DNA from: an uncultured delta proteobacterium
Lineage (GTDB): Bacteria > Desulfobacterota > Binatia > JACPRU01
Reading direction: 5' to 3'
Length of the DNA: 64,000 nt
Assembly: GCA_963745025.1 (NCBI GenBank)
Contig: CAVUWD010000006.1
Span: 416,001 to 480,000 of the forward strand
The translations under genes were made by a program, and so were the position numbers. Below, in pieces: positions 1 through 64,000 of this stretch (positions within the stretch are counted from its first letter, which is position 1; each line of letters opens with the position of its first letter). The notes beneath the pieces were generated by a model, which was not told the origin of the DNA, searched no databases, and saw only the letters and a program-made list of their open reading frames with translations.

Positions 1-1176
1 CCGAGCGTGCTCGCCTCGCTGACGGTCGCCCTCTGCGTGGCCGACCTCGGCGCTCGGCGGCTCGGGCGAACCTTTGGCCTCGTCGCGGGTCTCGCCCAGG
101 TGAGCTCGGTCTACGTCTTGGTGAGCGGGCAACTCGCGGACCCGGACCTGCTCCTCGCCGCGGCGGTAACGCTCGGGATGTGGAGCTTCGCGCGCGGCCT
201 GTTCGACGAGGGAGAGCTGCGGCCGCGGCGCTTCGCCGTCGCGTTCTGGACTGCCGCCGGGGTCGCCTTCCTCGTCAAGGGCCCGATCGGCTCGCTGCTG
301 TTCGTCCCCGCAGCCCTTCTCTTCTCGATGACGACGCGACGCAGCGACGCCGCACGGCTCTTCCTCGATCCCTGCGGTCTCGCCGCGTTTGCTCTTCTCG
401 TGCTGGCATGGCCCCTGGCCGCGTATCTCTCCTACCCCGCGATCCTCGATGCCTGGCGCGACGAGAACGTGGCGCGCTTTCAGGGCGAGCTCGGACGCTC
501 CTCGCCCCTCCTCTACCTGTATACGGCACCATGGATGGCGCTGCCGTGGACGCCGTTCGCGCTCGTCGGCGCAGTCTCGCTGTGGAGGGAGCGCCCGCGC
601 GACCCGGTGTGGGGTTTGCTTCTGGCGTGGCTCTCCGTCGGTATCGCGATCCTCTCCATGAGCGCGGGAAAACACGATCGCTACCTCATTCCCGTGCTGC
701 CGCCGACGGCGTTCTTCGCCGCGCGGGGGCTTCTCGACGTGGCGCCCCGCGTCTCCGAGTGGGTGCGTCCCGCGACCGCGTTCGCGGTCGCTCTCGCCCT
801 CGAGTGGGGAGTGGCGATCGTCACGCAGCGGGTCGTCGCCGCGCGCTTCGACACGTACGGGCCGCACCGGGCGCTCGCACAGCGGCTGAACGACGAGATG
901 TCGAGGGGAGCACGGCTCTTTGTGGTAGCCGTTCCGAACAACGTCCGAACCCAGATCCTCTACTACATCCGCCATCCGACGGAGGTCGTCGACGAGCCCC
1001 AAGCGCTCGAGCGGGTCCTCGCGAAGGGTTCCGAGGTGTGGGTGCTGACTCCGGAGTCGGCGCGAGTCGGGCTCAGCCACTTCGGGGCGGTGGAGGTCGT
1101 GGACCGCTCGGAGCGGCTGCTCGCTCACCAGAACGATTCGGACCGGCTGACGCTCGCACGGCTGCGAGCGGGCTAG
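1..1176 (+). CDS. ArnT/PMT-family (GT39/GT83) membrane glycosyltransferase, 5'-truncated by window edge
   Basis: Multi-TM ORF open from base 1; motifs 'LVKGPIG', 'LPWTPF', 'GKHDRYLIPVLPP' typical of ArnT-like transferases. Confidence 0.85.
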   Translation, partial: PSVLASLTVALCVADLGARRLGRTFGLVAGLAQVSSVYVLVSGQLADPDLLLAAAVTLGMWSFARGLFDEGELRPRRFAVAFWTAAGVAFLVKGPIGSLLFVPAALLFSMTTRRSDAARLFLDPCGLAAFALLVLAWPLAAYLSYPAILDAWRDENVARFQGELGRSSPLLYLYTAPWMALPWTPFALVGAVSLWRERPRDPVWGLLLAWLSVGIAILSMSAGKHDRYLIPVLPPTAFFAARGLLDVAPRVSEWVRPATAFAVALALEWGVAIVTQRVVAARFDTYGPHRALAQRLNDEMSRGARLFVVAVPNNVRTQILYYIRHPTEVVDEPQALERVLAKGSEVWVLTPESARVGLSHFGAVEVVDRSERLLAHQNDSDRLTLARLRAG

Positions 1177-1267
1177 CCCGATGCGAAATTCCCGTGGTGC
1201 CCCGTCCGTGTGCGCAATTCGCACGGGGCCCGTCGTCGGCGCGGGCCGTGCGAATTTTGGATCGAGA

Positions 1268-2316
1268 TTAGATTACGCCCGCCCTCAACAGATCGTGCAG
1301 ATGGATGATCCCCTGCGGCCTGCGCTTGGCGTCGATGATGAAGAGCGCGGTGATCGAGTGCCGTTCCATGACGGCGAGCGCTTCGGCGCCGAGCGCCTGC
1401 GCACCGATCGTCAAGACGCCCCGGCCGGCGCCGAGCTCGTGCTCTCGGATCGTCTTCGGATCGCGATGCAAGAGCTCGCGCACCGACACGTCGAGCACCA
1501 CCCCGCGGCTCTCGAGCGCGCGGCGGAGATCCCCGTCGGAGAGAACACCGACGAGCTGGCCGACCGCGCTCACCACGCCGGTGTGACCGAGCCGCTTGGC
1601 GGTCATCTCGTGAATCGCCTCCCGGAGAGTCGCCGTCTCGGCGACGATCGGCATGTCCTCGCCGCGGTGCATGAGGTCCTCGACGCGCATGAGCTTGCGG
1701 CCGAGGCTCCCTGCCGGGTGGAGAAAGGCGAAGTCCTCTTCGCGGAAGCCGCGGCGCTCCATGAGCACGAGGGCGAGCGCATCGCCCATCGCCAGCGTCG
1801 CGGTCGTGCTGGCCGTAGGCGCCAAAGCGAGCGGGCACGCTTCTTCGCGAACGCTCACGTCGATCACCACCTCGGCGCTCCTGGCGAGCGTCGAATCGAG
1901 AACGCCGCTCAGCGCGACCACGGGCGATCCGAGGCGCTTGAAGAGCGGCAGCATGGCGAGAATCTCGCGCGTCTCGCCGCTGTAGGAAACCGCGATCACC
2001 GAATCCCCCTTCACCACCATGCCGAGATCGCCGTGCACGCCTTCTCCCGCGTGAACGAAGAAGGCGGGCGTTCCCGTGCTCGCCAGCGTGGCGGCGATCT
2101 TCCGCGCGATGATGCCGGATTTGCCGAGGCCTGTGACGACGACCTTCCCGGGCGTCTGTGCGAGCACCTCGACGGCCCGCTCGAGCTCCGGACCGACGCG
2201 GTCGACGAGCGCACGCACGGCCTCGGCCTCGATCTCGAGAACTCGCCGTGCGCGCTCCACGGGCGAAGAGCCCTTCGTTTTTCCCGCAACCCGTAACCCA
2301 TCACCCGTAGCCTTTT

Positions 2317-2320
<4 letters not shown>
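1268..2320 (-). CDS. kdsD: Arabinose-5-phosphate isomerase (KpsF/GutQ, SIS + 2 CBS)
   Basis: '[25 protein letters not shown]', 'HGDLG', '[14 protein letters not shown]', 'HPAGSLG'; ATG at 2320 overlaps kdsA stop (ATGA). Confidence 0.95.
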
Positions 2321-5565
<3,245 letters not shown>

Positions 5566-5621
5566 AAAAAACCGTAGCCGCCGCTCGCAGAATCGCGAGA
5601 AGGCGTAGCTACGGGATTCCT

Positions 5622-5650
5622 TATATAGGAGCGCCGTCCGCGAGTGTCAA
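5622..5650 (-). promoter_or_regulatory. Sigma70-like promoter for kdsB operon
   Basis: Minus strand TTGACA (5650-5645), 17-nt spacer, TATATA (5627-5622). Confidence 0.55.
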
Positions 5651-5658
5651 ATCTCGAG

Positions 5659-5760
5659 GGGACGTTTCACAGTTTTCGCAGTTTTCAAACTTTCCGTCGT
5701 TGCAGCGCACAGATCCAGAACACGACCGCGAAAAAGAAACTGCGAACTGTGAAACGTCCC
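5659..5760. repeat. Long intergenic inverted repeat / hairpin
   Basis: GGGACGTTTCACAGTT(TT)CGCAGTTT pairs with AAACTGCGAACTGTGAAACGTCCC. Confidence 0.75.
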
Positions 5761-5778
5761 GACGTCAGAACCTCGCCG

Positions 5779-5916
<138 letters not shown>

Positions 5917-5924
5917 CTAATTTG

Positions 5925-6158
5925 TTAGCTGGCGAACAACGCCCGCTGGTTAACAGCCTTGGGTAGGTCGATCGGGATGAAGAACTCAGCAGGATAGAGA
6001 TAATCGTCGCCGGATTCATCGATGACCCGAGTTAGGCCGTGCTGCGCACCGTCAGGATCGGGAACCGCGCGATAGACTTTTCGCAGCTCGAGAGATGCGG
6101 GGTACCCCTGGTTCTTTACGCACAGCACAAAAGGCGAAGCGGTCTTACGGGTCTTCAT
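5925..6158 (-). CDS. Small uncharacterised protein (DESGDDYLYP motif); candidate antitoxin/immunity protein
   Basis: 77 aa; ATG overlaps upstream stop (ATGA); its TAA lies inside the cassette R'' core AGCTAAC. Confidence 0.75.
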   Translation of the reverse strand: MKTRKTASPFVLCVKNQGYPASLELRKVYRAVPDPDGAQHGLTRVIDESGDDYLYPAEFFIPIDLPKAVNQRALFAS

Positions 6159-6397
6159 GGTCGTTCTTGAAGCAGGCGCTTCAGCTTGAGTTCCTTGCGT
6201 CCGATTCCGTGTGCCTCGTACCAATGTAGCTCAGCTCGAGACACCGTGCCATCGGGAAAGCGCACCGTGGCCGTGCCTTTGCGCTTCCTCCACGGTCCAC
6301 CACCATACTTGCGCCGCAGTCGTCTGCGGTCACGGACGGAGCGGCCAGTCGCAATCGTCTCGACATCGCCGATTTCACCGACAACCTCGAACCACAC
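6155..6397 (-). CDS. Small basic uncharacterised protein (HWYEAHGIG motif); candidate toxin
   Basis: 80 aa, Arg/Lys-rich; starts 36 nt after an attC R' site; coupled to downstream ORF. Confidence 0.75.
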   Translation of the reverse strand: MWFEVVGEIGDVETIATGRSVRDRRRLRRKYGGGPWRKRKGTATVRFPDGTVSRAELHWYEAHGIGRKELKLKRLLQERP

Positions 6398-6433
6398 ACG
6401 CTTCGTTGTATCGCTTCGTCACCGGTCTTCACC

Positions 6434-6526
6434 AGCTAACGGACTGCGGTTGAGCGGCCGGCGCCCACCGCCGCCCGGCCGTGACGAGCTGGTCGTGCGC
6501 CGGTCCGCTCCAACCGCGTGTTAGAC
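6434..6526 (-). mobile_element. Integron attC site (93 bp)
   Basis: Minus: R'' GTCTAAC, arm GCGGTTGGAGCGG (one extra base) ... arm CCGCTCAACCGC, R' GTTAGCT; imperfect palindrome. Confidence 0.88.
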
Positions 6527-6568
6527 CGCACGGTTGACCTGTGCATACGAGCGTGCATACCATATAAT

Positions 6569-6847
6569 GTGGTGGATTTCGAGTGGGATGAGGAGAAGGC
6601 GAAGGAGAACCTGGAGAAGCACGGCGTCGATTTTGCCGACGCGGTTACCGCGTTCGAAGACATGATGGCGCTGACTATGCCGGATCGTGCGTCGGAGGAG
6701 GAAGAGCGGTTCGTGACGCTTGGGACGGACGCACTCGAGCGCCTCCTGGTCATCGCGTACACGTGGCGCGAGGATCGGATACGTCTGATTTCCGCGCGGA
6801 AAGCGACGCGCCGCGAGCGGCGGCAGTACGAGGGCAAGCGAGTATGA
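6569..6847 (+). CDS. brnT: BrnT-family ribonuclease toxin
   Basis: 'FEWDEEKAKENLEKHGVDF', 'EEERFVTLG', 'IRLISARKATRRERRQY'; GTG start just after TATAAT (6563-6568). Confidence 0.92.
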   Translation: MVDFEWDEEKAKENLEKHGVDFADAVTAFEDMMALTMPDRASEEEERFVTLGTDALERLLVIAYTWREDRIRLISARKATRRERRQYEGKRV

Positions 6848-7131
6848 AAAGGGAATACGATTTCAGTAAGGCGCGACGCGGTCCCGTTGTGCCCGTGCCA
6901 ACGGGGAAGACTCGCATCACCATCCGGCTGGATGATGACGTGCTCAACTGGTTCCGAAGGCAGGTTCACGCTGCGAAGGGTGGAAACTACCAGACGTTGA
7001 TCAACAACGCGTTGCGAGAATTCATCCGGCACCGGGGGCAGCCGTTGGAAGAGACCATCCGCCGCGTGTTGCGTGAAGAACTTCAGAAACGTCCGAGGAG
7101 ATCTGCTGCCTCGAGTTCGCGTGCAGTCTAA
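6844..7131 (+). CDS. brnA: BrnA-family antitoxin
   Basis: 'MKREYDFSKARRG', 'KTRITIRLDDDVLNWFR', 'YQTLINNALRE'; ATGA overlap with brnT; stop falls within the attC core. Confidence 0.92.
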   Translation: MKREYDFSKARRGPVVPVPTGKTRITIRLDDDVLNWFRRQVHAAKGGNYQTLINNALREFIRHRGQPLEETIRRVLREELQKRPRRSAASSSRAV

Positions 7132-7257
7132 CGTCCTGCCGATCAGCGGCCCGGGTGCCGATGCGACGGCGGGTCGGAGACAAGCCGCCCACTCGAGAAG
7201 CGACGAGACGGTCGATCTAGCCAGTGCACCCGGGTCCGCTGCATCGGCTGGTTGGGC
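7126..7257 (-). mobile_element. Integron attC site (132 bp)
   Basis: Minus: R'' GCCCAAC, GCCGATGCAGCGGACCCGGGTGC ... GCACCCGGGCCGCTGATCGGC, R' GTTAGAC. Confidence 0.88.
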
Positions 7258-7269
7258 GGCGCCGCGAAT

Positions 7270-7387
7270 TTACATGCGCGAACACGCGCGGTGCGGAGCC
7301 CTGGCTGCTATGCCGGAACGCCAGGACCTCAGAGGCCGATCCTCTGACTTGGTAGTAGATGTGGTACCGGATGCGCGCGAGGTGGAC
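7270..7387 (-). pseudogene. C-terminal remnant of a ParE/RelE-family toxin (truncated third cassette)
   Basis: Minus frame VHLARIRYHIYYQVRGSASEVLAFRHSSQG directly upstream of an attC; no start. Confidence 0.6.
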
Positions 7388-7392
7388 GTTGT

Positions 7393-7483
7393 AGAACTAT
7401 CACTCGAGATCAAGGCGAAGCTCGGCGTGCGTACCGACATAGAATTGACCCGGGTCGCCCTCAAGCTCGGACTGATCTGGGAC
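7393..7483 (+). pseudogene. LuxR/NarL-type HTH C-terminal remnant
   Basis: NYHS/(frameshift)/IKAKLGVRTDIELTRVALKLGLI resembles the final helices of LuxR HTH domains. Confidence 0.5.
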
Positions 7484-7501
7484 GTGTCTGCGAGTCGTTC
7501 C

Positions 7502-7954
7502 TCATCCTGGTCTGCTCGCCTGCTGAGACTGATAAAGCTCCACCAGCGTCTGAAAGGTAATCGTTCCGAGCGGATTGAATGCGTCATCGAGGACGTCGTA
7601 GAGCACTTCGTCGTTACCAGGCCGGATGCTGAAGCAAACGATGACGTCCTGTTCTCCGCCCCCTTCCCGATGGGGCTGCTCGCTGGCGGGTGAGACGGTG
7701 TAGCTGCCCGTCAATCGGGCTTCACGTAGGCTGCCATCGGCTTCATAAAGTCGGTGTTCCCCCTGTACGACGAAGGTGTGGTTGAGAGCTCGATGACGGT
7801 GCAGAACGATTTGTTCGTTGGCGGGGAACTTGAACAGCACGTCGACGATCCGGCTTTTCTCATCCACATGAAGGATGGTGTAGTGGAAGGGGGGAACATA
7901 GTCGCCAAAGCGGTTCCAGTGAATGGCGTGATCATCGAAATGGTAGTTGGTCAT
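7502..7954 (-). CDS. Cupin-fold (ChrR-like) protein
   Basis: 'IVLHRH...HTFVVQGEH...PHREGG' cupin metal motif; RBS AAGGAG; lower GC than flanks. Confidence 0.8.
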   Translation of the reverse strand: MTNYHFDDHAIHWNRFGDYVPPFHYTILHVDEKSRIVDVLFKFPANEQIVLHRHRALNHTFVVQGEHRLYEADGSLREARLTGSYTVSPASEQPHREGGGEQDVIVCFSIRPGNDEVLYDVLDDAFNPLGTITFQTLVELYQSQQASRPG

Positions 7955-8239
7955 CTGAAATATCTCCTTCTGATTGCCTAACTATTACTTCACCTGCGAG
8001 CGGGAGCTCCACGAATCTGGATTAGCCGGACCTGATAATTGGGCCACCCCCAGCAGATCTACGCCGGCAGCTCTGCGAAATCTCTCGGGTAAGTTCATTG
8101 GTGGGCCGAAATTGTTAGCGTGTTATCCGGCGAGAGTCGTCGGATAACGCCGAAAACTACTTCCGCGGGCTCCGCCTGATAATTGTAGAGCGGTCCATTG
8201 GCGGGCGGCTCACAGTCCATCGGCGGATGAGATTCGTCG

Positions 8240-9265
8240 TCACGAGATTCCTTCGGCCGACACCGGCGGGGCAACCGCGCGAGGCGCCGGCGACCGTCGG
8301 TGGACCTCCTCGCGCATCCGCTCCATCGCCTTGTAGAGCGCGCGCGTCGCATCGGAGACCGCCGTGCCCGGAGCGAAGCGGATTGGCTCGCCGATCCGTA
8401 CCAGCACGGGCCCCACCTTGATCTCCTGCGCCCCCTTCGGCCGGAGCTCGCGCAGTCCATCCATGTAGATCGGAACGACGGGCACGCCCTTGTCGAGCGC
8501 AAGGATGGATACGCCGTGACGGAAGGTGGCGAGCTTGCCGGTGGTCGAGCGCGTACCTTCGGGGAAGATGACGAGCGACCAGTGCCGGTCGAGGAGCCAC
8601 TCCGCGTAGCCGAGGGCGGCCTTCCCTCCGCCTCGCTGGATCGGGAAAGTGTTCATCGTCAACGACATGTACCAGGGCTGCTTTTGAATTCCCTTCCGCC
8701 CCTTCAGGAACCAGCGGTCTGCCGCGCTACCGAAAGCAACCCGGCGCCGGAAGCGCTCCGGAAGCGCCGTGAACAGCACCAACGAGTCCATGTGGCTCGA
8801 ATGGTTGCCGATGAAGATCGCAGGATTTCGTAGACCGTCGAGACGCTCCCTGCCTTCGACCGCGAACGGCTTGCAGTGCTTCCGGACGTAGCGGGTGGTC
8901 GTGTGGTAGCGCATGATGCGACGCACGAGCTGGGCCCAGGCACTGATTTGCCAAGGATAGGGACCGACGGTCTCCGTGGTCTGTCCCAGCAGGCGCACGA
9001 AGACGTCGAGGTCGATCGCGGGCAGGATATCCATGTGAACGCGGCCCGTCGCTTCCCGCTCGGTGACGGCCCGAACGGCCGCGAGATTGTCCGGCGCCTC
9101 GACGACGGTGAGAAAGTCGTAGGGTCCGATGAGTGCGTACTGCTGGACGATCTTCGCGTCGAGCGCTTCCATCGCACGGCGCGCCTCGGCGAGAAGTTCC
9201 GGTTGCGAGCGGATCGCTTCGAAGCCTTGCGCGTTCAGCCGGGTCAGCAAGACGTATCGTGGCAT
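8240..9265 (-). CDS. Fusion: N-terminal GYD domain + PlsC-type lysophospholipid acyltransferase
   Basis: N-term 'QYALIGPYDFLTVVEAPDN'; C-term 'NHSSHMD', 'FPEGTRS', 'GVPVVP'. Confidence 0.85.
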   Translation of the reverse strand: MPRYVLLTRLNAQGFEAIRSQPELLAEARRAMEALDAKIVQQYALIGPYDFLTVVEAPDNLAAVRAVTEREATGRVHMDILPAIDLDVFVRLLGQTTETVGPYPWQISAWAQLVRRIMRYHTTTRYVRKHCKPFAVEGRERLDGLRNPAIFIGNHSSHMDSLVLFTALPERFRRRVAFGSAADRWFLKGRKGIQKQPWYMSLTMNTFPIQRGGGKAALGYAEWLLDRHWSLVIFPEGTRSTTGKLATFRHGVSILALDKGVPVVPIYMDGLRELRPKGAQEIKVGPVLVRIGEPIRFAPGTAVSDATRALYKAMERMREEVHRRSPAPRAVAPPVSAEGIS

Positions 9266-9288
9266 CGGTCCGACCCGCGTTCACTCGC

Positions 9289-9588
9289 TTACTTCGTGCC
9301 GCCCTCCCGGAGCATCTGCGTGAAGGCGTCGATGCCGATCGCCGGCAGGGTCGTCAGCTGCACCGTGCCGCGCGCGCCAAGCTCCACCGAGATGCGGGCG
9401 ATCACCTCGTTGCTCGGCGCCTCGATGATGTTGATGAAGTCGTAACCGCCGAGCACGGCGTACTGCGTAATCACGCGAGCGCCCATGCGCTCGATCTCCT
9501 GGTTCACTTCCTTCAGGCGCTCGGGGCGCTCCTTCAGCGTCTTGCGGCCCTCGTCGGTCAGGCTGCTGAGCATGATGTACGTCGCCAT
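9289..9588 (-). CDS. Stand-alone GYD-domain protein
   Basis: 99 aa 'MATYIMLSSLTDEG...QYAVLGGYDFINIIEAP...LGARGTVQLTTLPA'. Confidence 0.88.
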   Translation of the reverse strand: MATYIMLSSLTDEGRKTLKERPERLKEVNQEIERMGARVITQYAVLGGYDFINIIEAPSNEVIARISVELGARGTVQLTTLPAIGIDAFTQMLREGGTK

Positions 9589-9663
9589 GGCTCTGGCCTC
9601 CCCTCTCGCGCGCATATACCGCCAGAGGTCTTTGTGTGTAAACTCGCGGCACGGAGGCCGCCG

Positions 9664-10680
9664 ATGAAGGCCGCAGTCTGGAACGACCAAGGAAGCCTCG
9701 ACGTCGTCGATCGGCCGCTGCCGGATCCGAAGCCTGGATGGGTGAGGCTGACCGTCGCGTCCATCGGGATCTGCGGGACCGACCTGCACTTCTATCGCGG
9801 CGCATTCCCTTCCCCGGTGGGTCTGCAGCCGGGTCATGAGATCGGCGGAACCATCGACGCCGTCGGCACCGGGGTATCACTTCCGACCGGTGTGGCCGTG
9901 GCCGTCGATCCGCTCGTCGTCTGCGGAGAGTGCGGGCAATGCCGCACGGGGAATCCCAACCGATGCGCGAAGCGGGTCCTCCTCGGCGTCAACGGCAGAG
10001 GCGGCTGCGCGGAACTCGCGGTCGTGCCGGCCTACGCGGTCTACCCGCTCCCCGACACCGTGACCGCCGCGGCGGGCGCCCTCGCCGAGCCGCTTGCTGT
10101 CTGCGTGCGCGGCACGCGCCAGGGGCGCGTCACGAGCGGCGATCGCGTGGCGATCCTCGGCGGCGGCACAATCGGGCTCATGACGATCCTCACGGCTCGC
10201 GCCGCCGGCGCGAGCCAGGTGATGATCACGGCGCGGCATCTCCACCAGCGGGAGGCCGCCCGCGCGCTCGGTGCCGACGGAATCTTCGAAGACGCCGCCG
10301 GGATGATTCGTGAGGCCGGCGATTCGCTGTTCGATTGCGTGATCGAGACAGTCGGGGGGCACGCCCCGACCCTCTCAGACGCGGTGCGGCTTGCGCGCCC
10401 GGGAGGGATGATCTCTATGCTCGGGGTCTTCGAAGGCCCGATCGCGATTCCCGCCCTCGACTTCTCTCTCAGGGAGCTGACGCTCGTCGGCTCGAACTGC
10501 TATGGCCGCGTCGGACCGCGCACCGACTTCGCGATCGCGATCGAGCTGCTGCGGAAGCATCACGACGCGCTGACCGCCCTCGTAACCCACCGCTTTCGCC
10601 TCGAGGAGATCAACGCGGCGTTCGATGCGGCCGGCGACAAGCGCAGCGGCTCGATCAAGGTGCACGTGCTTCCGGGCTGA
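9664..10680 (+). CDS. Zn-dependent alcohol dehydrogenase (MDR family)
   Basis: 'GICGTD', 'GHE', structural 'CGECGQC...C', 'GGGTIG'. Confidence 0.92.
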   Translation: MKAAVWNDQGSLDVVDRPLPDPKPGWVRLTVASIGICGTDLHFYRGAFPSPVGLQPGHEIGGTIDAVGTGVSLPTGVAVAVDPLVVCGECGQCRTGNPNRCAKRVLLGVNGRGGCAELAVVPAYAVYPLPDTVTAAAGALAEPLAVCVRGTRQGRVTSGDRVAILGGGTIGLMTILTARAAGASQVMITARHLHQREAARALGADGIFEDAAGMIREAGDSLFDCVIETVGGHAPTLSDAVRLARPGGMISMLGVFEGPIAIPALDFSLRELTLVGSNCYGRVGPRTDFAIAIELLRKHHDALTALVTHRFRLEEINAAFDAAGDKRSGSIKVHVLPG

Positions 10681-11487
10681 TCAGATCGAACCGGTCTCGA
10701 GCAGGCGCTCCACCGCGACGGCGACCCCGTCCTCGTCGTTCGTAGCCGTGACGGCGGTCGCCATCGACTTCACGTGGTCGCTCGACTGGCCCATCGCCAC
10801 GGACGCGCCTGCGACGCGGAACATCTCGATGTCCGCCTCGGCATCGCCGAACGCGACGACCTCGCTCGTCGACAGGCCCATGTCCGCGCACGCGACGGAG
10901 AGTGCGGCGCCCTTATCCGCGCCGGCCGCAGTCAGCGTCAACATGCTCTTGCGCCGGCTCGAGAAGGACTCGACGAAGCGAACTCGCTCCTTCCACCGCT
11001 TGCCGAGCCGCTCGACGACGTGCGCGGTCGTCTCGCTGCCCTGAACGAGCACGATGCGGGGCCCGACGTCCGATGCGCCCGAGAGCTTGCGCGTGTACAC
11101 CATCTCCCGCGGCAGGTCGGACCGATTCGGCTCGCCGTCCATCTTGAACAGCACCGTGTCGTCGAGGGCGATCCAGGCCATGCAGCGGCGCGAATCGAGG
11201 ATCGCGTAGAGCTCTTCTGCGAACGCTTCGGGCATCCTCAGATCGAGCAGATCGTGTTCGTCGGCGAGCCGGCGCACCTGCGCGCCGGCGCAGGCGATGA
11301 CTGGCTCCTTCGCATCGATGTCCCGGGCGACCCGCTTGGCGAGCTGATACCACCGCGCCGTCGCGATGATGATCCTCAGGCCGGCGTCCTCCGCCGCACG
11401 CAGCGCGCGGAGGCTGCGCTCGGTCACGCGGTCGTCGGAGTGCAGCAGCGTCCCGTCGAGGTCGACGGCGAGCGCCCGGTAGCGCAT
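10681..11487 (-). CDS. Cof-type HAD-IIB hydrolase
   Basis: 'DLDGTLL', 'ATAR', 'DKGAAL', 'AFGDAEAD', 'NDEDGVA'. Confidence 0.9.
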   Translation of the reverse strand: MRYRALAVDLDGTLLHSDDRVTERSLRALRAAEDAGLRIIIATARWYQLAKRVARDIDAKEPVIACAGAQVRRLADEHDLLDLRMPEAFAEELYAILDSRRCMAWIALDDTVLFKMDGEPNRSDLPREMVYTRKLSGASDVGPRIVLVQGSETTAHVVERLGKRWKERVRFVESFSSRRKSMLTLTAAGADKGAALSVACADMGLSTSEVVAFGDAEADIEMFRVAGASVAMGQSSDHVKSMATAVTATNDEDGVAVAVERLLETGSI

Positions 11488-11488
11488 C

Positions 11489-12022
11489 TCAGCGCGATTT
11501 GACGGCGTCCTCGATGCCGAGCGTTGCCATCGCGGAGGAACGGTCATCGACGGAGTGGGCGAGGAGGATCAGGTCGCGGAGCTCTCCGGAGCGATCGCGC
11601 ACGTAGTTGCGAAGCAGCGCCTCGGCACCGAAGCCGAGCGCCTGAAACATGGCGATGGCCGGAGTCTGATCGGCGACGACCTCGACGACGATCTGGCGCA
11701 GTCCCAGACCAAGGGCGTCGAGCAATCCACGACGCGCGAGCTGCCGGCCGAGCCCTTGTCGGCGCCGGCTCGGATCCACGACGAGGCGCAGCTCGCCGAC
11801 GTGGCTCGACCAACCGACTCCCGGGATGACGACGACGCAGCCGACGATCCGGTCGCCCTCGACCGCTACCGCGCGCCGCGCGCGTTTGTCTTGCACCCAT
11901 GAAGGGACAATCTGTGGATCGAGGACGTCTTCCTTGAAAAACGTGCGGTCGCCCTCGGGGATACGGTCGAAAAAGGAGCGAAGCGCCTCAGCGTCGTGCG
12001 ACTCGATCGGACGGATCTCCAT
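11489..12022 (-). CDS. GNAT-family N-acetyltransferase
   Basis: 'VVDPSRRRQGLGRQL', 'AIAMFQALGF'. Confidence 0.88.
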   Translation of the reverse strand: MEIRPIESHDAEALRSFFDRIPEGDRTFFKEDVLDPQIVPSWVQDKRARRAVAVEGDRIVGCVVVIPGVGWSSHVGELRLVVDPSRRRQGLGRQLARRGLLDALGLGLRQIVVEVVADQTPAIAMFQALGFGAEALLRNYVRDRSGELRDLILLAHSVDDRSSAMATLGIEDAVKSR

Positions 12023-12036
12023 CTGGCCTCCCGTGG

Positions 12037-13119
12037 TTAGAGCTCGTCGCTGTGCCGGCGCATCCAATCGATGACCTTCGGTAGCGTGACCTTCCGCGAC
12101 GAGCGGCCGATGAAAAGCCCGACGTGGCCTGCGTCGATGCGCAGCTCTTCGACGTCTTTCGATCCTACGGCCGAGGTGAGCGGCGACGCCGCCTCGATCG
12201 GGGCGAGATGATCCCTCTCGGCAATGACGTTCAGGAACGGGCACGTGATGTCCTTCAGACTGATCGGGCGGCCGCCGAGCCGCATGGTGTCTTTGGCGAG
12301 CCGGTTCTCGCGGCTGAGCATCCGCGTCGTCTGCGCGAAGCACGCTCCAGCGAAAGGAATCTGATCGCGGGCCCATTGATCCACCGCCTGGTAGGCCTCG
12401 AAGAATTCGTCGCTCCAGAGGTTCTCCCAGAGATTCGCGTACGAGGCGATCTGAGCGGTCGGCCGGGCGAGCTGAAACCCGTTGACGATGACGTCGGGGG
12501 GCACGTTGCCCGTCTCGTCGAAGAGCTCCTCCGGCTCGAGACGGCCCGGGTTGAGGACTCCCGGGAAGGCGCTCGCCTTCGAGCTGTCGAAGGGAGTGGC
12601 TGCCGAGATGAGGTTCCGCACCTGTGGTCCGGGATGGCCCGCGGCATAGAGGAGCGAGAGAATGCCGCCGAAGCAGTAGCCGAGCATGGTGACGCCGTCG
12701 GTTTCCGCCTCGGAGCCCGCCGCGGCGACCGCACGCGGCAAGTACTCGTCGCAGTATGTCTCCAGCGTATTACCGGCGTCGACCTCGTCCGGGATTCCCC
12801 AGTCGAGGAGGAACACGTCGAAGCCTGCTTCGAGGAAGTCCTCCACCATGCTGCTGCCCGGCCGCAGGTCGAGGATGTACGAGCGGCTCACCAAGCTCAT
12901 GACGAGGAAGAGCGGCGGCCGGTATCGCCGCTTCTCGCTGTGGAAGCGCCACAGCTGCACCTTGTCGCGAGTCCAGACCGTGTCCTTCGGCGAGCGCCCC
13001 AGATCAGGGCGACCGATGCCGGCCATGTACTTGATGCCGTTCTTCGCTCGGAGTACCGAGCGCTCGACGTCACGCCGTATGCGAGCGGCGAGGTCGCTGG
13101 GGCTGAGGGCGCTGGCCAT
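12037..13119 (-). CDS. phaC: Polyhydroxyalkanoate synthase, class III-type PhaC
   Basis: Lipase box GYCFGG, 'YILDLRPG', 'LLDWG', catalytic Asp 'ERDHL' and His 'GHVG'; 360 aa. Confidence 0.88.
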   Translation of the reverse strand: MASALSPSDLAARIRRDVERSVLRAKNGIKYMAGIGRPDLGRSPKDTVWTRDKVQLWRFHSEKRRYRPPLFLVMSLVSRSYILDLRPGSSMVEDFLEAGFDVFLLDWGIPDEVDAGNTLETYCDEYLPRAVAAAGSEAETDGVTMLGYCFGGILSLLYAAGHPGPQVRNLISAATPFDSSKASAFPGVLNPGRLEPEELFDETGNVPPDVIVNGFQLARPTAQIASYANLWENLWSDEFFEAYQAVDQWARDQIPFAGACFAQTTRMLSRENRLAKDTMRLGGRPISLKDITCPFLNVIAERDHLAPIEAASPLTSAVGSKDVEELRIDAGHVGLFIGRSSRKVTLPKVIDWMRRHSDEL

Positions 13120-13411
13120 GAATCTCCTCCGCGAGTTCGTCGAAGCGCTTGGCGAGATCGCGCAGTCTACGCTCGACCGATGCGACCTGATCGGACAGCC
13201 GCTTCATATCGCTGCCGGCCGGCAGGTTCCAGAAATGAAGCGCCCGTCGCATCGCTCGTTCCGCGCCGCGGGCGACGTCGGTACGGACGCGCATCGCGAC
13301 GGTGGCGACGTCTGCGAACTCGTCGCTCTTCACCGCGGATTCGAGCCCGGGCCCGATCGCCCGTTCCACAGAGTCGAACGCCTTTCTCCACAATGGCCGC
13401 TGATCTGCCAT
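13070..13411 (-). CDS. PhaE/PhaR-like small PHA synthase partner subunit
   Basis: Helical 113 aa ORF overlapping phaC start; 'NLPAGSDMKRL...ERRL' resembles PhaE C-terminal motif. Confidence 0.65.
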   Translation of the reverse strand: MADQRPLWRKAFDSVERAIGPGLESAVKSDEFADVATVAMRVRTDVARGAERAMRRALHFWNLPAGSDMKRLSDQVASVERRLRDLAKRFDELAEEIHGQRPQPQRPRRSHTA

Positions 13412-13521
13412 GACGCGAACCTCCGTTCCCAACCCCGTTCGTACGTACAGTCGCTGCGTGAAGTCAATCCCGCGTCTGCTAGCCTACCCCGGCCCCGAAC
13501 GGAGCGTGCCCGCCGCGGTGT

Positions 13522-13887
13522 TTACTCGCCGCCGCCGCGCAGGAACCCGCGATAGACCTCGAGCAGGGCTTCCTTCTGCCGTGCGTTGAGCCGCGGATCA
13601 GTGCGGATCGCGGTCTCGACGTCGGCTTCGCCGTTCTCGGCGTTCTCGGCGCTCTCGTCGCCGAGCCAGCCCGCCGCCGCGTAGAGCTTTTCCGGGGGGA
13701 TCCCAAGCGCCGCGGCGATCGATTTGAGGATCGCCGCCGAGGGCTGGTGCAAGCCGCGCTCGATCTGGCTCAGGTACGGGTTGGAGATGCGCGCCAGATT
13801 GGCGAGCTGTCGCAGCGAGAGCCGCGTGATGTCGCGCTGATTGCGAATGAATTCGCCGAGCGGACTGCGGGGCAGGCGTGGTGGCAT
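13522..13887 (-). CDS. XRE-family HTH transcriptional regulator
   Basis: 'LGEFIRNQR...SLRQLA...SNPYLSQIERG...PSA', C-term 'AIRTDPRLNARQKEALLEVY'. Confidence 0.9.
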   Translation of the reverse strand: MPPRLPRSPLGEFIRNQRDITRLSLRQLANLARISNPYLSQIERGLHQPSAAILKSIAAALGIPPEKLYAAAGWLGDESAENAENGEADVETAIRTDPRLNARQKEALLEVYRGFLRGGGE

Positions 13888-13973
13888 CGTCGCTCTTATA
13901 CCGCCGCCCGTCCGCCAACCGAGTAGCCCTCTTCACCGTGGATCCTTCGCATGCAAGTTATTTTTGTATCATC

Positions 13974-14004
13974 GCTTGACATATCTAGCAAGCCCCATTA
14001 TGCT
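13974..14004 (+). promoter_or_regulatory. Sigma70 promoter with overlapping inverted repeat (candidate XRE operator)
   Basis: TTGACA (13976-81) N17 TATGCT (13999-14004); GCTTG-N10-CAAGC at 13974-13993. Confidence 0.6.
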
Positions 14005-14040
14005 GCGTGTAACGTTGACCCAATGACACAGGAGGTTTCG

Positions 14041-14340
14041 ATGGAGACACTGAAGAGAATCGACGACGCGGGTGAAAATGTGATCGCGGCGGTCCGCACC
14101 GTGCAGGGCTGGATCGCCTCGGCCGCCGAGACGGTCGGAGCGCCGATCGTACGGCGGATTCCCGACCTGCCGCTACCGGAGGCGCTGCGCCCCCCACGCG
14201 CGCGGGACGTCGTCGCGACGACGTTCGGGTTCTGGGAAGGCCTCGCGCGGGCGCAGAACGAATTCACGCTGCGCATTCTCGATGCCTTCGATCCGGCGGC
14301 GTACCGGGCGAAGGCCGCGCGCCATCCCAAGGCTGCTTGA
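14041..14340 (+). CDS. Small amphipathic helical protein, candidate phasin/lipid-inclusion protein
   Basis: RBS GGAGG, 99 aa, basic Ala/Lys tail; divergent from XRE next to phaEC. Confidence 0.6.
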   Translation: METLKRIDDAGENVIAAVRTVQGWIASAAETVGAPIVRRIPDLPLPEALRPPRARDVVATTFGFWEGLARAQNEFTLRILDAFDPAAYRAKAARHPKAA

Positions 14341-14447
14341 GCAGTCGTGATCGGCCGGGAGGGCACCCTCCCGGCCGATCACTTTCAACGGAGTCCGCGT
14401 CCGGATCTTGCCAGACTCCGCCCGCGGGGCGCGGTATAAGGCGGATC

Positions 14448-15926
14448 ATGGAGCTCGCCGACTCGGTCTGCTACCGCGCGATCGCCACGCGCGACGCGCG
14501 CTTCGACGGCCGCTTCTTCGTCGCCGTACGCACGACCGGGATCTACTGCCGGCCAATTTGCCCCGCTCGGACGCCGAAGCGCGAGAACGTCACGTTTTTC
14601 TCGTGCGCCGCAGCCGCCGAGGCCGCGGGGTTTCGGCCCTGTCTTCGCTGCCGCCCCGAGACGTCACCCGGCACACCGGCTTGGAACGGCACCTCGGCGG
14701 TCGTGTCGCGGGCGCTCCGCCTGATCGAAGACGGCGCGGCCGACGACGGCGGAAGCGAGACGCTTCCCGCCCAGGTCGGACTCGGCGAGCGTCAGCTTCG
14801 CCGCCTCTTCCAGAGGCATCTCGGTGCATCGCCTGCCGAGATCGCCCGGGCGCGGCGCCTTCATTTCGCCAAGACGCTGATCGACGAAACCGCGCTCGGA
14901 ATGACGGACGTCGCGATTTCCACGGGCTTCCGGAACATTCGCGAGCTCAATCATTCGATTCGCAAGACGTTCGGACGCTCGCCGCGCGAGCTTCGCCGGC
15001 AGCGAGCGGACGGGCGCGGGATCGCGGCAGCAAGCGCTCGAGGAGCGCTCACGCTGCGGCTCTCCTACCGCCCGCCGCTCGAATGGCGCGCGCTTCTCGA
15101 ATTCTTCCGCGAGCGCGCTACCCCCGGCGTAGAGGCCGTCGACGAGGAGAGCTATCGGCGAACGATCGTCTGGGGCGGCGTGCCGGGATGGATCGAGGTT
15201 TCGCCGGCCGAGCGCGGCACGCAGCTCGTTCTCCGCGTGGAGCTGTCGACCGTTCGCGGCCTCATCCAGCTCGCCGAGCGCGTGCGGCGGATGTTCGACC
15301 TCAATGCCGATCCGCTGCGCGTCGCCGCGGGGCTTTCCCGAGAGCCGTACCTCCGGAGGCTCGTCCGCGCACGACCCGGGTTGCGTGTACCCGGAGCGTG
15401 GGAGGGATTCGAGCTCGCCGTGCGCGCGATTCTCGGCCAACAGATTACGGTGCGGGCTGCGACGACGCTCGCCGGCCGCCTGGTCCAGCGCTTCGGCCGG
15501 TCCGTCGAGAGCTCCGTGCCGAGCCTCACCCATCTCTTCCCCGATCCGCAGACGCTCGCGAACGCCGACCTCACCGGACTCGGGCTCACGAGATCTCGCG
15601 CCGAGACGATCCGCGGCCTTGCCCGCGCCGTCGCCGCCGGCACACTGACGCTCGACGCTTCGCGCGGCCTCGAGGACGGAGTCGCGCGCCTCGCCGCGCT
15701 TCCCGGTATCGGCGAATGGACGGCCCAGTACGTCGCGCTGCGCGCCTTCGGCGAGCCCGATGCGTTTCCCGTCGGTGATCTCGGCCTCCGGCGCGCGCTG
15801 GCAACCGGCAACGGCATGCCATCGACGCGAGCGGTCGCCTTGATCGCCGAAGCGTGGCGGCCGTGGCGAGCGTACGCCGCCATTCACCTCTGGACGAGCG
15901 AGCCTGCGAAAGAGAAGCGATCGTGA
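14448..15926 (+). CDS. alkA: Ada-AlkA fusion (Ada Zn domain, AraC HTH, 3-methyladenine glycosylase II)
   Basis: 'TTGIYCRPICPA', 'GFRPCLRCRP', 'RAILGQQIT', HhH 'LPGIGEWTA', 'WRPWRAYA'. Confidence 0.93.
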   Translation: MELADSVCYRAIATRDARFDGRFFVAVRTTGIYCRPICPARTPKRENVTFFSCAAAAEAAGFRPCLRCRPETSPGTPAWNGTSAVVSRALRLIEDGAADDGGSETLPAQVGLGERQLRRLFQRHLGASPAEIARARRLHFAKTLIDETALGMTDVAISTGFRNIRELNHSIRKTFGRSPRELRRQRADGRGIAAASARGALTLRLSYRPPLEWRALLEFFRERATPGVEAVDEESYRRTIVWGGVPGWIEVSPAERGTQLVLRVELSTVRGLIQLAERVRRMFDLNADPLRVAAGLSREPYLRRLVRARPGLRVPGAWEGFELAVRAILGQQITVRAATTLAGRLVQRFGRSVESSVPSLTHLFPDPQTLANADLTGLGLTRSRAETIRGLARAVAAGTLTLDASRGLEDGVARLAALPGIGEWTAQYVALRAFGEPDAFPVGDLGLRRALATGNGMPSTRAVALIAEAWRPWRAYAAIHLWTSEPAKEKRS

Positions 15927-16474
15927 TCATCATCGAGACCGCCGAGCTCGCGTCGCCGATCGGAACCGTCGTGCTCGCCGTCCATGAGGGGTGTCTGTGC
16001 GCTCTCGGCTTCCACGACCACTGGCCACGACTCGAGCGGGCGCTGCGGCGGCGATTCCCTGGAGCCGAGCTCCGGCGGTCGGGCGATCCCGCGGGAACCG
16101 TCGGCCGATTGCGGGCGTACTTTCAGGGCCACTTTGCCGCGCTCGATTCCATCCCGCTCGATCTCGGCGGCACGCCGTTCCAGCAAAAGCTGTGGACACG
16201 ACTCTGCGCGATCCCGTGCGGCCAGACCGTCTCATATCGGGACCTCGCCACGGCGATCGGTGCGCCCACCGCCGTGCGCGCCGTCGGAGCTGCCAACGGT
16301 GCGAACCCGGTGTCGATCGTCGTCCCGTGCCACCGTGTTATCGGCGTCAACGGAAGTCTCACCGGCTACGGAGGCGGCATCGAACGCAAGCGGTGGTTGC
16401 TCGAACACGAGGGAGCGCTGGAGAAGACCGGGCGACGGGCTACAGGAAAGGCGTCGCGGAATCCCCTCCCATAG
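15923..16474 (+). CDS. ogt: Methylated-DNA-protein-cysteine methyltransferase
   Basis: 'GTPFQ', 'RAVGAANGANP', active site 'PCHRV'; GTGA overlap with alkA. Confidence 0.95.
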   Translation: MIIIETAELASPIGTVVLAVHEGCLCALGFHDHWPRLERALRRRFPGAELRRSGDPAGTVGRLRAYFQGHFAALDSIPLDLGGTPFQQKLWTRLCAIPCGQTVSYRDLATAIGAPTAVRAVGAANGANPVSIVVPCHRVIGVNGSLTGYGGGIERKRWLLEHEGALEKTGRRATGKASRNPLP

Positions 16475-16656
16475 CCCGGGACTCGCGCGACGGAAGTTCC
16501 GGGTTCCATCTGACGCGGCGACTGTCGGCGTAAGGCTCGTGACCCCACCCGAAAGGGTCGTCTCCTCTCCAAGCCGATCAGGACTGCAACAGAGTCGGGT
16601 TGTGGCGGAAGGAGATCACATTTCGAGGAATCGCTCTATGCCTTTTCACCACACCC

Positions 16657-17148
16657 TCACTTCCGATGTTGACGTGGGGCCTCGTCCATCGACGGCTGAG
16701 ATGCGGGCCGCCGCGCGTAAATGCCTCGAGTGATCATCGTCATCACCTTCTCGCCCTTCTGGTTGAAGACCTCGTAGCTCGCGCGCATGTGCCCGCGATC
16801 GGGCTTGGAGCGTGACGGAACGACATCGAGGATCACGGCGCGCGCGGTCAGCGTGTCGCCCGGACGGACCGGCTTCAACCAACGAATCTCGTCCGTGCCG
16901 GGGGAGCCCATGCTGGCGGCACCCGCGACCATTCCATCCACGAGTAGGCGCATCAGCATCGCGGTCGTGTGCCAGCCGCTGGCGATGAGGCCGCCGTAGA
17001 TCGATTGCCGCGCGGCCTCTTCATCGACGTGGAACGGCTGCGGGTCGTAGCGGCGGGCGAACTCCAGGATTTCCTCCCGGCTGACGTGACAGCTGCCGAG
17101 CTCGAAGGTTTCACCGACCTTGAAGTCCTCGAGATACCTCTTCTCCAT
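16657..17148 (-). CDS. MaoC-family dehydratase
   Basis: 'YDPQPFHVD', 'GLIASGWHT', '[12 protein letters not shown]'. Confidence 0.9.
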
Positions 17149-17507
17149 TGGTCCCTTCTGGCGGACGCCGCGAAGCGAGGAAAGCCCCCACCAGTCGATC
17201 AATCAGTTGATGAGACCCGCGGGCGATCGCAGCGCTCGCCGAGATCGCCGGGGCGCTGCGCTGGAGCGCGTCTTCGACCCGCGACGACTTCACGGGTCCC
17301 TGATCGGCGAGCAGGACGTTTCGCCGAACTGGCTGCCGACGTGACTGCGAACCGGCCTCCACGTGCCGATGAAGCCGACGAACAGGGGTCGATTACGCGA
17401 CCTTCGGCGGCGCCAACAGCATCACCGTCGTGCTGCAGGTGAAGGAACGGATCGTGGACGCGAGGATCATCATGCGGCGGCGGGGACGGCCTTCGACGTC
17501 GAGCGGC

Positions 17508-18527
17508 TCACAGCGGCGCTTGCGAGAAGTGCATTTCCTTTCCGTTTACGGCGAACGTAGCCCCGGCGGCGCCGACCAGCATGCCCTGGCCGGATGGCAA
17601 GACGCTCAGACCACGGACCCATGAGAGCCTCCACTCGGAAGGCAACAGAGATTTCGTCCATGTCTCTCCTCCGTCCTCGCTCACGAGAACGTTTCCGACG
17701 TCGCCGACGATGTAACCCTTGTCGCCACGGATCTTGATGTCGTAGAGCGCGGGGTTATTCAGCAGATCCATGACGCCGATCGCTTCGAAGCCCGCCAATT
17801 CCCCTTGGCCCCGTTGGATCTCCCAGCTCGCGCCGCCGTCCTTCGTGCGCGCGACGAGCCCGTCGATCCCAACCGCCCAGACCTTGTCCTTCGAGACGGC
17901 CGTCAGGCCGAAGAACGTCTTCTGCGTGGCCACCTGCTGCTGCACCCAAGTCTTGCCACCGTCGGTCGTATGCCGGATGGCGCCGAACTCGCCGACCGTC
18001 CAGCCGTTGTCGCGATCCGCGAAATCAATCGCGTAGATGATCTGATCTTCACCGAGCGAGCGGTCTTCCCAGGTCGTGCCGCCATCGCCTGTGTGCACCA
18101 TCACCCCCCAGTCGCCGACCGCCCACCCTTCGCGAGCATCGAGAAAACGCACGTTGAAGAGATGCTTGCGCGTGTTGCTCTGCTGATCCACCCAATGAGC
18201 GCCGCCGTCGGAGGTGTTGAGGATCTCGCCGCTTCGACCAACCGCCCAGCCGTTCCTCACGTCGGTGAACGAGACGCCGTAAAGATGCTGCGTCGTCGGC
18301 GTCTGCTGCTGTTGCCAGTGCTTGCCTCCGTCGCTCGTGTGATAGATGGCGCCGAAGACGCCGACGGCCCATCCCGCGTTCGCATCGATGAATTGGGTGT
18401 CGTAGAGATCTTCGAGGATCTGCGACCGCGCTTTGATATCCTGGGCGACGGCTGCCTGCGAGGCGCAAGACAAGACGGCCGTCAGTGCCGCCGGCACGAA
18501 GGCACGTCGCACGGTTTGAGCGAGCAT
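17508..18527 (-). CDS. Secreted YCF48/BNR-repeat beta-propeller protein
   Basis: Signal peptide; repeated 'GWAVG..G.I..T.DGG..W' units. Confidence 0.9.
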   Translation of the reverse strand: MLAQTVRRAFVPAALTAVLSCASQAAVAQDIKARSQILEDLYDTQFIDANAGWAVGVFGAIYHTSDGGKHWQQQQTPTTQHLYGVSFTDVRNGWAVGRSGEILNTSDGGAHWVDQQSNTRKHLFNVRFLDAREGWAVGDWGVMVHTGDGGTTWEDRSLGEDQIIYAIDFADRDNGWTVGEFGAIRHTTDGGKTWVQQQVATQKTFFGLTAVSKDKVWAVGIDGLVARTKDGGASWEIQRGQGELAGFEAIGVMDLLNNPALYDIKIRGDKGYIVGDVGNVLVSEDGGETWTKSLLPSEWRLSWVRGLSVLPSGQGMLVGAAGATFAVNGKEMHFSQAPL

Positions 18528-19401
18528 CGAAACCTCCCGAGGAGTCGGGTGACAGCTAGGTCAAGCGATTGATTCATGTCAAATTGATTCAATCACGTGC
18601 TCGAGGACAACCTGCCGTCGCCGCGCATCGCGCGCGCCGGTTCGGCGGCAAGCAGACGGAGACGTACTTGATGTTTGAGAAGATGCTGTGAACGGTTGTC
18701 GGCGATCCCTTTCGGCTATCAGGTATCAGTTTTCAGTTCATCTTCGATGCCGCCAAGACCCCGACGCCCGCCGTAGGGCCCCCTGAGCGCTTGCTCGAAG
18801 TGGTCGGGTCGCGATAAAAGATCGTAGGATGTCCGTGCGCCGGCGAAGGGCCGGAGCGATGGACGATTCGACGGTTCGTTGAGGTCGACAAATCCGCTCG
18901 TCGTAGACGCGGAGGGTCACTGGGTCGAACCGCGGCATGTGTGTCGGTAGTACCTGGAGCTGCGAGAGCGCACGCCGTCGATCGAGCGCGTGAGGACGGA
19001 TGGGAGGACTTCGTCATCGAGGGCAAAACCTCTTCCCGCGTTGGGAGTCAACAGGATCTCGGAGCGCTCGGCGTGAGGACCGACACTTCCGACAAGGACA
19101 ATTGGTCAGCGGATCCGGGAAATCCACCGGGCGCTTTACACGGCCCTCTGCCGGGCCTACAAGGGAACCGTCGGATTATCGCTCGGCCGGGGCGCAATGT
19201 CTGTTTGGAGCAGCGATGATTCCGGTCGCCGACGTGGCAACGGCGGTAGTCGAGATCGAAGTTTCGGTCCGGCGGCACGGTTACCGAATTGCGCTTTTGC
19301 GGAGCCGGATCCGCGGCAGGGCGGGAAGCTCTACGATCGGGTGTGCGAGCCTCGGTGAGAAGGCTCCACGCCTCTACTCCCTGCTCATGTAGATCGAGAT
19401 C

Positions 19402-21330
19402 GTGGCCGACGAAGAACAAAAGACGACCTGGTCCGAAACGGCACCGTCCGCTGTGGTGAACGCGGAGGCCCCGAACGACCGCATGGCAGAAGCGCCCGCG
19501 AGTGACGCGCCCGCCATCGCCGGCCAAAACGCGGTGCGTCCTGCGGGAGAAGGGCATCGTCGGCGGCGACGGCGGCGACGGCGGCACCACCACGGCCCGC
19601 ATACGAACGGCGCTCCAGCCGCGGCGGCCGCCGAGCGCACCCCTTCGCGCCCGCCGAACGAGATCGATCTCGCCGCCCGCCGGCTCGGCATCCAACAGCT
19701 CTACGGGGAGCAGGAGCGGGTGATCCGCGCCGCGCTGGCGGGGCGCGAAGTGCTCGTCGTGCTGCCGACCGGATTCGGCAAGTCGGCCTGCTACCAGATT
19801 CCTTCGATGGTGCTGCCGAAGCCCGTAGTGCTGATTTCGCCGCTGCTCGCGCTGCTCCGCGACCAACACGAGAAGCTCTTGAAGCACAACATCCCGTGCG
19901 TGCGGCTCGACGGTACGGTCCGCGGAAAGGTTCGTCGCGAAGCGCTCGAGCGAATCAGCGCGGGCGGGTCACTGCTGGTCATGACGACTCCCGAGACGCT
20001 CGGCTCGGCCGAAGGGGCCGAGGCGCTCCGGCAGTCGGGTATCAGTCTCGCCGCCATCGACGAGGCGCACTGCATCTCGGCGTGGGGCCACGATTTCCGC
20101 CCCGCCTACTTGCAGATCGGCGAGCGCTTGCGCGAGCTCGGGGCGCCGCCGATCATGGCACTGACGGCGACCGCGACCGAGAATGTCCGCGAAGATATCG
20201 TCCGCTTCCTCCGCCTGAAGGACCCCGAGCTGGTCGCCGCCTCGCCGCACCGCGCGAACCTCGCCTTCGAGGTGCTCGAGAGCCGCTCCGAAGCCCGACT
20301 GCGCGCGCTCATGCGCTTCGCCAAACGCCTGCGTCGGCCCGGCATCATCTACTGCTCGACCACCCGCGAGGTCGACAACGTGTACCTGGCCCTGCAGATG
20401 CTGCGCATCCCCGCGCACCGCTATCACGGCAAGATGAACGGCGGCGACCGCAACCAGGAGCAGGAGATGTACATGAAGGCGGGACGGCGCACGGTCATGG
20501 TCGCGACCAGCGCGTTCGGCCTCGGCATCGATAAGCCCGACATCCGCTACATCGTCCACTACCAGGCCCCCGCCTCGCTCGAGCAGTACGTGCAGGAGGC
20601 TGGACGAGCCGGACGCGACGGCAACAAGGCGAACTGCATCCTGCTCTACGATCCGGACGATCGCACGATCCACGAGGCGTTGCTCGCCAAGAGCCGCGTG
20701 CGCCCCGATCAGCTCTTCAGGCTGGGCACGGCGCTCGCAGCGTGGAGGGGCGAAGGCCGAACACCGGATCTCGACGCGCTGGCGCTCTCCGCCCAGCTCT
20801 CGAGCCGCGTCACCGAGGCGCTGCTCGCGGTGCTCGAAGAGGCGGGGATCGTCTCGATCGGCGACGGCGGACCGATTCAGATCCTCGCCCCGGCCGAGTC
20901 GATCGAAGATCAGTCGCGAAGTCTCGCCGGCCAGTTCGAGACCCTGCGCACGCAGGATGGTCGGCGCCTCGATCGCATCGGCGAGTATGCGGGAAGCACC
21001 GAATGCCGCGCTGTCTTTCTGCGCCGTTACTTCGGCGAAGAGGACGGCGCGACGTGCGGCCTCTGCGACGTCTGCCGCGGGCGCCCCGAGCGACCGGAAA
21101 GCTTTTGGGAGCCGATTGCACAGCCCGAGCATCGCCGGAAGAAGCGGCGACATCGTCGCGGTCGGCGACGCGGCGGAGCCGGGCCGGTGCGCGCGCAAGG
21201 CGCTCCGAAGGTGGCCCCCGGGGAGCGCACCTCCACCTCTCCCGGTGCCCTCCCCGAGGCTCCCGAGCAGACGGACCTACCTGCCAACGGCGAGGACGCG
21301 GGGGAGTGGATCGAGGGCGACGGGGATTGA
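19402..21330 (+). CDS. recQ: RecQ-family ATP-dependent DNA helicase
   Basis: 'PTGFGKS', 'DEAHCIS.WGHDFRP', 'TATAT', 'QEAGRAGRDG', Zn 'CR...CGLCDVC'; Arg-rich disordered termini. Confidence 0.93.
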   Translation: MADEEQKTTWSETAPSAVVNAEAPNDRMAEAPASDAPAIAGQNAVRPAGEGHRRRRRRRRRHHHGPHTNGAPAAAAAERTPSRPPNEIDLAARRLGIQQLYGEQERVIRAALAGREVLVVLPTGFGKSACYQIPSMVLPKPVVLISPLLALLRDQHEKLLKHNIPCVRLDGTVRGKVRREALERISAGGSLLVMTTPETLGSAEGAEALRQSGISLAAIDEAHCISAWGHDFRPAYLQIGERLRELGAPPIMALTATATENVREDIVRFLRLKDPELVAASPHRANLAFEVLESRSEARLRALMRFAKRLRRPGIIYCSTTREVDNVYLALQMLRIPAHRYHGKMNGGDRNQEQEMYMKAGRRTVMVATSAFGLGIDKPDIRYIVHYQAPASLEQYVQEAGRAGRDGNKANCILLYDPDDRTIHEALLAKSRVRPDQLFRLGTALAAWRGEGRTPDLDALALSAQLSSRVTEALLAVLEEAGIVSIGDGGPIQILAPAESIEDQSRSLAGQFETLRTQDGRRLDRIGEYAGSTECRAVFLRRYFGEEDGATCGLCDVCRGRPERPESFWEPIAQPEHRRKKRRHRRGRRRGGAGPVRAQGAPKVAPGERTSTSPGALPEAPEQTDLPANGEDAGEWIEGDGD

Positions 21331-21687
21331 AGAGGTTCTCCGGTGTCCAGTCTCCGGCGAGAAACATCGTGGCCGCTGTTGAGGACTAGCGACCGTCGTG
21401 TTGCCGGCGTACGGGTGACTTGTTAGGCGGAAACGCTTCTGACTGCTTCGATCACGGGAAGACTGCCGCGGTCCCCCGGCTCGAGGCTGAGCTCAGCTGC
21501 TACGTTCTGCGACGCGAACCGAATGCCTATCGGCGCTCGCCCACCTGCGCCGCAACAAGAAGATCGACGCCGACGACGAGGCTCTAACCAAGCGCTTGCT
21601 CTTTCGCCTCCCGGCCGAGTGGACCGAGATCGCGCCCGACACACGTTTGCGCGACCGGGCCGAGCGCCTGCTGTGGGTGGACGTTCC

Positions 21688-22257
21688 CTACCCCCGCGCG
21701 AGCCCGAGGTGGTGGAATGCCACGACGACCAGCGCATGGCTGATGACGCCCTGACGGATGAGGTCCGGAATCTCGTCGAGCGGGGCGAGCACCACCTCGC
21801 ACTCTTCCGTGCTGTCGAACGAGGCGACGCTTTTGAGCTCCACGTTGCGCGCCAAGAACGAGTGGCACCGGTTCGTCTGGATCGCGGGATTCGGATGGAT
21901 AACGCCGAGGGGCACCACGTCATCGCTGTCGTAGCCGGTCTCTTCCTGCATCTCGCGCCGCGCCGCCTCGAGCGGTGATACGTCCTCCGCATCCACCATC
22001 CCGCCTGGGACCTCGAGGGTGAACTGATCGATGCCGTGGCGGTACTGGCGCACCATCACGACGCGCTGGTCGGCAGTCAGCGGGACGATGTTCACCCAAT
22101 CGGACGAATCGAGGACGTAGAAGTCGTGCAGCTCACCGGTTCTCGGGGAGCGCCGACGATGCTCGGTGACGGAGAAGACGCGGCAGTCATACACCGCGGA
22201 GGCCTCGAGCGTTTCCCAAGGGAGAAGGTTTTGCGGCTTGCGAGTCATCGCGACCAC
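21688..22257 (-). CDS. NUDIX hydrolase (ADP-ribose pyrophosphatase-like)
   Basis: 'VRQYRH', Nudix box 'PGGMVD...AARREMQEETG'. Confidence 0.9.
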   Translation of the reverse strand: MVAMTRKPQNLLPWETLEASAVYDCRVFSVTEHRRRSPRTGELHDFYVLDSSDWVNIVPLTADQRVVMVRQYRHGIDQFTLEVPGGMVDAEDVSPLEAARREMQEETGYDSDDVVPLGVIHPNPAIQTNRCHSFLARNVELKSVASFDSTEECEVVLAPLDEIPDLIRQGVISHALVVVAFHHLGLARG

Positions 22258-22379
22258 CTCGTTGTCCGACGATAGCAGAGGCGGCTCGGACGATCAGCCA
22301 GAGACGCGCGAGCGTGCTGCGCCGTTTGCAAGCCCCCGTGCGCCGCGAGATCGATGAGCCTCACCTCCGCCTTCCGCCA

Positions 22380-22459
22380 GAGGCCGGTCAGGAAGCCGCT
22401 GGTGCCGGCGTCGCCGAAGCGTTTCGCTGCTCCTCGCCGATGCCGATGTTAGGTTTCAT
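22380..22459 (-). pseudogene. Internally deleted dps remnant
   Basis: RBS AAAGGAGAGG then MKPNIGIGEEQRNA (Dps-like N-term) joined out of frame to FGDAGTSGFLTGL (Dps-like helix D). Confidence 0.6.
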
Positions 22460-22489
22460 TCGTCCTCTCCTTTCGGGTTGCCCGCAGGG

Positions 22490-23224
22490 CTACGAAGCCC
22501 AAGCGCTCCGTGCGCGGGTGAGCAGCCCGTCGTCGCTCGAGCGGCGGATCTCGGCGGCGGTCTCGATTTCTCCCACGGCGGACCGAAGCGGCCAGATTCG
22601 GCAGGTGAGACGGTCACCAGCGCGCGCCTCGTCGAGGTACTCGAGGTCGTGGCGTCGCGCACCGAGCCCGTTGCCGGCCATGGCGCGGCGCGCCGCCTCG
22701 AGGTAATCGAAGTACTTGGCGTTGTTTACGTGATCGAGCGCGTCGAGGTCGGCGGCATCGACGACGAGCTCGACGGCGAATGCGTCGGCAGGAGCATCCG
22801 GAAGCTCCAGCGTCGGGCGCGGGAGCGGGGGCACGTCGCCTTCGGGCACGAACGCGCGCATCATCTCGTCGGGAATCCGCCGCGGCCGGCCCGACGCTGC
22901 GTCCACGTACACCCAGTCGGTGTGTGCGGTCAGCATCCCGACCAGTTCGCCCGGCACGCGCACCGTGTATTCGCGGCGCGACCGCACGCGGCGGAAGTCG
23001 GCGACCCACGTCGCGATCTCCAGCTCGACGCCGCGCGGAATCGCCATCGGGCACTCGATCGTGGAGCGGCGGATGACCCAAGCCGTAGCGTGCCCAGCGT
23101 ACCACTCCGGCGGATAGCCTGCGTCCGCCGAGGCCAGCGTCGCGGATTCCTCGAGCAGGCGCGCGTAAACGGCGAAGCCCGCCTGCGGCGGAAGCGAGCG
23201 ACGGAACGAGAATCGCCGCGCCAT
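22490..23224 (-). CDS. Acyl-ACP thioesterase (double hot-dog fold)
   Basis: 'WVIRR', 'TDWVYVD...GRPRRIP', 'DLDALDHVNNAKYFDYLE'. Confidence 0.82.
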   Translation of the reverse strand: MARRFSFRRSLPPQAGFAVYARLLEESATLASADAGYPPEWYAGHATAWVIRRSTIECPMAIPRGVELEIATWVADFRRVRSRREYTVRVPGELVGMLTAHTDWVYVDAASGRPRRIPDEMMRAFVPEGDVPPLPRPTLELPDAPADAFAVELVVDAADLDALDHVNNAKYFDYLEAARRAMAGNGLGARRHDLEYLDEARAGDRLTCRIWPLRSAVGEIETAAEIRRSSDDGLLTRARSAWAS

Positions 23225-23229
23225 CCCGC

Positions 23230-24429
23230 TCACGCCGACTCCTCGATCGCTCGTGCGAGAATCGCGAGGCCGCACTCGATCTCGGCTTCGCCGATCACAA
23301 GCGGAGGCGCCAGCCGGATCACCCGATCGCGGTGAAGCGTCCAGTTGAGGATCAGGCCGTGTGCGAACGACCGCTCGGTGATCCGGCGGGTGAAGCGCGC
23401 GTCGTCGAACTCCAGGCCGACAAGTAGGCCGACACCGCGGACGTCGACGAGGTGGCCCTGCCACGCGAGCGCGCGGAGACCCGCCTGGAGCATGGCGCCG
23501 AGCACCTCCGCCCGCTCCCAGAGCCGCCCGCGCTCGAGCACTTCGAGTGCCGCGAGACCCGCCGCGCACGAGACCGGGTGGCCGCCGAACGTCGTCACGT
23601 GAGCAAGCGGCGGATCGCTCGCCAGCGTCGCCAGGATCTCGGGCGCCGCCACGAACGCGCCGAGCGGCATGCCGCCACCGAGGGCCTTGGCCAGCACCAG
23701 CAGATCCGGCGTCACGTCGAAGCGCTCGAAGGCGAAGCGCCGTCCGGCGCGGCCGAAGCCGGTCAGCACCTCGTCGAGGACGAGCAAGGCGCCGACCTCC
23801 GTCGTCCGTCGACGAACCTCGCGAAGGTAGCCGGCCGGAGGGATGCGCACGCCGCCCTCGCCCTGCACGGGTTCGATCACCACGGCCGCCGTCTCGCGGT
23901 CGATGGCACCGAGCGCGCCGTGATCGCCGAACGGCAGCCGCTCGACCCGCGGCAGCAGCGGCTCAAACGGACCCCGGTAGAGCGCGTTGCCGCCGAGCGA
24001 CAGCGCGCCGAGCGTGTCCCCGTGAAAGGCACCCTCGAAGGCGATGAGCTTGGCCCGGCCCGTGTGTTTGCGCGCGGTCTTTAGCGCGCCCTCGATCGCC
24101 TCGGCGCCGCTGTTCACGAAGTAGACCATCGACAGCGGCGCGGGCAACAGCGCGGCGAGCCGCGCGGCCAGCCGCACCTGCGGCTCCTCGACGTACTCAC
24201 CGTAGACCATCGCGTGCAGGTAGCGGCCTGCCTGCTCCCGCACCGCCGCGACCACCTCCGGATGCCCGTGGCCGACGTTGGCGACGCCCATGCCGGAAAG
24301 AAAATCGAGGTATGTGCGGCCGTGACGGTCGGTCACGGTCGAGCCTTCCGCGTTCGCGATCTCGAGCCCGAGCGGGGCCGCCGAGGTCTGCGCCACGTGG
24401 CGGCGAAAGAGCACGTCGAGCTCGCTCAT
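23230..24429 (-). CDS. Class III PLP-dependent aminotransferase
   Basis: 'NSGAEAIE', 'FHGDT', 'EPVQGEGG', 'DEVLTGFGR', 'AKALGGG', 'TTFGGHP'. Confidence 0.93.
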   Translation of the reverse strand: MSELDVLFRRHVAQTSAAPLGLEIANAEGSTVTDRHGRTYLDFLSGMGVANVGHGHPEVVAAVREQAGRYLHAMVYGEYVEEPQVRLAARLAALLPAPLSMVYFVNSGAEAIEGALKTARKHTGRAKLIAFEGAFHGDTLGALSLGGNALYRGPFEPLLPRVERLPFGDHGALGAIDRETAAVVIEPVQGEGGVRIPPAGYLREVRRRTTEVGALLVLDEVLTGFGRAGRRFAFERFDVTPDLLVLAKALGGGMPLGAFVAAPEILATLASDPPLAHVTTFGGHPVSCAAGLAALEVLERGRLWERAEVLGAMLQAGLRALAWQGHLVDVRGVGLLVGLEFDDARFTRRITERSFAHGLILNWTLHRDRVIRLAPPLVIGEAEIECGLAILARAIEESA

Positions 24430-24902
24430 TCGCTCTCGAAGAGCCGGCGGGCCTGCGCCGTGCGCAGCCAGAGGATCGCGAGCAGCGGAAACACGAGATC
24501 CCAGATGTCGCCGCCGACGAGGAGTAGGCGGAGCTTGATGGCGATCGCCAGCGCGGGATCCTTGTGACCCGGCCCGATCGTGAAGTTGAGCACGGTGTAG
24601 AGGACCGTCGCCGCGAGCGACAGCGCCGACAGCGAAAGAACGGCCATCCGAGCGCGCGGCTCGAAGCGGCGCAGGCGCTGGGACGAAGTCAGGAGCAGCG
24701 TATAGAAGAGAACCTGCGGGATCCAGTAGAGAGTGCGGCTGCTGTCGGCGTCCGTGCCCCCAACTGCCACCAGCGCCGAAACGTAGGCGAGCGCGCTCGC
24801 GGTGACCTTGATCGCCGAAAACACGACGAGCAACAGCGCCAGGAAAAGCAGCTGCGCACGCAGTTCTTCGTCTGCGTGCTCCGCTTCCGGCGAAGGCTTC
24901 AC
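24426..24902 (-). CDS. Uncharacterised ~4-TM membrane protein
   Basis: GTGA overlap with luxC-like stop and ATGA overlap with aminotransferase start; four hydrophobic segments. Confidence 0.7.
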   Translation of the reverse strand: MKPSPEAEHADEELRAQLLFLALLLVVFSAIKVTASALAYVSALVAVGGTDADSSRTLYWIPQVLFYTLLLTSSQRLRRFEPRARMAVLSLSALSLAATVLYTVLNFTIGPGHKDPALAIAIKLRLLLVGGDIWDLVFPLLAILWLRTAQARRLFESE

Positions 24903-26185
24903 CTCTGCTTCCCTAGGATGATTCCCGCCATCGGATCCAGTCCTCCCTGCCGCCAGTCGAGACCCGGGGCCTGCATGTGTCCGAGCGCTGCGATCCGGGG
25001 AACGCCGAGCGCTTCGAGCGATGCGCCGGTCTCGGCATCGGGCCATGGACCCATACCGACACATTCGACACGCGGCAACCACTCGCCGACCGCGTGGCGG
25101 AGGTCTCCGATCGTTTCGAGCGGGCGCACGAAGATCGTCCGGTGGAGCGGGCTCGGCCGGAAGCCGGCGGTCGGATCGTCGAGAATCGTCCAGCTCCTGC
25201 CGGCGCGGAGCGATACGCCCCCGCCGCCGAGCTCGCGCCATTCGTACTCGTCACGCAGCCGTCGAATGGCGACGGCGTCACCCTCGCCAAGCACGCCGCG
25301 TGGCCAGCGACATTCGGCCTCTTCCAGAGCTTCGGCCAGACACTCGACGAACTCACGACGCCGCGACGGCTCGGCTCCGACCACGTAGAGCGTCTGCGGC
25401 GATAGGCAGCCGAGCTGGTCGTAGAGCGCCACGTCGACCGCCGCGGCCGCGGCCAGCGACTGGACGTCGCTTGCCCGATCGAGACGAACGAGAGCGATGC
25501 TCAGCTTGTGGCCGAAGCCAACGAACCGCCCGCTTCTTCTCGCCGCGAGCGCGGCGACCGCTACGTCCGAGCCGTAGGCGACGAGCGAATCGACGCCGCG
25601 CACGAGCGCTTCCTCGCCGCCGCCGGATCCTCCTTCCCACCAGCTGACCGCGAGCGCCGAGGCGAGCGATGGAGCGATCGCACCGAGCGCTTCGGCGAAG
25701 AGCGCGGTGAGAAGCGGCTCCCCGGCCGCGGTCTTCACCACGCAAGAGGCCCCCGCCGTCAGCGCGAGCGCCGTCTTGAGGAGCGCGACACCGGGGATGT
25801 TTCCCGCCGCGACGATTCCGAAGAGGCCCACGACCTGCTTTGCCGGCCTCGCGATCGCCGCGAGAGTCTGCGCGTCCGCGAGCGGTGCGAAGACGCGCGG
25901 CAGAGTCTCCTCGATCATCGCCCGCGAGAAGCCGGTCACGTCGGGCAGCGCCCCGAGCGCGCGAAGCCGCAATCGATCGTCGGGATCGAGAAACCGTCGA
26001 GCCGCAGCGGCCACCGCAGCCGCGCGATCGCCGGGTTCTCCGTGCGCCACACGACTGCGCAACCGTGCGAGCAGCTCCCGCATCTCATCGGCGGAAAGCT
26101 CTGCGACCGCTAGCGCGAGCGTGCCGAATGCGGCCGGCCGCGTGCGGACCCGCTCCAGCGCGGGCAGATGAAAGGCGCGCTCCAT
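24899..26185 (-). CDS. LuxC-like acyl-CoA/acyl-protein reductase
   Basis: 'AAGNIPG', 'AYGSD', 'FGHKLS', catalytic Cys 'YDQLGCLSPQ', 'GVPRIAALGHMQ.P...W...G'. Confidence 0.88.
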   Translation of the reverse strand: MERAFHLPALERVRTRPAAFGTLALAVAELSADEMRELLARLRSRVAHGEPGDRAAAVAAAARRFLDPDDRLRLRALGALPDVTGFSRAMIEETLPRVFAPLADAQTLAAIARPAKQVVGLFGIVAAGNIPGVALLKTALALTAGASCVVKTAAGEPLLTALFAEALGAIAPSLASALAVSWWEGGSGGGEEALVRGVDSLVAYGSDVAVAALAARRSGRFVGFGHKLSIALVRLDRASDVQSLAAAAAVDVALYDQLGCLSPQTLYVVGAEPSRRREFVECLAEALEEAECRWPRGVLGEGDAVAIRRLRDEYEWRELGGGGVSLRAGRSWTILDDPTAGFRPSPLHRTIFVRPLETIGDLRHAVGEWLPRVECVGMGPWPDAETGASLEALGVPRIAALGHMQAPGLDWRQGGLDPMAGIILGKQR

Positions 26186-26191
26186 CGAGCG

Positions 26192-27253
26192 CTACGCCAC
26201 TTGCTCGAGGAGCAGCGCGCAGCCTCGCGCCTCGGCGCCGCTCGCGCGGCCGACGACTTCGAACCCCTCGCCGACCTCGATGCCCACGTCCTCGGTTTGG
26301 AGAGCGAGCACCGAGCCGACGTTGGCGAGATCGAAGTGGCGGAGAAGACCTCGCTCGCCGCGCGGCACAGGCTCGAACGTCTGCGGTGACATCACCCGCG
26401 TGCGCGCCCACTCCGGCGCGAGCTTCGCGCGGTCTCGCTTGCGGCCGGCGAAGTGGTTCTGGATCGAATCGTCGTAGAACTGCGAGCACATCTCGGTCAT
26501 GCCGTACTCGTTCGCCACGTAGTAGCCGGGCACGCCGAAGTAGTCCCAGAACGCGCGCAGTAGGCCGTTGCGCGACAGCGAACGGCTCTTCCCTTTGGTT
26601 CCTCCGGTATCGACGATCCGCGACCCATAGGGCAGACGAAAGCGAGCGCTGCTCGCCTGGCAGCGGTCGATGAAGCGGATGAACGCATACGTGAGGCCGA
26701 TCAAGAGAACCGGCTCGCGCGTCGGCTCGCACTCACGGAGCCGCCGTTCGAGCGCCTCGGCCTGAACCTCGCCGCGGACGACGAAGCATTCGGGCGGGCC
26801 GGCGGCAAACGATTCCGCGAGCCACTCGATCATCTGGCAGAGCGAGGACTGCGGCTGCTCGGCGAGCGTCGGAGCGAGGACCAGGAAATGCGGCCGCGCA
26901 CCATCGGGAAGAACACAGCGCGCGAAGTGAGCCAGCGCGGCGGCTCGGTAGATCGAGGGATCAGGCACGCGATGGCGACCTCGCTGCCTGGCACCTTCGG
27001 TCGTGCCGCTGGTCACGAACACACTCCCCTCGGGGAGACCGCTGACGACGAGCTCCGCTCGCTTGAACGCGGACACGGGCACAGCCGGGATCTCGGTCCA
27101 GTCCGTGACGTTCGCCGGCGTCCCGCCGCGGCGATCGCAGAAGCGCCGGTAGGGCACATTCCGCTCGTACTGGAAGCGGAAGAGCGCGAGCGCGAGGTCC
27201 GGAAAGCGGGCCGGATCGGGCGCGCCGATGAACTCACGCACCGCGGAAAACAT
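26192..27253 (-). CDS. LuxE-like acyl-protein synthetase
   Basis: 'LFRFQY..N..YR.FC', 'TSGTT', 'DTGGTKG', 'EYGMTEMCSQ', 'DLAN', C-term 'GRASGAEARGC'. Confidence 0.88.
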   Translation of the reverse strand: MFSAVREFIGAPDPARFPDLALALFRFQYERNVPYRRFCDRRGGTPANVTDWTEIPAVPVSAFKRAELVVSGLPEGSVFVTSGTTEGARQRGRHRVPDPSIYRAAALAHFARCVLPDGARPHFLVLAPTLAEQPQSSLCQMIEWLAESFAAGPPECFVVRGEVQAEALERRLRECEPTREPVLLIGLTYAFIRFIDRCQASSARFRLPYGSRIVDTGGTKGKSRSLSRNGLLRAFWDYFGVPGYYVANEYGMTEMCSQFYDDSIQNHFAGRKRDRAKLAPEWARTRVMSPQTFEPVPRGERGLLRHFDLANVGSVLALQTEDVGIEVGEGFEVVGRASGAEARGCALLLEQVA

Positions 27254-27525
27254 CCCTCCCGATATGCGGAGCGGCTCGATTCGAAGTCAAGGAGGTGCCA
27301 CGCGCGCGACGGGGAAACCACGGCCGCAGGAGGAGCATCGAATCCGGCGTGAGGAGCCTTTCCGAAAACGGACCATCCACCTGGCGCAAGTCGATCTTCG
27401 ACGTCAGGATCGCCGGATGCCGCGCTGGCTTGGAAGGACCGATCTCGGCCGGGTCACGCTGGCCGCGAAGCGCTACCGGAGCCGGCGTCCCCTGCCCACG
27501 CCGATGCACCTCGGGCGTGAGAGGC

Positions 27526-30500
27526 TCACGCCCGTACCCACCGCTCGTAGATCTTCGGCAGCTCGGTCGGCAGCGACGAGACGTCCTCGATCACCAGGTA
27601 CCGCGAGGTCTCGCACATCTGGCGGAGATAATCGTGTCCCGTCTTGTCGACGGTGATGCAGAAGGGCGTGATACCGGCGGCCTCGGCATTCCTGGAGGGC
27701 GACCATCGTGTCCTGGATGCCGTACGCGTTGCGAGCGGCGATCGTTCCCGTAGTCGAAGTCCTGCGGAAAGCCATCGGAGAGGAGGAAGAGGTGCTTGGA
27801 GCGCGTCGTCAGGTTCGCCATCTTCGCCCGCGCGTGGCGAAGCGCCGGCCCCATGCGCGTCGAGCGCCTCGGCTCGATGCCACCGATGCGGCCGCGCACG
27901 CGAGCGGTCAAGCGCCTCCTGGAAACGCTTCACGAGATAGAACTCGACGTTGTCCCTCCCCTGTCCGGAGAAGCCGTAGACGGCGTAGCGATCGCCGAGC
28001 TCTTCGAGCGCCTCGGCCATGATCACCAGCGCCTCCTTCGTCACGTCGATGATGCGCCGCTCGCTCCCGCGCGTGCCGCACGCGGTGGCGGGACGCCCCG
28101 CGGGCTCGGCAGACTTCGGCTGCAGCGGCTCGTCGGTCGACGCGCTCATGTCGAGGAGAAAGAGCGTCGCCACGTCGCGCTCCTCGCGCGACGCGCGACG
28201 TAGAGGCGGGTCGAGGGCGCACGGCGCGCGCGGAGCTCGACGCGCGCTTCGACGACCGCGTTCAGATCGAAGTCCTCGCCGTCCTCGAGGCCGCGCACCT
28301 TGCGATAGCGTCTCGGGGCGAAGCCGCTGGAACTGGCGGCGAACTTCGGGAAGCAGGTCGGCGTAGCGGGCGAGCGTGTCCTGGAAGAACTCGCCCGCAT
28401 CGCCCGCCGAGGTGGATTTCCTCGAGATGGCACCAGCGGCTGCGGTAGTCGCGGATCTGGTAGTCCCACTCGTCGTAGTCGAATCCCGCGCGATCGGCCA
28501 CACCGCGCCGCCCGCGGCGCGTGCCGTCGTGGATCGACACCTCGCTCTCGCCTTCGTCTCGCCCTGGAGACTGCGGCAGCCGCAGGTCCCGCGCGAAGAT
28601 GCCGGCGCTCTCCACGGTCTCGGTCGAGCGCCCGACCTTGAGCACCGCGCCGGCCTCGAGCAGGCGCTTCAGCTCGTCGCCGGAAAGCGGCGTACCCGGT
28701 CCCTCTTCGTCGCTCTCCTCGACGGCCTTCGGCTCGAGATCGAGCACCTCCGTCGGCGGAGGCTTGTCTGCCGGCTCGTCGCCTTCCTCCGGCTCCGGGT
28801 CGAGAGCCGCGGCGCCGATCACCTTCTCGAACAAGAGCTCCTCGTATGTCGTCGCCGCACCGAAGCCCGATATCGCAATCGAGTCGGCGAGCCGTTCGCG
28901 AATCTGGATGGCGACCGCCAGCGCGTCATCGACGGTGGCGTCCGGGCTCCGGAGCACCGCGGCGACGAAGCCGACGAGCTCCGCCGGCAGCTCCTCGGTC
29001 GATAGCTCGGCCGGCGAAACGCCGGCGCCGATCAGGAAGAGAACGAGCTCGGCGCTTCGTCGCGCGCGCGGCACCCGCCGGGCGAGACGTTCGCTGATTC
29101 GGCCGAGCTCGGCGGCGTGGCCGCGATAGCTTCGGCGCATTCGACAATCGATGCGCGCGCCCTCGCAGGCGGCGAACAGCGGGATCAACGGATCGGCGTC
29201 GGGCACGGCCTCGAACAGATCGCCGAGCGTATCGCCGTTCACCAGGGCGGCGACCACGGATGCGAGCGGAGGCGGCAGCCGCGTCGACACCCGCCCGAGC
29301 GAGACGTCGTACGTGCCGTAGAGCAGCCGGCCCACGCCGCCCGCGGTCGCGAGCTTGAGGATCGAGAAGTTGTCCTCCCAAGACTGGAAGAAATCCACGT
29401 TGTCTGGCAGCGCGAGGCTCGCACCCTCTAGGCTCTCGCGGTCGAGAAATGCGCGCAGCGAGACGCCGTCCACGCCGCGGAGGGTCAGACTCTCGCCCGA
29501 GAGCATCCGCGCGTAGGAGCGGAGCACGCCGTGGATCTCTTCGAGACGAACCGCCGCGGAGTTCTCGCGCAAGAACCGAAGCGCCGTACGCGACTCGAGC
29601 GCGAAGTAGGCTCGCCCGGCGTCGAGATTGGCTTCGGCAAGCGCTTCCCCACGCTCGATCCAGCGCGGCAGCCGGCGCGGGCCCGCCTGTTCGAGCGCGC
29701 GCGGCAACGAGCGGACGAGCGGAACGACGCAGAGCGGAAGCCGAGCGCCGCTCTCGGCCACGCGCTCGAGGATCGCGGAGCGCGACGTCTCGGGAATCGA
29801 GCGCACGATCGCCTCGAGGAGCGGCACGAGCGCGAGCACCGCCTCTGCGTCGACCGCGGCCGGAACGAGCGCGCGGAGGAGCGGCGACCGTGCCGACGGA
29901 TCGATGCGAGCGAGCTCTGGCGGCAAGCCGGCGAAGAGGCTCGCCGCGGCGCGCGGCGCCCGCGGCGCGGCCGCCGCGCAGAGCTCGAAGAGGTTTGCTC
30001 GCTCCGCGGCCGACAGCAGCGCGATGCCGTCCGGCATCTTCTGGAAGAATCCTTGGCCGAGCTCGCGACCGACCTGCACCGCGGTGCCGAGCGTGGCCCA
30101 CCGCCGGATCTCTTCGTTGGACAGCACCGGCAGCACCGAGGCACCCGACGAAAAGAACGCTGCGGCCAAGAACTCCCCGCGCCAGCCGCTTCCGGAGGCG
30201 AGGCGCATGCCAGCCGCGGCCCATTCCTCGAGCCGCGCGCGCGCCTTTTCGTGAAGCCCCGGCAGCGCCGCGCCGCTGCCCTCGAGGAAGAGCGCCGCGA
30301 GCTTTCGCGACAGTCCCTGCACCGAGCCGGCAAGTGTGAGCCAGTGCGCGAGCAGCGGCCGGCTGCAGGACGCGATCGCCACGGGATCCAGACGCAGGAA
30401 CGCGGCGGCGGCCTCGCGATTGGCGAGCGCCCGCGAGGCGATGTCGACCGCTAGCTTCCCCCAGAGGGCGAAGCGCTCGCGGTCCATTCGTGCACGCGCG

Positions 30501-30685
30501 TGCGGTGCCCGTAGCGCATACGCCTGCGCCAGTGCGAGGCTCGTCTCGGCGAGCGCGTCGCCGAAATGAACGATCTCGCGCTGCTCCGCCTCGGGCAGGC
30601 GGCGAAACTTCGCGAGCGCCTCCGCACCGCCTTCCGCGCGCGCGAGGTGCGGGCTCCGCAGCCACTCGGCGCGCGACGGGCTCAT
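27526..30685 (-). pseudogene. Large NorD/CbbO-like vWA protein, frameshifted six times in its 3' ~900 nt (possibly sequencing error)
   Basis: ATGA overlap with CbbQ stop; 'YDEWDYQIRDYR..WC', 'EDGEDFDLNAVV', MIDAS 'LLDMSAST', 'TRMG.ALRH', 'LLSDGFPQD', 'YGIQDT' spread over three frames. Confidence 0.85.
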
Positions 30686-31485
30686 GGAAATACGGTGGAA
30701 CAGAGCTCGTCGATCGCGCGCTCGGTCTCGGGGTCGTCCGACAGCGCCCGGGTCACCGCAGCCGCGCACGCCGCTCGGGCCGATACGCCCCGGCGCATGA
30801 GCCGCGCGGCGTAGATCAAGAGCCGCGTGCTCACCCCCTCCTCGAGGCCGCTCGCCTTCAGATTTCGCACCTTCTCGCCGAGCGCGGCGAGCTCGAGCGC
30901 CACGTCGGCGGTGATGCCGCTCTCGTGGGCGATGATCTCGGCCTCCTTGTCGCGCGGCGGATAGTTGAACTCGATCGCTACGAAGCGCTGGCGCGTCGAT
31001 GGCTTCAGATCCTTCAGCACGCTCTGGTAGCCGGGGTTGTAGGAGATCACGAGCAGGAAATCGCGGTGCGCCTGGAGGATCTCGCCGCGCTTGTCGATGG
31101 GCAGAATCCGCCGGTGATCGGTGAGCGGATGGATCAACACGGTCGTGTCCTTGCGCGCCTCGACGACCTCGTCGAGATAGCAGACCGCGCCGCTGCGCAC
31201 CGCCTGCGTGAGCGGCCCGTCGATCCACACCGTGTCGTCGCCCTTGATGAGATATCGGCCGACGAGGTCGCTGCCCGTCAGATCCTCGTGACAGGCGACG
31301 GTGATCAGGCCCGGCACGCCGTCCGCCGCTTCGCCGTGAAAGCGGCGAGTGACGTGCTCGATGAACCGCGTCTTGCCGCAGCCCGTCGGCCCCTTCAGTA
31401 ACACCGGCAGGCGGCACTCGAAGGCGGCGCGAAAGAGCTCGATCTCCTCGCCGATCGGAAGGTAGTAGGGAATGTGGCGGGTCAT
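30682..31485 (-). CDS. CbbQ/NirQ/NorQ-family AAA+ ATPase
   Basis: '[10 protein letters not shown]', '[12 protein letters not shown]', '[12 protein letters not shown]', 'SYNPGYQ', 'STRLLIYA'. Confidence 0.95.
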
Positions 31486-31494
31486 GCCTTCGGA

Positions 31495-31563
31495 GGCTAC
31501 CGGCTTCCGGCTACCGGCTTCCGGAAGAGACTTCGCGGCGTCTCTTTGCGGTAGTCGGTAGCC
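31495..31563. repeat. Heptamer-built palindromic element
   Basis: (GGCTACC GGCTTCC)x2 AAGAGAC ... GTCTCTT CGGTAGT CGGTAGC. Confidence 0.65.
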
Positions 31564-31574
31564 GTCTTCTCCTC

Positions 31575-32753
31575 TCATTTCGTGCTCACCGTCATCATCA
31601 CTTGACCGCTCGGGTCGTCGACGAGCTCGAGTGCGCCCATCCCCGCGAGACCGCTCTGGCGCTTCGCGCTGTCGAGGTCGCCCTGCAGGCGGTCGAGAAA
31701 CTTCGTACGCGCCATCTCCGGCATCCCCTGCATGGGAAAATCTCGGAGGCGCACTCGGCCGGCGCTCGGCGACGACCACTCGAATCGCACGATCTTCGGA
31801 CCGACGATGGGATGGCTCCGAAGGCTCGCCTCGACGAGACCCTGAAAACTCTTCGGCTCCGTCGAGCCGGTCGGCTCCGACGCCCCTTTTCCTCCTTCCG
31901 CACGATCGATCATCGCCTGGATCTCTGCGCGCGTTCGCTCGTCGGGTGCGAGCGCGAGCGCGTGACCGAGCGCCTCGCGGGCCTTCGGCGTGTCGCCTGT
32001 CCGCGCGTAGGCGATGGCGAGGTTGTAGTGCGCCTGGTAGAACTTCGGGTCCTTGGCCAGCACCTTGCCATACTCGGCGATCGCCTGCTCGGGCTTCCCG
32101 CCGTAGAGGTACATGGTTCCGAGGTCGGTGCGCACGTTCAGATCGTCGGGCTTGAGCGCGAGGTAGCGGGTGTAGGAGTCGGTCGCCTCCGCGTACTGGT
32201 CGTGATCGAAATGGATGTTGCCGATCCCGCGCAGCGCATCGAGGTCCTTCGCGTCGATCTCGAGCACGTGGCGGAACGACGCCTGCGCTTTGTCCAAATA
32301 CCCGCGATCGATCTGGCCGGCCCGGTACTCGACCTCGGCGACGGTCTTCCATGCCCCGAGATCTTTCGGCCGAGCGGCCGCCTTCGCTTCGAGATCCGCG
32401 ATGTAGCGCTTCACGTCCGCGGGGATCTCGATCGGCGGATGATTCTCCGGCAGTGTTCCGCCGCTCGCCGCCTCGGGCGCGCCCTTCTCGTCGGGCTTCT
32501 GTGCGAGCGGCAATCGACCGGGGGCCTTCGCAGGCGCAAGCACCGCCACCCACAGAGCGAGTCCGACAGTCAGAAAACCGACGAGAACCGCGAGCCCCGC
32601 GAACGGCGACGGGGGTCCCCCCGCGTGGGGAATCGGCACCGACTCCGACGAAAGCCGTTTACCGCACGCGCCGCAGAAGCGCACGTTGCGCCCGACCGGC
32701 TCGCCGCAGCCAGGGCAGAAGCGGGCTCGACTCTGCGAGGAAGTCTCCTTCAT
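31575..32753 (-). CDS. Membrane-anchored TPR protein with N-terminal zinc ribbon
   Basis: 'CPGC...CGAC', TM helix, 'LPENHPPI', several TPR units. Confidence 0.85.
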
Positions 32754-32878
32754 CGAATCAACGAGTCGTCGAGGCCAGAGCTACGACGAAGGAGAGATCC
32801 CGACCGAGGCGAGCGAGAGGGATCCGCCGGGCGGGGAGGCGTCGCGCGGCCTGCAATCGCCGCGAGCACTCGGTTCGG

Positions 32879-33097
32879 TTACGCCGCGGCCTTTTTCCGT
32901 CCCTCGACGTCTTCGGCGGTCGCGAAGCAACGGATCGTGCACTGCGCATGATCATCGTGACCGCAGAGCTTCTTGCGTCGAGTACCGGGCACCGCTTGCA
33001 TGACCTTCTGGCAACGCGGGCAGTTGACCTCGGCGAGTGCGCCGAGCTGCCAGCCGCAGGCCGCGCAGATGAAGGTTTGCAAAACGACTGCTTCCAT
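32879..33097 (-). CDS. Small Cys/His-rich (zinc-finger-like) protein
   Basis: 72 aa after RBS GGAAGGAG; CAAC...CPRC...CGHDDHAQC...C. Confidence 0.6.
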   Translation of the reverse strand: MEAVVLQTFICAACGWQLGALAEVNCPRCQKVMQAVPGTRRKKLCGHDDHAQCTIRCFATAEDVEGRKKAAA

Positions 33098-33246
33098 CCG
33101 CTGAGCTCCTTCCAACCTCATGGAAGCTGAAGTCGTCGGCGGAGTCAATAGAATTTGAGTCTCTTTCGCGAGGAGCGTGCCACTTTGCGGGCATTTTCCT
33201 CCACGATAGATTCGCACGATGGCGGCGGCAAATGGATCGAGGAGGG

Positions 33247-33543
33247 GCGGGAGTGGTCTACCACCGCTTGAACCAGGATCTCCGCACGCACGGACTCTTC
33301 TTTCCGCATTGCCCCCGGGAAGCGCGGACAGCGCCATGATCGGCGGCATGGTTGCCAACGATGCGAGCAGTATCTACTCGGTGAAGTACGGCCGCGCGTG
33401 GCCGATGGCATGGCGGCAACGATGGTCACGCGATCGATCTCGCGGCGCTCGAGCACGGACGAGCGCCCGAGCTCATGAACCAGGTGGTGAAGCGCGTCTT
33501 CGATCCGCGCGGCATCCTGAATCCGGGGAAGATCTGGGAATAG
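33247..33543 (+). pseudogene. Internally deleted FAD-linked oxidase (GlcD/D-lactate dehydrogenase) remnant
   Basis: AGVVYHRLNQDLRTHGLFFP / SADSAMIGGMVANDASSIYSVKYG joined to C-terminal ELMNQVVKRVFDPRGILNPGKIWE*. Confidence 0.75.
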
Positions 33544-33544
33544 C

Positions 33545-33628
33545 GGCTTTCAGCCGTCGCCCGTCGGCTTTCGGGAAAGCCATCGCGAAGTCTTTTGCCG
33601 AGAGCCGAGAGCTGATAGCCGATAACCG
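33545..33628. repeat. Heptamer-built palindromic element
   Basis: GGCTTTC AGCCGTC GCCCGTC GGCTTTC ... CCGAGAG CCGAGAG CTGATAG CCGATAA. Confidence 0.65.
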
Positions 33629-33637
33629 GTGCCAATC

Positions 33638-33814
33638 ATGCGCTTCGACCTGCCGTACGCCGCGGCGATCGTCGACCTCGCCGAGGGCTCGCGCACGATG
33701 ACGAACCTCGTCGACGTCGAGCACGCCGGCCTACACGTCGGCATGGCGGTCGAGGTGGTGTTTCAGAAGATCGCGGACGACGTCGCGATTCGGGTCCTCC
33801 GGCCGGCGAAGTAG
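33638..33814 (+). pseudogene. DUF35/ChsH2 OB-fold C-terminal fragment
   Basis: 'PYAAAIVDLAEG.R.MTNLVD...VGMAVEVVF'; N-terminal Zn ribbon missing. Confidence 0.7.
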
Positions 33815-33838
33815 GAAGCAACGATCGAGAACGCACGA

Positions 33839-34582
33839 TTGGAAGCGGTTTCCGTGGAGGCGCCAAGACGCTCGCTCTTCAAGCGAATCCGGCGTCGGTT
33901 GCACCCCATCTTCGGTCCGCCGCTGCTCGCCCTCGCCCAGGCGATCGTGCCGCGCCTCTACGTCGCTTACATGTGGCTCGTCTGGAAGACGAGCCGCGTC
34001 GAGGACTGCGGCTACGGGCGCGCTCCCGCGCTGCGCGACGAGCACAACGGTCTGGTGGCGCTTCTCTGGCACGAGGAAGTGTTCTCGGTCGCCTGGGACT
34101 ACCGGGCGATGCGGCCACACACGCTCGCGAGCGTCGGCGATTCGGGCGAGATGATCACGCGGCTTCTCGAGCTCTGCGGCTACGTAGTCTTCCGCGGCGG
34201 CTCCTCGAAGCGCGCCTCGCGCCGGCGCGACTTCGTGCTCGCCGCGATGGTCTCGCACATGAAGACGACCGACCGGGTCATCTACGGCATCACGGTCGAC
34301 GGCTCCTACGGCCCGTATCACGAGGTGAAGCCGGGCGGGCTGATGATCGCGCTCAAGTGCAAGAAGCCGATCGTGCTCGTCCGCACCTGGGCGAAGCGCA
34401 ACCTCCACTTGCCGACCTGGGACCGCATGGTCGTCCCCCTGCCCTTCAACCACATCCGTCAGTTCCTGCGCGGGCCCTTCTTCGTCCCCGCGGACGCGAG
34501 CGACCCCGCGGTGTTCGAGAGATTTCGGCTCGAGATGCAGAACGAACTCGCCAAGCTCGCCGAGGAGTCGAAAGTCTGGTGA
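33839..34582 (+). CDS. DUF374 / LpxJ-like acyltransferase
   Basis: 'LWHE', 'GEMIT', 'RGGSS', 'ITVDGSYGP...KPG', 'WDRMVVPLPF'. Confidence 0.8.
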   Translation: MEAVSVEAPRRSLFKRIRRRLHPIFGPPLLALAQAIVPRLYVAYMWLVWKTSRVEDCGYGRAPALRDEHNGLVALLWHEEVFSVAWDYRAMRPHTLASVGDSGEMITRLLELCGYVVFRGGSSKRASRRRDFVLAAMVSHMKTTDRVIYGITVDGSYGPYHEVKPGGLMIALKCKKPIVLVRTWAKRNLHLPTWDRMVVPLPFNHIRQFLRGPFFVPADASDPAVFERFRLEMQNELAKLAEESKVW

Positions 34583-34621
34583 CCGAGCGCCGCGAGGAGA
34601 TCAGCGACGGGCGAGGAAGGC

Positions 34622-34992
34622 ATGAGCCGCCCGCTCCAGGTCCCGCTTGAGATCGAGGTGGTGCGCCAAGTCGCCCGCGCGATCGCGGCTCGGTGCAGCT
34701 ACGCGCGGCGTCGTGCGTCGTACATTGCGAGCAGGCGCTCGCGCGCATCGACGATTTCTTGGAGCCGCTGGTCACCGACGTGCACTCGCGCCGAGAGTCG
34801 GCTCTGGTGGACGACGAGTTCGCCAGCGAGGGTGAACGGCTCGTAGCGCAGTCGTTTCGGTCGGGCGTCTTGGAGGCGCTCCGGCAGGGCGCATCTCTCG
34901 AGCACGCTGAACACGTGGAACGTCAGCGCGTTGAATGCGTAGAGCGGAGTTGTGGCTCGAGGACTCTCGCGGCGGCGGTCGATTGGGTGTAG
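34622..34992 (+). pseudogene. Possible small hypothetical gene split over two frames
   Basis: ATG 34622 after GAGGAAGG; a helical-looking ORF continues in the 34693-34992 frame. Confidence 0.25.
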
Positions 34993-35002
34993 CCCGAAGT
35001 GG

Positions 35003-36439
35003 ATGGAGAACCGTTTCCTCCGCGACGTGCTGCTCATCGCCGTCGTCGGCGCGGCCACGCTGCTTCCCTTCCTCGGCCAGAGTCACGCCGTCTCGTCGCA
35101 CGAAATCCGCCACGCGGAGATTGCCCGCGAGATGGCGCAGAGCGGGAACTTCCTGATTCCGACCCTGCTCGGCCATCCCTATCGCGACAAGCCGCCAGTG
35201 CTGAGCGCGGCGATCGCGATCCTGTTTCGCTCAAACGGCGAGCCGTCAATCGCGCTGGCGCGGCTGCCCTGCGCCGTGGCGGCCGTCGCCGGCGCAATCC
35301 TTCTCTACGGTCTCGGTTGCACGCTGACGGAGCGGCGGGCCGCCCTGCTCGCCGCGCTCGGCGTGCTCGGCGTCCAGGGCTATCAGGACATGGCTCGAAC
35401 GGGTCGTCCGGACATGATCTTTACCCTGGCGATCCTCACCGCCGCGCTGGCATCGATCCGCGCCCTCGAGCCGAGCCGCACCCGCCGCGCGGCTTTGGGA
35501 TTCGCCGTTGCCGGCGCGGCCTGCACCGTCGCGAGCCTGCTCAAGGGGCCGCTCGCGTGGGCGTTCTGCGCGCTCTTCCCATACCTCGCCTGGCTTCGCG
35601 CGACGGGCTTACGGTTTCCAGGCATCCGCGACTGGCTCGCCTTCGCGGTCGGCTTCACAGCCGCGGCCGCCATCTGGGTGGTTCCGGTGCTGCGCCTGGA
35701 CGGGGGCGTCTACCTAGCGAGCTTCCTCACCCAGCCCGATCTGACCACCTGGCATCTGGTCGACACGTTTCGCCGCATCCACTGGCCGTGGATGTACGGC
35801 CTCATCAGCTTGCTGCCACTCACCTTCTTCCTGCCCGTGGTCGTCGTCGATGCGCGCAAGCGCGGTCTCGGCGCGCCGCTCGCGATCGCTCTCGCCATGC
35901 TCGTCGTTCTCTCGCTGATCCCCAAGAAGCGGATGCACTACCAGTTGCCCGTCTATCCCTTCCTGGCTCTCGGCGTGGCGGACGCGGTCGTTCGTTTCAC
36001 CGGGCGGCGCTCGATCGAGCGCACCGCGTGGACTCTCGTCGCGCTCTCGCTCGTCGCCGGCCCGCTCTACTTTGGTGTGCTCCTGCCACACCTCCGTCCC
36101 GGCGAGGATCCGGATATCGCCGCCGCTCGGCGGATCCTCGCCGAGACCATCCCCACGCAGCGGATCATCGCCGTCGGCGAGATGGCCGAGACGATTGCCT
36201 TCGTCGGGCGGCGCGCCGACGTCCTCGAGCAGACGATCGGAGAGGAAATCGTCGATTCCCTCAACGCGAGCGCGAGCGGCGCCTTGATCGTCGTCGATCG
36301 CTCGGAGCAAGGCATCCTCGATCCGGTCCGAGCTCGGATGGGGCTCGACGAGGTTCGGCGAATCGAAGGAGATCATCGGACCTGGCTCGTCTATCGAGTC
36401 CCTTCGGCGGGTTTGCCGCCCGGGCGTGGGAGTCCGTGA
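35003..36439 (+). CDS. ArnT-family membrane glycosyltransferase
   Basis: 'EIRHAEIAREM', 'DKPP', 'ARLP', 'LLKGPL', 'KKRMHYQLPVYP'. Confidence 0.88.
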   Translation: MENRFLRDVLLIAVVGAATLLPFLGQSHAVSSHEIRHAEIAREMAQSGNFLIPTLLGHPYRDKPPVLSAAIAILFRSNGEPSIALARLPCAVAAVAGAILLYGLGCTLTERRAALLAALGVLGVQGYQDMARTGRPDMIFTLAILTAALASIRALEPSRTRRAALGFAVAGAACTVASLLKGPLAWAFCALFPYLAWLRATGLRFPGIRDWLAFAVGFTAAAAIWVVPVLRLDGGVYLASFLTQPDLTTWHLVDTFRRIHWPWMYGLISLLPLTFFLPVVVVDARKRGLGAPLAIALAMLVVLSLIPKKRMHYQLPVYPFLALGVADAVVRFTGRRSIERTAWTLVALSLVAGPLYFGVLLPHLRPGEDPDIAAARRILAETIPTQRIIAVGEMAETIAFVGRRADVLEQTIGEEIVDSLNASASGALIVVDRSEQGILDPVRARMGLDEVRRIEGDHRTWLVYRVPSAGLPPGRGSP

Positions 36440-36475
36440 CGTGCTTGGCGCATTCCGCTAGAAACGGGCTCACGC

Positions 36476-37342
36476 ATGAAGAACCGCGGCGTCGTATCGG
36501 TGATCGGTCGCGATCAGAAGGGCATCGTCGCGCGCGTCTCGACCTACCTGGCGTCGCAGAACATCAACATCGAGGACATCGGGCAGCGCGTCGTCGAGGG
36601 CCTGTTCATCATGAGCATGCTCGTCGACCTGACCGACGTCTCGACGACGCTCGACGAAGTGATTCTCGGCCTCAAGAAAATCGGCGGCGAGATCGGCGTC
36701 GAGGTGACGCTCCGGCTCGCCGGCGGGGGCGAGCGTAAGCGCTTCGCGATCCTCCTCACCAAGGAGCCACGCTGCCTCGAGACACTGGTTCGCGACTATC
36801 GCGCGGGCAAACTCAATGGCGAGCCCGTGGTCGCGCTCTCCAACCACGAGGTGCTGCGCGGCGTCGCCGAGGCGGCGGGCATCCCCTTCCTCTGGCGCGG
36901 TGCCGAAGACAAGGCTCTGCACGAAGCGTTCCTCGTCGAGAACATCCGCGAGTTCCGCGCGGAGCTCGTCGTGCTCGCACGCTACATGCGCATCCTCTCA
37001 CCGGAGTTCGTCAACCGGTTCCCGAACCGCATCATCAATATCCACCCGTCGCTGCTGCCGTACCATCCCGGCGCCAACGCCTACAAGCAGGCGTGGGAGG
37101 AGGGCGTGCGGGTGTCGGGATGCACGGCGCACTTTGTAACCGCGCAGCTCGATCAGGGTCCGGTGATCTTGCAGGACGTCTTCCCGATCCGCGTCGGCGA
37201 AGACACGCTCGAGGACGTAAGGGCCAAGGGTCGCGCCCTCGAGGGCGAGGTGCTGTCGCAGGCGGTGCAGCTCTGCTTGAACGATCAACTGATCGTCAAA
37301 GACAACAAGGTGATCTTCAAGCCGGGGAGGCTCGAAGCGTGA
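36476..37342 (+). CDS. purU: Formyltetrahydrofolate deformylase
   Basis: N-terminal ACT; 'LARYMRILS', 'INIHPSLLP', 'TAHFVT..LDQGPVILQ'. Confidence 0.92.
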   Translation: MKNRGVVSVIGRDQKGIVARVSTYLASQNINIEDIGQRVVEGLFIMSMLVDLTDVSTTLDEVILGLKKIGGEIGVEVTLRLAGGGERKRFAILLTKEPRCLETLVRDYRAGKLNGEPVVALSNHEVLRGVAEAAGIPFLWRGAEDKALHEAFLVENIREFRAELVVLARYMRILSPEFVNRFPNRIINIHPSLLPYHPGANAYKQAWEEGVRVSGCTAHFVTAQLDQGPVILQDVFPIRVGEDTLEDVRAKGRALEGEVLSQAVQLCLNDQLIVKDNKVIFKPGRLEA

Positions 37343-37497
37343 GAGCATGGACGGCGCTCGCGCTGCTCGCGGCAATGCCTTCGGTCGGCTGCCGTCTGTC
37401 CGTCTGGTCGTGGAGCTCGGCGTCGGGCACCCACGAGCTCTCGGTTCCGCCCGCGGCGGCGGCGACGCCCGAGCCGACCCCCGAGAGCCGCTACTGA
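37339..37497 (+). CDS. Putative small lipoprotein
   Basis: GTGA overlap with purU stop; hydrophobic stretch then SVGC lipobox-like; 52 aa. Confidence 0.4.
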   Translation: MRAWTALALLAAMPSVGCRLSVWSWSSASGTHELSVPPAAAATPEPTPESRY

Positions 37498-37515
37498 CCC
37501 AGGCGCCACGGAGGC

Positions 37516-37986
37516 CTACTTGCGCATCTGCTGCGCGAGATAGTTCTGCTCGCCGACTTGCTGGATCAGCTCGAGCTGCGCCTCGAGCCAGTTCACGTGA
37601 TCTTCTTCGGATTCCAGGATGTCCTCGAAGAGTTCGCGCGAGCCGTTGTCGCCGACGTCGGTGGCAAGCGCGATCGCCTTGTTCAGTCTCGTGACCGCCT
37701 CGAGCTCGAGCTCGCGATCGAGCTTCAGCTGTTCGGCTACTTTCTCGCCGACTTTCACTTTTGCGAGGCGCTGCATGTTGGGCACCCCTTCGAGAAAGAG
37801 GATTCGTTCGATCAGCTCCTCGGCATGCTTCATCTCCTCCATCGATTCCTTGCGAATCGTTTCCGCGAGCCGTTCGTAGCCCCAGTTGTCGCACATCTTC
37901 GCGTGGACGAAGTATTGATTGATGCCGGTGAGCTCGGCGGTGAGGACATCGTTCAGCGCCTCGATGATCTTGCCGTTTCCCTTCAT
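37516..37986 (-). CDS. bfr: Bacterioferritin
   Basis: '[11 protein letters not shown]', 'EEMKHA', '[10 protein letters not shown]', 'EEDHV'. Confidence 0.97.
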
Positions 37987-38033
37987 GCGTCGCTCCTCTT
38001 TGCCCGCCGACGTTGGCGCGCGCGGCGTGATGA

Positions 38034-38243
38034 TCAGGCAGCCGACCGGGTTCGATGCTCGTCCCGGGGATTATGCAGCGCCGCGCTCGCCGCGGAAAGC
38101 ATCGCTCCGATCTCGTCGCGACACGGGGCACAGCGGCGGCCTGCGCCGCATTGGCGCGCGATCTCGGCCACGCTTCTCGCGCCTTCGCCGATCAGGCGCT
38201 GGATGGTCGAGTCGGTCACGGCGGCGCAATTACAAACGATCAT
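38034..38243 (-). CDS. bfd: Bacterioferritin-associated ferredoxin
   Basis: 'MIVCNC..VTD...CGAGRRCAPC' directly upstream of bfr. Confidence 0.88.
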   Translation of the reverse strand: MIVCNCAAVTDSTIQRLIGEGARSVAEIARQCGAGRRCAPCRDEIGAMLSAASAALHNPRDEHRTRSAA

Positions 38244-38255
38244 GATCCCTACTCC

Positions 38256-38295
38256 GATTTTGAAATTCATTATCAATTCCTCCGGGGGCTGTCAA
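38256..38295 (-). promoter_or_regulatory. Fur box overlapping bfd promoter
   Basis: Minus GATAATGAATTTCAAAATC (38274-38256), 14/19 to GATAATGATAATCATTATC; TTGACA at 38295-38290. Confidence 0.7.
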
Positions 38296-38384
38296 CCGCG
38301 ACCGACGTGCCCCCGAACGGGCATTCACGCATGGTCGTCTTCCTCCGCTTGCGGACGACGGCGGTCGTGCTTACCTTCTTTTTG

Positions 38385-39470
38385 ATGGCGACGGTTCCGC
38401 ACGAAGCGCGTTGGTGGCGGCCGCTCGGAAACGGCAAGCTCCTCTGTTACCTATGCCCTCGCCTCTGCGAGATACCCGAGGGCAAGGCCGGCTTCTGCTT
38501 CATCCGCAAGAACGTCGGCGGTCGGTTATTGAGCCTCGGCTACGGTAAATCGACGGGCTTTGCCGTCGACCCGGTCGAGAAGAAGCCGCTCAACCATTTC
38601 CTACCCGGCACGTCGGTGTTGTCGTTCGGTACCGCCGGCTGCAATCTCGGCTGCAAGTTCTGCCAAAACTGGAACATCAGCAAGGCGCGCATCGACGAGA
38701 AGCGAAGTGAGCGCGGGTCACCGGAGGACGTCGTCGAGCTCGCTCTCCGCACGGGATGCGCGGGGATCGCGTATACGTACAACGATCCGGTGATCTGGGC
38801 GGAGTACGCGATCGACATCGCCCGCGTCGCCCGTGAAGCCGGGTTGAAAAACGTCTTCGTCTCCGCGGGCTACATCACTCCCGAGGCGCGGCCCGAAATC
38901 TACCGTTACATGGACGCGACCAACATCGACTTGAAAGCGTTCACGGAGGACTTCTACCGGCACGTGACCCTGTCGCACCTCGAGCCGGTGAAGGACACGC
39001 TCGTCTGGCTGAAGCACGAGACCGACGTGTGGTTCGAGATCACCACGCTGCTGATCCCCGGCCGCAATGATTCCGATCTGGAGATCGCCGAGGAGTGCGA
39101 GTGGGTCGCCGAGGCGCTCGGCCCAGACGTTCCCCTCCACTTCACCGCCTTCCATCCCGACTTCAAGATGGTCGATCTTCCGAGCACACCGGCGTCCACG
39201 TTGCGCCGCGCCCGCGAGATCGCACGGCGTGCAGGTATACGTTACTGCTACGTCGGCAACGTCCACGACCGGGACGGGCAGACGACCTTCTGCCCGCAGT
39301 GCGGCGCGGTGCTCATCCGCCGCGACTGGCACGCGATTCTCTCCTACCGGCTGATCGGGAACCGTTGCCCTGATTGCGCCCTCGAGATCCCCGGCGTGTT
39401 CGACCAGGCGGATCACTCCGCGGACGACGTGCGCACGGGCGGCGGCCGCTGGCGCGTGTCCCTCGAGTGA
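38385..39470 (+). CDS. amrS: AmmeMemoRadiSam system radical SAM enzyme
   Basis: 'CYLCPRLC', 'DPVEKKPLNHF', 'CNLGCKFCQNWNISK', 'TYNDP', 'FHPDF'. Confidence 0.92.
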   Translation: MATVPHEARWWRPLGNGKLLCYLCPRLCEIPEGKAGFCFIRKNVGGRLLSLGYGKSTGFAVDPVEKKPLNHFLPGTSVLSFGTAGCNLGCKFCQNWNISKARIDEKRSERGSPEDVVELALRTGCAGIAYTYNDPVIWAEYAIDIARVAREAGLKNVFVSAGYITPEARPEIYRYMDATNIDLKAFTEDFYRHVTLSHLEPVKDTLVWLKHETDVWFEITTLLIPGRNDSDLEIAEECEWVAEALGPDVPLHFTAFHPDFKMVDLPSTPASTLRRAREIARRAGIRYCYVGNVHDRDGQTTFCPQCGAVLIRRDWHAILSYRLIGNRCPDCALEIPGVFDQADHSADDVRTGGGRWRVSLE

Positions 39471-39560
39471 CGAGACGGTTGGCGTGGGGCTCGCTCGCGG
39501 TGAGCTCGTGCGCAGGCGAGTTCGTCGGTTGATTCAGATTGGGTGCGACTGCGCCACACG

Positions 39561-39758
39561 CTAGCGGAGCGGCCGAACGTCCTTGTACTTGTCGCGCGAG
39601 GTTTCGACCAAGTTCTTCACGACTCGCTCGGCGTCGCGATCGATCGCGCTCTTGCGGTTGAGCAACCACGTGAGCACGAAAAAGGCAACCACGCCCACGA
39701 CGATCGGCACCGGGTGATGCTTCGCCCAATAGATCAAGAACTCGATGAGATCCGCCAT
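39561..39758 (-). CDS. Small membrane protein
   Basis: 65 aa, one TM helix, RBS GGGAG, downstream of comEC. Confidence 0.6.
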   Translation of the reverse strand: MADLIEFLIYWAKHHPVPIVVGVVAFFVLTWLLNRKSAIDRDAERVVKNLVETSRDKYKDVRPLR

Positions 39759-39779
39759 GATTCTGCTCCCGATTGTAGA

Positions 39780-42176
39780 CTAGCACAGTGCCCCGAACAG
39801 CGAACAGAGAATAGGCGACGACGCCGACTCCGGCCGCAGCGCGAGCCGTCCACCCCCGATGGAGACCCCCACCGAGCCCTCACGATCGGTACGCAAGATA
39901 CGAGTTCCGAAGCGTCGATAGCGGGCGAGCACGGCGGGATGCGGAAAGCCGTAAGAGTTGCCGGCTCCGAGAGAGAATACGGCGAGCGCCGGCTTTGTCC
40001 AGCGGAGAAACACCTCCCCGCTCGACGTCGCGCTACCATGGTGCGGAACTTTGAGCACCGTCACCGGAAACGGCCGAACGCTCGATGCCATGACCGCCTC
40101 TCCCGTCGCCTCCACGTCGCCCGTGAAGAGCACAGACCGCTCGCCGGCGATCAGCCGCAGCACGAGCGATGAGTCGTTTGGCGAGAGGGCACTTCCGGCG
40201 GGAGGGTGCAGGCACTCGATCCGCACATCTCCTGCCGCAGCCGCGGTATCGCCGGGCAGCAGCGGGCGAATGATGCCGCCGCTTTTCCGCACCTCCCCTT
40301 CGAGCTCGGCCAGTCTCGCCCTCTCGTCGGCTCGCGCCCCGATCCAGAGCTCTCGAGGCGCGAATTCCCGTGCCAGGAAGTGGAGCCCTCCTTGGTGATC
40401 CCAGTCGCCGTGCGTGGCCACGAGGGAATCGATGCGCAGGATCCGCCGCGACCAGAGATACGGGGCGATCACGCGCTGGCCGACGTCGAAGCGGCTGTGC
40501 CCAAAGCCGCCTCCGTCGATGACCACCACCCGCCCGCCCGGCAGCTCCACGACTGCCGAGTCCCCCTGACCGACGTCCAGAAAGCGCACCCGAAGGTCCG
40601 CATGCAGCCAGCGCTCGTGCGTCCACCAGGCCGCGTCCAGCATCAAGCCGAGCAACGCAACGGCAACGGTCAGGCGGCGCCGCTCTAGCCGCAGCCAGGG
40701 AAGGCCGAGAAGGGCATAGATCGCGGCGATCTCGACGAGCGTCGGTGTCGGCACCCATATACTCGCCAACGGTACCGCCGCGGCGACCGCGATCCCGGAT
40801 TGCAGGAGTTCGAGCGGCCAGTAGGCGAGCGCGAACGTGGCTCGCGCCAACGGCTCGGAGACGAGCGACAGCCCCGCGCCGGCGAGACCGAGGATCGTCG
40901 CCGGCGTTCCAGCAAGCGGCACCAACAGCGGATTCGTCAGCAAGCCGATCGGCGTCACTCGATTGAAGTGGAGCGCGACCAGCGGAGCCGTGCCGGCGAG
41001 CGCTGCCGCGGGAACCAGCAGGGCGAGCAGAAGACGCCGGCGGAGCCGCGCGGCCGCGTCGGCGGGCACGGAGGACCGCGCACGTTCGGGCATCATTTGC
41101 GCGGCGAGAATCAACGACAGCACCGACGCGAACGAGAGCTGGAACGAAACGTCGAGCGGAGAGCCGGGCCATCGCATCGCCAGCGCTCCCGCGGTCAAGC
41201 AGAGCACGCGGAGGGGCTTGACCTCACGCGCGCTGGCGAGGCTCGCGACGAAGAGCCCGGTCATTGCCACCGAGCGTGCGGCCGGCACGCTGAGCCCCGC
41301 AAGCGCCGCGTAGAGCGCCGCCGGAACCAGTGCCGCGAGCGCTGCGAGCGCCCGCACGTGGGCGTGGAGCAGCAGCCACTCGCTGCGAGAAAGAGTCCAG
41401 CCGACGATCGCGAAGGCGATGCCCCAAACGAGCGCGATGTGGAGCCCCGACACCGAGAGCAGATGTGCCAGGCCGGCGGCCGCCACTCGGTTCCAAAGAT
41501 CGGCGGGCACCGCTGCCTCGTCTCCGACTACCAGCGCCCGGAGCAGCGCCGCGTCCGGTGGCGGCAGCGAGGCGTCGATCAGCCGGCCGATTCGCTGCCG
41601 TTCGGTCGCTAGCCACGTGCCCCAGTTTACTGAAACGATTCGCGCGAGGCCGGCAGAGGTCGCATACGCGGTCGTCCAGATCCCGCGACGCGCCAACGCC
41701 CCCCGCGCGTCGTATGCCCGTGGGTTGGCGAAGTTTCGCGGCCGGCGGAGGCTTGCATGCACGCGCACCCGCTCGCCGACGGCGAGGTCGGCGGGTGGAG
41801 CCACGATCGTCAACAGGACGCTTCCGCAAATTCGCTCGGGCTCGTGTCCCGGCGCTCGTACGATCGCGCGCACGCGGACACCTTCGTCGACCGGGCTCGG
41901 TGGATCCACGAGCTCCGCCTCGATCCAGAGCTTGGCCGGCTGGCCCTCTTCGGGGACGAAACAGTCGGTCCGAGGCGGATCGAGCGCGCGGGAAGCGGTC
42001 CACAGGCCGAGCGTCGCGGCGGCGAGGCAACTCGAGGGAACGAGAAGCCTCCGCAGCCGCTTCGGCAGCACGCCGAGCGCGCAGCACGCCGTCATCAGCA
42101 GCGCGGGGCGCGTCTCGAGCCGGAGCCAAGCCGAAAGCAGCTGGCCGCCGAGAAACAAGAGCGAGATCCGGATCAC
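39780..42176 (-). CDS. comEC: Competence protein ComEC/Rec2
   Basis: 'AHLLSVSGLH', 'SFQLSF', 'DVGQGDS', 'THGDWDH', 'LFTGD', 'KVPHHGS', 'YGFPH'. Confidence 0.93.
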   Translation of the reverse strand: MIRISLLFLGGQLLSAWLRLETRPALLMTACCALGVLPKRLRRLLVPSSCLAAATLGLWTASRALDPPRTDCFVPEEGQPAKLWIEAELVDPPSPVDEGVRVRAIVRAPGHEPERICGSVLLTIVAPPADLAVGERVRVHASLRRPRNFANPRAYDARGALARRGIWTTAYATSAGLARIVSVNWGTWLATERQRIGRLIDASLPPPDAALLRALVVGDEAAVPADLWNRVAAAGLAHLLSVSGLHIALVWGIAFAIVGWTLSRSEWLLLHAHVRALAALAALVPAALYAALAGLSVPAARSVAMTGLFVASLASAREVKPLRVLCLTAGALAMRWPGSPLDVSFQLSFASVLSLILAAQMMPERARSSVPADAAARLRRRLLLALLVPAAALAGTAPLVALHFNRVTPIGLLTNPLLVPLAGTPATILGLAGAGLSLVSEPLARATFALAYWPLELLQSGIAVAAAVPLASIWVPTPTLVEIAAIYALLGLPWLRLERRRLTVAVALLGLMLDAAWWTHERWLHADLRVRFLDVGQGDSAVVELPGGRVVVIDGGGFGHSRFDVGQRVIAPYLWSRRILRIDSLVATHGDWDHQGGLHFLAREFAPRELWIGARADERARLAELEGEVRKSGGIIRPLLPGDTAAAAGDVRIECLHPPAGSALSPNDSSLVLRLIAGERSVLFTGDVEATGEAVMASSVRPFPVTVLKVPHHGSATSSGEVFLRWTKPALAVFSLGAGNSYGFPHPAVLARYRRFGTRILRTDREGSVGVSIGGGRLALRPESASSPILCSLFGALC

Positions 42177-42232
42177 CGCAGCGTCTCCGCACGAGCCGCG
42201 CGGAGACGCTGGAGGATGGCGGAGTTACAGTA

Positions 42233-44146
42233 TCAGTGCGCCTCGAGTGGCTTCAACACCAATCGCTTCTTGCCCGACGCCGCCGCCGTTTCCGCGATCG
42301 CCGCGAGCTTCTGAACAATCTCGCCCGCCAGATCGGTACCGATTCCAGGCACCGCGGCGATCTCCTCGACGCTCGCCGATGCCAGGCGCCGGACGCTGCC
42401 GAAATGCTGGAGGAGTCGCCGACGGCGTCGCGGCCCGATTCCAGGGACGTCGTCGAGCAGCGAGCGGAACCGCTCACGGCTGCGCAGCTCGCGATGAAAC
42501 GTGATCGCGAAGCGGTGCGCCTCGTCACGCACGCGTTGCAGGAGGAAGAGCGCCGTCGAGTTGCGCGGCAGCACCACCGGGTTCTTACGGTTCGGCAGGA
42601 ACACACGCTCTTCAGAGTGGCGGATTTCCGGATTTCGCGGGTCCGGCGCGACGCGGTCCTTGGCGAGCGAAACGAGGTCCAGCTCGGTGACGCCGAGCTC
42701 GGCGAGCACGGCGCTTGCCACGCCGAGCTGTCCCTTGCCGCCGTCGACGACGAGCAAGTCCGGGAAGTCGTTCTCGACGAGGGCCCGCGAGTAGCGGCGC
42801 TTCAGCACCTCGTAGAGGCTCGCGAAATCGTCCTGACCCGGTACGCTCTTCACCCGGTAACGGCGGTAGCGGCTCTTGTCCGGCTCCGCCTCGTCGAAGA
42901 CCACCATCGAGCCGACGATCTGCCGGCCCTGGAAGTTCGAGATGTCGAAGCACTCGATGCGCTTCGGAGCGCTACGCAGCGCGAGCCGCCGCCGGAGCTC
43001 CTCGACCATCCTCGAGCGCTGATCCTCGGTGTTGCGTCGCGCCACGAAGCTCTGGCGAGCGTTCTCGGCCGCCATCTCGCAGAGTCGGACCTTGTCGCCG
43101 CGCTGCGGGCGGAGAACCGCGACGCTCTTTCCCTTGAGCTCGGAGAGATAGCTCGCGCGCACCTCGGCGTCATCGAGAACGACCGGTAGGAGGACTTCGT
43201 CGGGGATGAAACGTCCCCCAGAGAAGTATTGGCCGAGCACCTCGCCGAGCACGTCCTCGTCGGGGAACTCCCGGTCGTCGAGACCGTAGGCTTGCGAGCC
43301 GGTGAGCTTGCCGCGCCGGATCGTCAGTACCTGCACCTCGATGAATCCGCCCTCGCGGTAGAGGCCGAAGACGTCCTGGTCGATGCCGAAGTGAGAGACC
43401 ATCTCTTGGGGCTCGGCGGTCTTCTCGAGCGCCCGGATCTGGTCGCGTAGACGCCCCGCTTCCTCGAACCGCAGCGCCTCGGAGGCCGCCTCCATGCGCG
43501 CGCGCAAGTCGTGAACGAGCTCGTCGTTCTTCCCCTCGAGGAACAGCATGACGTTCTTCAGAGCGCGGCGGTATTCGCCACGGTCGACCGCCAGGCAGCA
43601 GGGGCCGGGACAGCGCTTGATCTGATATTCCAGGCACGGACGACTGCGGTTGCGAAACACGGTGTCCGAGCAGGTGCGCAGGGGAAAGACCTTGCGGATC
43701 GCATCCAGGCTGTCGCGCACCGCCCAAGCGGAGTGAAACGGACCGAAGTAGCGGCTCTTGTCACGGAAGATTTTCCGCGTCACGAAGACGCGCGGCCACT
43801 CCTCCTCGACCGTGATCTTCACGCTGACGTACGACTTGTCGTCCTTGAGACGGATGTTGTAGCGGGGCTTGTACTGCTTGATCAGGTTGTTCTCGAGGAT
43901 CAGCGCTTCCTTCTCGTTGCGGGTGACGAGCGTCTCGACGTCCGCCACCCGCGAGACCAAGAAGGGCACCTGCATCCGCTCATCCCCGCCACGGAAGTAC
44001 ATGCGCACGCGGCTCCGCAGGCTCTTGGCTTTGCCCACGTAGATGACCTTGCGGCTCTTGTCGCGCAGCAAATAGACGCCGGGCTCGGCGGGAATGCGTG
44101 ACAGCCGGTCCTCGACGGCGCCGACCTCCGCCGTTTCGAGGCTCAC
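42233..44146 (-). CDS. uvrC: Excinuclease ABC subunit C
   Basis: GIY-YIG 'PGVY...IYVGKAKSL', 'ECFDIS', 'DGGKGQ', 'RDEAHRFA', HhH. Confidence 0.97.
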   Translation of the reverse strand: MSLETAEVGAVEDRLSRIPAEPGVYLLRDKSRKVIYVGKAKSLRSRVRMYFRGGDERMQVPFLVSRVADVETLVTRNEKEALILENNLIKQYKPRYNIRLKDDKSYVSVKITVEEEWPRVFVTRKIFRDKSRYFGPFHSAWAVRDSLDAIRKVFPLRTCSDTVFRNRSRPCLEYQIKRCPGPCCLAVDRGEYRRALKNVMLFLEGKNDELVHDLRARMEAASEALRFEEAGRLRDQIRALEKTAEPQEMVSHFGIDQDVFGLYREGGFIEVQVLTIRRGKLTGSQAYGLDDREFPDEDVLGEVLGQYFSGGRFIPDEVLLPVVLDDAEVRASYLSELKGKSVAVLRPQRGDKVRLCEMAAENARQSFVARRNTEDQRSRMVEELRRRLALRSAPKRIECFDISNFQGRQIVGSMVVFDEAEPDKSRYRRYRVKSVPGQDDFASLYEVLKRRYSRALVENDFPDLLVVDGGKGQLGVASAVLAELGVTELDLVSLAKDRVAPDPRNPEIRHSEERVFLPNRKNPVVLPRNSTALFLLQRVRDEAHRFAITFHRELRSRERFRSLLDDVPGIGPRRRRRLLQHFGSVRRLASASVEEIAAVPGIGTDLAGEIVQKLAAIAETAAASGKKRLVLKPLEAH

Positions 44147-44200
44147 GACGGCGCCTCGGTTTCCGGAAGAACGCCCAGGCTACGGAGGACGCGGCTGGCC

Positions 44201-44316
44201 GCAACCGCGCGGAGCGCGGAAGGCAATACCCAACGCGCGGCTCGAACCGTTCCGCGCTTCGCGCGGTTGCGGGTGTTTGTGTTCGATCCGAGTACGGCTC
44301 GAACACAAACACCCGC
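44201..44316. repeat. Two tandem long hairpins between uvrB and uvrC
   Basis: 21-bp arms with one mismatch (44201-44221/44250-44270), then a perfect 18-bp stem (44269-44286/44299-44316). Confidence 0.8.
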
Positions 44317-44369
44317 GTCGATCATTCTCGAACGGCTCTGGCGCGTTCTTGCAAAGACTGAGGCGTTGC

Positions 44370-46391
44370 TCACGATGCTCGTATTCCGTTGCGAAGCTCG
44401 AGCTCGCGCGCTTCGAGGTGTTGCAACCGATCCCGGAGCTCCGCCGCCCGCTCGAACTCCAGCTCCTGTGCCGCCGCGCGCATTTGCTTCCTCAGTGTGG
44501 CGACTGCTTTGGCAACGTCTTCCGCGGAGCGGTACTCCTCCTCTTCCTCCGCCACCACCGGCACCGTCACGTAGTCCGCCTCGCAGACATCGATCAGTGA
44601 CTCTTGGATCGCCTTGCGGACCGTCTGCGGCGTGATGCCGTGCTCGCGATTGTAGTCCTCCTGTAGCGCCCGGCGGCGATCGGTCTCGTCGATCGCGCTC
44701 CGCATGGAGTCGGTCACGGTGTCGGCATAGAGGATCACGGTCCCGTTGACGTTACGGGCGGCCCGGCCGATCGTCTGAATGAGCGAGCGCGCGGAGCGAA
44801 GAAAGCCTTCCTTGTCGGCGTCGAGCACCCCGACGAGCGACACCTCCGGGATGTCGAGGCCCTCGCGCAGCAGATTGATGCCGACGAGCACGTCGGCCAG
44901 CCCCTTGCGGAGATCGCGGATGATCTCCACGCGCTCGATCGTCTCTATGTCCGAATGGATGTAGCGCACCTTGACGCCGACGTCCTGATAGTAGTCGGTC
45001 AGATCCTCGGCCATCTTCTTGGTGAGCGTCGTCACCAGCACACGATCGCCGGCGGCGGCACGGGCGCGAATCTCGGCGAGCAAATCGTCGACCTGGTTGC
45101 GCGCCGCCCGCACCTCGACCCGCGGATCCATGAGCCCGGTCGGACGGATGATCTGCTCGATGACCCGCCCGTGCGCGCGCTCGATCTCGTAGTCGCTCGG
45201 CGTCGCCGACACGTAGATCGTCTGCCCCATCCGGCTCTCGAATTCGGCGAAGTTGAGGGGCCGGTTGTCGAGCGCGCTCGGCAGTCGGAAGCCGTATTCG
45301 ACGAGCGTCTCTTTGCGTGAGCGATCGCCGCGGTACATGCCGCCGATCTGCGGCACCGTCACGTGGCTCTCGTCGATGAACAACAGATGGTCGTCGGGAA
45401 AGTAGTCGAGCAGCGTGTGGGGAGGCTCGCCGGCTGCGCGCCCGTCGAGGTGGCGGCTGTAGTTCTCGATGCCGGGACAGAAGCCCATCTCCTCGAGCAG
45501 CTCGACGTCGTAGCGCGTGCGCTGCTCGAGCCGCTGCGCCTCGAGCAGTTTGGCGTCGCGCCGGAGCGCAACGAGGCGCTCGTCGAGCTCGGCGCGGATG
45601 CCGACGAGCGCGCGCTCGAGATCCTCTTTCGGCGTCACGTAGTGGCTGGCGGGATAGATCGCGACGCTCGGGATGCGGGTGAGGAGCTTCCCGCGCAGCG
45701 GATCGATCTCGGCGATCGACTCGACTTCGTCACCGAAGAATTCCACCCGCAACGCCCGCCCCTCTTCCGAAGCCGGATAGATCTCGACCACGTCGCCGCG
45801 CACGCGAAACGTGCCGCGGTGAAAGTCGTAGTCGCTGCGCGTGTACTGGATGTCGACCAGCCGGCGCAGCACCTGGTCGCGCTCGATCCGCTGCCCCTTC
45901 TCGAGGAAGACGAGCAGCTTCGCGTACGCGTCCGGCGAGCCGAGACCGTAGATGCACGAGACGCTCGCCACGATCAGCACGTCGCTCCTCGAAAGCAGCG
46001 CGGAGGTCGCGGCGTGGCGCATCTTGTCGATCTCGTCGTTGATCGAGGCATCCTTCTCGATGAAGGTGTCCGTCGACGGAACGTACGCCTCGGGCTGATA
46101 GTAGTCGTAGTAGCTGACGAAGTAGCGCACCGCGTTCTCGGGAAAGAGGCCGCGGAACTCGTGGTAGAGCTGCGCGGCGAGCGTCTTGTTGGGCGCGATC
46201 ACCAGCGTCGGCCGGTTCACGCGGGCCACGACGTTGGCCATCGAGAACGTCTTGCCCGACCCGGTGACCCCGAGCAGGACCTGGTAGCGCTCGGGCACCC
46301 CCAGCCCTTCACACAGGCGATCGATGGCGGCCGGCTGATCCCCTTGCGGCTCGAAGCCGGCCACGAGCTTGAAGCTCCGGCGTGCGCGCAT
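44370..46391 (-). CDS. uvrB: Excinuclease ABC subunit B
   Basis: 'GVTGSGKT', '[10 protein letters not shown]', 'DESH', 'GRAARN', UVR coil. Confidence 0.98.
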
Positions 46392-46486
46392 CTCCCGACC
46401 GCTACCTATAGCAGGAATACCGCGTGATTGAATTGGCGCCGCGCTGTGGCGGAATGCCCTCCCGAAGGTGGCTCCTGGGTAAACGA

Positions 46487-46590
46487 GGAATCTCGACAGT
46501 CGTCACCCGCGGCGAGCCCCAAGAGGTCGAGTTCGACGCCAAGGAGGTCGGCATCTTCCCGATCAAATGCCCGCTGAAGCCCGAAGCCTC
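46487..46590 (+). pseudogene. Possible cupredoxin C-terminal remnant
   Basis: [32 protein letters not shown] resembles the cupredoxin final strands and Cys loop; expected His ligand absent. Confidence 0.35.
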
Positions 46591-46592
46591 TC

Positions 46593-46895
46593 TCAGTCGT
46601 CGCCGACGAGCCCCATCCCGCGATACTCATCGTGCTTCTTGCGGAAGCGGTCCTGGTCGCTACGCGGAAGCTTCTTCCACTTCTCGTAGTGCTGATCGAT
46701 GTCGCGCCGCTTCTGGGGCGGCAGATCCATGTAGTGCTGGTAGTTCTTCAGCGCGCGATCTCGCTGTCCAGCGCTCAGATCGTCCCAGCTCTCGGCGAGC
46801 TGTAGCCGGTCCACGGTCGAAGCGTGAACGTCCCGTGGCACCGTGGCGGGGCCCTGGAGCGCGAAAGCGAGCACAGCTGCGGCTAGCGACGGCAT
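46593..46895 (-). CDS. DUF3106-like secreted helical protein
   Basis: Signal peptide; repeated 'W..L...Q+..' units; third gene of the ECF operon. Confidence 0.75.
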   Translation of the reverse strand: MPSLAAAVLAFALQGPATVPRDVHASTVDRLQLAESWDDLSAGQRDRALKNYQHYMDLPPQKRRDIDQHYEKWKKLPRSDQDRFRKKHDEYRGMGLVGDD

Positions 46896-46901
46896 CGATC
46901 G

Positions 46902-47489
46902 TCAGCCCGCGTGGCTTGCGGCGTCTCCGGTCCCGGACTCTAGGATGTCGAGATCGCGGATCACCGAATAGTCGACGAAAAGCTCGGGGCGCTGGAGCAC
47001 GTCGGAGGGAGGATTGCTCGCAGTCAGCTTGTTCTTCTCGGTCGGATTGCTCGCGATCTTGGGGCTATCGGCAACCGGCTTCTTGGCGACCCCGCCCGTC
47101 AGGTTGGGGATTCTCGGTATCGGGGTATCGGACGACCGCGGGGAGAAGTTGAGCGCGCCGAGCATGATGATCACGAGCATCGCCGTCGCCGCGAGCCCGA
47201 CCACCCACGGCTGAAGTAGCCAGCCCGCCCAGCCACCGGAGATGGCCTCCCCCTCGGCCGCCGCCTCCGCGGCGAGGCGATTGGCGAACATCGAGGCGAA
47301 GCCCGGTGACGGGGTGATCGTCGGAAGCGCGTCCTTCAGAAGCTTGTCCAGGCGCTGGATCTGTACCAGTTCATCCCGGCAAGCGGCGCACGCCTGAAGG
47401 TGAGCCCTCACAGGAGCGGCTGCCTTGGGATCGAGCTTTCCGCTCACATAGCCCGGAAGCTCGATCGATATTGCTTCACATTCCTTCAT
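46902..47489 (-). CDS. zf-HC2 anti-sigma factor
   Basis: 'HLQACAAC' motif followed by a TM helix. Confidence 0.88.
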   Translation of the reverse strand: MKECEAISIELPGYVSGKLDPKAAAPVRAHLQACAACRDELVQIQRLDKLLKDALPTITPSPGFASMFANRLAAEAAAEGEAISGGWAGWLLQPWVVGLAATAMLVIIMLGALNFSPRSSDTPIPRIPNLTGGVAKKPVADSPKIASNPTEKNKLTASNPPSDVLQRPELFVDYSVIRDLDILESGTGDAASHAG

Positions 47490-47509
47490 GCGAATATTCT
47501 CTCGCCGCC

Positions 47510-48133
47510 CTAGCGAAGTAAGTCAGCAAGGTGCTCGCGGAGGGTCTGGGTCGCTCGGAAGATAAGGCTTTTTACAGAACTTTCGGTAGTTTCCAGGCAC
47601 TCCGCCACCTCTTGATACGATAAACCCTCGACTCTGCTCAAAAGTAGCGCCGATTTCTGATTCGGTGGCAGCTTATCCAACACCTTTTTTATTTTAGCGC
47701 CGGTCTCGATCCCAGCCAACAGCTCCTCCACCTCGGGAAGGCTCGTATCGGCTAGCTCGCGCGTGCCTTCCTCACCATTCTCCAGCGGTCTACCCTCCAG
47801 GGGCTCGGTCTTGCCCTGGTAGTCGAACCGCCGCAGCTCGTTCAGGCACAGATTTGTGACCACCCGGTACAGGTAGGTGGTGAAGCGCGCCTTGGCCTGG
47901 TAGCGAGCCCGAGCCCGATAGATCTGCAAGAACGCGTCCTGGGCCAGCTCTTCGGCGCGGGGGCGGCTATTGACGAAACGGTAGGCGAAGTTGACCACGG
48001 CCTCGCTGTGCTTGGCGAAGAGCTCGCGGAAGGCGACCGTATCGCCGTCGCGCACCCGCTGCATGAGGTCAACGTCGGGGTCGCTGAGCCAACCCGGCTC
48101 GGAGGTTTCTTGAGCAGGTTGTGCGGACTTCAC
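47510..48133 (-). CDS. ECF RNA polymerase sigma factor
   Basis: 'AEELAQDAFL', 'FTTYLYRVVTNLCLNELRR', 'GLSYQEVAE...SVKSLIFRA'. Confidence 0.95.
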   Translation of the reverse strand: MKSAQPAQETSEPGWLSDPDVDLMQRVRDGDTVAFRELFAKHSEAVVNFAYRFVNSRPRAEELAQDAFLQIYRARARYQAKARFTTYLYRVVTNLCLNELRRFDYQGKTEPLEGRPLENGEEGTRELADTSLPEVEELLAGIETGAKIKKVLDKLPPNQKSALLLSRVEGLSYQEVAECLETTESSVKSLIFRATQTLREHLADLLR

Positions 48134-48203
48134 GGATTTCGGGAAGTTGACTACCGGCTACCTCGAGACATCGTGGAAATCTCTACGCCGGTGACCAGGA
48201 TAG

Positions 48204-50555
48204 TTAGCGGCCGTGGAACATGCGTTCAAACCAGCTGAGCACTCTTTCTCGCGGCCTGGACTTTGCGTCGATACGCTGCCCGTCGCAGGTCACCATCGGC
48301 TCGGTCCCGATGAGGAACGCCTCGTGGACCGATTCGGGACAAGACGAGCTCGTCAGCATTCCACTATGCCGATCGACGTCACGGAAAACCACCCCCTGAG
48401 GGATCTCGAAGGGCCGGTTCTCATGCGCCCGCAGCGCCTCGCGCATGAAGGCGACCCAGACGGGGAGAGCCGCCTTCGCGCCGGTCAGACCGACCGGCGT
48501 GCCGTCGTCGAAGCCGACCCAGACGCCAGCGATCACATCCGTCGAATAGCCGATGAACCACGCGTCCTTCGCTTCGTTGGTGGTCCCGGTCTTGCCGGCC
48601 ACGGCTTGCGTGATGCCGAGCCGGCGCACGGCGGCACCGGTCCCCTCTTCGACGACCCCCTCGAGGAGATGGCTCGTGACGTAAGCCGCGGCAGCCGTGG
48701 CGACGCGCTTGGCGCGCAGCCGATCCTTGTAGAGAACGTCGCCGCCTCCCGAAATCACCCCGCGAATCAGCGCCGGCCGGACGACCGAGCCGAGATTCGG
48801 GAAGATCGTGTAGGCGCCCACCAGATCGATCAGCGAGACCTCGATCGAGCCGAGCGCGACGGCGGGGAACTCTGGGATCTCACCGAGGCCAGCCGATCGA
48901 GCGAGCTCCGTGACCCGGCGGAGGCCGACCCGCTGCGCGAGCTCGACGGTCGGAACGTTCCGCGAGTCCTCGATCGCGCCGCGCACGGTGACTTCGCCGA
49001 CGTAACGCCCGTCGTAGTTCTCCGGGCTCCACTGGTCGGCGCCGACGCGGATTTGAATCGGCTCGTCGCGGAGCACGGTCGCGGGCGTGACGGTATCTTC
49101 GGGATCGTCGAGAGCCGCGAGATAGACGAACGGCTTGAATGCCGAGCCGGGCTGGCGCTTGGAGCGGGTCACGCGATTGAACTGGCTGCGGGCGAAGTCG
49201 CGCCCCCCGGCCAGACCGCGAACGTAGGCCGTGCCGGTCTCCACGACGACGATGGCTCCCTCGAGCGGCTCGTCCGTCGCACGGGTGAGACGCGGGTAGG
49301 TGCGTTCGAGATTGTCGAGCCCGCCCGACAGAGCACGCTCCGCGAGGTGCTGAACTTCCAGATCCAGGGTCGTGTAGACGGAGAGGCCGCGCACGACGTC
49401 GGTGTCGTATCCCATGCGCGCGATGCGGCGCAGCACCTCGTCGACGAAGAACGGCGCCTCGAGGGGCTGGTTGAACCGCTTCTGCAAGCGAAGCGGCTCG
49501 CGCCGCGCGCGTTCGAGCTCCTCCTTGGTGAGCCACGCGTTCTGGGCCATCAAGTCGAGCACCTGATCCCGCCGGATCCGCGCGCGATCGGGATGGCGCA
49601 GCGGCGAATCGATATTGGGAGAGTGGATCAAACCCGCGATCGTCGCCGCCTCGGCGACCGTCAGATCACGCACCTCCTTGCCGAAGAACGCGCGCGCGCC
49701 CGGGCCGACGCCGAAGATACCGATCGATTCGGACTGGCCAAGATAGACGTTGTTCAGGTAGGCCTCGAGAATCTCTCGCTTGGTCATGCGCGCCTCGAGG
49801 ATCAGCGCGAGCACCGCCTCGTTGGCCTTGCGAGTGAGCGTGCGCTCCGACGACAGGAAGAGGTTCTTGGCCAGCTGCTGGGTGATCGTGCTGCCACCCT
49901 GACGGACGCCGCCGCCGCGGAAGTTGACCCAGACCGCGCGCAAGAGTCCGATCGGATCGACGCCGGGATGTATCGCGAAGCGCGCATCTTCGGCCGCGAG
50001 AACGGCAGAGACCACGTGACGGGGGAAGTCCTCGAGGGGGAGCACGCGTCGCTCTCCGAGCACGCCGCCGGAGTAAGTGCCGAGCAGTTCTGGCTCGACG
50101 GCTGCCCGTCCGATTTCGCCGCCGTTCAGACTGCGAATCGCCTGGATCACATCCCCCGAAAGCTCGAGCCGCACGGCTTGCTCCGCGTGCTCGCCGTCGG
50201 GATCGACGAAGCCGCGAAGAGCGATGTCGATTCGATCCCGGCCGGCACGGAATGTCCCGGGCTGGCGGGGTACACCGGAGGCGTCCTCGTAGCCGAGACG
50301 GCGCAGGCGCTCGAGGAGGTGCGATCCCTCGACGTTGATTCCGGGACGTAGGACGGTCGAATCCGCGTAGATGCGAATCGGTCCGGGCGCCCGGCCGGCG
50401 AGAAACTCTTCGACCTGACTGTAGAGTCGCCAGAACAGCAGCAGCCCTGCGATCACGCACAAGCCCGTAGCCGCGAGGAGCGCGCGCTTCCACCGTGCCT
50501 TGGGAAGCCATCTCCGCGCCGAGCGCCGAGAGCGCGGCTGCTTACGGTTCGCCAT
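48204..50555 (-). CDS. mrcB: Class A penicillin-binding protein 1B
   Basis: TM, UB2H-like region, TG 'EDARF', 'QGGSTITQQLAKN', TP 'SAFK', 'SRN', 'KTG'. Confidence 0.9.
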   Translation of the reverse strand: MANRKQPRSRRSARRWLPKARWKRALLAATGLCVIAGLLLFWRLYSQVEEFLAGRAPGPIRIYADSTVLRPGINVEGSHLLERLRRLGYEDASGVPRQPGTFRAGRDRIDIALRGFVDPDGEHAEQAVRLELSGDVIQAIRSLNGGEIGRAAVEPELLGTYSGGVLGERRVLPLEDFPRHVVSAVLAAEDARFAIHPGVDPIGLLRAVWVNFRGGGVRQGGSTITQQLAKNLFLSSERTLTRKANEAVLALILEARMTKREILEAYLNNVYLGQSESIGIFGVGPGARAFFGKEVRDLTVAEAATIAGLIHSPNIDSPLRHPDRARIRRDQVLDLMAQNAWLTKEELERARREPLRLQKRFNQPLEAPFFVDEVLRRIARMGYDTDVVRGLSVYTTLDLEVQHLAERALSGGLDNLERTYPRLTRATDEPLEGAIVVVETGTAYVRGLAGGRDFARSQFNRVTRSKRQPGSAFKPFVYLAALDDPEDTVTPATVLRDEPIQIRVGADQWSPENYDGRYVGEVTVRGAIEDSRNVPTVELAQRVGLRRVTELARSAGLGEIPEFPAVALGSIEVSLIDLVGAYTIFPNLGSVVRPALIRGVISGGGDVLYKDRLRAKRVATAAAAYVTSHLLEGVVEEGTGAAVRRLGITQAVAGKTGTTNEAKDAWFIGYSTDVIAGVWVGFDDGTPVGLTGAKAALPVWVAFMREALRAHENRPFEIPQGVVFRDVDRHSGMLTSSSCPESVHEAFLIGTEPMVTCDGQRIDAKSRPRERVLSWFERMFHGR

Positions 50556-50594
50556 CTGGGCGAGGAATTGAACCCCAGAAGGCCGGAAACGTCG

Positions 50595-51332
50595 TCAACG
50601 TCCCCCGACCTCTTCGAGGGTCTGGCGGAATTGTGCCGTGTGATCGAGAAGCTGCCCGTAGCGTTCGGCCGTCAGTCTGCCTCGCACCAGCTCGACGCGC
50701 AGGAAGAGGTAGTAGGTCTGGATCACGTCGCGCCGGCAATATTCGTGGATCTCCGCCAGGCGGCCCCCATCCCAAAGCTCCTGCACCTGCGAGCCGTCGA
50801 TCTTCCCTTTGCCCGGCAGACCGATCGTTCTGAGCAGCAGGTCGAATCCACCCCGCACCCGGTAGGCGCCGAAGTTGGTGATGAACTCGTAGAGATCGAG
50901 ATGCTTGCCGACCTGGTAACGGCGCCGGTAGAGGGAATCCTCCCCGAAGTAGCTCGGCACCGCGCAGCCGTAGCGGAGCGCCTGCAGCTCGAGCACCGGG
51001 AAATCGAACTGCCGACCGTTGAAGGATACGAGGCAACCGCGGAATTTCTCCACACGCTCCCAGAACTCTCGGACCAGTTGCTCCTCGCTGTACTCGCGCT
51101 CGGCGAGGCTTTCGACGGATTGCAGAAGATAGTCCGAAGAGACCGAGCCGACCGCGATCGAGACCGGAACGTGAAACGACAGCGGGAAGAAATCGCTTCC
51201 GCGTTCTTCCACGAGCTCGCGCCGAAGCGTTTCGAAGGCCGCTTCATCGGAGAGACCGCGGCCGCGGAACTGGGTTTCGTTCACCAGTCGCTTGTCGATG
51301 CGCGTCTCGATGTCGAAGATTGCGAACGGCAA
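50595..51332 (-). CDS. PolB-like 3'-5' exonuclease (DEDDy)
   Basis: 'FDIET', 'SFNGRQFDFPVL', 'HLDL', 'YCRRDV'. Confidence 0.88.
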   Translation of the reverse strand: MPFAIFDIETRIDKRLVNETQFRGRGLSDEAAFETLRRELVEERGSDFFPLSFHVPVSIAVGSVSSDYLLQSVESLAEREYSEEQLVREFWERVEKFRGCLVSFNGRQFDFPVLELQALRYGCAVPSYFGEDSLYRRRYQVGKHLDLYEFITNFGAYRVRGGFDLLLRTIGLPGKGKIDGSQVQELWDGGRLAEIHEYCRRDVIQTYYLFLRVELVRGRLTAERYGQLLDHTAQFRQTLEEVGGR

Positions 51333-51366
51333 TCGGTGAGCCTCCGTCAGGGCGTAAGAGACTGCG

Positions 51367-51939
51367 TCACAGATCGCTCCCGTCGGTCGCGATCCCGGCT
51401 CCGGCCGCGCCGCCTACCGAGCTAGCGCCCTCTCCTCCAGCGGTGGGCGCTTGTCCCTCCTTCGCAGGCGGGGGCGGCTGCTCGGCCGCGGGGGCCTCGG
51501 CGGTCACCGTGTCGCGACCGTCGAACGGCGGTGAGAACGTCATGAACGTGGCGGCCGCATCCTTGCCGCCGTTGCGGAAGAAGTGGCGAACGCCGCGGCG
51601 AATTTGCACCACGTCGCCCGGCCGCATCGCGAACCGCTTGCCCTCCAGGTCCATGACGCCCTCACCGCGCAGCACGACCACCGTGAGGTCGTGGAAGCGA
51701 TGATATTGCGGCGTCTCCGCCTCGCGGACGACCGCGAGGTGATGGCTCACCCAGGCGGTTCGCCCGAGCTCGATGACCGCGACCGGGCCCGGGCCCGCTT
51801 GCTGAACGAGCGAGTTCAGGTCCGTCGTCTCTAGGCCCTTCTCATAACGGAGGATCAACCGCGGATTCGGCCTCTCGGCGCCGCATCCGGCCACGATCGC
51901 CAGCGCGGCGAGGACGAGTGAGATCCGGTTTTTCAGCAT
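51367..51939 (-). CDS. Cupin-domain lipoprotein
   Basis: Lipobox VAGC; 'YHRFHD...LRGEG...PGDVVQI..GVRH'. Confidence 0.82.
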   Translation of the reverse strand: MLKNRISLVLAALAIVAGCGAERPNPRLILRYEKGLETTDLNSLVQQAGPGPVAVIELGRTAWVSHHLAVVREAETPQYHRFHDLTVVVLRGEGVMDLEGKRFAMRPGDVVQIRRGVRHFFRNGGKDAAATFMTFSPPFDGRDTVTAEAPAAEQPPPPAKEGQAPTAGGEGASSVGGAAGAGIATDGSDL

Positions 51940-52023
51940 CCTCCCTTGCCCCTGGTTTTCGCGGGTGCTACCGGAATTGCTCTTAGCAAAGAGCCGACCC
52001 CCTTACCATTTGAGGAGAACTTC

Positions 52024-53211
52024 ATGCGTGAAGCAGTAATCGTCGCCAGCTCCCGCACGCCCATGGCCAAGTCGTTCCGGGGCTCCTTCAACCTGACCCG
52101 ACCCGACGATCTCGCGGCGATGTGCGTCAAGGACCTCTTGAAGAAGGTTCCTCAGCTCGACGCCGCCGAGGTCGAAGACGTGATTCTCGGCTGCGCGTTC
52201 CCGGAGGGACCGCAGGGCTTCAACATGGCGCGAAACGCCGCGATGCTGGCCGGGTTGCCGGTGACCGCGGCGGGCACGACGATCAACCGGTTCTGCTCGT
52301 CGGGTCTGCAGGCGATCGCGTTCGGCGCGCACCAGATCATGAACGAGGGCACCGACGTCGTCATGGCGGGCGGCTCCGAATCGATCACCATGCTGCAGAA
52401 CGACTGGAACAAGAAAGACGTCTTCAATCCCTGGCTGATGGAGAATCTGCGCGCGATCTACATGCCGATGGGCATCACCGCCGAGGTGGTCGCGGAGCGC
52501 TACAAGATCAGCCGCGAAGAGCAGGACAAGTACGCCCTGCTCTCCCAGCAACGCACGGCGGCCGGCCAGAAGGCGGGGAAGTTCGATGACGAGATCTTCC
52601 CGGTGACGACCACATACCTCGTCAAGGACAAGGCGACTGGACAGGAATCGAAGAAGGAAGCCACGGTCAAGATCGACGAGTGCAACCGGCCCGACACGAC
52701 GCTCGAGGGCCTCGCCAAGCTGCCGCCCGCGTTCACGCCCGAGGGAGGCACGGTCACTGCCGGCAACGCATCGCAGTTCTCGGATGGCGCATCGGTGACG
52801 CTGCTGATGTCGGCCGACAAAGCGAAGGCGCTCGGCGTCAAGCCGCTCGGCGTGTTCCGCGGCTTCCAGATCGCCGGCTGCCAGCCCGACGAGATGGGCA
52901 TCGGACCGGTGTTCGCCGTACCGAAGCTCCTCAAGCGCACCGGCAAAAATCTCAGCGACATCGACGTCATCGAGCTGAACGAGGCCTTCGCCTCGCAGGT
53001 TGTCTATTGCCGCGACAAGCTCGGCCTCGATCCCGCAAAGCTCAATCCGAACGGCGGCTCGATCTCGATCGGCCATCCGTACGGCATGACGGGTTCGCGC
53101 TGCACCGGGACGATTCTCAACGAGCTACGACGCACCAAGAAGCGCTACGGGATCGTCACCATGTGCATCGGCGGCGGCATGGGCGCTGCGGGGCTCTTCG
53201 AGGCGGCGTAG
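52024..53211 (+). CDS. Acetyl-CoA C-acyltransferase (thiolase)
   Basis: 'NRFCSSG', 'NEAFA', 'GHPYG', 'MCIGGGMG'. Confidence 0.96.
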   Translation: MREAVIVASSRTPMAKSFRGSFNLTRPDDLAAMCVKDLLKKVPQLDAAEVEDVILGCAFPEGPQGFNMARNAAMLAGLPVTAAGTTINRFCSSGLQAIAFGAHQIMNEGTDVVMAGGSESITMLQNDWNKKDVFNPWLMENLRAIYMPMGITAEVVAERYKISREEQDKYALLSQQRTAAGQKAGKFDDEIFPVTTTYLVKDKATGQESKKEATVKIDECNRPDTTLEGLAKLPPAFTPEGGTVTAGNASQFSDGASVTLLMSADKAKALGVKPLGVFRGFQIAGCQPDEMGIGPVFAVPKLLKRTGKNLSDIDVIELNEAFASQVVYCRDKLGLDPAKLNPNGGSISIGHPYGMTGSRCTGTILNELRRTKKRYGIVTMCIGGGMGAAGLFEAA

Positions 53212-53308
53212 ACGTCGATTCACTTCGCCGCTCTGAGCGTTCGGCCGGAGCCGCTATGCTCGCAGGGCGGAGGAGCCGTCCACGATACGTCCGTCGCTTC
53301 AAGATGGC

Positions 53309-54184
53309 TCACTTCTCCAGCTCTTCGCGGATCGAATACATCTTCTGACGCGCTTCGTTGACGTAGGCGTCGAGGTTCCGCCGATGATTGGCGAAGATGC
53401 TCGCCGGGCCGCCGTCGAGAACCACGAGCGGCTTGAGCGTCGCGGCCTGGTAGAGCGCCGCCGCGCATTCTTCGATGAGCGTGTCCAGGATCGGCCGATT
53501 CTGGAAGCCGCCCTGATACTCGACGTGCACCGCGCGCAGAACGTGGTACATCACGTGCGCCACGCCCTGCGCGTGATAGAAGACGTCGTCGGTGTGGAGG
53601 AGCCCGACGTCGTCGCGGTAGAGCGATGAGTGCGCGTCGCCGAGCATGTCGCTCCACGCTTGAAAGAGACGGATCAGCTCGATGTTGCGCCGGTTCAGGG
53701 GCTTGGAACGCGGCGGATTTTCGTGCAGGCCGGCGATATAGCTCCTGAGGTCCGCCACTCCCCGCTTGAAGCGGCTCTCGGCGGAGGGAAACCAGAGCTT
53801 TTCGGCGTCATTGCGAAACATCGTGTCGGCATCCACGAGGATCGGGTCGTACTGATCGCTGGAGACCTTGGTGAGATGGTCTTTCAGCACGCGCGTGGTC
53901 TCGCGCACGGCCAGGATGATCCCGAACTGTCGGTTTGCGTTGTTGTCCGCGAACAGCCCGGGGCCCCAGAGGAAGAAATCGTTCGGCCGCCACCCCGTGA
54001 CCGAATCGAGCTCATGCTCCATCACCGCGGCAATCGCTGCCGCCATGCGCTCGCCCGGTCGGGCGTCGGGGATATCCGGGTCGAAATCGAGCATCGCATG
54101 GCGCTGCATGCCGAGATGCATCAGCAGGCCGGCGACGGCCCATGCGGCGACGACCGTCGCGATCGCGTAGGCGAGCCATTTCAT
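53309..54184 (-). CDS. DUF2333-like protein
   Basis: N-terminal TM; 'GWRPND', 'DNNANRQFG', 'PSAES', 'DDVFYHAQG', 'ANH'. Confidence 0.75.
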   Translation of the reverse strand: MKWLAYAIATVVAAWAVAGLLMHLGMQRHAMLDFDPDIPDARPGERMAAAIAAVMEHELDSVTGWRPNDFFLWGPGLFADNNANRQFGIILAVRETTRVLKDHLTKVSSDQYDPILVDADTMFRNDAEKLWFPSAESRFKRGVADLRSYIAGLHENPPRSKPLNRRNIELIRLFQAWSDMLGDAHSSLYRDDVGLLHTDDVFYHAQGVAHVMYHVLRAVHVEYQGGFQNRPILDTLIEECAAALYQAATLKPLVVLDGGPASIFANHRRNLDAYVNEARQKMYSIREELEK

Positions 54185-54226
54185 CGCTGCACGTTTACCC
54201 CATGCGCGCGGCCGAAACGAGCCCGC

Positions 54227-55048
54227 TCACACGGAGAGATTCAGCGCCTCGGCGAGCTCGCGGAGCTTCTGCTTGATCTTCTTCTCGTTCTCCGGACCCA
54301 TGCGCAGCAGATGCTTCTGAGCCGGCGCCAGCTCTTCGAGCGCGGGATCCGCGAGCTTCCAACTCTTCACGGCCGGACGGAGGGCAACGTCGCCCGCGGG
54401 CTCGGGGGTCGCCAGCAGCTGCCGGATCGCCTTCGCCAGGGTGTCGTCGAAGTTGCGATCGGGGTAGCCGAGCTGTTTGTACGCGTCGCGGAGAAGCGGC
54501 CGGGTCTCCTGGTAGAGCCGCGCCGAGCCCTTCACGTCGAGCGAAGCGATGACATCGGCGACGACGTCGTAGCGTCGGTAGCTCGCCGGGTCGATCGTCG
54601 CCGCGTCGCGCCGCTCTTTGGCCTTGAACTCCCCGCTCGGAGCGAGAACACCGAGGTGCGGCTTCGGCGAGCGGCCCTCGGCGACGTTGTCCACCGAAGC
54701 CACGAAGCGTCGCGCAAGCCGATCGGTGAGCAGCCATTTCGCCCAGGCGGGATTCGAGGAGAGGGTCGCGGCCAGCGTACGGAGAAGCGCATCGCTCGAG
54801 TCTAGCGGCGGTAGATCGGCTCGCGGCGGCATGGTGGGGGGAGCGGCGACCGTCGGCCGCATCACCGCCGGAGTCGCCCGGAGAGGCGCAAAAGTCGGAG
54901 TTGCCTGCTGGCTCCGGCGCGTGAGCAGGCGATAGGACCCGACGCCGATCGCGAGCGGAATCAGCAACACGAAGCCGAGGAGAATCGCCAGGGCCCTGCG
55001 CCCCTTCCGCCGCTCGATGTCGCTCTCGGTGATCATCTGGCTCGGCAA
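54227..55048 (-). CDS. DUF3014-like protein
   Basis: TM; 'LPPLDSSD', 'SYRRYD', 'AYKQLGYP', 'AQKHLLRMGPEN'. Confidence 0.8.
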   Translation of the reverse strand: MPSQMITESDIERRKGRRALAILLGFVLLIPLAIGVGSYRLLTRRSQQATPTFAPLRATPAVMRPTVAAPPTMPPRADLPPLDSSDALLRTLAATLSSNPAWAKWLLTDRLARRFVASVDNVAEGRSPKPHLGVLAPSGEFKAKERRDAATIDPASYRRYDVVADVIASLDVKGSARLYQETRPLLRDAYKQLGYPDRNFDDTLAKAIRQLLATPEPAGDVALRPAVKSWKLADPALEELAPAQKHLLRMGPENEKKIKQKLRELAEALNLSV

Positions 55049-55109
55049 GATGGTACGACGGTTCGGCCCGCGGTCAATCCCCTGAGACGCGATCCCGATC
55101 GTGGGTGAC

Positions 55110-55138
55110 TTGCCAGTTGACGACAGCAGAAATAAGCT
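55110..55138 (+). promoter_or_regulatory. Sigma70 promoter of tRNA-Arg
   Basis: TTGCCA N17 TAAGCT, 16 nt upstream of the tRNA. Confidence 0.5.
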
Positions 55139-55154
55139 AGATGGGCTTCAGTCA

Positions 55155-55228
55155 GCGCCCGTAGCTCAACGGATCAGAGCATCAGACTTCGGATCTGAGG
55201 GTTGGGGGTTCGAATCCCTCCGGGCGCG
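55155..55228 (+). tRNA. tRNA-Arg(TCG); no encoded CCA; integration site
   Basis: Acceptor GCGCCCG/CGGGCGC, anticodon stem TCAGA-CTTCGGA-TCTGA, T-loop GGTTCGAATCC. Confidence 0.95.
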
Positions 55229-56558
55229 CTGACTTTTGCTCGTCTTTCTCGTTGTTCGACGGCGCTTCGGTTCCAGAAGTGATGCCACTGATGCCTAAGT
55301 CGCCGCCGGTTCCGGTGGCGGCGAGCGTGCCCCCTGGCTCGGGCGTGTCGAGAAGATCGACACAGCGATCATCTCCGCTCGGTAGGCAGTGAGCGTACCA
55401 GAGCAGCGTGGTCGCCGGGTTTGGGGTACCGTCCGGCTTGAAGTGGCCGAGCACCTTCGCCACGTCAGTAAGCGGCGTCCGCTTCTTGAGCAGGATCGAC
55501 GCCACGGTGTGGCGGAGATCGTAGGGCGAATGCGAGACCGGAAGGCCTGCCGCCTTCAGCACCCGCTTGAAGGCCTTGGCTGCGTTCGCTTGATTGAGCG
55601 GCGTTGCCGCCTCAGAGAAGAGCAGATACTCCCGGACGCCGCGCCAGCCTTCCCGCAGCGTCTCAGCCTTTGCCCACGTCACATACCGCCGCAGCCGCTC
55701 GGCGAGAAGCCGGGACATCGGGACTCTTCGACAGATGCCGGTCTTCGTCGGCGAATCCGGGAGGTCTACGTGCTTGGGCTTCTCTTTCGGATCGAGTGAG
55801 CGGAAGGTGACTTCCTGGTACGAGCCATTCACCAGGATGTCGCCGTTCACGAAATCGACATCTGCTGGACGGAGGCCGATAGCTTCTGCTGGTCGAAGCG
55901 CCGCCCTGCCCATGATCCAAAAATAGGCCGCGAGCGGCTGCCGCTCGGTCTCATCGGCGCTGCGAAGAAGCACGTCGAGTTCCGCCTGGCTGAATGGCCG
56001 CACCTTCGCGAGCTTCTCCGATTGCTTCATCCGATCGGGTCGGCGGCGGCCACGGGTCCGCACCTGGAACGCGGGATTGGTGGTCAGGATCTCGTCCTCC
56101 ACCGCCTCGGAGAGAATGACGGACAGCGCCGCACGCGCAAGCCGAACCGTGTTCCTCCCCTTCCCAGACCGTCGCAGCGCTGCAAGTCGATCCTTGATCA
56201 CCGTGCGCTTGATGTCGCGCAGGGAAACCGTTCCGAGGTAGGGGTGAATGTAAAGCCGGTACGAGTCGAGATACGTGGCGAGAGTGCGGGGCGCGATTTC
56301 GCCTTCGGCCCGCTCTCGCCAGACTACTTGGTACTCATCAAGCGTCAGATCTCCGGAAAGGCGTGCGAGCGTCGAGCGACGCCTGCGACCTGGATGGGAA
56401 TAGTGTTCAAGCTCGAGCTCTGCCTTCCTTCGCCTCGCATCGGCTTCGGATCGGAACGTCTCGCGCCCCCGCCTCGGCCCAAGAAGGTCACGCGCGTCAA
56501 GGAGCCAGCGAGGCGCTCCGCGTCTTCCCCGCTTTCCGAGCTTCCTGATCGTTGCCAC
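55182..56558 (-). CDS. int: Tyrosine integrase
   Basis: R 'LRPAEA', K 'TKTG', 'YDLRHT', 'LGH', Y 'TTLLWYAH'; stop codon lies inside the tRNA. Confidence 0.93.
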   Translation of the reverse strand: MATIRKLGKRGRRGAPRWLLDARDLLGPRRGRETFRSEADARRRKAELELEHYSHPGRRRRSTLARLSGDLTLDEYQVVWRERAEGEIAPRTLATYLDSYRLYIHPYLGTVSLRDIKRTVIKDRLAALRRSGKGRNTVRLARAALSVILSEAVEDEILTTNPAFQVRTRGRRRPDRMKQSEKLAKVRPFSQAELDVLLRSADETERQPLAAYFWIMGRAALRPAEAIGLRPADVDFVNGDILVNGSYQEVTFRSLDPKEKPKHVDLPDSPTKTGICRRVPMSRLLAERLRRYVTWAKAETLREGWRGVREYLLFSEAATPLNQANAAKAFKRVLKAAGLPVSHSPYDLRHTVASILLKKRTPLTDVAKVLGHFKPDGTPNPATTLLWYAHCLPSGDDRCVDLLDTPEPGGTLAATGTGGDLGISGITSGTEAPSNNEKDEQKSARPEGFEPPTLRSEV

Positions 56559-56561
56559 GCC

Positions 56562-56903
56562 CTACCCTACCGGTCGTCTCGACCTTGCTGGATCTGCCGC
56601 CAATTCGCTCAGCGCCCGCGCCGTGAACCTAACGTACCTCTCGCCTAGGCGGACCGACGGGAGTTCGCCCCGTCGTGCGAGTTCGTACACGTAGGCTCTC
56701 GGAACTTTCAGGTATTCCGCCGCCTGCTCGGCCGTCAGAAGGTGGCCGTTATCCGCTGGATCGTCGTCGCTTCGATTGTTCAGCCGAATCCAGAGAAGCA
56801 CCTTGATACGCTCGATCTCGCCGAGGAGTGCGGGCATGCTCTCAAGCGGCACCTTGAAAACGAGTCGCTCAAGATCGGCAAGGATAGCGGCCTGATCACT
56901 CAC
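56562..56903 (-). CDS. Excisionase-like HTH_17 protein
   Basis: 'LLTAEQAAEYLKV....VYELARRGELPSVRLG.RYVRF' adjacent to integrase. Confidence 0.85.
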   Translation of the reverse strand: MSDQAAILADLERLVFKVPLESMPALLGEIERIKVLLWIRLNNRSDDDPADNGHLLTAEQAAEYLKVPRAYVYELARRGELPSVRLGERYVRFTARALSELAADPARSRRPVG

Positions 56904-57057
56904 AGCTGCCTCACCTCGGGTTGTCGCTCCTGCTGGCTCCAAATCGTAACCGCTCTTCCGCGTAACCGACCGATCTCGCCGCCTCGGCGGTGTCGATGGC
57001 CGATGCCGTGGCCAGCGTCGTAACCGTTTTGATCGTGATGATCATCAGCAACTCGAC

Positions 57058-57333
57058 CTACCCTCGTTGAGCCATTGCGACAACGTCATGATCTTGATCG
57101 TGGAAATTCACGGACATGAAGGTCACCATGCTGGCGGTCGCGATCGTGGACGTCGTCGCCACCGCCATGAGCCGGTAGACGAAAAGATACCTCACGGCGA
57201 TTCCTCTACGTTGCGGAGCCGCCGCCGCGCACCGCGCGAGCACGCTTCGGACGGCGTCGGTGTTGAGCGCGCCCGCCTTGCTCGGGTCGGCCACCAGCTC
57301 GTCTAGGCTCGGGCTGGGTCGGACCTCGCTCAC
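57058..57333 (-). CDS. Hypothetical protein (possibly disrupted)
   Basis: ORF co-oriented with element genes; C-terminal half looks unrelated to N-terminal half. Confidence 0.35.
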   Translation of the reverse strand: MSEVRPSPSLDELVADPSKAGALNTDAVRSVLARCAAAAPQRRGIAVRYLFVYRLMAVATTSTIATASMVTFMSVNFHDQDHDVVAMAQRG

Positions 57334-57415
57334 GCTTCGCCGTCCCTAGGCGTTCCACGCCGTGGGCCCGTAGCGGCCGTCGTGGTGAGCGCGCTCGCAG
57401 CGCCAGCCACGGTTC

Positions 57416-57832
57416 TCACGGCGCCTCCCGGAGCTTACCCATCGCGCGGGCGGACTTCCTAGTCTTTTCGCGGCCCGGCACGACCTCTATGCCGTTTCCC
57501 GTCCGGCTTGGGGTCGAAATCGTCGCGCCCGCGTTCGTTTGCCGACGAAAACGGGCAGCCGCAGCCTTGGCCGCCGCGCCTCTCTGCGCCGCGCTTGCCT
57601 TCCGCCGAACGGCGAGTCGGAGTGCAACCGATGCGCGATCCACCTCCCACTCACCGCCCAGGACTTCCCGCTTGCCGCTCTCGACAGCGGTGATGGTTCG
57701 GGTTCGGCGCGCGAGTCCTTGCTGCTCAAGGCGATTGAGCTTCCTAGTCCACGACGGATGCGTGCTCGAAACGATTAGTTTCTCGTCGGCGCGGTTATCG
57801 ATCACGGAGAGCTCCTGCTCGGCGCGAGTCAT
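57416..57832 (-). CDS. Hypothetical mobile-element protein
   Basis: ATG after GGAG; compact domain plus basic Ala-rich tail. Confidence 0.55.
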   Translation of the reverse strand: MTRAEQELSVIDNRADEKLIVSSTHPSWTRKLNRLEQQGLARRTRTITAVESGKREVLGGEWEVDRASVALRLAVRRKASAAQRGAAAKAAAARFRRQTNAGATISTPSRTGNGIEVVPGREKTRKSARAMGKLREAP

Positions 57833-57965
57833 TCGTTCGCTCCGATCTCGGGCCCACGCCGGTCGCCGCCGCGCACCAACTCCCGCGGCCGCCGGAGCTC
57901 CTCGACAAGCGCGCCTGCCCGAGGTCCTCTGGCACCGGCGCCCACGAGCTCTTGCTTTCCCACGG

Positions 57966-58391
57966 TCATGCGTCTTCGGACCGACTGACCGGGTGCATCG
58001 AGGGGCCAGAGGAGATGCTCCTGCTTTTGGCGAGAGCGCGCAAAATTTCACGCGCATCCGCTTCCAGCATGTTCTCGAGGATCAACACCTCCGCCACGGT
58101 GAAGACCGGCCTGGCGTCGCCCTCCCAGCGAAGCTGGTCCACGAATGCTTCGGCGTCGTCCTCGACGAGCCAGATTTCCTGATCGAGGATTCGGCTGAAC
58201 AGCCTAATGGCCCAACCCTGCTCCGGATGGGGTTTTAAAAGCTCGAGCAGCGCGGCCTTCTGGCTGCCGATGGCTAGTCGTAGCTCGGGGGTGAGCTGGC
58301 CCCTGGGCGCTCGGTAACGAAGGGTCTCGCCGTCAACCTCGATGTGGATGCCACGATGACGTAGTTCGTCGAGAAGAGCAGCTGGCCTCAT
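57966..58391 (-). CDS. Hypothetical with TubC-N-like docking domain
   Basis: 'LLDELRHRGIHIEVDGETLRYRAPRGQLTPEL....K.ALLELL'; ATGA overlap with primase-helicase stop. Confidence 0.7.
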   Translation of the reverse strand: MRPAALLDELRHRGIHIEVDGETLRYRAPRGQLTPELRLAIGSQKAALLELLKPHPEQGWAIRLFSRILDQEIWLVEDDAEAFVDQLRWEGDARPVFTVAEVLILENMLEADAREILRALAKSRSISSGPSMHPVSRSEDA

Positions 58392-60521
58392 ACGACACCT
58401 TCTTCAAATTCCGGTGGGGGGAGGGGGTCCGGATTCACGTCGGAACGGGCTGAACCGTTGAACAGGGCCTGCAACGTCGTGGCTTCGGGCAACGCCGGAG
58501 TCTCGTCGGGGAGGGGAGCACCGAGTACGAGCCGCGCGGGATAGCCCGTTCTCGTTTCCAGGTTTAGGAGCCAACCGCCCTTGATTGCCCTGTTCACCCT
58601 GTAGAAGGTGGTATTCCGTGCCAGACCGAGACGTCGACCGAGCTCTGCCACACTGACATCCTCGCCGACCTTCACCGCCAACACCGCCGCGCGCACGGTT
58701 GCGGTCACACCGTCGGCAGCGACGGCGTCGAAGATCGTCTCTAGGAGGTCTCGCGCTATGGCGTAGTCATCTATCGTCGCTTCGATCCAGCCCTCGGGGG
58801 TGCGGCTTCTCTGGCACTGGTGAAGCAGTGCGATGGCCTTGATGCAGCTAAGCAGCTTGGGGAAATCGCGTCGCATCCGTACTGCCTGGACCGGCACGAG
58901 CTTTGCGAGCACATTGGCGAAAGGCACCGCCACGCGCCGTTCACCGGCAGTCGCGAGCCAAACTTGGAGATCACGGAACTGCGCTACTTCCACGACCGTG
59001 CCGCGCGTCGGCATCGCGGCTGCAGCGTGGGCATTGAGGACCGCGCGGGTCTGCAGCGGATCGTCGGAGATGGGGATCTCCAGCACGCGAGTCCCCATTT
59101 GCCCTCCAAGGCTTCGCGTCGACGTCGTGATGAGCCCGGTTGGCCCGCGTTTTTTGATACGCCGGGTTACGAGTTTTCCGTCGATGCGCTCGACTACCTC
59201 GTATACGAGCTCGCTGTCTTCCGCGATTGAACGAACTGCAGAGGCTGCCGGGCCATTTTCGGGAATCGAATCGGCCTCCGCCACGACGACAACACGGTTT
59301 TGAAAGTCCTCATCCGTGTAGACGAGAGCTCGGGGGGAGCTCGCTCTTACAAGGTAGAACGCTTCCGGCGGCATCAGGTCGAGCGCCGCGTCTACCGCGC
59401 GGTTCTTGCCAGCCGATGACTGAGCGACGAAAGCTAGGTTGATCGGCCGTTCGATGAGTCTGGATGTTGCCGCCACGTACGCAATCATCGCGGGGCGACC
59501 GTCACCAGCGTACCCACGCGCACGAATCGTATCCGCGATGCGATCGATTAGGTACGGGTCCCCAAGGAGACTCTCGGCAGAAGTGTACGATTCCGCAGCT
59601 TTTCTTGTCAGCTCGTCGGCTTGGATTCTCGCGAGTGATACAGCAGCGTCGACGGTAGCCCGCCACACCTCGACGAACTGAGCTGGGTCGGCCACGTACA
59701 GCGCGGAAGGATCTTTCGCGCCGACGATCCGGACGAGCCGGACACGATCGCGAATGCGCGAGTTGCCCAGCCAGCTGAGCACAGCTTCGCCGCCTTTGTC
59801 CGGCTCGATGATGATGTAGATGATCGGGATATCGTCCAAGAAGCTTGCCCACTGCTCCTGCCAGCTGGAAGCCCCTGGAATCCCGAGGGCGGGAATGCTG
59901 TGAAGCCAAAGTGTCTGAGCATCGCTCTCGCCCTCCACCAGGGTGACTTCGCCAGCGCTTCGAATGGCATCCAACTGCCAAAGACCGTAGAGGCTTGGCC
60001 TCGCGCCCGTCTTCCACCTAAATCGATCCGGTCCTTCGAGAGCGAGCCGGAACCGCACAGCACCCGGCATGGCAAGCCGGTCAAGATATGGAATCCGGAC
60101 TGCTGGCTGCTCCATGTAACTGATGGTCGACATCCCGAGACTCTTGAGGAATTCGACCGGGAACCGCTTCGCCTCCGCGTACTGCTCGAGCGTCAGGCCG
60201 AGCGAGCTGTTCAACGGTTCAATCCCGTTCGACGTAGATGGAGACCCCCTCCCCCTCCTGGCCCTTCGAACGCTTCGGTCGCTCGCGTTTGCGCGCGTCG
60301 CCCTTCGTCGTGGCACCGCTTGACCACAAGCCACGTTCTCGAAGAGCAGCGATCACGGCGTCCTGCGAGCAGCCCGCAAAGCACTTCACTACGACGCTAC
60401 GATCGTCGCCTTCGGCGATTGATAGGGAAGGTTTTCGATCATCATGTGCTGGACATCGTGCCATCCAACCGCGAGTGACACGGCGGCCCCCTAGTGCTTG
60501 CGCAAGATCGGCGGCTGTCAT
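58388..60521 (-). CDS. Primase-helicase (Zn finger + TOPRIM + P-loop + wHTH), split by one frameshift near 60255-60320
   Basis: 60219-60521: 'CPAHDDRKPSLS...CFAGC'; 58388-60334: 'LVEGESD', 'EPDKGG', 'QSSAGKN', C-terminal HTH. Confidence 0.85.
58417..58465 (+). repeat. 49-bp inverted repeat, copy 1
   Basis: GGGGGAGGGGGTCCGGATTCACGTCGGAACGGGCTGAACCGTTGAACAG. Confidence 0.85.
60207..60255 (-). repeat. 49-bp inverted repeat, copy 2
   Basis: Minus: GGGGGAGGGGGTCTCCATCTACGTCGAACGGGATTGAACCGTTGAACAG. Confidence 0.85.
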
Positions 60522-60524
60522 CGT

Positions 60525-60809
60525 CTACACTCCTGCGTGCGCCGCATCCCGCGCCGCTCTTCGGCCAGGCGGTCCCTGCACCACTCGTTCGCGCATCCAT
60601 CGTTCGACCTCGGCGGCGATCCACCCGACAGCACGTGCGGAGAGCTTACGACGGCGAGGGAACTGACCAGCACGCTCCAGGCGCCAGCGGGTGGACCTCG
60701 AAAGGCCCGTAACGAGGCGACATTCCGGATCGCGGAGGTAGCGAGTTGATGATGTGCCGGAAAAAGGACCTGAAGTGACCGTTGGCGCGACGTTAACTTT
60801 GGTGACCAT
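60525..60809 (-). CDS. alpA: AlpA-family regulator
   Basis: 'TGLSRSTRWRLERAGQFPRRRKLSARAVGW...EVERW'. Confidence 0.9.
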   Translation of the reverse strand: MVTKVNVAPTVTSGPFSGTSSTRYLRDPECRLVTGLSRSTRWRLERAGQFPRRRKLSARAVGWIAAEVERWMRERVVQGPPGRRAARDAAHAGV

Positions 60810-61644
60810 GCACGACCCCCTTTGGCGGACCTCTCTCCGCCTCCCATTACCGGGTAGTCGCGACGTCCCCGTCGCGCGCTGGGTCGCTATCGACCCTCGG
60901 CGCTCATACCGGCCGATCAGCGCGATCTCTTCAGATCGCGATGTTTCATATCAAAGCCCAACAACCCGGTACGTGTCAATGACGAAATGACTCTGGTGAG
61001 AAATTGCATGACGTCTACGGACTGCGCATGTCGACCGACGCCGTCCCTTCACAATGAGATTCTCGGGACTGGCGATGCGCATCTACGCAGACCGCCGCGA
61101 AACTCGATCTCGCTACCGTGCGCTGGCAATGCGACGGAGGAGATCAAACGCCGTCAGTGACCCGTAATTGCAACCCGCGTGGATCGGAACAGGAAGACAG
61201 CAGAACCGCTTTATACTGGCTGGGGCGCCAGCGCGTTGCTGAGTGCGACAAGGCGCTGGTCGGCTAGTAGCCCGAATCTGCGATCGACCGACACTTGGGG
61301 CGACTGTTGTAGCGCCGACGATCGCAATAAACGGAAAACTTCCGGCATTTAATACGATGGACTAAAAAATATGATCCCTGAAGGCAGGTGAAACAAAATA
61401 ATCATTTTTCCAGCGCGCCGGGTCGCGCTTGGAAAATAGTGGGTGGATGGAAACTTCAGCAGGAAATTGATGGCCGCAGGGAAATATTCGAGGGGATCTT
61501 TCCCGTGAGATTCAGCCAACGGGCGAGGCGGCCCATTTCGTCATTGACTGGCCGCCAATTTTAGCGCGAGGAGGAAAATGACCCGAGCGTAAAAAAGGCA
61601 TGGTCGGGATGTAGAAACGGACGATACGTAGCGAGGCTGGAATC

Positions 61645-62040
61645 ATGGAAAACGCCAAGCAATCTGTGTCGGGGGGGACACCAGTCACCTACATGACGGG
61701 GGGTGGGGGGTCTGGGCGCCCTGGTAGACCATGGCGACCCATAGGCGTGGCTCCGAGCCCAAGGCTAATCCGCGTGCGGTCGCGGAAGGGCATCGAGGCC
61801 GCCGCGCAGAAAATTGCCAATCTCGTCTTGTCGGAGCGGCTCGACCCGCAGCAGGCTCACGCGGTGTTCTCGGCGTTAAAAATAATCTTCGAGAGCTTGA
61901 AGTTTTCCGAAACGATCGAGGCCGAGTACAAGTTGAAGGAGTACGCGCTGGAGGTTCAGGCGATGCGCGAGACGAACGCGAGATTGTACGAGCGCCTGGC
62001 CGAGCTCGGAGTCGCATCGCCGGTCGAGGTGACGAGCTAG
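61645..62040 (+). CDS. Hypothetical protein with C-terminal coiled coil
   Basis: 131 aa; Gly-rich 'SGRPG' N-term, helical core, heptad tail. Confidence 0.6.
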   Translation: MENAKQSVSGGTPVTYMTGGGGSGRPGRPWRPIGVAPSPRLIRVRSRKGIEAAAQKIANLVLSERLDPQQAHAVFSALKIIFESLKFSETIEAEYKLKEYALEVQAMRETNARLYERLAELGVASPVEVTS

Positions 62041-62236
62041 TTTAACGGCGTGAACACATCGAAGCTCACGTCGAGATCCGGATCATGCGCCGTCCGTTCA
62101 CGTTGTCGATGAAGTTGCCGAACGTGTCGCACAGGAATCGATGAGTTTCACGACGCGCAACACATCGACCATCGTGGGTCTATGCTGACGCCGAGACGCG
62201 CATGAGGCTTTGTGGAGAGGAAAGGGAGTCACGGCA

Positions 62237-62719
62237 ATGAGCGAGGACACATCACCAGAGCAGGGAAAGGTCGCCGAAGCGATTCAGATGGCGTGGAAGG
62301 TCTACGAGGAAGCGGAGTGGCGGGCCTGGGCGGAAGATTGGATTACCGGGAGAGACCGTGAAGATGCCGCCGCAGAATTCGCGGCTCGGGCGGCACTCGA
62401 ACGCGTCGATTCGACCGCTGTCGCGGCAATTCATCGGGAAGTCAGAGCCGCTGTTGATCGAGCCGAGGCAGTGGCAGACGCGACGGAGAGAAGCCTCGAA
62501 CGGGCAGCGAGCCGCGACCGGCCAGGAGCTGTTCGGCCTGCACCGCCAGCCGAAGTAGTTCTTGATGAGGCTGCGCTCGGTAAGCTATCGAAAGCGAGTC
62601 TCGCGAGCCTCGCAGCACACGTCGCTGCGCAGGCTGCTGCCCAGCTCGGTAGCCATAACGAGTATGAAGCTCTTTTGCTGGCTCAGCTATCGATGACCAT
62701 TTCGCGACGTTGCGTCTGA
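62237..62719 (+). CDS. Ala-rich hypothetical protein
   Basis: RBS GGGAG, 160 aa helical ORF. Confidence 0.55.
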   Translation: MSEDTSPEQGKVAEAIQMAWKVYEEAEWRAWAEDWITGRDREDAAAEFAARAALERVDSTAVAAIHREVRAAVDRAEAVADATERSLERAASRDRPGAVRPAPPAEVVLDEAALGKLSKASLASLAAHVAAQAAAQLGSHNEYEALLLAQLSMTISRRCV

Positions 62720-62839
62720 CAGCCGAATTTAAGAAGGGTATACTTCTCCGGAACGTTCTTTCGGCCACGCCATTGCGCGCTCGCTCGATCTTCAACTCCT
62801 CGCGCGCGAGGGAGTCTTTGAATTGGAATCAGGACCAGC

Positions 62840-62935
62840 CATGTCCAGTTGCTCATCCTCCCGACAGCCGAGGCGGTTGAGGAGTTGCGCAAGAACCCGG
62901 AGGACACAAACGCGATCCTGCACGTGACCTGCTAA
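62840..62935 (+). pseudogene. Mth938-like domain C-terminal remnant
   Basis: VQLLILPTAEAVEELRKNPEDTNAILHVTC*; terminal HxTC motif. Confidence 0.5.
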
Positions 62936-63231
62936 CGTTCCCATGTATCGCGTCGGCGTATGCCGAGTCCGGTGAGCCCCCTACCGGGCCAAGGCGTCGC
63001 CCAAGGGACGGATCTGCTGCGGCGGGCCGGTGAAGTGAAGCGTGGATCAAGACGCAGCCAAGCTACAGCCCGCGAAGAAAAAGCTGAGTGTCTCATGGAG
63101 GGTCGCTCCGGCTCCCGCGAATCGAAATGCATAAAACCGGTTGACCGTGCAGCTCCGCCCGGCGATTCGCACCGGCTGTCAACCTGCCGACAGCGTCGCT
63201 TGCACGTAGATCATGCGTTAGAGTGGGCTAG

Positions 63232-63411
63232 GCAGCGTGTCGTCGTAGAGCACCGCCGAGGGCCGACAGATTCTTCGCCAAGCTGCCGGGCAAGTTCACG
63301 ATCGACGACGTTCGGAAGGTTGCCGGAAAGGCGACGCCAATCAGTGTCGCGCAATGGGTGAGAGCGAAACGAGTGAAGAAGACGGCCGACGGATACCAGA
63401 AGATCGCTTAG
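63232..63411 (+). pseudogene. Remnant of a small basic protein
   Basis: RRRAPPRADRFFAKLPGKFTIDDVRKVAG...ADGYQKIA*; in-frame TAG at 63229, no start. Confidence 0.35.
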
Positions 63412-63499
63412 GCCCCTTCGCTCGCCTCGCCCGCGTACCCCCGGATAATCCGGGCAAACGGGATGCCGATTTCTGCTATTATTCTGGTCGCCGGAGACC

Positions 63500-64000
63500 C
63501 TGACGATTCTCCAGTTATTAATAACTGCCTTGGGCTTCCTCGTATTCGCTGCTCCGGTTCGGAGCCAGCAGACACCCAGCGCTCTCGACTGGGAAAAAGC
63601 TGCCAATGAAATCCGACGGATGCGGCCTGGTGCCTTCCCCAAATTGCCGCCAGCCATCCTCAACGAACTTAATAGGAGGCAATGTACCATTCCACAGGTT
63701 GACGGATACCCCAAGCCCCATAACGTCATCAAAGGGAGTTTCACCGGCAAGGGACACATCGATTGGGCAGTCCTCTGCTCACAAGGCGGCGAGTCAAGCA
63801 TCCTAGTCTTCATGGGAAACTCTATTGAAGGGGTGTCGCAGCTTGTCAACGGTCCTGACAAAACCTGGCTCCAGACTGTTGGGGAGGGGAAAATCGGTTA
63901 TTCCCGGATGATTTCCGCTGTGAACGAAGTAAGTATTACCCGCTATCACAGAGAGTTTGGTGGGCCGAAACCGCCCCCCATCGACCATCAAGGGATTGAA
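63500..64000 (+). CDS. Secreted hypothetical protein, 3'-truncated by window (absent from ORF track)
   Basis: Open for 167 codons to window end; signal peptide ending VRS-QQ; 'CTIPQ...PHNVIKG.F...DWAVLCS...GYSR...PPPIDHQGI'. Confidence 0.7.
   Translation, partial: MTILQLLITALGFLVFAAPVRSQQTPSALDWEKAANEIRRMRPGAFPKLPPAILNELNRRQCTIPQVDGYPKPHNVIKGSFTGKGHIDWAVLCSQGGESSILVFMGNSIEGVSQLVNGPDKTWLQTVGEGKIGYSRMISAVNEVSITRYHREFGGPKPPPIDHQGIE

Follow-up and report, generated by a model that had tools for sequence, protein, structure and literature searches.

Operon layout and predicted proteins

An uncultured Binatia MAG (assembly 92.65% complete) contributed the window, a 64-kb stretch of DNA that carries five minus-strand open reading frames at the positions assigned by an earlier note made from the sequence alone (Table 1). 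Successive genes are spaced in the sequence by 6, -4 (GTGA), -4 (ATGA), and 5 nt, and the earlier description of five packed genes is accurate.

Table 1. Features of the operon and its upstream region, in window coordinates.
Feature	Position	Strand	Length and remarks
LuxE-like adenylate-forming acid activator	26192..27253	-	353 aa
LuxC-like thioester reductase	24899..26185	-	428 aa
Small hydrophobic membrane protein	24426..24902	-	158 aa, GTG start
Class III (ArgD-like) PLP aminotransferase	23230..24429	-	399 aa
Double hot-dog thioesterase, acyl-ACP thioesterase family	22490..23224	-	244 aa
Untranslated stretch upstream of LuxE-like gene	27254..27525	-	272 nt

The untranslated stretch presumably houses the operon promoter. 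A search of it gave neither a sigma-70-like site nor a noteworthy terminator, and it matched no Rfam family, preQ1 riboswitches included, at E values up to 1. Positions 27526-30680 of the window gave zero Pfam matches. Unlike in a lux operon, no luxA, luxB, or luxD lies nearby: 66 window ORFs, chosen heuristically and scanned against Pfam, included no match to luciferase (PF00296) or LuxD, in agreement with the earlier note. Pfam searches found neither an acyl carrier protein nor a lipid-synthesis gene in the operon.

The LuxE-like protein scores 59.1 bits against Pfam LuxE (PF04443; cut-off 24.9) and 60.4 bits against the NCBIfam LuxE equivalog NF052244, below its cut-off of 550. Its PDB match is 7xc6_E (E 1.8e-15). 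The TGGxK lysine and a C-terminal RGC motif are retained, the latter aligned to the KGC acyl-cysteine motif of 7xc6_E, and K220, R336, and C345 do not vary among 13 homologues. The domain, active-site lysine, and acyl-cysteine motif uphold the LuxE-like assignment.

The LuxC-like protein matches Pfam LuxC (PF05893) at 153.7 bits (cut-off 21) and falls below the NCBIfam long-chain-fatty-acyl reductase LuxC equivalog NF052251 (56.1 bits versus 750). The structure that its AlphaFold model (pLDDT 92.1) resembles by far the most is LuxC of Photobacterium phosphoreum (7xc6_A), with Z 41.4, rmsd 2.7, 414 residues aligned, and about 18% identity; other aldehyde dehydrogenases reach Z about 32. Cys260, invariant in 15 of 15 aligned homologues, aligns with the catalytic cysteine of that enzyme, Cys296 (PMC9157457), and is intact as the earlier note had read it. 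The model aligns with residues 13-457 only of the 7xc6_A chain, and the sequence alignment leaves 28 residues beyond the matched part versus 59 in LuxC. By model and alignment, the protein lacks the C-terminal element (residues 460-488) that in luminous-bacteria LuxC lines the far end of, or completes, the long hydrophobic acyl cleft (PMC9157457). Glu374, also invariant in 15 of 15, occupies the position aligned with LuxC Gln402, where a Q402E mutation left the fatty-acid enzyme nearly inactive (PMC9157457).

The membrane protein has no Pfam or NCBIfam match. A Kyte-Doolittle scan gave three clear hydrophobic stretches and one weaker stretch, so three or four membrane helices are predicted, and the four transmembrane segments proposed earlier are plausible. 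The sole lead to its identity is a language-model similarity to YbjO/DUF2593 (score 0.92). The aminotransferase scores 333.9 bits against Pfam Aminotran_3 (PF00202). It resembles ArgD, LysJ, and putrescine aminotransferase in NCBIfam, where the PigE model NF053554 is also among its matches. The models that score highest in NCBIfam are those for acetylornithine transaminase, both under cut-off (NF002874, 373.3 versus 457; TIGR00707, 346.7 versus 410.05). Canonical argC and argB lie elsewhere in the window's genome, and argB has two in-frame stops in the assembly. The thioesterase exceeds the cut-offs of both hot-dog domains of acyl-ACP thioesterases (N-terminal PF01643, 32.5 bits, cut-off 23.7; C-terminal PF20791, 30.1 bits, cut-off 21), which places it in that family.

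A conserved three-gene core

The LuxE-like, LuxC-like, and aminotransferase genes (the trio) occur together in 17 of 20 loci from Binatia and in 62 of 80 from a wider set (genome_contigs), and the aminotransferase is linked to LuxC in 67 of the 80. Gene order changes: 12 of the 80 loci read aminotransferase-LuxE-LuxC, and the Methylomirabilota order differs. LuxC and the aminotransferase are fused in frame at all three loci examined of Binatia family f6 (L051, L161, and L162). Of 201 Binatia genomes, 162 carry one copy of the trio, whose neighbors vary between phyla. It is the conserved core of the operon and probably a relay from carboxylate through aldehyde to primary amine. The trio linkage, the fusions, and an aminotransferase paralogue other than ArgD support the chemical logic put forward in the earlier note, namely that an acid is activated, reduced to an aldehyde, and then transaminated to give a primary amine.

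Of the five linked genes, these three stay together across phyla, with order changes, and the other two do not. Homologues of the membrane protein are confined to family f1 loci (4 of the 20 Binatia and 3 of the 80 wider loci), making it a family-specific insert between LuxC and the aminotransferase; a role as exporter of the product is not borne out. Linkage of the thioesterase to the trio is limited to the window, G002, G003, and G006. The G005 copy lies on a different contig from the trio, and the gene was not found in G001, a genome of the same genus, nor in G007 or G013. A 327-aa ORF separates it from the aminotransferase in G006 and G003 and, in our reading, appears to carry metallophosphoesterase motifs. 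The thioesterase is thus a variable tail gene outside the conserved unit, and this distribution does not sustain the suggestion that it replaces LuxD. Both proteins are lineage-specific additions confined to the window's family. An editing role for the thioesterase is a guess.

The earlier note cautioned that the transaminase resembles ArgD-annotated proteins. The enzyme could then be the genome's ArgD, or an unrelated enzyme that adjoins LuxE-LuxC by chance. Its best NCBIfam matches favor this, as does the window's assembly, in which no intact aminotransferase paralogue exceeds an ArgD cut-off; the sole argB-adjacent candidate there (C14:122016-123154) is broken across three frames and shares 58% identity with the ArgD of the same-genus genome. 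Scores below both ArgD cut-offs count against it. Five of five relatives have a separate true ArgD that scores 476-503 bits, compared with 338-386 bits for their trio-linked paralogue. In a quick tree, the aminotransferases linked to the trio in Binatia and Methylomirabilota group in a single clade (SH-aLRT 99), with ArgD in a separate one (100). The linkage to LuxC and the in-frame fusions likewise speak against coincidence. With a separate ArgD in relatives, separate clades, and fusions, this explanation is largely refuted and is considered highly improbable. Judged by sequence, the trio aminotransferase is a paralogue distinct from ArgD.

Distribution relative to QueC and QueF

Canonical QueC (over cut-off) and QueF (110-124 bits) were found in only five of 41 relatives (G008, G016, G024, G040, and G032), which are five of the seven relatives without a LuxC match. 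A count over 201 Binatia genomes, each at least 90% complete, gave 162 with LuxC, 30 with QueF, 0 with both, and 9 with neither. Family f8 has LuxC in 30 of 31 genomes; the exception, G204, is its only QueF carrier and encodes canonical QueC (201 bits) with no LuxE match. The Myxococcota-labelled class holding locus L116 (n=151) comprises 147 genomes with LuxC, 1 with QueF, and 0 with both, and the sole QueF-bearing genome (G340) is one of its four LuxC-negative genomes. Across Methylomirabilota (n=121), QueF is absent in 14 of 17 genomes with LuxC versus 7 of 104 without. QueF was found in none of five LuxC-bearing genomes of other phyla. The three Methylomirabilota genomes with both a LuxC match and QueF are G213, which has a weak tandem LuxC-like pair (29% identity), and G259 and G262, which have a LuxE-LuxC pair and no aminotransferase in the fetched stretch, the G259 contig being only 3 kb. 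Related genomes are non-independent, and a handful of switches at the level of lineages (f2, f14, f16, and G204 in Binatia; G340; and Methylomirabilota clades) underlie the exclusion. The trio acts like a housekeeping unit whose presence excludes QueC and QueF.

Other queuosine genes are retained. Of the 41 relatives, 39 have Tgt over cut-off and all have a PTPS/QueD-type protein. The window's genome encodes QueA (422 bits) adjoining Tgt (458.7 bits), FolE, and QueE-like radical SAM and QueD-like proteins that score below NCBIfam cut-offs (59.5 and 51.9 bits, respectively). A YhhQ-type salvage transporter was not found in this genome, and searches of its 92.65%-complete assembly turned up no QueH and no QueG over cut-off. 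It also encodes a divergent QueC-family protein (C2:152327-152938; 78 bits against Pfam QueC, 50 against NCBIfam with a cut-off of 150). This is probably not the missing QueC, because the same kind of paralogue sits alongside canonical QueC in G204.

The gene immediately upstream of the trio is QueG (385 bits) at seven Methylomirabilota loci, which represent one lineage, and QueE (284.7 bits) at one Verrucomicrobia locus. No queuosine genes were found in the 6-8 kb flanks of the trio at 20 Binatia loci, and no preQ1 riboswitch in the window or at nine other loci.

Substrate and proposed role

In the standard queuosine route, 7-carboxy-7-deazaguanine (CDG), the QueE product, is converted to preQ0 and then to preQ1 by QueC and QueF (PMC13740343). 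The trio excludes QueC and QueF, which points to CDG as its acid, not to a fatty acid. Since it occurs almost only in bacteria without these two standard genes, the trio probably makes preQ1 rather than fatty amines. From gene linkage, conserved catalytic residues, and the exclusion, we infer the substrate and all reaction steps. CDG would be adenylated by the LuxE-like enzyme and loaded onto that enzyme's own C-terminal cysteine. Cys260 of the LuxC-like protein would accept the acyl group, and reduction with NAD(P)H would give 7-formyl-7-deazaguanine. The aminotransferase would convert this to 7-aminomethyl-7-deazaguanine (preQ1), which Tgt and QueA would then use to form queuosine in tRNA. 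The trio would in this way stand in for QueC and QueF and bypass the nitrile preQ0. Conversion of CDG through the aldehyde to preQ1 in place of QueC and QueF is judged reasonably likely, well short of certain. No published description of a nitrile-free LuxE/LuxC/aminotransferase route to preQ1 was found.

The linkage, the QueC/QueF exclusion, the retained pathway genes, the QueG and QueE neighbors, and the LuxC-like structure count for preQ1 synthesis. Against it count the Binatia loci without que neighbors, the missing riboswitch, the divergent QueC-like paralogue, the sub-cut-off QueD-like and QueE-like proteins, the window assembly without QueG over cut-off or QueH, the Methylomirabilota with both LuxC and QueF, and the small number of lineage switches. 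An acyl-ACP-type thioesterase 5 nt after the aminotransferase also suits a lipid substrate better than CDG.

That thioesterase, with both its domains over cut-off, counts for the fatty-amine pathway proposed in the earlier note, in which it releases a fatty acid from acyl-ACP for reduction to an aldehyde by LuxE and LuxC, the aminotransferase yields a long-chain primary amine, and the membrane protein handles or exports the product. Also in its favor, the LuxE and LuxC of luminous bacteria act on myristic acid (PMC9157457), and in Streptomyces the LuxC-like stand-alone reductase TabE and the transaminase TabA make dodecylamine (bioRxiv 10.1101/2025.08.11.669332). The closest structure to the LuxC-like model is moreover LuxC itself (Z 41.4). 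However, conservation of the trio does not extend to the membrane protein or to the thioesterase, which was not found in G001 and is unlinked in G005, and a lipid pathway does not predict exclusion of QueF by a trio kept as one copy in 162 of 201 Binatia. Scores on the NCBIfam equivalog models for LuxE and LuxC reach only about one tenth of the cut-offs, nothing in the LuxC-like protein corresponds to the C-terminal cleft element of the fatty-acid enzyme, and an invariant Glu occupies the site where Q402E nearly inactivated that enzyme. The operon also lacks an acyl carrier protein and lipid-synthesis genes. A fatty-acid substrate and alkylamine product are therefore unsupported and appear quite improbable, and present evidence does not justify describing the window operon as a fatty-amine pathway.

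The same acid-aldehyde-amine chemistry on a small housekeeping carboxylate other than CDG, such as an amino-acid or cofactor intermediate, is a more serious candidate, though still rather unlikely. The exclusion would then reflect shared lineage history, with queuosine precursors obtained by some salvage route. It accords with a conserved unit limited to the trio, with neighbors that vary by phylum and no que gene near Binatia loci, with the few independent switches, and with an aminotransferase that resembles amino-acid semialdehyde enzymes (ArgD, LysJ, and putrescine aminotransferase). Bacteria can evidently live without LuxC and QueF, since 9 of 201 Binatia and 7 of 121 Methylomirabilota genomes have neither. 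Shared history fits less well with an exclusion that recurs in three separate groups and in single genomes (G204 and G340). Genes that make CDG (FolE, QueD-like, and QueE-like) and use preQ1 (Tgt and QueA) are kept while the two between are missing, and the missing step is exactly an acid-to-aminomethyl conversion. QueG or QueE adjoins the trio in two other phyla, and the window's genome yielded no YhhQ-type transporter for salvage.

The LuxE-like and LuxC-like pair and the Lux fatty acid reductase of P. phosphoreum (PDB 7XC6; PMC9157457) are both two-protein acid-to-aldehyde machines. They share the TGGxK lysine and C-terminal cysteine motif of the LuxE component and the catalytic cysteine of the LuxC component. 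They differ in the C-terminal cleft and oligomerization element, missing from the LuxC-like protein, and in the aminotransferase that accompanies the LuxE-like and LuxC-like pair. The Lux reductase acts on myristate, whereas the likely trio substrate is a deazapurine acid. Carboxylate activation, reduction to a semialdehyde, and transamination by an ArgD-family enzyme are also the steps of ArgB-ArgC-ArgD and LysZ-LysY-LysJ, which share the three-step logic of the trio. These systems differ in activating the acid with a kinase, as an acyl phosphate, and in using a GAPDH-like reductase.

Routes from thioester to aldehyde to transaminated product are also found in natural-product pathways. TabE and TabA form such a reductase and transaminase route to the amine of tambjamine BE-18591, TabE falling in the same similarity cluster as LuxC (bioRxiv 10.1101/2025.08.11.669332), and TamH is a natural reductase-transaminase fusion (PMC9594044). 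TabE/TabA, TamH, and PigE resemble the trio in these steps, and the fusions of natural-product routes have a likeness in the LuxC-aminotransferase proteins of family f6. These enzymes act on carrier-protein- or CoA-bound fatty acyl chains and belong to pigment gene clusters, whereas the trio has no carrier protein or biosynthetic cluster and is near-universal in whole classes.

Compared with QueC and QueF, the proposed trio route has the same start (CDG), the same end (preQ1), and the same first step, ATP-dependent activation of the 7-carboxylate. The trio fills the same pathway gap and occurs where those two are absent, with enzymes homologous to neither. Its proposed intermediate is an aldehyde, versus an amide and a nitrile; an amino acid, acting through PLP, would supply its nitrogen, versus ammonia; and it would use two reducing equivalents, versus four for QueF.

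Queuosine synthesis is regarded as solved, and QueC with QueF is taken as the sole route from CDG to preQ1. We put at slightly better than even the chance that most Binatia, Methylomirabilales-type NC10 bacteria, and the Myxococcota-labelled class make preQ1 nitrile-free through the trio, with QueC, QueF, and preQ0 dispensable. If true, automated annotation miscalls large, mostly uncultured groups as queuosine auxotrophs, and hundreds of LuxC, LuxE, and "ArgD" genes are misannotated as lipid or arginine enzymes. The trio would also include a new carboxylic-acid reductase for a heteroaromatic acid, and its use would explain why preQ0-dependent processes may be absent in trio-bearing lineages.

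The operon and its conserved core

The operon contains five co-directional ORFs (27253..22490) separated by gaps of 6, -4, -4, and 5 nt, as the earlier note described. None of the 66 window ORFs scanned matches luciferase or LuxD in Pfam, which agrees with its account of an operon lacking both. The catalytic cysteine of Photobacterium phosphoreum LuxC has its aligned counterpart in Cys260 of the LuxC-like protein, and the residue is kept as claimed. In the LuxE-like protein, the acyl-cysteine motif KGC is matched by an aligned C-terminal RGC; functions of the catalytic cysteine and the motif are those given in excerpts of PMC9157457. A hydropathy scan of the 158-aa protein shows four hydrophobic stretches, three of them clear and the fourth weaker, and a language-model similarity lead points to YbjO/DUF2593. 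The source assembly, G000, is 5.65 Mb in 20 contigs, with 92.65% completeness and 7.6% contamination. An Rfam search of the window returned one tRNA as its sole match and no preQ1 riboswitch. No Rfam family was found at 27200-27600, upstream of the operon, at E up to 1, and nine other loci gave two tRNAs only and no preQ1 riboswitch. Scans of 21500-28000 found no promoter-like sites and one terminator-like site, within a gene; both counts are lower than in shuffles.

Features of the window and of compared contigs and loci (window coordinates unless a contig, C, or fetched locus, L, is named)
Feature	Location	Strand	Support or description
LuxE-like protein	26192-27253	minus	Pfam LuxE, 59.1 bits
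LuxC-like protein	24899-26185	minus	Pfam LuxC, 153.7 bits
158-aa (4-TM) protein	between LuxC-like and aminotransferase genes	minus	no Pfam or NCBIfam match
Class III aminotransferase	23230-24429	minus	Pfam, 333.9 bits
Thioesterase, acyl-ACP thioesterase family		minus	both domains, Pfam 32.5 and 30.1 bits, each above cut-off
Nudix hydrolase after operon in family f1	21688-22257		NudE-like, 70 bits
Interval between operon and AAA gene	27526-30680		~3 kb; long ORFs without Pfam or NCBIfam match
325-aa ORF	27526-28503		kept in family f1, 56-61% identity
CbbQ/NorQ-type AAA gene	30682-31500
BrnT-type ribonuclease toxin	6518-6847		type II toxin-antitoxin pair, 103.8 bits
Ada zinc-finger/AraC/AlkA glycosylase fusion, then O6-methylguanine methyltransferase	14337-16474		look like an adaptive-response pair
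tRNA gene	55155-55228		overlaps 3′ end of phage-type integrase ORF (own ORF call); HTH_17 excisionase-like gene next
Probable integrated element	55155-56942 and on to 64000		G+C falls to 0.59-0.62 beyond 58 kb
327-aa ORF in G006 and G003	L034:10658-11641, L035:10638-11621		metallophosphoesterase-like motifs
Divergent QueC-family protein of G000	C2:152327-152938 (L143:3765-4979)	minus	Pfam 78 bits; NCBIfam 50 against a cut-off of 150
Broken argB-argD pair of G000, outside the window	C14:121129-123154 (L144)		argB with two in-frame TGA codons

A LuxC homologue is present in 34 of 41 related genomes. Twenty Binatia loci around these matches were fetched for gene content. The LuxE-like, LuxC-like, and aminotransferase genes (the trio) are all present in 17 of the 20, the 4-TM gene in four, and the thioesterase gene in two. 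A wider scan using one genome per species yielded 80 loci, with the whole trio in 62 and LuxC plus aminotransferase in 67; several others are short contigs. Conservation covers the trio and not the whole five-gene set described in the earlier note. Thioesterase homologues lie near the trio in G002, G003, and G006 and on a different contig from it in G005; none was found in same-genus G001 (82% complete), G007 (79% complete), or the complete genome G013. The thioesterase and membrane protein are local additions to the trio.

A Pfam scan of 71 flanking ORFs at 11 loci from several phyla found no accessory genes common to all loci. Genes for an alpha/beta hydrolase, a Nudix protein, and a PNPOx-like protein recur near the trio only among Binatia-type loci; in two of these, L061 and L085, the trio is preceded at a distance of a few kb by Nudix genes that carry a zinc ribbon. 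G006 and G003, from two related genera, encode a 327-aa ORF between the aminotransferase and thioesterase genes, overlapping both, that is missing from the window's operon. Its motifs were read from the translation rather than from a family search.

The gene order aminotransferase-LuxE-LuxC is found in 12 of the 80 loci, among them those of Methylomirabilota and of Myxococcales-, Spirochaetales-, and Verrucomicrobia-labelled records. A single reading frame encodes LuxC and the aminotransferase at all three loci examined in Binatia family f6 (L051, L161, and L162); at an f9 locus the two genes are separate. Other f6 genomes have open frames of 1134-1234 codons, suggesting that the fusion is general in this family. 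Because the linkage survives reordering and the fusion exists, it argues that the LuxC-made aldehyde goes to the aminotransferase. This supports the acid-to-aldehyde-to-amine logic of the earlier note.

Distribution of LuxC, QueC, and QueF

QueC and QueF form the standard route from 7-carboxy-7-deazaguanine (CDG), the QueE product, through preQ0 to 7-aminomethyl-7-deazaguanine (preQ1). A trio replacing them predicts genomes with either the trio or QueC and QueF, and with the remaining queuosine steps retained; this prediction was tested. Among the 41 relatives, canonical QueC above cut-off and strong QueF (110-124 bits) are both confined to the same five, G008, G016, G024, G040, and G032. All five belong to the seven relatives that gave no LuxC match, a set completed by G026 and G004 (65% complete). 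Elsewhere QueF matched only partially, at 21-27.5 bits, with the G009 match nominally above the 27.3-bit cut-off.

The tally was extended to 201 Binatia genomes at least 90% complete. LuxC without QueF occurs in 162, QueF without LuxC in 30, neither in nine, and both in none. QueF is confined to families f2 (13/16), f14 (13/13), and f16 (3/3), and one f8 genome. The f8 genome, G204, encodes a canonical QueC (201 bits) and lacks the LuxC found in the other 30 of the 31 f8 genomes. It has no LuxE match, a weak negative as the LuxE model matched in none of 14 control genomes.

Of 121 Methylomirabilota genomes, 97 have QueF without LuxC, 14 LuxC without QueF, seven neither, and three both. One of the three, G213, has LuxC-like sequence only as a weak tandem pair with 29% identity. 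The other two, G259 and G262, belong with G285 to a subgroup whose loci (L165, L164, and L166, respectively) show a LuxE-LuxC pair without an aminotransferase in the fetched stretch, which for G259 is a contig of only 3 kb. The pair in this subgroup may reflect a different use of the reductase pair. QueF is missing from all 12 Methylomirabilota genomes whose LuxC matches are closest (E of 1e-134 or better), the group to which the loci ordered aminotransferase-LuxE-LuxC belong. For 151 genomes of the class of L116 (record title Myxococcales), LuxC was found in 147 and QueF in one, G340, which is among the four without LuxC. QueF was found in none of five further LuxC-bearing genomes of other phyla. 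Related genomes are not independent, and the signal in these counts comes from a restricted set of lineage switches. Six genomes flagged as unpublished (G086, G188, G192, G258, G268, and G299) are counted in the tallies, and no conclusion rests on them.

The rest of the pathway is retained. Tgt exceeds its cut-off in 39 of the 41 relatives, and every one of the 41 has a PTPS/QueD-type protein. In G000, queA (422 bits) adjoins tgt (458.7 bits), and FolE has a radical SAM protein ~4 kb away; QueE models account for all the best matches of this protein, at only 59.5 bits. This protein is the genome's best match to the Verrucomicrobia QueE adjoining a trio. The G000 QueD-like protein scores 51.9 bits, below cut-off. 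QueG above cut-off, QueH, and a YhhQ-type precursor transporter were not found in the assembly. Outside Binatia, neighboring genes lend support: QueG (385 bits) is encoded directly upstream of the trio in seven closely related Methylomirabilota loci, taken as a single lineage, and QueE (284.7 bits) is directly upstream in Verrucomicrobia locus L124. The 20 Binatia loci gave no tblastn match for QueE, QueG, Tgt, QueA, QueD, or FolE.

G000 also encodes a divergent QueC-family protein; its translation reads as retaining the SGGxDS loop and a cluster of cysteines at the C terminus. Its gene adjoins those for a pteridine-reductase-like SDR, a methyltransferase, and a B12-binding radical SAM protein. 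Families f1 and f8 have paralogues of this kind; since one coexists with canonical QueC in G204, the G000 protein is probably not the pathway's QueC.

The aminotransferase and the candidate acids

The earlier note cautioned that the transaminase resembles ArgD. Its best models are indeed ArgD, yet it scores below both ArgD cut-offs. All five relatives compared encode a separate ArgD (476-503 bits) alongside the trio-linked paralogue (338-386 bits). A quick maximum-likelihood tree of 39 sequences groups the trio-linked aminotransferases from Binatia with those from Methylomirabilota in one clade (SH-aLRT 99) and puts true ArgDs in a clade of their own (SH-aLRT 100); a third clade (SH-aLRT 98) holds trio-linked enzymes from the Verrucomicrobia, Myxococcales, and Spirochaetales records. 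G000 by itself gives a less clear picture. Its class III aminotransferase genes number at least 11 besides that of the trio, and none of the nine intact paralogues scanned passes the ArgD cut-off. On contig C14, an aminotransferase gene adjoining argB is split over three frames and has 58% identity to a same-genus ArgD. This pair could be a degraded copy, an assembly error, or a contaminant contig. The trio aminotransferase is most probably not ArgD, and a reading of it as ArgD or an unrelated neighbor is highly improbable given the clades and the conserved linkage.

The proposal of fatty amines draws on an acyl-ACP-type thioesterase packed against the aminotransferase in the window, which is more natural in a lipid pathway. 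Related chemistry is described: TabE, a LuxC-like reductase, and TabA, a transaminase, yield dodecylamine for a tambjamine (bioRxiv 10.1101/2025.08.11.669332), and TamH is a transaminase and thioester reductase fusion (PMC9594044). Excerpts of PMC7874193 and PMC4875605 place LuxC and LuxE homologues outside lux operons in flagellin glycosylation islands, with function unproven. The AlphaFold model of the LuxC-like protein (mean pLDDT 92.1, built from 15 sequences) matches LuxC (7xc6_A) with Z 41.4 and rmsd 2.7 over 414 residues; other aldehyde dehydrogenases score ~32. The match ends at chain residue 457. In LuxC, according to excerpts of PMC9157457, residues 460-488 complete a hydrophobic cleft of >40 Å for myristate, with Ile472, Leu478, and Phe483 near its exit. 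Unlike the LuxC of luminous bacteria, the Binatia protein has no counterpart of this element in the model. Glu374, invariant in 15 of 15 homologues, occupies the position aligned with Gln402 of LuxC, in a low-identity alignment beside a gap; the same excerpts report <10% activity for a Q402E mutant of the fatty-acid enzyme. These features are hints, not tests, against a fatty-acid LuxC function. Conservation of only the trio and the exclusion between LuxC and QueF also tell against a fatty-amine pathway, which we consider distinctly unlikely; the acid-to-amine logic stands.

Several observations count against preQ1 as the product: the lack of que genes near Binatia trios and of a preQ1 riboswitch, the divergent QueC-family protein, the lack of QueG above cut-off and of QueH in G000, the exceptions G259 and G262, the limited number of lineage switches, and the packing of the window's thioesterase against the aminotransferase. 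Action of the trio on another small acid would keep the acid-to-amine logic and is possible but rather unlikely. Full-text literature, mostly outside subscription journals, yielded no description of a route from CDG through an aldehyde to preQ1 and no publication linking LuxC or LuxE to queuosine. A 2026 QueF review (PMC13740343) gives the standard pathway, and in its excerpted text 7-formyl-7-deazaguanine figures only as a hydrolysis product that QueF mutants release. The gap in the pathway, from the carboxylate of CDG to the aminomethyl group of preQ1, is exactly the chemistry of the trio. On balance, we favor production of preQ1 from CDG by the trio, which would stand in for QueC and QueF.
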